Of a DNA stretch of 23,087 nucleotides, positions 1 to 23,087 are shown in pieces; the stretch's first letter is position 1, and each line of letters starts with the position of its first letter. The notes under the pieces were generated by a model. That model made no database searches. It was not told the DNA's origin and worked only from the letters and a program-made list of their open reading frames with translations. The stretch is from Vulcanimicrobiota bacterium (GTDB taxonomy: Bacteria; Vulcanimicrobiota; Vulcanimicrobiia; Vulcanimicrobiales; Vulcanimicrobiaceae), in contig PKZK01000223.1 of NCBI GenBank assembly GCA_003133025.1, forward strand, positions 1 through 23,087. The letters run 5' to 3'. The translations under genes were made by a program, and so were the position numbers.

Positions 1-692
1 ACTTCACCGGTTCCGCTCAATTCGAGGTCGAGCGGGCCCGCGATGCGCGCCGCGTCGCCGGCTTCGAGCCGCTCGCCGTTGGCGACGATCGAACCGCTCC
101 CCACGAAGAGAAACGCCAAGCGGCCCGGCGGAAGCGCTCGCGCGAGCGTCGCACCGTCGACCCGCGCAACGTACGCGGTGGCGTCTTGCCAGAGGGCGAT
201 CTTGCTCTCGACGCCGCGTTGACCCGACGCGATCGGTAGCCATCGGTTGAGCCGGTCGTCCAGCGTGTAGTCGACCTGGCCATATCGCGGCGCGAGGCCG
301 GCGGCCGTCGGCAGCACCCACATCTGCACGAAGTGCACCGGCTCGTCCGCCGAGTGGTTGTACTCGGAATGCGTGATGCCGGTGCCGGCGCTGAGGTATT
401 GCACCCCGCCCGGCCGCACGACGCCCACGTTGCCCATCGAGTCCTTGTGTTCGAGTTCACCCTCGAGCACGTAGGTCAGGATCTCCATGTCGCGGTGGGG
501 GTGCGTGCCGAAGCCCTTGCCCGCTTGCACGGTATCGTCGTTGAACACGCGCAGCGCGCCCCAGTTGAGATTCTGCGGGTCGTGATAGTCGGCAAAGCTG
601 AACGAGTGGTGCGTCTGCAGCCAACCGTGATCGAAGGCGGCGCGCTCGCCGGCGCGCTGAATGGTGAAGGCGGGCGTGGTTTGAATCGGCAT
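1..692 (-). CDS. Pirin family protein (YhhW/quercetinase-like), 3' end runs off the window
   Basis: Not in the ORF track. Manual translation from ATG at 692 gives MPIQTTPAFTIQRAGERAAFDHGWLQTHHSFSFADYHDPQNLNWGALRVFNDDTVQAGKGFGTHPHRDMEILTYV, with the pirin HSFSF and HPHRDME metal motifs. GAGG SD just upstream. Confidence 0.93.
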   Translation of the reverse strand, partial: MPIQTTPAFTIQRAGERAAFDHGWLQTHHSFSFADYHDPQNLNWGALRVFNDDTVQAGKGFGTHPHRDMEILTYVLEGELEHKDSMGNVGVVRPGGVQYLSAGTGITHSEYNHSADEPVHFVQMWVLPTAAGLAPRYGQVDYTLDDRLNRWLPIASGQRGVESKIALWQDATAYVARVDGATLARALPPGRLAFLFVGSGSIVANGERLEAGDAARIAGPLDLELSGTGE

Positions 693-750
693 GGTGCCTC
701 GTACAACCGCAGAGGGGTTGCAGAGCGTTTCACCCGTCGGCGTTCTCGAC

Positions 751-2964
751 CTACGTGCCCTTCTCAGCACCGAAATAATGGATAAACTTCAGCACGAAGC
801 CCGGCGTGGTCGAGAGCTGGCTCGCGTCGCCGTAGCCCGCGTAGATCTCGTCGTGCGGCGAGCGATGGTGGTACGCGGCGGAGAGATTCCAAGCGCCCGT
901 GCAAGGCGGCGCGATGCCCGGGCGTACCACGTACACCGTCGTGCAGTTGACCGGCGCCGCGTTGAAGATCAAGGGCGGGGTCCCAACGATGCGGCGCACC
1001 CCGAGCGCGAACGAGGAGTCGGCCGAAATCGTGTATCCGTAGCTGGCGCGTTCGAGCCACTGCACGTTGGTGCCGCCCGCGTCGAGGTACTGACGCGTAT
1101 CGTCGGCTTCGAGCGAGAGCGTGCCGCGCATGCCGGCGCGCATCGTGGTCGCGCGTTGCCACGAGTCGAGGCGGCCCGGCCCGAAACGTCCGGTGTTGAA
1201 CGTGATCGAGGTCGGCGTCGAGGAGCCGCCGTGGTTGGGGAAGTTGCCCGCACTGTTGGCCGTGCCGCTATGCCACACGAGCCCGACACCGTTCTGGGAA
1301 ATGGGCGAAAAGATGCACGCGGCGGCCACGCAACCCGACTGCTGCAGCAGATAGCTCGAGCCGATCGAGGCCTGCACGTCGATGCGGCTCTTGGTCAGCG
1401 CGTCGAAGTTCAGGGCGCTATCCGACTGGTCGAGCGCTCCGAACATGTTGTGGTAGCGATCGATGAAGCCGGACACGCCGACGCTGTTGAAGGGCGATTT
1501 CTGATCGAAGGTCACGATCTTCACCCCGTAGAGGCCGTACCCCGCAATATCGGGATGCTGAACGAGACCATCGGCCGGATCGTAGTAGAGTCCCACCTTG
1601 CGCGACGAGAACGCTATGCCTTCGTTTTGATCGTAGAGAAAGAAGCCGCCGTCGTAGCGTTGGGCCTGATTGGGAATCAGCACCTGGTTTCCGCTATCGC
1701 TGCCGTAATCGAAGTAGGCGTCGAGATGCTTGCCGTCGTTGTACGAAAGGCCGTTGGCGAAGGTATAGTCGTGCACGAGCGGCGCGTCGAACTGGCAGTT
1801 CGTCGTGCCGGCCAGATTACAGTTCGCGGCGATGTTTTCCATGAAATAGCGCCAATGGTTGTCGCTGCTGGTATAGCCGAATGACTCGGCGGCATCGCTG
1901 CGTCCGTCGCCGACGGCGTCGAAGGCTGCGAACTGCAACTGTCCCTGGTGACCCGCCGCGGCAAAGCCCTCGCGGGGCGTCGGGATGTTCGGCGAGTACA
2001 GGTTCGAGAGCCCGGGGCACGCGTCGCAATCGAAATTGTCGAAGTAGTTGTTTGCTTGCGTGAAAAACGGCCGTACCTCGGTGAAAAAGCGGGGGAAGGC
2101 GGTAGGCGAGATCGTCGATTGATCGACCTCGACGTTCGAGAAGTCCGGGTGTACCGTGCCGAAGAGCGAAGCCGTCTGCGTAATCGGCAGCGAGAAGTCC
2201 GCGCCGGCACGTGAGGTGGTCAGGCCCGAGGCGGGCGAGCCCAGGGCGCCCAGGCCGTAGACGCCGACGCGCGGTTTGGGTTTGGCGGCGACGGCGGGCT
2301 TCATGCCTTTGAGCGCGCCGGCGAAGGTGACGTCGTCGCCGTTGCTCTGCGCGGGCGAATACGACCAGATCTGCCGTTCGCCCGTCGAGCGCACGACGCG
2401 CACGAACTGCACCTTCCAATCGGCGCCGCTGCCCGTGCCGCGCATGATCTCGAGCGGAATCTTCATCGTGACCGTGAAACCGCCGTCGTAATTCGCGCCA
2501 AACGACTGCCAGGTGGGCTGGTAGCCCGTGTTCTCCGACGAGTACTGGAAGTGCGTGCCGTTCGACGTGGCCGCGAATTGATAGAAAAAGCCCTTATTGC
2601 CGTTGGGCCAGAGATCGACCCAGACTTCGTCGTCGGTTCCGTCGCCCACGTTGTTGGCGTGTTGCGCCTGCAACAGCGTCTCGCGTTGCTTGACGTCGAA
2701 CCGTGCGTAGAAGAACTTCCCGTCGGTCGCGAGGCGGGCCGTAGACAACTCCGACGACGGGCGCTGGTGCTGCACGTCCCAGGGAAGCGCGACGCCCGGA
2801 ACGGCCGTCCACGCGGCGGCATCGGCCGTTGGGTCGAGCGAGGGCGCCGCGGTCAGCGTCGTGATCGTCAGCGTGCCGAGCGTGGGGCTGAGTTCCGCCG
2901 CAGCAGCACCGGAGCCCGCCAGCGCGAACGCGAGCGCGGCAGTTGCAAGCATCGTGCGCATCAT
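751..2964 (-). CDS. Secreted or outer-membrane protein, CBM9-like N-terminal domain plus DUF5916-like region (737 aa)
   Basis: Signal peptide MMRTMLATAALAFALAGSGAAAA; CBM9-like segment (ARLATDGKFFYARFDV...DDEVWVDLWP); HPDFSNVEVD...FFTEVRPFF matches the DUF5916 PDFxxVExD...ExRPFF motif; beta-strand-rich C-terminus. ATG overlaps the upstream TGA (ATGA). The ORF-track extension to 3576 overlaps another gene. Confidence 0.7.
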   Translation of the reverse strand: MMRTMLATAALAFALAGSGAAAAELSPTLGTLTITTLTAAPSLDPTADAAAWTAVPGVALPWDVQHQRPSSELSTARLATDGKFFYARFDVKQRETLLQAQHANNVGDGTDDEVWVDLWPNGNKGFFYQFAATSNGTHFQYSSENTGYQPTWQSFGANYDGGFTVTMKIPLEIMRGTGSGADWKVQFVRVVRSTGERQIWSYSPAQSNGDDVTFAGALKGMKPAVAAKPKPRVGVYGLGALGSPASGLTTSRAGADFSLPITQTASLFGTVHPDFSNVEVDQSTISPTAFPRFFTEVRPFFTQANNYFDNFDCDACPGLSNLYSPNIPTPREGFAAAGHQGQLQFAAFDAVGDGRSDAAESFGYTSSDNHWRYFMENIAANCNLAGTTNCQFDAPLVHDYTFANGLSYNDGKHLDAYFDYGSDSGNQVLIPNQAQRYDGGFFLYDQNEGIAFSSRKVGLYYDPADGLVQHPDIAGYGLYGVKIVTFDQKSPFNSVGVSGFIDRYHNMFGALDQSDSALNFDALTKSRIDVQASIGSSYLLQQSGCVAAACIFSPISQNGVGLVWHSGTANSAGNFPNHGGSSTPTSITFNTGRFGPGRLDSWQRATTMRAGMRGTLSLEADDTRQYLDAGGTNVQWLERASYGYTISADSSFALGVRRIVGTPPLIFNAAPVNCTTVYVVRPGIAPPCTGAWNLSAAYHHRSPHDEIYAGYGDASQLSTTPGFVLKFIHYFGAEKGT

Positions 2965-3860
2965 GGCGTCGCTCCCTCGCTCGCGGCGGACACGATCTTC
3001 ATGGTCTTCAGCCGGATCAATTGCTCGAGCGTGGGATGTGCGAACCCGTGCGCTTCGACGCGCTCGATGAAGCCCGCGTCGATGCCGACCGAGCGCAGGC
3101 GCAGCACGTCCTCGAATCCGAGGTGCGCGTACCCGGCGTGCCCGAGGCCGAGCACGTAGGGCGCATCGACGTGCAGAGCGCGTGCGCGGATCGCATCGTC
3201 GGGCCCGGACAGGGGCAAACCGGCATCGCGCAGTTCCGAAAGGTATTGCGGCGACACGCCGAGCGAGCGCAGCGGAATCAATTGCTCGGGATCGATCGGT
3301 TCGGGCGCCGCAAATGCCGCTTGCATGGCGCGCATGTAGGGTCCGTCGATGCCGAGCGAGCGCAGCACGATCAGCATCCGGTACGAGAGGTGGTGGTAGC
3401 CCGCGCCGAACACGTCGTCGACGAAGTGCAGCACGAGGTTGACGACCGCAGCGAGCACGATGTCCGAGGCGCTGAGGTTGGTGAAGCCCCGTTCGCGCAT
3501 GCCCGCGACGAACGCATCGTTCGGCGTGAAGAGGAACGTGCCGGCGCCGTGGCTGCGACCCGCAAGTCCGCTGCACGCGAACGATCCGGCTTCGCGGCGC
3601 AGCACGAACTCGACCTGGCGCTCGCGCTCGGCGGCGAGCGCGTCGCGCAGGCCCAGCGACTCCGGATCGACCGGGAAGCTCGACGTGTCGCTCGAACCCT
3701 TCGGTTCGTCGACGACGAGCGTCAGATTTGCGCCCGCGCCGTTCGTCGACGTACGAATCGACCAGGTTCCGGGCACGTCGGCGAGCGCGGCGGGGCTCGT
3801 CAGGGCGAGTTGAACCAGCAGCAGTGCGCCTGCCGCGATAAAGCGAGCCGTTTTGAGCAT
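2961..3860 (-). CDS. Secreted protein with six ~29-aa helical repeats (299 aa), function unknown
   Basis: Signal peptide MLKTARFIAAGALLLVQLALTSPAALA; repeats such as YLSELRDAGLPLSGPDDAIRARALHVDAP and YVLGLGHAGYAHLGFEDVLRLRSVGIDAG; ATG overlaps the M56 stop (TAATG). Confidence 0.8.
   Translation of the reverse strand: MLKTARFIAAGALLLVQLALTSPAALADVPGTWSIRTSTNGAGANLTLVVDEPKGSSDTSSFPVDPESLGLRDALAAERERQVEFVLRREAGSFACSGLAGRSHGAGTFLFTPNDAFVAGMRERGFTNLSASDIVLAAVVNLVLHFVDDVFGAGYHHLSYRMLIVLRSLGIDGPYMRAMQAAFAAPEPIDPEQLIPLRSLGVSPQYLSELRDAGLPLSGPDDAIRARALHVDAPYVLGLGHAGYAHLGFEDVLRLRSVGIDAGFIERVEAHGFAHPTLEQLIRLKTMKIVSAASEGATP
2985..3512 (-). repeat. Protein-level tandem repeat, 6 units of 29-31 aa, in the secreted protein
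   Basis: Units start FVAGMRERG, FVDDVFGAG, YMRAMQAAF, YLSELRDAG, YVLGLGHAG, FIERVEAHG, each followed by an L(R/K)x(L/V)G(V/I)-like segment. Confidence 0.75.
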
Positions 3861-5950
3861 TACAGGATGCCGGTGACCTTGAGTCTGGTCAGCTCGTCGA
3901 CGCTGAGATGATGCATGCCGTGAGCGGCCGCACGGTCGATGAATTCGCCGTCTATGCCGATGGCGCGGAGTTGCTGCACCTGCTCGATGGTGAGATTGGG
4001 ATAGCCGGCGCGAACCAAACCTCGCACGTAGTCCGGGGACACGCCGACCGCGCGCAAGCCCTGCACGTCGGTCGGGCGCAAGTTCTTGAGCCCCGCCGAC
4101 GTCAGCCCGTCGACGTAGTCCGGCGTCACGTGAAGCGCTCGCAGCCCGGCCAGTTCGTCCGAATCCAGAGACGTTCCGAAGCGTCTGCGCATCGCGCCGA
4201 TGTACTCGGGTTCGATCCCGAGCGCACGTAATTTGATCAGATCGTGCACGGTGGGATGGGTCAGTCCCTCGCGGCGCAAACCGGCGATGAAGTCTCCGGA
4301 GACGCCGACCGACTTGAGCGCGACCAGATCGTCGACCGAGAGGTGCGAGTAACCGGCGCGGGCCAGTTCGTCGATGTAGTCGGGATCCTTGGCGTCGGCG
4401 ATGACCTCGGCTTTGTTGCTGGCCGCGTCGTGCAGTTGGTCGGCCAGATTCTCCTGGACGTTCGCAGCGTTCTCGGCGGCGAGCGCCTTGCGTTCGAGTT
4501 CCGCCGCAGCGCGCTGGACTTGCGCCTCGTTCACGATGACGGGCGCGGAGGGCACGATGATCAGCCGCAGGTTGGGATGCGGCGCCACCGGCGGATGCGG
4601 CGGCGACACCAGCGGATTCACCGCATGCAGCGTGACCTCGGGCGAGGCAGCGGCCGAGGGCGCGGGCGCCGGGACGGGCGCGGCAGGCGCGGTGGCCAGT
4701 TCGGCGGTGGCGGTTGCGAGCGCGACGACGGCGGCCTTCTGTTTTGCAGCGGCCGATACCGACTGCGCCTTCGGCGCGGCCGGCGAGGCGTGCGCCGCAA
4801 CCCCGGGCGCAGCGGGCGGCTGCGGCGGCTGGACGGTCACGTCGTAGGCGATCGAGGGAGACACGAGCGCGGCTACTGCGCCCAGCACGGCGACCACGGC
4901 CACCGCGGCGCCGGCCGGCCCGAACGAGGTGCGCACGCGAACGTCGCGCTGTTTGGAGAGCAGCCGTTCGATGCGAATCGACATGCCGCGCCGCGTGACG
5001 AACGCGCCGGGCGCGGTCATCGCGCGATGGGGCCACGCGGTGGTCTCGGCGACTCTCGCGAGACACGTCGCGTACGGCAGCGCATCGTTCTGTTGGAGCA
5101 CCCAATCGTCACAGGCGACTTCGCGTTCGAGATCGAGCTGACCGACGAGCCAAATGATGCCCGGGTTGAAAAAGAGCAGCGCTTGCGCGAAGCGCTCGAT
5201 GGCGTTGAACCAATCGTCGGCGCGGCGCAAGTGGGCGAGTTCGTGCAGCACGATGCTGTCGATATCGTGCGGATCGAGTTCTTGCAAGAAGCGCTCGGGC
5301 ACGAGGATCATCGCATCGAAGAGGCCGACCGCGATCGGGATGTCGATCTCCGGCGACGTGCACAGGCGCACGGAGTGCGAACCCGACGAGGCCGTCGCCC
5401 AGCGCCCGAGTTGCGCGCGATACTCGACGGAGAGCGGCAGCGCATCCCGCTTGAGGCGCTCGAGGTGGAGTAAACTGATCGCGAGACGGATCACCACGAA
5501 CGCCGCGCCGGCAAACCACAGGCCTGCGAGCACGAAGGCCAGCGCGCGCGGAATCGACAGGTTGAAGCGCGAGAACGTGGGCACCGAAAACGCCGGCGCG
5601 GAAGCAGCGGCCGACGGCGCCGCAGCGGCCGCTCCGTCGGGCACGCGCTCCGGCGCCGTCCGGCCCGTCGTGCGCTGCGGCAGCGAACTGACCGCGCCTT
5701 TGGGCAGCGACACGTCGTTCGCCGTCGCCGCGGCATCGGGCACGTGGCGCAGCGCGAAGCTTGCGGTGACGACGGGAAGGAGTAAGCTCGCGAAGAGCGC
5801 CGTCGCCAGCACCGAGTGTCGCGTCGTCGCGTTGGCGCCGGGCTGGAGGCGCAACACGAGCCAGGCTGCGAACGCGAAGAGCGGGGCCTGCCAAAGCCCG
5901 TCGATCAAGGTCGCGACGACGAACCGGACGACCGTTTCGAACTGCTCCAT
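3860..5950 (-). CDS. M56 family (BlaR1/MecR1-type) membrane zinc protease with Pro/Ala linker and C-terminal 29-aa repeats
   Basis: N-terminal TM helices, HELAH zinc motif, FFNP, EREVACDD and RIERLL motifs; directly downstream of blaI (TGATG overlap). No penicillin-binding sensor domain. Alternative GTG start at 5953. Confidence 0.9.
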   Translation of the reverse strand: MEQFETVVRFVVATLIDGLWQAPLFAFAAWLVLRLQPGANATTRHSVLATALFASLLLPVVTASFALRHVPDAAATANDVSLPKGAVSSLPQRTTGRTAPERVPDGAAAAAPSAAASAPAFSVPTFSRFNLSIPRALAFVLAGLWFAGAAFVVIRLAISLLHLERLKRDALPLSVEYRAQLGRWATASSGSHSVRLCTSPEIDIPIAVGLFDAMILVPERFLQELDPHDIDSIVLHELAHLRRADDWFNAIERFAQALLFFNPGIIWLVGQLDLEREVACDDWVLQQNDALPYATCLARVAETTAWPHRAMTAPGAFVTRRGMSIRIERLLSKQRDVRVRTSFGPAGAAVAVVAVLGAVAALVSPSIAYDVTVQPPQPPAAPGVAAHASPAAPKAQSVSAAAKQKAAVVALATATAELATAPAAPVPAPAPSAAASPEVTLHAVNPLVSPPHPPVAPHPNLRLIIVPSAPVIVNEAQVQRAAAELERKALAAENAANVQENLADQLHDAASNKAEVIADAKDPDYIDELARAGYSHLSVDDLVALKSVGVSGDFIAGLRREGLTHPTVHDLIKLRALGIEPEYIGAMRRRFGTSLDSDELAGLRALHVTPDYVDGLTSAGLKNLRPTDVQGLRAVGVSPDYVRGLVRAGYPNLTIEQVQQLRAIGIDGEFIDRAAAHGMHHLSVDELTRLKVTGIL
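3863..4378 (-). repeat. Protein-level tandem repeat, 6 x 29 aa, forming the C-terminal domain of the M56 protease
   Basis: YIDELARAGYSHLSVDDLVALKSVGVSGD / FIAGLRREGLTHPTVHDLIKLRALGIEPE / YIGAMRRRFGTSLDSDELAGLRALHVTPD / YVDGLTSAGLKNLRPTDVQGLRAVGVSPD / YVRGLVRAGYPNLTIEQVQQLRAIGIDGE / FIDRAAAHGMHHLSVDELTRLKVTGIL. Confidence 0.9.
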
Positions 5951-6336
5951 CACGAGTTCTCCTTCTCGTACTTCGCGATCAGCGCTTTGATCGAGGCCAA
6001 CTCGTCTTGCGACGGACGCTCTTCTTCCATCAAGCGCACCGCGAGCGCGGTTTTGCTATTCGAGAAGAACGAGCGCACGATGTCGGTCACGGCCGACGTC
6101 GCCGCATCGTCGCGTTGCACCAAGGCGTAGTAGATGTGAGCGCGACCCTCGGGAGTACGAGCGACGATTCCCTTTTGTTCCAAAATCCGGAGCATGGTGA
6201 GCACCGTGGTGTAAGCCAGCGGCGGGGGCGGCAGGGCGGCCACCACGTCGGCGACGCTTGCCCGCTCCTTCGCCCAGATCACGTCCATGATCCGCAGCTC
6301 GGCCTTGGTCAGGTGCTTGGTCTTCTTGCTCGCCAC
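5950..6336 (-). CDS. BlaI/MecI/CopY family transcriptional repressor (128 aa)
   Basis: LTKAELRIMDVIW...LAYTTVLTMLRILEQKG...GRAHIY winged helix; GTG start at 6336 after a G-rich SD; paired with the M56 protease. Confidence 0.93.
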   Translation of the reverse strand: MASKKTKHLTKAELRIMDVIWAKERASVADVVAALPPPPLAYTTVLTMLRILEQKGIVARTPEGRAHIYYALVQRDDAATSAVTDIVRSFFSNSKTALAVRLMEEERPSQDELASIKALIAKYEKENS

Positions 6337-6354
6337 GGGTCCCCCACGGGTCAA

Positions 6355-6372
6355 CTACTAGAAATCTAGTAG
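6355..6372. promoter_or_regulatory. Putative BlaI operator 1 (CTACTAGA-AA-TCTAGTAG)
   Basis: Perfect 8-2-8 inverted repeat, AT-rich in a high-GC background, over the predicted blaI transcription start. Confidence 0.75.
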
Positions 6373-6373
6373 G

Positions 6374-6402
6374 ACCATACATCGACTCCGTCTCCCTGTC
6401 AA
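6374..6402 (-). promoter_or_regulatory. Sigma70-type promoter for the blaI operon (TTGACA-N17-TATGGT)
   Basis: Minus strand: TTGACA at 6402-6397, 17-nt spacer, TATGGT at 6379-6374. Confidence 0.7.
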
Positions 6403-6417
6403 CTAAAACTTTAGTAG
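6400..6417. promoter_or_regulatory. Putative BlaI operator 2 (CAACTAAA-AC-TTTAGTAG)
   Basis: Same geometry and TAGTAG half-site as operator 1; overlaps the -35 hexamer. Confidence 0.65.
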
Positions 6418-6453
6418 AATGCCGGCGCCGCCGGCCGAGGCGCAAGATCGACA

Positions 6454-6490
6454 GACAAGTACCCTTGACATAATGACAAGCGTACTTTAC
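6454..6490. promoter_or_regulatory. Tandem putative XRE operators GACAAG-N4-CTTGAC (6454-6469) and GACAAG-N4-CTTTAC (6475-6490)
   Basis: Two imperfect palindromes repeated at 21-bp spacing, overlapping the -35 and -10 of the rightward promoter. Confidence 0.6.
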
Positions 6491-6493
6491 ACT
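6465..6493 (+). promoter_or_regulatory. Sigma70-type promoter (TTGACA-N17-TACACT), probably giving a leaderless mRNA
   Basis: TTGACA 6465-6470, TACACT 6488-6493, ATG 6 nt later at 6500, no SD. Confidence 0.7.
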
Positions 6494-6499
6494 CGTGGC

Positions 6500-6889
6500 A
6501 TGGAAAGAAACCGGCGTCTCGCTCAGCGCAGCTTCGTACTCTGGATGAGCGCATATGTGGTCACCGTGTTCGTGACGACCTGGTTTTTCAACAAGGGCTA
6601 CGTGCCGCAGGCGTTGCGCATTCCCGTGGGCCTGTTGCCGATGGTGCCCGCATTCGTCGCGGTCTTTCCGATCGTGGACGCTTACCGTAACCAAGACGAA
6701 CTGCAGCGGCGCGTGCAGTCGGAAGGCATCGTCTTCTCGTTCGTCTTGACCGCGCTGCTCACGTTCTCGTACGGCTTCCTCGAAGCGTACGCGAACTTTC
6801 CCAAGCTCAGCATGTTCTTCGTGTGGCCGGTGATGGCCGTGCTCTGGGGCGCGGTGGGCCAGCCGCTCGCGGCCCGACGCTACCGGTAA
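6500..6889 (+). CDS. Small 4-TM membrane protein of the type commonly paired with XRE regulators (129 aa)
   Basis: Four hydrophobic segments with a central DELQRRVQSE loop; start chosen at ATG 6500 from promoter position. Confidence 0.8.
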   Translation: MERNRRLAQRSFVLWMSAYVVTVFVTTWFFNKGYVPQALRIPVGLLPMVPAFVAVFPIVDAYRNQDELQRRVQSEGIVFSFVLTALLTFSYGFLEAYANFPKLSMFFVWPVMAVLWGAVGQPLAARRYR

Positions 6890-6891
6890 GC

Positions 6892-7089
6892 ATGAAGAAT
6901 CTGCTGCGTCAACTCCGCGCCGAACGCGGCTGGTCGCAGGCCGACCTCGGCGCGCAGCTCGAGGTCAGCCGCCAAACCATCAACGCGCTCGAGGTCGGCA
7001 AATACGATCCGAGCCTGCCCCTCGCATACAAGATCGCGCGACTTTTCGAGCGCACGATCGAAGACATCTTCATCTTCGAAGAAAGCTGA
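6892..7089 (+). CDS. XRE/Cro-CI family HTH regulator (65 aa)
   Basis: MKNLLRQLRAERGWSQADLGAQLEVSRQTINALEVGKYDPSLPLAYKIARLF is a typical HTH_3 sequence. Confidence 0.95.
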   Translation: MKNLLRQLRAERGWSQADLGAQLEVSRQTINALEVGKYDPSLPLAYKIARLFERTIEDIFIFEES

Positions 7090-7094
7090 TAACC

Positions 7095-7967
7095 ATGCTT
7101 CGCATCCTCGCAGCGCTCGCGCTCGGCGCGGGCCTTAGCTTCCCATTGCCCGCCGGCGCCGCGCCGCGCACCATCCAACTCGAGGCGGCCGTCGCGAGCG
7201 TAACCGGCACCGGCCCTCGCGCGATCGTGCTGCTCCCCGGTCTCGGGTGCGGGCCGTACGAATTCGAGGGCATCGCACCGGCACTCGCGGCCAAGTACAC
7301 CGTCTACGCCGTGCGCTTCGCAGGCTTCGACGGCGCGCCGCCAATCAAGGGACCGTACCTCGACGCGTTCGCCAAGAGCGTGACGGACCTCATCGCCCGC
7401 GAACATCTGCAGAAGCCGATCCTGATCGGGCACAGCCTCGGCGGACACCTCGCGCTGCGCGTCGCCGCGACCATTCCGGCAAACGTGGGCGGCGTGCTCG
7501 CGATCGACGCGGTGCCGCTCTTCCCGCTGCCGCAACCGGGCGAAACGCCCGCGTCGCGTCAGCAGGGCGCAGCAGCCTTCCGCGATGCGTTGCTCGCCGT
7601 GCCCGACGACAAATATGCCGCGCAGTCGAAGTTCTTCATCGCCCAGCTGGTGACCGATCCGAAGAACGTCGATCTCGTCGCACAACACAACGCGGCGAGC
7701 GATCGCGCCACCGTCGCCGGCGCCTCGTACGAGATGTCGATCGACGATCTCGGCCCCTCACTGCCGAACATCAGCGCACAGATCGAGGTGCTCGCTCCGG
7801 CGCCCGACGACGCCCAGGCCAAGGAATACGCCGCGTTCTATACCGGTCTGTATCGGGGCGCGCCGCACGTCCACGTCACCGCGATCGCGCCTTCGAAGCA
7901 CTTCATCATGTACGATCGGCCCGACGCGTTCGCCGCCGCCGTCAACGCCTTCTTAGCCACGATCTAA
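7095..7967 (+). CDS. Secreted alpha/beta-fold hydrolase
   Basis: Signal peptide, LLPGLG oxyanion region, GHSLGG nucleophile elbow, C-terminal SKHFIMYD catalytic His. Confidence 0.9.
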   Translation: MLRILAALALGAGLSFPLPAGAAPRTIQLEAAVASVTGTGPRAIVLLPGLGCGPYEFEGIAPALAAKYTVYAVRFAGFDGAPPIKGPYLDAFAKSVTDLIAREHLQKPILIGHSLGGHLALRVAATIPANVGGVLAIDAVPLFPLPQPGETPASRQQGAAAFRDALLAVPDDKYAAQSKFFIAQLVTDPKNVDLVAQHNAASDRATVAGASYEMSIDDLGPSLPNISAQIEVLAPAPDDAQAKEYAAFYTGLYRGAPHVHVTAIAPSKHFIMYDRPDAFAAAVNAFLATI

Positions 7968-8863
7968 CCCGACGTCAGCTCACCACGCGCTTCGAGTCGC
8001 GCGAGCAGCAGGTGGTAATAGAGCAGTCCGCGCCACGGTCCGAGCGTCGTCAGGGCGGCCTCGACGTCCACTCCGATTCCCGGTGCGGCGAGCGCGAGAC
8101 TGCGCGCCGCACCGGAATCGTTTTGTGGAAACAGATCGAGACGGCCCAGACCCCGCAGCAGAATGACGGCCGCGGTCCACGGGCCGATGCCCTTGATCGA
8201 ACTCAACAATTCGATCGCGGCAGGCGTCGCGCGCTCTTCGAGCATCGCCTCGTCGAGCGAACCGTCGAGCAAGATGCCGGCGACGCGGCGCAACGTCGCA
8301 ACCTTGCCCGTACTCAGTCCGGCAGTCCGCAACGACGCAGCATCGGCCGCGAGGAGCGTTGCGGGCGAAGGGAAGGCGAAGAGCACCTCGCCGTCGCGTG
8401 CGAGCGGCGGACCGAGCGCCTCGATCGTGCGCCGCAAGATGGCGCCTGCGGCGTGAATGCTGACTTGCTGGAAGACGATCGCGTTGACGCAGGCTTCCCA
8501 CAATGCGGGGTAGCGCGGCGGCTTGACGCCGCGCATGCGTTCGGCGAGCGGGTAGAGCCATTTCAGCTTCCGTGCTTTCCCGTAGAAGCCCGCGATATCG
8601 CGGTCGACGCCGAGCATGCGTTGCGTCAACGCCAGCACGCGCGCGTCCTCGCCGGGCGGCGCCTCGATCTCGACCTCGATCTCGCCCTTTTCGGGCTGAT
8701 GCACGGCCACGAACGCCGGTCCGCCCGCGCATTCCAGCGCGCGAACGTAGCGGCCGCGCGCATCGGTGCGGTCGACGACGTTCGTCGAGAAACGGCGCAA
8801 GACCGCGACGGTCAAATCGAGCCGGTAGGGCGTCACGACCGCGACGCGCGCCAAGGTGGGCAT
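7964..8863 (-). CDS. alkA: DNA-3-methyladenine glycosylase II (AlkA family, HhH-GPD)
   Basis: WEACVNAIVFQQVS, FAFPSP, HhH IKGIGPWTA and FPQND motifs; start at MPTLARVAVVTPYRLD. Confidence 0.85.
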   Translation of the reverse strand: MPTLARVAVVTPYRLDLTVAVLRRFSTNVVDRTDARGRYVRALECAGGPAFVAVHQPEKGEIEVEIEAPPGEDARVLALTQRMLGVDRDIAGFYGKARKLKWLYPLAERMRGVKPPRYPALWEACVNAIVFQQVSIHAAGAILRRTIEALGPPLARDGEVLFAFPSPATLLAADAASLRTAGLSTGKVATLRRVAGILLDGSLDEAMLEERATPAAIELLSSIKGIGPWTAAVILLRGLGRLDLFPQNDSGAARSLALAAPGIGVDVEAALTTLGPWRGLLYYHLLLARLEARGELTSG

Positions 8864-9149
8864 ACGCGCGCATTGCGCCGCGCAACGGCACGCTCCTCGG
8901 ACGCCGCGAGGAAAGAGTCGCAGGCACGGTGCAAACGAACCCACGATGTCGCGCAACCGCATCGTGACGCGCGTCCGGCGCGAGTTGCACCGGCAGGTCG
9001 AGTCGGCACCGGCGCCGCGTTCGAGCATCTCAGCGCGTGCGCTTGGGTCGATACCTCCACGTGGGCGTCCGCACCGAGCTATCCCGCGGGAGAGCCCAAT
9101 CTGCTGGGGACCTACAGCAGCCGCGGGGTGAAACATTGCGCGGAGGCGA

Positions 9150-9176
9150 TGTCGAAATCGAGGTTGGCCGGACGTC
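9150..9176 (+). promoter_or_regulatory. Putative ECF42-type promoter (TGTCGA ... CGTC)
   Basis: TGTCGA 9150-9155 and CGTC 9173-9176 upstream of the YCII gene, matching the motif described for ECF42 sigma factors. Confidence 0.6.
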
Positions 9177-9229
9177 ATCAGGCGGGTGCTCTCGCAAGCG
9201 CCACCCTTCGACCCAGGAGACTCGACACT

Positions 9230-9592
9230 ATGGAATACGTGCTTTTGCTCCACGACGACGAGAAACGCTGGAGCGTCATGCCCGAAGAGCAGTTCCGGCG
9301 CGAGACGGGCGCCTATGCCGCCTACACGGACGCGCTGCGCGAAGCCGGCGCGCTCGTGAGCGGAAACCCGCTGCAGCCTACGGCCACCGCAACGATCGTC
9401 AGCATCGACGCCGACGGCAAGACGAACGTGCTCGACGGGCCCTATGCCGAGACCAAGGAGCAACTCGGCGGATACTACGTCATCGACGTCGCCGACTTGG
9501 ATGCGGCGATCGCGTGGGCCGCACGCTGCCCCTGCGCGGCCACCGGCACCGTCGAAATACGCCCCGTCGCCGACCTGACGATTCCGGCGTGA
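9230..9592 (+). CDS. YCII/YciI (DGPF) family protein (120 aa)
   Basis: DGPYAETKEQLGGYYVIDVADLDAAIAWAARCP...VEIRP; AGGAG SD upstream. Confidence 0.93.
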   Translation: MEYVLLLHDDEKRWSVMPEEQFRRETGAYAAYTDALREAGALVSGNPLQPTATATIVSIDADGKTNVLDGPYAETKEQLGGYYVIDVADLDAAIAWAARCPCAATGTVEIRPVADLTIPA

Positions 9593-10845
9593 TCTCGACG
9601 CGCGGCGCGCACGACGTCGCCGAGCGCGCCGCGCGCGAGCACTACGGAAAGCTGTTGGCCTACTTGGCCTCGCGCTGCGGCGACGTCCACGCCGCGGAGG
9701 ATGCGTTGGCCGATGCGTTCGCCGCGGCAATCGAGTGCTGGCCCGCGAGCGGCGTGCCGCGGGCGCCCGCGGCGTGGCTCTTGGTCGCGGCGCGCAACCG
9801 GCTCTTCGACGATTGTCGCAAACGGCAGCGCACCGAGCGCGTCCGCGAACGGCTGAGCGCAGCCGGACGTACGGCGGAGCGCGAACTCGAGCGCGACGGC
9901 GTCCTCGAGGACGAACGGCTCGCGATGCTCTTCACCTGCGCGCATCCGGCGATCGCCGCCGACGTGCGCGCGCCGCTGATGATGCAAGTCGTGCTCGGTC
10001 TCGACGCCGCGCGCATCGCTTCGGCATTTCTGATCCGCCCCGAAGCGATGAGCCAGCGGCTCGTGCGCGCGAAGCGAAAGATCGCGGACGCGGGCATTCC
10101 ACTGCGCGTGCCCGACGTCGCGGACATGCCGGCTCGCCTCGATGCGGTGCTGGCCGCCATCTACGCCGCCTTCGCCGACGCATGGCACGACCCGGCCGCT
10201 TCCGACCCGCGCACGCGCGGCCTCGCCGCGGAAACGCTCTGGCTCGGACGCATGGTCGTCGAAGCCTGTCCCGAAGAACCCGAGGCTATGGGACTGCTCG
10301 CGCTCATGCTTCACGCCGATGCGCGCAAAGACGCGCGGCGCGATGCCGCAGGCGCTTACGTGCCGCTCGACGAGCAGGACGTGGCGCGCTGGAACGCCGC
10401 CCAGATCGATGAAGCGGAGGCGCTGCTGCGCCGCGCGGCCGGCGCGCGGCGCATCGGCCGTTTCCAACTCGAGGCGGCGATTCAGTCGGCGCATACCGCG
10501 CGGCGGCGCCGGGGTTCGGCCGACTGGCGCGCGATCGTGGCGCTCTACGACGAGTTGCTGCGGGTTACGGCGTCGCCGGTCGTGGCGCTCAATCGCGCGG
10601 TCGCGATCGGGCGCGCCTTCGGACCGCCGCGCGGACTCGGCGCGCTGGCCGCCATCGCGGCGGACCCGCGTTTGGAGAATTACCAGCCCTACTGGGCCGC
10701 CCGCGCCGACCTCATGCTCCGCGCCGGAAAGGATCTCGAGGCGCGCACCGCCTTCGAACGCGCCCTGGGCCTCACGAACGACCCGGCGGTGCGCGCGTAC
10801 CTCGGCGCACGACTCGACGCCGTCGCGCGAGCGCGTGCGCTATGA
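9589..10845 (+). CDS. ECF sigma factor with C-terminal TPR-like extension (ECF42 type, 418 aa)
   Basis: AEDALADAF, PAAWLLVAARNR (sigma2), DERLAMLFTCAHP, IASAFL...MSQRLVRAKRKI (sigma4), GRFQLEAAI, SPVVALNRAVA; GTGA overlap with the YCII gene. Confidence 0.9.
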   Translation: MISTRGAHDVAERAAREHYGKLLAYLASRCGDVHAAEDALADAFAAAIECWPASGVPRAPAAWLLVAARNRLFDDCRKRQRTERVRERLSAAGRTAERELERDGVLEDERLAMLFTCAHPAIAADVRAPLMMQVVLGLDAARIASAFLIRPEAMSQRLVRAKRKIADAGIPLRVPDVADMPARLDAVLAAIYAAFADAWHDPAASDPRTRGLAAETLWLGRMVVEACPEEPEAMGLLALMLHADARKDARRDAAGAYVPLDEQDVARWNAAQIDEAEALLRRAAGARRIGRFQLEAAIQSAHTARRRRGSADWRAIVALYDELLRVTASPVVALNRAVAIGRAFGPPRGLGALAAIAADPRLENYQPYWAARADLMLRAGKDLEARTAFERALGLTNDPAVRAYLGARLDAVARARAL

Positions 10846-11645
10846 ACGCGATGCTCGACGTGTACCGTCAGTATTGGCGGATCAACATCCTGACGATGGT
10901 CGAGTACCGGACCAACTTCTTCATGTGGGCCGGCTTCACGCTGATCTACCATGCGACGGCCATCGCCGCGCTGTGGGTGACCTTGACCCAATTTCCGTCG
11001 ATGAACGGCTGGGACTTCAAACAGATGGCCGTGCTCTACGGACTGTGGATGCTCGGACACGGCTTCCACAACACGTTCTTCATCACGGTCGGCGACGTGC
11101 CGCTGATGATCCGCGAAGGCCGTTTCGACCGCTTTCTCGTTCGGCCGCTCGACCCGCTGTTCCAAGCACTGACCATGCCGCAGCAAATTTGGCCCGACGA
11201 ATTGGTGCTGGCCATCGTCTTCTTCTGCATCGCCGCTTCGTACGTGGGCTTGCATTTCAGCGTGAGCCTCGTGGTGTTCGTGATCGGCGTGATGCTCGGC
11301 GGCGCGCTGATCGATTTCGGCATCCAACTCTCGATCGCCACGCTCGCCTTCTGGGTGGTGCGCATCGACGCGCTACGCTGGGTCGCGATGTCGCTGGAAC
11401 AAGACTTCACGCGCTATCCGATCAGCATCTACACGCGCGGCGTGCGCTTGATCCTGGCCTTCGTGCTGCCCTTCGCGTTCATGAATTACTTTCCGGCGAC
11501 GTTTCTGTTGCACAAGACCGACGGCGCGCTCGAGTTGTCGCCGCAAGTCGGTCTGCTGACGCCGGTGGTGGGCTTGATCTGGGCCGGACTCGCCTACGCT
11601 TTTTGGCGGGTGGGCATCAACCGGTACCAGGGCACGGGCAGCTAA
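10842..11645 (+). CDS. ABC-2 type permease (DUF990/ABC2_membrane_6-like)
   Basis: EYRTNFF, IREGRFDRFLVRPLDP, YPISIY, LPFAFMNYFPA and terminal YQGTGS; about six TM segments. Confidence 0.88.
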   Translation: MNAMLDVYRQYWRINILTMVEYRTNFFMWAGFTLIYHATAIAALWVTLTQFPSMNGWDFKQMAVLYGLWMLGHGFHNTFFITVGDVPLMIREGRFDRFLVRPLDPLFQALTMPQQIWPDELVLAIVFFCIAASYVGLHFSVSLVVFVIGVMLGGALIDFGIQLSIATLAFWVVRIDALRWVAMSLEQDFTRYPISIYTRGVRLILAFVLPFAFMNYFPATFLLHKTDGALELSPQVGLLTPVVGLIWAGLAYAFWRVGINRYQGTGS

Positions 11646-11648
11646 CTC

Positions 11649-13688
11649 CTACGGCGCGACCGGTTCGCTCTCCGTGGGCAGCGGTGCGAACAGCGCACCC
11701 GCCTCGTCGGGAGCCGGTTCCACGCCCGCCGGACGCAGGTGACGCACGAACCAGTGCGCGATCGCGCGCAGACGCAACACGCGATTGCGCGGCTTGCCCG
11801 TGCGCGAGAGGTTGTGTCCGTCGTCGGTGAAGCGCACGAACTCCACCGGCGCGTTGCGCAAGCGGCTGAGCAGCGTGAAGAGTTGCTCGCCCTGATCGAT
11901 CGGGCAGCGATAGTCGCGCTCGGAATGCTCGACCAGCAGCGGCACCGCGATCTTTTGCGCGGCGCGCATCGGCGACATCTCGAAGAGTTTCCGGCCGCCG
12001 TCGTCCCACGGCGCGCCGACTTCGTTTTCCAAGAACCAGCCGAGGTCGGCCGCGCCGACTTCGCTGACCAGATCGTTGACCGCGCGCATCGACACGCCGC
12101 AGGCGAAGCGCTCGCTGTGCCCGAGCAGCCAGGTGGTCATGAAGCCGCCGTACGAACCGCCCGCGAGCCCGACGCGCGCCGGATCGATCGTCGCGTTGGC
12201 CTGCGCGCCGTCGAGTAACGCGAGGACGTCGGCGGCGTCGAGGCCGCCCCAGTCGCCGGTGATCGCGTCGGCATAGGCGTGCCCGTAACTCTGACTGCCG
12301 CGCGGATTGCCGTAGGCTACGCCGATGCCGTGCGAGGCGAGCATGTGGAACTCGAAACAGAACGCGAAGCCATAGGCCGTGTGCGGACCCCCGTGCACTT
12401 GCAAAACCCAGGGCGCGCCGGCGGCGGGCTCGGGATCGAGCAAAAAGAGATCGAGCACCGTTCCGTCGGCGGCTGCGGGCCGCACGCGGCGCGGCGCGCG
12501 AACGATGCGCTCGGCGAGCCACGGATTGCAATCGGTCAGGCGCTCCTCGTTTCCGTACGGATCGAGCAACGCGATCTCGCTCGGCACCGTCGGGGTCGAA
12601 TAACCGAACGCGAGCGTGCCGTCGTCGGCGCGCGAGAACGCATAGATGTCGCGCTCGCCGCTCGCCGCAAGGCGATGTCCCGAGCCGTCGCGCGCGAATG
12701 CGGCGATGGCGCACGCGCCTTCGGAACACAGCGGAACGAAAAGTTCGCGGTCGCCGCCCGACCAGATCGGCGCCTGTTGACCGCCGACGCCCTTGATGTC
12801 GCAGATCACGTAGTCGGTGACGGGCCGGTCCACGCCGGCCGAGAGGGAACGCACGGCGCCTCCCGCGACGGGCACGATCAGCAACTCGTGGTTGTAGCGG
12901 CCGCCGACATCGCCGCCGCGTTCGTGTCCGATGAAGGCGATCTCGCTGCCGTCGTGCGAGAACGCGGGCAGTTGCATTGGGCCGGTCGATCCGGTGATGC
13001 GGCGCGGTTCGCCGCCCTCGCGAGCGACGACGAAGATGTCGCGTAAGAACGACTCTTCGGGCACGCCGATGGCCGCATCGAAGGCCAGCAGCGTTCCGTC
13101 GGGCGACCAGGCCGCGTGCAACGCATCGAAATCACCGAACGTCAAGCGGAGCGGTTCGGTGCCTGCGCCCGGTTCGCAGACGTAGAGATGCTTGCGCCGT
13201 CCGTCGAGCAGACCTTCGTCGTCGCTCTTGAAGGGCAGCGCGCGAATGTGCCGAGCGCGCGTGCGTTCGTCGACCGCGATGCGCGCCGTCTTCGCGTCGA
13301 GCGGCGCGACCGCGGAGTAGGCGAGAAAGCGGCCGTCGGGCGACCACGCGGGTGCGAGGATCGCATCGTACTCAGGCGTAACCGCCTCGGCCTCGCCGCC
13401 GTCGAGCGGCGCAACGAAGATGCGCCGGGTCGCGGGCGCGCCGCCTTCGCTCGTGCGAACGAACGCGAGGTGCGTGCCGGCAGGCGAAACGCGCGGACTC
13501 CGATCGAACGTACCCGAGGTGAAGCGTCGCGGCGCGCCGCCGGCGCGCGCGCTCCAGATCGACGTCCGCGTCCGGTCGCTTTTTTCGTGCGCCGTCGACA
13601 GCACGTAGAAGACGCGGCCGTCGGGAGCGCACGCCGGTTCTCCCGGCAACGCGAGGACGTAGAGGTCGGTTGGAACCAACGGCTTCAT
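11649..13688 (-). CDS. S9 family peptidase (acylaminoacyl/dipeptidyl aminopeptidase-like)
   Basis: WSPDG propeller repeats, HGGPH, GGSYGG nucleophile, DYRC Asp, GHNLSR His. Confidence 0.93.
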   Translation of the reverse strand: MKPLVPTDLYVLALPGEPACAPDGRVFYVLSTAHEKSDRTRTSIWSARAGGAPRRFTSGTFDRSPRVSPAGTHLAFVRTSEGGAPATRRIFVAPLDGGEAEAVTPEYDAILAPAWSPDGRFLAYSAVAPLDAKTARIAVDERTRARHIRALPFKSDDEGLLDGRRKHLYVCEPGAGTEPLRLTFGDFDALHAAWSPDGTLLAFDAAIGVPEESFLRDIFVVAREGGEPRRITGSTGPMQLPAFSHDGSEIAFIGHERGGDVGGRYNHELLIVPVAGGAVRSLSAGVDRPVTDYVICDIKGVGGQQAPIWSGGDRELFVPLCSEGACAIAAFARDGSGHRLAASGERDIYAFSRADDGTLAFGYSTPTVPSEIALLDPYGNEERLTDCNPWLAERIVRAPRRVRPAAADGTVLDLFLLDPEPAAGAPWVLQVHGGPHTAYGFAFCFEFHMLASHGIGVAYGNPRGSQSYGHAYADAITGDWGGLDAADVLALLDGAQANATIDPARVGLAGGSYGGFMTTWLLGHSERFACGVSMRAVNDLVSEVGAADLGWFLENEVGAPWDDGGRKLFEMSPMRAAQKIAVPLLVEHSERDYRCPIDQGEQLFTLLSRLRNAPVEFVRFTDDGHNLSRTGKPRNRVLRLRAIAHWFVRHLRPAGVEPAPDEAGALFAPLPTESEPVAP

Positions 13689-13741
13689 TCTCGGCGCTTG
13701 CCGCGAGGATTCACCGAATCCTCGTCCGTACGAAGCCCCGT

Positions 13742-14605
13742 GTGAATCGAGGCGCGTTTATCGGGTCGGCCCTGGCCGCGGCAGTACCGATACCGGCCGG
13801 CGCGGCCGATCTGCGGTCCGAAGTGGTCAGCGCGGCGGAGTATTCGACGGGCGTGGTCGGCGCCTACGCGCGCAGCCTGGGTCACTCCGGTTCGTTCAGC
13901 TACAACGCCGACGAACGCTTCCCGTCGGCCTCGGTGATCAAGGTCCTGATCATGACCTGCGTCTTCGAGGCCTACGATCGCGACCCCGAACTGCTCGCGC
14001 ACAAGGTTAAGCTCGAGTTGTCCGACTTCGTGGGCGGTTCGGACATCCTGCAGAATTACAATCCGGGAGATCTCGTCTCGGTCTCGCTGCTCGTGCACGC
14101 GATGATCGAGCAGAGCGACAACACCGCATCGAATGCGTTGATCACGATGCTCGGCTTCGAGCGCATCGCCGCGACCGCCCGGCGCGCCGGTTTGCACCGC
14201 ACGCAACTGAAGCGGCACTTCATGGATTTCGCCGCCATCGTGCATCACAGCAACAATCTGACGACCGCGCACGACATGGGCTCGCTGCTGTATCAGATCG
14301 AGCGCGGCGCGCACGAAGGCGTGCCGACCGTAGCCTCACCGGCGTCGTGCCGCAAGATGATCGACATCATGCTGCACCAGGAAGACCGCGACAAGATCGT
14401 GCGCGGTCTGCCGCGGGGCGTGCCCGTTGCGAACAAGACGGGCGAGATCGACGGCGTGCGCAACGACGTCGCCATCGTCGATCCCTATGGCGAAGCGCCC
14501 TACGTGCTGGCGGTGCTCACCAAGGATCTCAACGACTTCTCCAACGGCGTCATCGCCATCCGGCGCATCGCCAAAGCCGTCGACGTCGCCTTCAGAACCG
14601 GCTGA
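13742..14605 (+). CDS. Class A beta-lactamase-like serine hydrolase (Beta-lactamase2 family)
   Basis: SVIK (SxxK), SDN and KTG motifs; GTG start with Tat-like leader MNRGAFIGSALAAAVPIPAGA. Beta-lactamase activity not established. Confidence 0.85.
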   Translation: MNRGAFIGSALAAAVPIPAGAADLRSEVVSAAEYSTGVVGAYARSLGHSGSFSYNADERFPSASVIKVLIMTCVFEAYDRDPELLAHKVKLELSDFVGGSDILQNYNPGDLVSVSLLVHAMIEQSDNTASNALITMLGFERIAATARRAGLHRTQLKRHFMDFAAIVHHSNNLTTAHDMGSLLYQIERGAHEGVPTVASPASCRKMIDIMLHQEDRDKIVRGLPRGVPVANKTGEIDGVRNDVAIVDPYGEAPYVLAVLTKDLNDFSNGVIAIRRIAKAVDVAFRTG

Positions 14606-14608
14606 ACG

Positions 14609-14634
14609 CGCCGGCGCTCAGGCCGGCGTTTCTT
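14609..14634 (+). terminator. Possible intrinsic terminator at the junction of convergent genes
   Basis: CGCCGGC-gctcag-GCCGGCG stem followed by TTTCTT, just after the hydrolase stop; overlaps the cyclophilin stop. Confidence 0.35.
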
Positions 14635-15112
14635 CGATCGTCACGGTTTCCATCACGTCGCCGCGACGGATCGCGTCGACGACGTCCTGGCCCGCGGTGG
14701 TCTGGCCGAAGACCGTGTACTGGCGGTCGAGAAAACGCGCGTCGCCCAAGCAGATGTAGAACTGCGAGCCGGCGGAGTTGGGATTCGACGACCGGGCCAT
14801 GGCGACGGTGCCCTTGACGTGCGGCAGTTCGTTGAATTCCTGATCCAGGTTGTAGCCGGGTCCGCCGGTGCCCGTGCCTTCCGGACAACCGCCCTGAATC
14901 ACGAAGCCGGGCTCGACCCGATGAAAGTTCAGACCGTCGTAAAATCCGGCGCGGGCCAGTTTGATGAATGCCGCGCTGTGTTGCCGCGCTTCGTGCGGGT
15001 AGAAGCGAAAAACGATATCGCCTTTGGCCGTGTGAATGCGGGCTTGCAGATGCTCGGCCTCGGTGGCCAAATCGTCGAGTTCTTTTCCGGTTGGCGGGAC
15101 GTTGGTCGGCAT
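14618..15112 (-). CDS. Cyclophilin-type peptidyl-prolyl cis-trans isomerase (164 aa from its own SD/ATG)
   Basis: FYDGLNFHRVEPGFVIQGG, GTGTGGPGY, GTVAMAR, SAGSQFYI, YTVFGQ; GGAGGA SD just before ATG 15112. Confidence 0.92.
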   Translation of the reverse strand: MPTNVPPTGKELDDLATEAEHLQARIHTAKGDIVFRFYPHEARQHSAAFIKLARAGFYDGLNFHRVEPGFVIQGGCPEGTGTGGPGYNLDQEFNELPHVKGTVAMARSSNPNSAGSQFYICLGDARFLDRQYTVFGQTTAGQDVVDAIRRGDVMETVTIEETPA

Positions 15113-15412
15113 CGATCCTCCGGGTACCAGGGAGACAACCTGCGGGGCGTTGACCAGCGCTCTCCCGAACACCTGGCCCGCCGCGAGCGCCGCCAGCTTC
15201 GCCGGGCGCGTCAAGGCCTTGAAGCGCGCTTCGTCCCGGAGCGCCGCACCGCGATCGGGTACGGCCCACCAGGCCGCCAAGGCAAAGGGCAAGCGCGAGC
15301 GCACGAAGCGGGAACCCTCGCCGCGACCGTGCGCGGCTAACCTCGCGGCGAGATCCACGGTCCAACCCGTATAGAGCGAGCCGTCCCGGCACACGAGCAC
15401 GTATACGGTCAT
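14618..15412 (-). CDS. GIY-YIG nuclease (UPF0213/YhbQ-like) in frame with the cyclophilin (264-aa fusion ORF)
   Basis: MTVYVLVCRDGSLYTGWTVDLAARLAAHGRGEGSRFVRSRLP...ALRDEARFKALTRPAK; no stop between ATG 15412 and the cyclophilin ATG 300 nt downstream. Confidence 0.75.
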   Translation of the reverse strand: MTVYVLVCRDGSLYTGWTVDLAARLAAHGRGEGSRFVRSRLPFALAAWWAVPDRGAALRDEARFKALTRPAKLAALAAGQVFGRALVNAPQVVSLVPGGSMPTNVPPTGKELDDLATEAEHLQARIHTAKGDIVFRFYPHEARQHSAAFIKLARAGFYDGLNFHRVEPGFVIQGGCPEGTGTGGPGYNLDQEFNELPHVKGTVAMARSSNPNSAGSQFYICLGDARFLDRQYTVFGQTTAGQDVVDAIRRGDVMETVTIEETPA

Positions 15413-15467
15413 TGCGGCAACAACGTTCGAGCGAACAGGCGAGGCCCTTCTCCCACGGAGTTTAGGC

Positions 15468-15493
15468 GTTTTGAGGTCGCGCGCGGCGGGAAT
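15468..15493 (+). promoter_or_regulatory. SigB/SigF-like stress promoter (GTTTTG-N14-GGGAAT)
   Basis: GTTTTG 15468-15473 and GGGAAT 15488-15493, 15 nt upstream of the anti-sigma ATG. Confidence 0.55.
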
Positions 15494-15508
15494 AAGCCCG
15501 GCAACATC

Positions 15509-15961
15509 ATGGCCACCTCCGAAGCGGTCTTGCACCTAGAAATTCCGCCGCACCCCCACCTGTCCCGGCTCGTCCGCGAACGCATCGGCGCCTTCGCGGC
15601 GGAGCAGGGCGTGGGCGGCGACGAATTGTCGGATTTCTTGACCGCCCTGGGTGAGGCCATCGCCAACGCGATCGAGCACGCCCGCTCGGACGCTCCGATC
15701 CGGATCGAATGCCGCCTCTCGACCGACAGCATCCAGGCCGTGGTCGAGGACAGCGGCGTGGGCTTTGCCCGGCCGCCCGAGTCCGGCCTTCCCGAACCGA
15801 CGGCCGAGCGCGGCCGCGGGCTACCCCTGATGCGCAGTTGTTCCGACATCTTCGCGGTCAACAGCGCCCCTGGGCGGGGCACGGCCGTGAAGGTGGGGCG
15901 CTTTCTGCGCCGGCCGGCGACCGCGTCGCAGCACCGCGCCAAGCGCCGGATCGGCGCCTAA
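15509..15961 (+). CDS. RsbW/SpoIIAB-like anti-sigma factor or Ser kinase (HATPase_c_2)
   Basis: EAIANAIEH (N box), VEDSGVGF (G1), ERGRGLPLM (G2), GRGTAV. Confidence 0.88.
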   Translation: MATSEAVLHLEIPPHPHLSRLVRERIGAFAAEQGVGGDELSDFLTALGEAIANAIEHARSDAPIRIECRLSTDSIQAVVEDSGVGFARPPESGLPEPTAERGRGLPLMRSCSDIFAVNSAPGRGTAVKVGRFLRRPATASQHRAKRRIGA

Positions 15962-15982
15962 GCACCTCGGGCGCCGTCGCCC

Positions 15983-16024
15983 GTGACAGCCGTCACCGGA
16001 GCGCATGGCCCGGCACGGCATGAT
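15983..16024 (+). promoter_or_regulatory. Putative class II CRP/FNR-family promoter for bchN (GTGA-N6-TCAC plus CATGAT)
   Basis: GTGACAGCCGTCAC at 15983-15996; CATGAT at 16019-16024 places the box centre at -41.5 relative to a start near 16031. Confidence 0.45.
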
Positions 16025-16061
16025 TGGGACACGGAAATTTCCGGCGTCCGGGGGCTAGGCG

Positions 16062-17339
16062 TTGTTCGAACAGACATCCGGCATAATCGAGCGGGACGAT
16101 TTCTGCTCACTTGCGCCGATCGGGTGGCTGCATCACAAGATGCAGGACTCGTTCTTCTTGGTGGTCGGCACGGGTTCGTGTCAGGGCTTCTTGCAGACCG
16201 CGCTCGGCGTGATGATCTTCGCGAAGCCCCGCTTCGCGACGGCCGTCCTCGGTGAGGACGATCTCAGCGGCGCCGACCCGCTGACCGGTCTCCTGCCATT
16301 GGTCGAAACGATCGTCGCCGAACACGCCCCGAGCGCCATCTTCCTGGCCTCGACCTGCACGCCCGAGATCCTCAAGATGAACGTTTCGGGCTGCGCCGCG
16401 CCGCTGGAAGCGCGTTACGGCGTGCGGGTCTACCCGTGCCGCCTCGACGGCTTCGACTCGGCCTACACGATCGGCGAAGATCACGTGCTGCAGTCGATGC
16501 TCGAACGTTCGCCGCAGACCGATGAGAAGAACCTGGTCGTCCTGGGTTGCCTCTCGGCGCTCGAAGAGTCCGAGATCCGCGTCGAATGCGCCGCGATGGG
16601 CTTGCCCGTTCCGCGTTTTTTGCCCGCGGAGAGCGCGCTCGATCTGCCGCCCGTGGGTCCGAACACGGTGCTGGCGCCGGTCCATCCGTTTCTCTTCCAG
16701 AGCTGCGCGTGGGCGCAGCGCGAGCGCGAGACGCCGATGTTTCGCTCACTCTTCCCCTACGGTCCGGACGGATCGCGAAATTTCTACGAAACCCTGGCGG
16801 CCGCGTTCGGCAAGACCGTCTCGTACGAAGCGCGCGAGCGCGAGACGTGGGCGGCGGTGGAACGCGAGGTGGCCGACCTGCGCGGCCGCTCGATCGCCTT
16901 CGCCTCCGACGCACTGGTGGAGTTGCCCCTGGCCCGGACGTTGCGCGCGGCCGGCGCGCGCGTCGACTTCATCAGCACGCCGCAGATCTACAAAAAATTC
17001 CACGCCGCCGAGACCGCGGCTCTGACGGGCGTCGAAATCGTGGAACGGGCCGACCGCTTCCAAACCTTCGCCCGGCTCTCCGAACTCAAACCCGACCTGG
17101 TCGTAGCCAACCTCAACATCGCCAACGCCCTGGAGGGCATGGGCTTCACCGTGAAATGGTCGACCGAGTTGACCTTCCAACCGGTACACGGCTTCAGCAG
17201 CGCGGGCTCGCTCTTCGGGCTGTTCACCTCGACGCTGCGCCGGCACGACGCGCTGGCCAAACGCCGTCTCGAGGACGCCGTGCCGGCCAAGCCGATCGAT
17301 CTCGATTTCTTCCGGGTCGGCGCGAAGGCGCGCGCATGA
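16062..17339 (+). CDS. bchN: Dark-operative protochlorophyllide reductase subunit N
   Basis: FCSLAPIGWLHHKMQDSFFLVVGTGSC, LGVMIFAKPRF, STCTPEILK, FPYGPDGS, KWSTELTFQPVHGF; three cluster cysteines (C15, C40, C99). TTG start forced by an in-frame TAG at 16056-16058. Confidence 0.92.
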   Translation: MFEQTSGIIERDDFCSLAPIGWLHHKMQDSFFLVVGTGSCQGFLQTALGVMIFAKPRFATAVLGEDDLSGADPLTGLLPLVETIVAEHAPSAIFLASTCTPEILKMNVSGCAAPLEARYGVRVYPCRLDGFDSAYTIGEDHVLQSMLERSPQTDEKNLVVLGCLSALEESEIRVECAAMGLPVPRFLPAESALDLPPVGPNTVLAPVHPFLFQSCAWAQRERETPMFRSLFPYGPDGSRNFYETLAAAFGKTVSYEARERETWAAVEREVADLRGRSIAFASDALVELPLARTLRAAGARVDFISTPQIYKKFHAAETAALTGVEIVERADRFQTFARLSELKPDLVVANLNIANALEGMGFTVKWSTELTFQPVHGFSSAGSLFGLFTSTLRRHDALAKRRLEDAVPAKPIDLDFFRVGAKARA

Positions 17340-18868
17340 AGCTCGCGATCTGGTCCTATCAAGCTCCGGGACACGTCGGCGTTTCGAAGGCAGCCGCCTC
17401 GTTCTCGGGCATCCACTGCGTTTTGCGCGCGCCCAAGGGCGACGGTTACGGCACGATCATGCTGGCCATGTTCGAGCGTCTCGGCGTCGTGCCGCCGCTT
17501 TCGATTTCGGCGCTCTCCGAAGCCACGCTCGCCGGCGCCGCCGCAGATTTGCCCATCTTACTGCGCGACGTCGACGCCCGCCACAACCCCGAAATGATCG
17601 TGGTGACGCGCAGCGCGACGGCGAGCGTGCTGCAAGAGCCGCTCGACGGCGAGATCGCCATGATGGCGCCGGGCAGCATCAAAGCCGAAATTTTTCAGGC
17701 GTCGGCGCACCCGGTGCGCGACGACGAGACCAGCGCCTTCGCCCTGACCACCAAAGAGCTCGTGGCGCACTTCGCGCAGGACGTACCGCGCAGCGACGGG
17801 CCCTCGGTCAACATCATCGGCCCCTCGCTGCTGGGCTTCCACGACCGCTCCAACGTCGAGTCGTTGCGCCGCGCGCTCGACGCCCTGGGCGTTGAGGTCA
17901 ACGTCGTGTTGCCGCTGGGCGCCTCGCCCGACGACCTGCGCCGCATCGGCCGGGCTTGGGTGAACATCGGCACCGCGCGCGAACTGGCGCAGCCCACGCT
18001 CGAATTCCTCGAGGGCCGTTTCGGCACGCCCTGGGTGCGCGAACTTCCTTACGGTGAGGCCGGCACGACGCGCTTCCTGCGCGAGCTGTGCGCGCTGTGC
18101 GAGATTCCCGCCGACCGCATCAAGGCCGCATCGAAGGACGCCAACCTGCTCTGGTACGCGCGCACCGTCGACGCGCACGCGCTCTCTGCGAAGCGCGTCG
18201 GGGTGTTCGGCACGCCGACGACGGCCGCCGGCATCGCGCGGACGCTGCGCGAGGAGCTGGACATGCGCGTCGAGTTCGTCGGCACGTACGTCACGGCGTG
18301 GGGACCCTGGTTGCGCGAGCGCGTCGCCGACATCACCGACGACGTGCTGATCACCGACGACTACCGCGAGGTCGCGCGCGCCATCGACCGTACCCGGCCC
18401 GACATCATGTTCGGCTCGCAGATGGAGCGGCACTCGGCGAGCGCACTCGGCGTGCCGTGCGCGGTGGTCTCGCCGCCGGCGCACATCTTGAACTTTCCGC
18501 TCGGCTATGCGCCCTTCATCGGCTACGACGGCGCCAACCACATCGGCGACCTGGTCAACACGACGCAAGTGCTCGGCCTGGAACACCACCTGATCGAAAC
18601 CTTCGGGCCGCGCAATCAAGGCCGCTTCGCCGACGCCGCGCCGGAACAGAGCGAAGTGCCGTCGCCGGCCGGAACGGCCGCAGCGTCCGCGGCCGTCGAC
18701 GACGGCGCTCCGCAGTGGGATGCGGCGGCCGAACGCTTGATGCAGCGCGTGCCGTTCTTCGTGCGCAAGAAAGCCCGCAACAACATCGAGAAGTACGCGC
18801 GCGAACGCAACATCGCGGTGATCGACGAGGCGGTCGTGGTCCGCGCCCGCGAGCACGTCGGCGGATGA
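17336..18868 (+). CDS. bchB: Dark-operative protochlorophyllide reductase subunit B (510 aa, divergent)
   Basis: MKLAIWSYQAPGHVG, APKGD (Asp36), SVNIIGPSLLGFH, WYARTVD, FGSQMERH, PFIGYDGAN, LGLEHHL and a C-terminal PCP_red domain (VPFFVRKKARNNIEKYA); ATGA overlap with bchN. Confidence 0.92.
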   Translation: MKLAIWSYQAPGHVGVSKAAASFSGIHCVLRAPKGDGYGTIMLAMFERLGVVPPLSISALSEATLAGAAADLPILLRDVDARHNPEMIVVTRSATASVLQEPLDGEIAMMAPGSIKAEIFQASAHPVRDDETSAFALTTKELVAHFAQDVPRSDGPSVNIIGPSLLGFHDRSNVESLRRALDALGVEVNVVLPLGASPDDLRRIGRAWVNIGTARELAQPTLEFLEGRFGTPWVRELPYGEAGTTRFLRELCALCEIPADRIKAASKDANLLWYARTVDAHALSAKRVGVFGTPTTAAGIARTLREELDMRVEFVGTYVTAWGPWLRERVADITDDVLITDDYREVARAIDRTRPDIMFGSQMERHSASALGVPCAVVSPPAHILNFPLGYAPFIGYDGANHIGDLVNTTQVLGLEHHLIETFGPRNQGRFADAAPEQSEVPSPAGTAAASAAVDDGAPQWDAAAERLMQRVPFFVRKKARNNIEKYARERNIAVIDEAVVVRAREHVGG

Positions 18869-19857
18869 GCCTGCCGCAAAAGGCGCCGCAGCGCTCGACG
18901 CTCGAAGATTCCGCACGGGCCACGGTACAAACCGTGGGCAGCTTCGGCGCGATGATGCTGCCCTTCGCCGACCGCGATGCCGGCGCGGCGCAGATCAATT
19001 CGTCGCTGCGCACCTTCGCCAAGCCGGGAACGTGGTTCGCTCCGATGTGGGCGATTCTCGTCGGCGCGGTCGCCGGCGGCGCCGAGTGGAACCTGCCCTC
19101 GGTCGGCAAGATTCTGCTCGGCATGGTGCTGGCCGGTCCGCTGCTCTGCGCCTTCTCGCAGGTGCTCAACGATTGGTTCGATCGCGACGTCGACAGCATC
19201 AACGAACCGAACCGTCCGACCGTGTTGGGCAAGCTCGGGGCCCTCACGGTTTTTTGGACGGCCATCGGTCTGGCCGCCGCCGCGATCGCGGTTGCGACGA
19301 TCTTGGGCCGGCTCGTCCTCGCGTGCACCTTTGCCGGACTCGCCCTGGCATACATGTATTCCGTTCCGCCGTTCCGGCTCAAGGCGCACAACGGCTGGCT
19401 GGCCAACGGCGCGTGTGCGTTCGCCTACGAAGGTTTTGCCTGGATCGCCGGCGCCGCGATCTTCCATCACGTCACCTACGGCACGGTGGTGCTCGCCTCG
19501 CTCTACTCGCTGGGCTCGCACGGGCTCATGACGCTCAACGACTTCAAGAGCTACGCCGGCGACAAACTGCTGGGCTTCAAATCGTTGCCGGTCATGCTCG
19601 GGCTCGACGGCGCGCTCACGACGGCCTTCATCTTCATCGACGTCTTCCAGGGTCTGGCCATCGCCTACGTCGTGCTCCATCGAATGTTCCTCGCGGCCGC
19701 GGTCATGGCCGTCCTCTTCCTCATCCAGTTGCCCATGCAGCGCAAGCTCTCAACCGATCCGGCCGGTCTCGCTCCGTGGTATTGCGCGAGCGCCATCCCG
19801 CCGTTCGTCTGGGGCATGCTCGTTGCGGCATTGGCCATTCGCTCCGGAGGTTTTTAG
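18865..19857 (+). CDS. bchG: Bacteriochlorophyll a synthase (UbiA family, BchG/ChlG)
   Basis: KPGTWFAPMW, NDWFDRDVDSINEPNRP, YSVPPFRLK, YEGFAW, HGLMTLNDFKS, GFKSLPV; ATGA overlap with bchB. Confidence 0.92.
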   Translation: MSLPQKAPQRSTLEDSARATVQTVGSFGAMMLPFADRDAGAAQINSSLRTFAKPGTWFAPMWAILVGAVAGGAEWNLPSVGKILLGMVLAGPLLCAFSQVLNDWFDRDVDSINEPNRPTVLGKLGALTVFWTAIGLAAAAIAVATILGRLVLACTFAGLALAYMYSVPPFRLKAHNGWLANGACAFAYEGFAWIAGAAIFHHVTYGTVVLASLYSLGSHGLMTLNDFKSYAGDKLLGFKSLPVMLGLDGALTTAFIFIDVFQGLAIAYVVLHRMFLAAAVMAVLFLIQLPMQRKLSTDPAGLAPWYCASAIPPFVWGMLVAALAIRSGGF

Positions 19858-19861
19858 TCGC

Positions 19862-21163
19862 ATGAAAGTCATCGTCGTCGGTGCAAACATCGGAGGCAGC
19901 ATCGCTGCGGGAGATCTGGCGGCCAGCGGAGCGGACGTGCTTCTGGTCGAGCGCGATCTCAAACGCAAGAAACCGTGCGGCGGCGCGATTCCGCCGCGCG
20001 CGGTCAGCGAGTTCGGCGTGCCGAGCGAGATCATCGAACGCAAGGTCAGGCAAGCCGTGGTCTACGGGCCGAGCGAGAGTTGCGTGGAGATGGACGTGCG
20101 CGGCACGCGTCCGCGCGCGGAAGATTACATCATCATGGTCACGCGCGAAGTGCTCGACCGCACGATGCGCGAGAAGGCCACGCAGGCCGGTGCCGAGTTG
20201 CGCGAAGCGAGCTTCGTATCGCACGAAGAGACCGCCGACGGCGTGCGCGTGACGCTGCGCTACCGCGGGGGCCGCGAAGAGACGATCTCCGCCGACTACG
20301 TGATCGGCGCCGACGGCGCCGGATCGGCCGTGGCGCGTTCGTGCGGCCGGCCGGCAGCGCGCCACGCCTCGGCGATTCAAGAGCGGCTCTATCTGCCCGA
20401 CGACGCGATGGAGTTCTATTCGACCCGCGCCGAGCTGTATCTGGGCGACGACATCTCGCCCGACTTCTACGGCTGGGTCTTTCCCAAGAGCGATCACGTT
20501 GCGGTCGGAACCGGCTGCCGGCCCGAACACGCCAACCGTTCGTACGCGTTTCTCGAGGGCGTCAAGGCGCGCGCCGGCGACAAGTTGCGCGGCTCGCGAC
20601 GGCTGCTGCTCGAAGGCCACCCGCTGCCGATGCAACGCTACAAGAAGTTCGTCTACGGCCGCACCATGCTCGTCGGCGACGCAGCCGGGCTCGTGGCGCA
20701 CACGTCCGGCGAAGGCATCTATTTCTCGATGGCCTCGGGCCGCATGGCCGCCCAGACGCTGATGGCGCACGTCGGCGACCCGCGCATGGCCCTCACCCGC
20801 TACGAGAAGACGTGGCAGCGGAAGTACGGCTCGATGTTCGACTTCCTCGAAGTGCTCGAGAAATGGTCGTACACGAGCAACAAGAAGCGGGAATTCTTCG
20901 TCGACATGTGCGCCACCAAAACGGTTCAGGAGTTGACCTTCGACAGCTATCTCTTCAAGGAGATGGCCAAGGTCCAGCCGGCGCAGCACGCATCGATGGT
21001 CATCAACGGCGTCAAGGCCGCGCTGAGCAACTGGATGCACCCGAAGTCGCCGGTAGCCGATCGGCCGCCGCAGATCACGGCCAAGGAAGCGTTGGTCCTG
21101 ACCAAGCGCGCCGTAAGCGACGGGGTCGGCGTCGAAGATCACCACTACGCGAACGCGGGCTGA
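19862..21163 (+). CDS. bchP: Geranylgeranyl reductase (433 aa)
   Basis: KPCGGAIP, REVLD, IGADGA, SPDFYGWVFPKSDH, GDAAG...SGEGIYF, FVDMC...VQELTFDSYL; ATG 4 nt after the bchG stop. Confidence 0.93.
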   Translation: MKVIVVGANIGGSIAAGDLAASGADVLLVERDLKRKKPCGGAIPPRAVSEFGVPSEIIERKVRQAVVYGPSESCVEMDVRGTRPRAEDYIIMVTREVLDRTMREKATQAGAELREASFVSHEETADGVRVTLRYRGGREETISADYVIGADGAGSAVARSCGRPAARHASAIQERLYLPDDAMEFYSTRAELYLGDDISPDFYGWVFPKSDHVAVGTGCRPEHANRSYAFLEGVKARAGDKLRGSRRLLLEGHPLPMQRYKKFVYGRTMLVGDAAGLVAHTSGEGIYFSMASGRMAAQTLMAHVGDPRMALTRYEKTWQRKYGSMFDFLEVLEKWSYTSNKKREFFVDMCATKTVQELTFDSYLFKEMAKVQPAQHASMVINGVKAALSNWMHPKSPVADRPPQITAKEALVLTKRAVSDGVGVEDHHYANAG

Positions 21164-21167
21164 GCCG

Positions 21168-21305
21168 ATGCCGATCCGCATTGCTTCGGGCTTTGCCGGC
21201 GTTGCGTTGGCCGTCATCCTGATCTCTGCGGCGTTGCGCGTGATCCGGCGCATAGAAGAGGCCGCGGCGGCGGCCGGCATCAGCGAGGGTGCCCGCGCCG
21301 CGTAG
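21168..21305 (+). CDS. Putative 45-aa single-pass membrane protein
   Basis: Manual translation MPIRIASGFAGVALAVILISAALRVIRRIEEAAAAAGISEGARAA; ATG 4 nt after the bchP stop; hydrophobic segment followed by R-x-x-RR. Confidence 0.5.
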   Translation: MPIRIASGFAGVALAVILISAALRVIRRIEEAAAAAGISEGARAA

Positions 21306-21348
21306 CGGCGTCAGGAGGCCGATCCACGGGCGAGGCCAAGGAGGCCGG

Positions 21349-22710
21349 ATGGTCGCCGCCCGTTACCCGTGCGCGTTCCTGGCCGCGAGCCTGCTCTGCG
21401 CGCCGGTAGCCGCGCGCTCCGCCGGCGACGCTCCGCCGCGCGAACCCCGGGATCCGCAGATCGTGGCGGCGCTGACCCAGGTATCAGCCGGACGAATGCG
21501 TGCCGACGACGCCCGTTTGGTCGGCTTCGGCACGCGCAACACGTTCTCGGAGACGCTCGCAACCCCGGGGCGCGGCGTGTACGCCGCGCGGGATTGGCTG
21601 GCCTCACGCTTCCGCGGAATCGGCGCCTCGTCGGGCGGCCGGTTGACTGTCGCCTTCGACAGCTACCGGCAAGCCCAGACCGAGCGCACCCCACGCGAGG
21701 TCGAGGTGTCCAGCGTCATCGCCACGCTGCCCGGCGACGACCCCACGCGCGGGACCGTGGTCATGTCGAGCCACTACGATTCGCGCAACACCGACGTCAA
21801 CGATGCGCTCCTCGACGCGCCGGGAGCCGACGACAACGGCTCGGGCACGGCCGCGGTCCTGGAGGCCGCCCGGGTACTGGCTCCCCTCCACTTCAAGGCC
21901 ACGCTCGTCTTCGCGTGCTTCGACGGCGAGGAGCAAGGTCTGTGGGGTTCGGGGCACTATGCTCATGGGCAGGCCACGGCCGGATCCGCGGTCGAGGCCG
22001 ACCTCAACAACGACATCATCGGGGCCTCGCGCGGGCACGACGGCGTCTCGGCACCGTTCGAGGTGCGACTCTTCAGCGAAGCCCTCGCCCACGACGCAAC
22101 GAGCCCCGCCCGCGTCGACGCGCTCGGTAACGAGAACGACTCGCAGGCGCGGGAGCTGGCCCGCGCGGTGGCTGCGATCGACGCAGCCTACGTACCCGCC
22201 ATGCACGTAAGGCTGATCTGGCGAGCCGACCGTTTCTTGCGCGGCGGCGATCAGGAATCGTTCAGTGCCGAAGGATTTCCGGCGGTGAGGTTCGTCGAGC
22301 GGCACGAAAACTTCGACCACCAACACCAAATCGTCCGGACCGAAAAGGGAATTCGCTACGGCGACCTCCTCGAGTTCATGGATTTCGATTACCTGGCCCG
22401 GGTCGCGCGCTTGAACGTCGCTGCCATGGCCACGCTGGCGCGTGCGCCCCGGGCGCCCCAGGCGTTTCTGGTAAACAAAGCTCTGGGGTACGCCACGACG
22501 CTGCGCTGGAACCCGGTCGAGGGCGCGGCGTCCTATGAGGTAGTCTGGCGCGCGACCACGGACGCGGTCTGGACTCACGCTCGAAATGCCGGAAATGTCG
22601 AGTCCATCACATTGCAGGGCCTCTCCAAGGACGACTACATATTCGGCGTGCGAGCGCTCGACTCGTACGGGCGAGCCGGCGCTGCGAGCTATCCCAATCC
22701 GGTTACGTGA
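21349..22710 (+). CDS. M28 family metallopeptidase with C-terminal FN3-like domain
   Basis: GGAGG SD, signal peptide, SHYDS, PGADDNGSG, GEEQGLWGS, LNND, RGGDQ. Confidence 0.9.
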   Translation: MVAARYPCAFLAASLLCAPVAARSAGDAPPREPRDPQIVAALTQVSAGRMRADDARLVGFGTRNTFSETLATPGRGVYAARDWLASRFRGIGASSGGRLTVAFDSYRQAQTERTPREVEVSSVIATLPGDDPTRGTVVMSSHYDSRNTDVNDALLDAPGADDNGSGTAAVLEAARVLAPLHFKATLVFACFDGEEQGLWGSGHYAHGQATAGSAVEADLNNDIIGASRGHDGVSAPFEVRLFSEALAHDATSPARVDALGNENDSQARELARAVAAIDAAYVPAMHVRLIWRADRFLRGGDQESFSAEGFPAVRFVERHENFDHQHQIVRTEKGIRYGDLLEFMDFDYLARVARLNVAAMATLARAPRAPQAFLVNKALGYATTLRWNPVEGAASYEVVWRATTDAVWTHARNAGNVESITLQGLSKDDYIFGVRALDSYGRAGAASYPNPVT

Positions 22711-22764
22711 AACGAGCGGCGGCAGGTCGGCCCCATTTGCGGGCACAAGGTAGAGTACCGAATC

Positions 22765-23087
22765 ATGCACGATAGACATCGAAATAGCGGAATCGAGCGC
22801 GTTGCAATCTTCATCGACGGCTGGAACTTCGCCAAGGCAACATACGAAGGCTTAGGCATTCGCGTCGACTTCAAGCGACTGCTCACCACGCTGACGGGGG
22901 GTCGTACCCTTCTACGCGCTTTGTACTACATCGGCGAGTGGAATGAAGACAACTACGCGCTGCTGCAGGAACTCAAGCGCGGCAGACTGTTGGATAGCGC
23001 TTCGGTGCCGCCGGCGGATCCCGGGGAGAGCGAGCGCAAGCGCGCGCAGCAGCAAGGCTTCATCCGGATGCTCAACCGCAACGGCTA
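22765..23087 (+). CDS. NYN domain (LabA/DUF88, PIN-like) protein, truncated by the window edge
   Basis: Not in the ORF track. Manual translation MHDRHRNSGIERVAIFIDGWNFAKATYEGLGIRVDFKRLL...LLRALYY; IFIDGxN and R-x-x-YY motifs. Confidence 0.85.
   Translation, partial: MHDRHRNSGIERVAIFIDGWNFAKATYEGLGIRVDFKRLLTTLTGGRTLLRALYYIGEWNEDNYALLQELKRGRLLDSASVPPADPGESERKRAQQQGFIRMLNRNG

Follow-up and report, generated by a model that had tools for sequence, protein, structure and literature searches.

The closest described systems are the BlaI/BlaR1 and MecI/MecR1 pairs of Staphylococcus aureus, which, according to the accessible part of a published account (PMC9834060), share a Penicillinase_R repressor, an M56 gluzincin protease (HExxH and ExxxD motifs) with an extracytoplasmic domain after its last transmembrane helix, and a palindromic operator at the promoter. 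A non-beta-lactam BlaIR pair has already been published, CenIR of Clostridioides difficile (PMC13492132). As far as the available part of that paper goes, its InterPro survey covers about 15,000 M56 proteins, and about 94% of the BlaR-like M56 proteases lack a beta-lactam sensor, so that sensing of something other than beta-lactams is the normal case for M56 proteins.

We analyzed a 23,087-nucleotide stretch of DNA (the window) from a Vulcanimicrobiota bacterium, in which a repressor and an M56 protease of these types are encoded next to a signal-peptide protein, hereafter the twin, and a predicted outer-membrane barrel (Table 1). Unlike BlaR1 and MecR1, the protease has no penicillin-binding domain; it carries a repeat ectodomain on a linker of about 150 amino acids, of which the twin is a secreted paralogue. 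Unlike those of BlaI and MecI, the predicted targets of the repressor are the outer-membrane barrel and a Toastrack protein, with no beta-lactamase. Similarly to CenIR, the locus encodes a non-beta-lactam BlaIR pair with a small envelope regulon, the top-induced gene of CenIR specifying an adjacent exported protein. However, in CenR a short and largely unstructured tail takes the place of a repeat ectodomain, and the exported CenIR target has been described as a protein specific to C. difficile rather than as a sensor copy. The available part of the CenIR paper and its survey (PMC13492132) names neither a repeat ectodomain, nor a twin, nor a barrel, and the window M56 would belong to its 'no identifiable domain' class.

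Table 1. Features of the locus, with window coordinates.
Feature	Coordinates	Strand	Size or residues	Basis
Predicted BlaI operator 2, palindrome overlapping the -35 box	6400..6417			Genome's top PWM site, 28.5 bits
Sigma-70-type promoter	6374..6402	minus		10/12 consensus matches, 17-nt spacer; geometry shared by relatives
Predicted BlaI operator 1, palindrome just 3' of the -10 box	6355..6372			21.6 bits
blaI-family repressor	5950..6336	minus	128 aa	PF03965, E 5e-30; MecI/BlaI PDB matches
M56 membrane metalloprotease	3860..5950	minus	696 aa	PF05569, E 7e-28; BlaR1 8EXP/8EXS alignment; hydropathy
Ala/Pro-rich linker after last predicted TM helix	4385..4846	minus	M56 aa 369-522	
Six tethered 29-aa repeats of M56	3863..4384	minus	M56 aa 523-696	
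Signal-peptide twin	2961..3860	minus	299 aa	AlphaFold2 model, mean pLDDT 87
Twin N-domain, missing from window M56	3522..3779	minus	aa 28-113 (~86 aa)	Six predicted beta strands
Six twin repeats	2991..3518	minus	aa 115-290	Each a predicted two-helix unit
Signal-peptide protein, DUF5916-like, predicted CBM9-fold and outer-membrane barrel	751..2964	minus	737 aa	Model pLDDT 84, pTM 0.85

The operon and its repressor-protease pair

All four open reading frames lie on the minus strand, and the coupling by overlapping stop/start codons reported in the first-pass annotation is indeed present at the blaI/M56, M56/twin and twin/barrel junctions (TGATG, TAATG and ATGA, respectively). The four genes likely form one operon with two palindromes at its promoter. 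A contig from a public run aligns without gaps over positions 1-6444, differing by 46 substitutions, the run being possibly that of the source sample itself. RNA runs were uninformative, three short contigs mapping to M56/blaI. The downstream pirin gene has no match in 20 relative loci.

The repressor, encoded directly upstream of the protease, scores 104.5 bits against PF03965 (cut-off 22.6), and the protease scores 98 bits against PF05569 (cut-off 31). The catalytic residues of the latter are intact (HExxH at 236-240, D245 and E277xxxD281) and align with H201/E202/H205, D210, E242 and D246 of BlaR1. Three hydrophobic segments exceed the hydropathy threshold, the last one at 346-364, and we infer, by analogy with BlaR1 as regards sidedness, a multi-pass topology with a C-terminal extracytoplasmic domain. 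The long Pro/Ala linker that had been noticed past the last helix is confirmed, aa 369-520 being 43% Ala+Pro; the median linker length is 130 aa for 13 M56 proteins of the organism's own class and 81 aa for 58 others.

Peptidase_M56 is the only Pfam family reaching its cut-off on the protease, with no transpeptidase domain, as initially noted, and NF000326 scores 73 bits against a cut-off of 400. Together with the repressor and M56 families and the topology, the palindromic operator over the operon's own promoter makes this, at the level of sequence and with protein binding predicted, a BlaIR-type pair in the broad sense. A class A beta-lactamase-like gene occurs at window 13670-14605, with no operator site in the scan of the genome (80% complete). 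In that scan, neither a beta-lactamase nor PBP2a lies under the operator. The earlier proposal of a non-beta-lactam BlaI/M56 system is supported. The repressor residue aligned with the P1' position of the BlaI cleavage site is Leu, not the nearly invariant Phe of BlaI (PMC9834060, accessible part), a difference that speaks against the model discussed below.

Operators and the CBM9-fold barrel

The palindrome occurs upstream of 18/18 related blaI genes (doubled in 7), its pattern has 12 matches in the 3.35-Mb genome, and its use as a search query retrieved 10 further blaI paralogues. Loci of the acidobacterial type possess another palindrome with the same geometry (55/57). As the strict pattern shows no genome-wide enrichment relative to a reversed control and also picks up the palindrome of a GntR operon, the analysis was confined to sites located at gene starts. 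Because the palindrome precedes 22 of the 70 barrel homologues in relatives, versus 0.06 expected, the barrel gene is a likely BlaI target, in line with the control proposed for it in the first-pass annotation; since paralogous BlaI systems share the operator, these sites are not assignable to the repeat system alone. Among the 28 top-scoring barrels, 26 have the palindrome or are encoded within a blaI-M56 operon. A stand-alone repeat gene (L041) has its own operator. The Toastrack link is not conserved, none of six weak homologues in 17 relatives being at a listed operator site.

The barrel protein is predicted to comprise a CBM9-fold domain (about aa 28-221) followed, at aa 226-737, by a barrel with some 24 strands. 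In the model, the N-terminal domain has the same fold as the CBM9 modules of Thermotoga Xyn10A (1i82) and of a Bacteroides protein (4jpq; Z 18.6-20.4, rmsd about 3, 175-189 residues aligned), differing from CBM9 proteins by its fusion to a predicted barrel; the modelled barrel part resembles MtrB, usher and TonB-dependent barrels with Z about 15. The match to DUF5916 (PF19313) reaches 19.3 bits, under the gathering score of 22.6, which the homologues L059 and L209 pass, and Pfam gives no TonB-receptor family match. In a weak profile alignment (E 0.11), Val occupies the position of Trp71 of CBM9-2, which we take to be a sugar-binding residue, and the second clamp position falls outside the alignment. 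The CBM9-like/DUF5916 envelope partner suggested earlier is retained as a predicted CBM9 fold and outer-membrane barrel, carbohydrate binding being unsupported beyond the fold.

The four-gene layout described at first does not correspond to the conserved unit, which is blaI-M56-twin (16/20 loci of the own class; 59/80 mostly acidobacterial loci), and the barrel link is lineage-restricted: the barrel adjoins 7 of the 16 own-class triads, and its homologues are absent from the 80 mostly acidobacterial loci and from 20 further acidobacterial regions. In the own class, a parallel system built on pentapeptide repeats occurs at 6 loci; the barrel adjoins BlaI-M56 systems with either ectodomain.

The repeat arrays and the N-domain

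The six repeat copies first described in both proteins are well founded: the autocorrelation at period 29 peaks at 1.51 for M56 and 0.29 for the twin (maxima of 200 shuffles, -0.26 and -0.23, respectively), and both arrays have MxxxxF in unit 3, which is 31 aa long in the twin, and AHGxxH in the last unit. The suggested colinear order holds moderately, the colinear pairing ranking 18 of 720 permutations overall and first of 120 when units 2-6 alone are paired. A DNA-level tandem-repeat search did not detect the repeat, and neither Pfam, NCBIfam, the PDB nor fold searches matched it to a named family or a clear solved fold. LytB, AbiEi and similar names for the twin (scattered matches, at most 6/51 members) were rejected as noise, as were the Atlas names resting on them. 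Similarly to TALE/BurrH and mTERF helical repeats, the units would consist of two helices; the matches are weak (profile match to an engineered TALE, E 1e-5; best fold match Z 5.5, as for BurrH with rmsd 14 over 208 residues; in Foldseek, a designed protein as sole match at TM 0.25), and the 29-aa period, the exported location and scores inside the helical-repeat background set the family apart.

Clustering at 50% identity gives 4,849 sequence clusters for this family. A Bacteroidota/Rhodothermota-side sample contains single-pass repeat proteins whose genes are not linked to blaI, and therefore the repeat is not confined to M56 systems. Across phyla, the tethered repeats keep their number and register, most loci having 4-13 detected units. 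Tethered arrays resemble their cognate free arrays (median rank 4 of 30), those of the window being nearest neighbours on the tree, on which the two types interleave with 9 changes (0/200 bootstrap trees with two clades). In acidobacterial pairs, RxHG is kept in 69/70 scored units of the twin and in 19/58 of the tethered array; in the window, degeneration has gone further in the twin repeats than in those of M56.

Fold searches with the N-domain tie between PAS/GAF and streptavidin folds (Z about 5); searching the Atlas with this domain alone gave no usable named match by features, and by structure it retrieved this same unnamed family along with fusions to M56. The N-domain is fused in 70/87 sampled M56-type matches, none of which has a repeats-N-repeats fusion of M56 and twin of the Rosetta type. 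It is absent from all 59 M56 proteins encoded beside a twin, a figure biased by the use of the free protein as query, and, conversely, no twin occurs within a 12-kb stretch at fused-N-domain blaI-M56 loci (0/6, a sample of 6 loci only). For 4 of 5 N-less M56 proteins without an adjacent twin, a free N-domain protein is encoded elsewhere in the genome; none was found in the genome of one N-less M56, L209. N-domain proteins often occur in free form with no blaI/M56 in the vicinity (14 loci in one set; 21/80 in another, some cut by contig ends), and the acidobacterial palindrome was found at none of those checked (0/14 and 0/13).

Sensor models and significance

We propose that the locus encodes a self-regulating switch of the BlaI/BlaR1 type whose sensor is split between tethered repeats and secreted twin, a model to which we give an even chance. 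BlaI would occupy the two palindromes and keep the operon low. The twin would probably recognize, through its N-domain and repeats, a ligand on the envelope side, the most plausible one being a fragment of protein/peptide or glycan that signals damage to the envelope, and would dock repeat-to-repeat onto the tethered array. The zinc protease would then, by homology to BlaR1, cleave BlaI, and derepression would yield more sensor, twin and CBM9-barrel and, in this genome, more product of an unlinked Toastrack/DUF4097 gene. We regard the underlying circuit (BlaI on palindromes, BlaI cleavage, derepression of targets) as very probable, the intact catalytic residues and the palindromes of the blaI genes pointing to it; for the twin as co-sensor, the balance is about level.

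The first-pass annotation had envisaged sensing of a ligand or pairing with the free repeat protein as a decoy or feedback. As a decoy, the induced twin would bind in the periplasm the ligand sensed by the tethered repeats alone, neutralize it and switch off the response, much as the inducer of BlaR1 is removed by an enzyme whose production BlaR1 itself induces. This is possible, though rather unlikely: the twin's place in a predicted BlaI-repressed operon, the likeness of cognate arrays and the same design with pentapeptide repeats favor it, and the interleaved tree fits it as well as the split sensor, but it leaves unexplained why fused loci lack a twin and twin-side M56 proteins lack the N-domain (59/59). 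We favor the split sensor over the decoy because the N-domain is mostly fused and fused loci have no twin, a complementary distribution; the retention of RxHG in the twin also argues for the split sensor. The degenerate twin repeats of the window, the common free N-domain proteins, the wider occurrence of the repeat and L209 argue against it.

In the FecA-FecR-FecI system, an outer-membrane barrel is co-regulated with an inner-membrane transducer bearing a periplasmic domain. By analogy, the Ala/Pro linker could span the periplasm and the repeats monitor the state of the CBM9-barrel, either directly or through the twin, with repressor proteolysis as the output. The ties of the barrel, by adjacency and operator, to systems of different ectodomains, the long own-class linkers, the Pfam-positive CBM9+DUF5916 gene that, in a different phylum, follows a repeat-bearing M56 gene (L209) and the apparently TonB-C-like tail of a paralogous M56 (L055) all suit such a relay. 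We nevertheless hold it improbable, considering the absence of barrel homologues from acidobacterial loci, the lack of a recognized TonB-dependent receptor and the strict operator sites in five genomes reached via these loci, which mark nothing beyond the own operon and one predicted ABC permease, apart from a single site that lacks a clear gene. Pfam and NCBIfam identify no ECF sigma or anti-sigma factor among the four genes. More improbable still, the twin could protect the envelope as an effector in its own right, the tail of M56 being a captured copy with a tethering or vestigial role only; the many stand-alone free and membrane-anchored repeat proteins without M56, and L041 with its operator, fit this proposal, whereas the maintenance of tethered repeats across phyla and their tracking of the cognate twin do not.

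A general three-part BlaIR form, in which a swappable repeat ectodomain (29-aa helical, pentapeptide or HEAT) on a periplasm-spanning linker, with a secreted self-copy, reads a repressor-controlled CBM9-fold barrel, is unlikely; if true, it would be a protease-based trans-envelope relay parallel in function to FecA-FecR-FecI, with unrelated parts. A literature search, with most subscription journals outside its reach, found no description of the twin layout, of M56+BlaI+repeat in Acidobacteria or of a BlaR1 sensor with pentapeptide repeats, and no paper on DUF5916. The locus offers a defined ectodomain fold without named family, a reporter-ready predicted operator and a predicted regulon, together with a candidate accessory subunit, and with it the question of which signals orphan BlaIR systems sense becomes directly testable. 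It would also give DUF5916-like outer-membrane barrels their first functional context.

Gene order, shared repeat and neighbouring genes

Translation bore out the coupling of the four genes proposed in the first-pass annotation (stop/start junctions TGATG, TAATG and ATGA). The blaI and M56 products matched Penicillinase_R and Peptidase_M56 in Pfam, the barrel product gave a sub-threshold DUF5916 match, and the Pfam scan returned no match for the twin, the third gene product. The 29-aa repeat said to be common to M56 and the twin was found as six units in each, with a period far above shuffles in both. The claimed colinearity of the units held only moderately: the pairing ranks 18 of 720 over all units, and first of 120 over units 2-6. 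The twin possesses an additional N-domain of about 86 aa, absent from the M56 protein of the window.

The HExxH motif (236-240), D245 and E277xxxD281 of M56 align with residues to which a catalytic or essential role is ascribed in BlaR1, and the repressor aligns with MecI and BlaI, but with a Leu at their near-invariant P1' Phe position. Judging from these sequences, both proteins look functional; M56 would cleave BlaI, which would bind the palindromes.

Features of the module and candidate unlinked target
Feature	Coordinates	Strand	Basis
blaI	6336-5950	minus	translation
M56	5950-3860	minus	translation
twin, signal-peptide protein, 299 aa	3860-2961	minus	translation
barrel gene, signal-peptide protein, 737 aa	2964-751	minus	translation
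sigma-70 promoter	6402-6374		
palindromes flanking the sigma-70 promoter	6355-6372 and 6400-6417		
DUF4097 Toastrack gene, candidate unlinked target	G000:C187:13583-14425 (L043:7584-8426)		operator over -35 box

Outside the module, on the plus strand and divergent from it, a membrane protein plus HTH_3 regulator (6419-7089) has its own sigma-70-like promoter (6465-6493). A class A beta-lactamase-like protein (13670-14605; SxxK motif; 122 bits, below the 200 cut-off) is encoded further on, also on the plus strand, and no BlaI-type operator was found near its gene. The bchN, bchB, chlorophyll synthase and geranylgeranyl reductase genes follow consecutively on the plus strand at 16062-21163, the organism being a phototroph, which fits Eremiobacterota.

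The twin as a free ectodomain

In the twin model (pLDDT 87), a signal helix is followed by a beta domain of six strands and then by six repeats of two helices each; fold searches gave no clear match to a solved structure. Among 156 retrieved proteins (the top-scoring matches, not a census), 87 are M56-type, 70 with the N-domain and repeats fused and 17 with repeats only; the twin is therefore the usual full ectodomain produced as a free protein. On the tree, tethered and free arrays are interleaved rather than forming two clades (nine changes, at least five forced, repeat-register errors being possible), which argues for repeated duplication or exchange.

We propose, at about even chances, that the twin is a co-sensor forming a split sensor with the tethered repeats of M56, probably in the periplasm and in response to a signal that may be of the envelope-damage type. 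The N-domain is absent from all 59 M56 genes adjoining a twin (a query-biased sample), no twin occurs at the six fused blaI-M56 loci examined, and a free N-domain protein is encoded elsewhere in the genome for four of five N-less M56 genes lacking an adjacent twin. Against a split sensor stand the many twins that occur alone and without the operator, and the many single-pass repeat proteins with no link to blaI. A twin acting as a decoy is the less likely, though still serious, alternative; a relay through the barrel protein, which adjoins only some triads (see below), is doubtful, and a twin working as an independent effector is more improbable still.

The single-pass proteins (230-290 aa; L214-L220, L225, L213) are widespread, carry the same 29-aa repeat and have a conserved C-terminal motif; loci L221-L222 encode a related repeat family of about 350 aa.

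Predicted operator and regulon, and the barrel protein

The pattern [AC]CTA-N6-TAG[GT] stands upstream of all 18 blaI genes (window and 17 relatives; doubled in 7), and since it was derived from these same regions, its independent test lies in the other sites that it picks up. There are 12 matches in the 3.35-Mb genome, and the search of the relatives found 10 further blaI-M56 paralogues. In the 17 relatives scanned for the pattern, 22 of 70 barrel homologues of near full length also have it at their start; the genome-wide density would predict 0.06, a figure that is too low for intergenic DNA. blaI-M56 operons contain 11 of the 70 (one of which has the site as well), and of the 28 homologues that score best, 26 have either the site or the operon, the list being restricted to near-full-length matches in pattern-scanned genomes.

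The own genome (80% complete) has one blaI match and only one other strong operator site, overlapping the -35 box before the Toastrack gene, whose product has a signal-peptide-like N-terminus. In PMC11237479, Toastrack domains are tied to envelope-stress systems but predicted to be intracellular. A distant M56 of 1174 aa (L211:3948-7469) carries DUF4097, HEAT repeats and the 29-aa repeat on one polypeptide. Two relatives have double operator sites ahead of an msrA-type gene (label scanned for L068 only). A similar palindrome ahead of a GntR-ABC transporter operon (G000:C214:24719, L045) is likely that regulator's own site.

In the barrel model (pLDDT 84, pTM 0.85), the N-terminal sandwich matches CBM9-fold chains (Z 18.6-20.4), in agreement with the earlier CBM9-like assignment, and the approximately 24 strands match large outer-membrane barrels (MtrB, ushers, TonB-dependent receptors; Z about 15). 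The protein is thus predicted to join a CBM9-fold domain to an outer-membrane barrel, a fold match that does not imply sugar binding. The ORF of a second own-genome homologue (G000:C3:15085-16689, L044) contains an N and has an unmatched 5' part; no operator was found there.

Parallel designs and conservation

In the same class, six of 20 regions fetched around barrel genes and blaI paralogues encode blaI, a pentapeptide-repeat M56, a signal-peptide pentapeptide twin and a barrel (pentapeptide being read off the sequence pattern), four of them with the same operator type; three more pentapeptide loci have no twin. We take the tails of other M56 paralogues to be HEAT-like or TonB-C-like. Two pentapeptide-type operons have, behind the barrel, a separate gene for a CBM9-like domain with a signal peptide (L086:1640-2593, L088:1649-2383).

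In acidobacterial loci, the gene behind the twin often encodes a protein that presumably resembles an efflux membrane-fusion subunit (L135, L138, L141, L146, L163, L166 and L173), and the gene behind one double operator there (L235) is presumably a MacB-like permease.

According to PMC13492132, non-beta-lactam BlaIR systems are the majority, and as a class they are therefore not new; the literature searched gave no description of the repeat ectodomain, the twin or the barrel regulon.

The twin matched in 19 of 60 relatives (17 leaving out the unpublished genomes G048 and G020), and its family counts 4,849 clusters at 50% identity. Evenly sampled genomes matched in 31 of 201 cases for the phylum of genome G061 (unpublished G088 included) and 51 of 301 for that of G062. 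The four-gene layout of the first-pass annotation survived in its first three genes: blaI-M56(repeat)-twin was kept in 16 of 20 own-class regions fetched and in 59 of 80 mostly acidobacterial loci of other phyla (one twin in 43, two in 16), where the operator is a different palindrome of the same geometry (55/57). The barrel, however, adjoins only 7 of the 16 triads (five downstream, one upstream with its own site, one divergent), and no homologue was found in the 80 loci; it recurs once in another phylum (L209). One further own-class locus has blaI-M56-barrel without twin, and three of the M56 genes are fragmented. This distribution puts the conserved core at the three genes and makes the barrel an output restricted to certain lineages.
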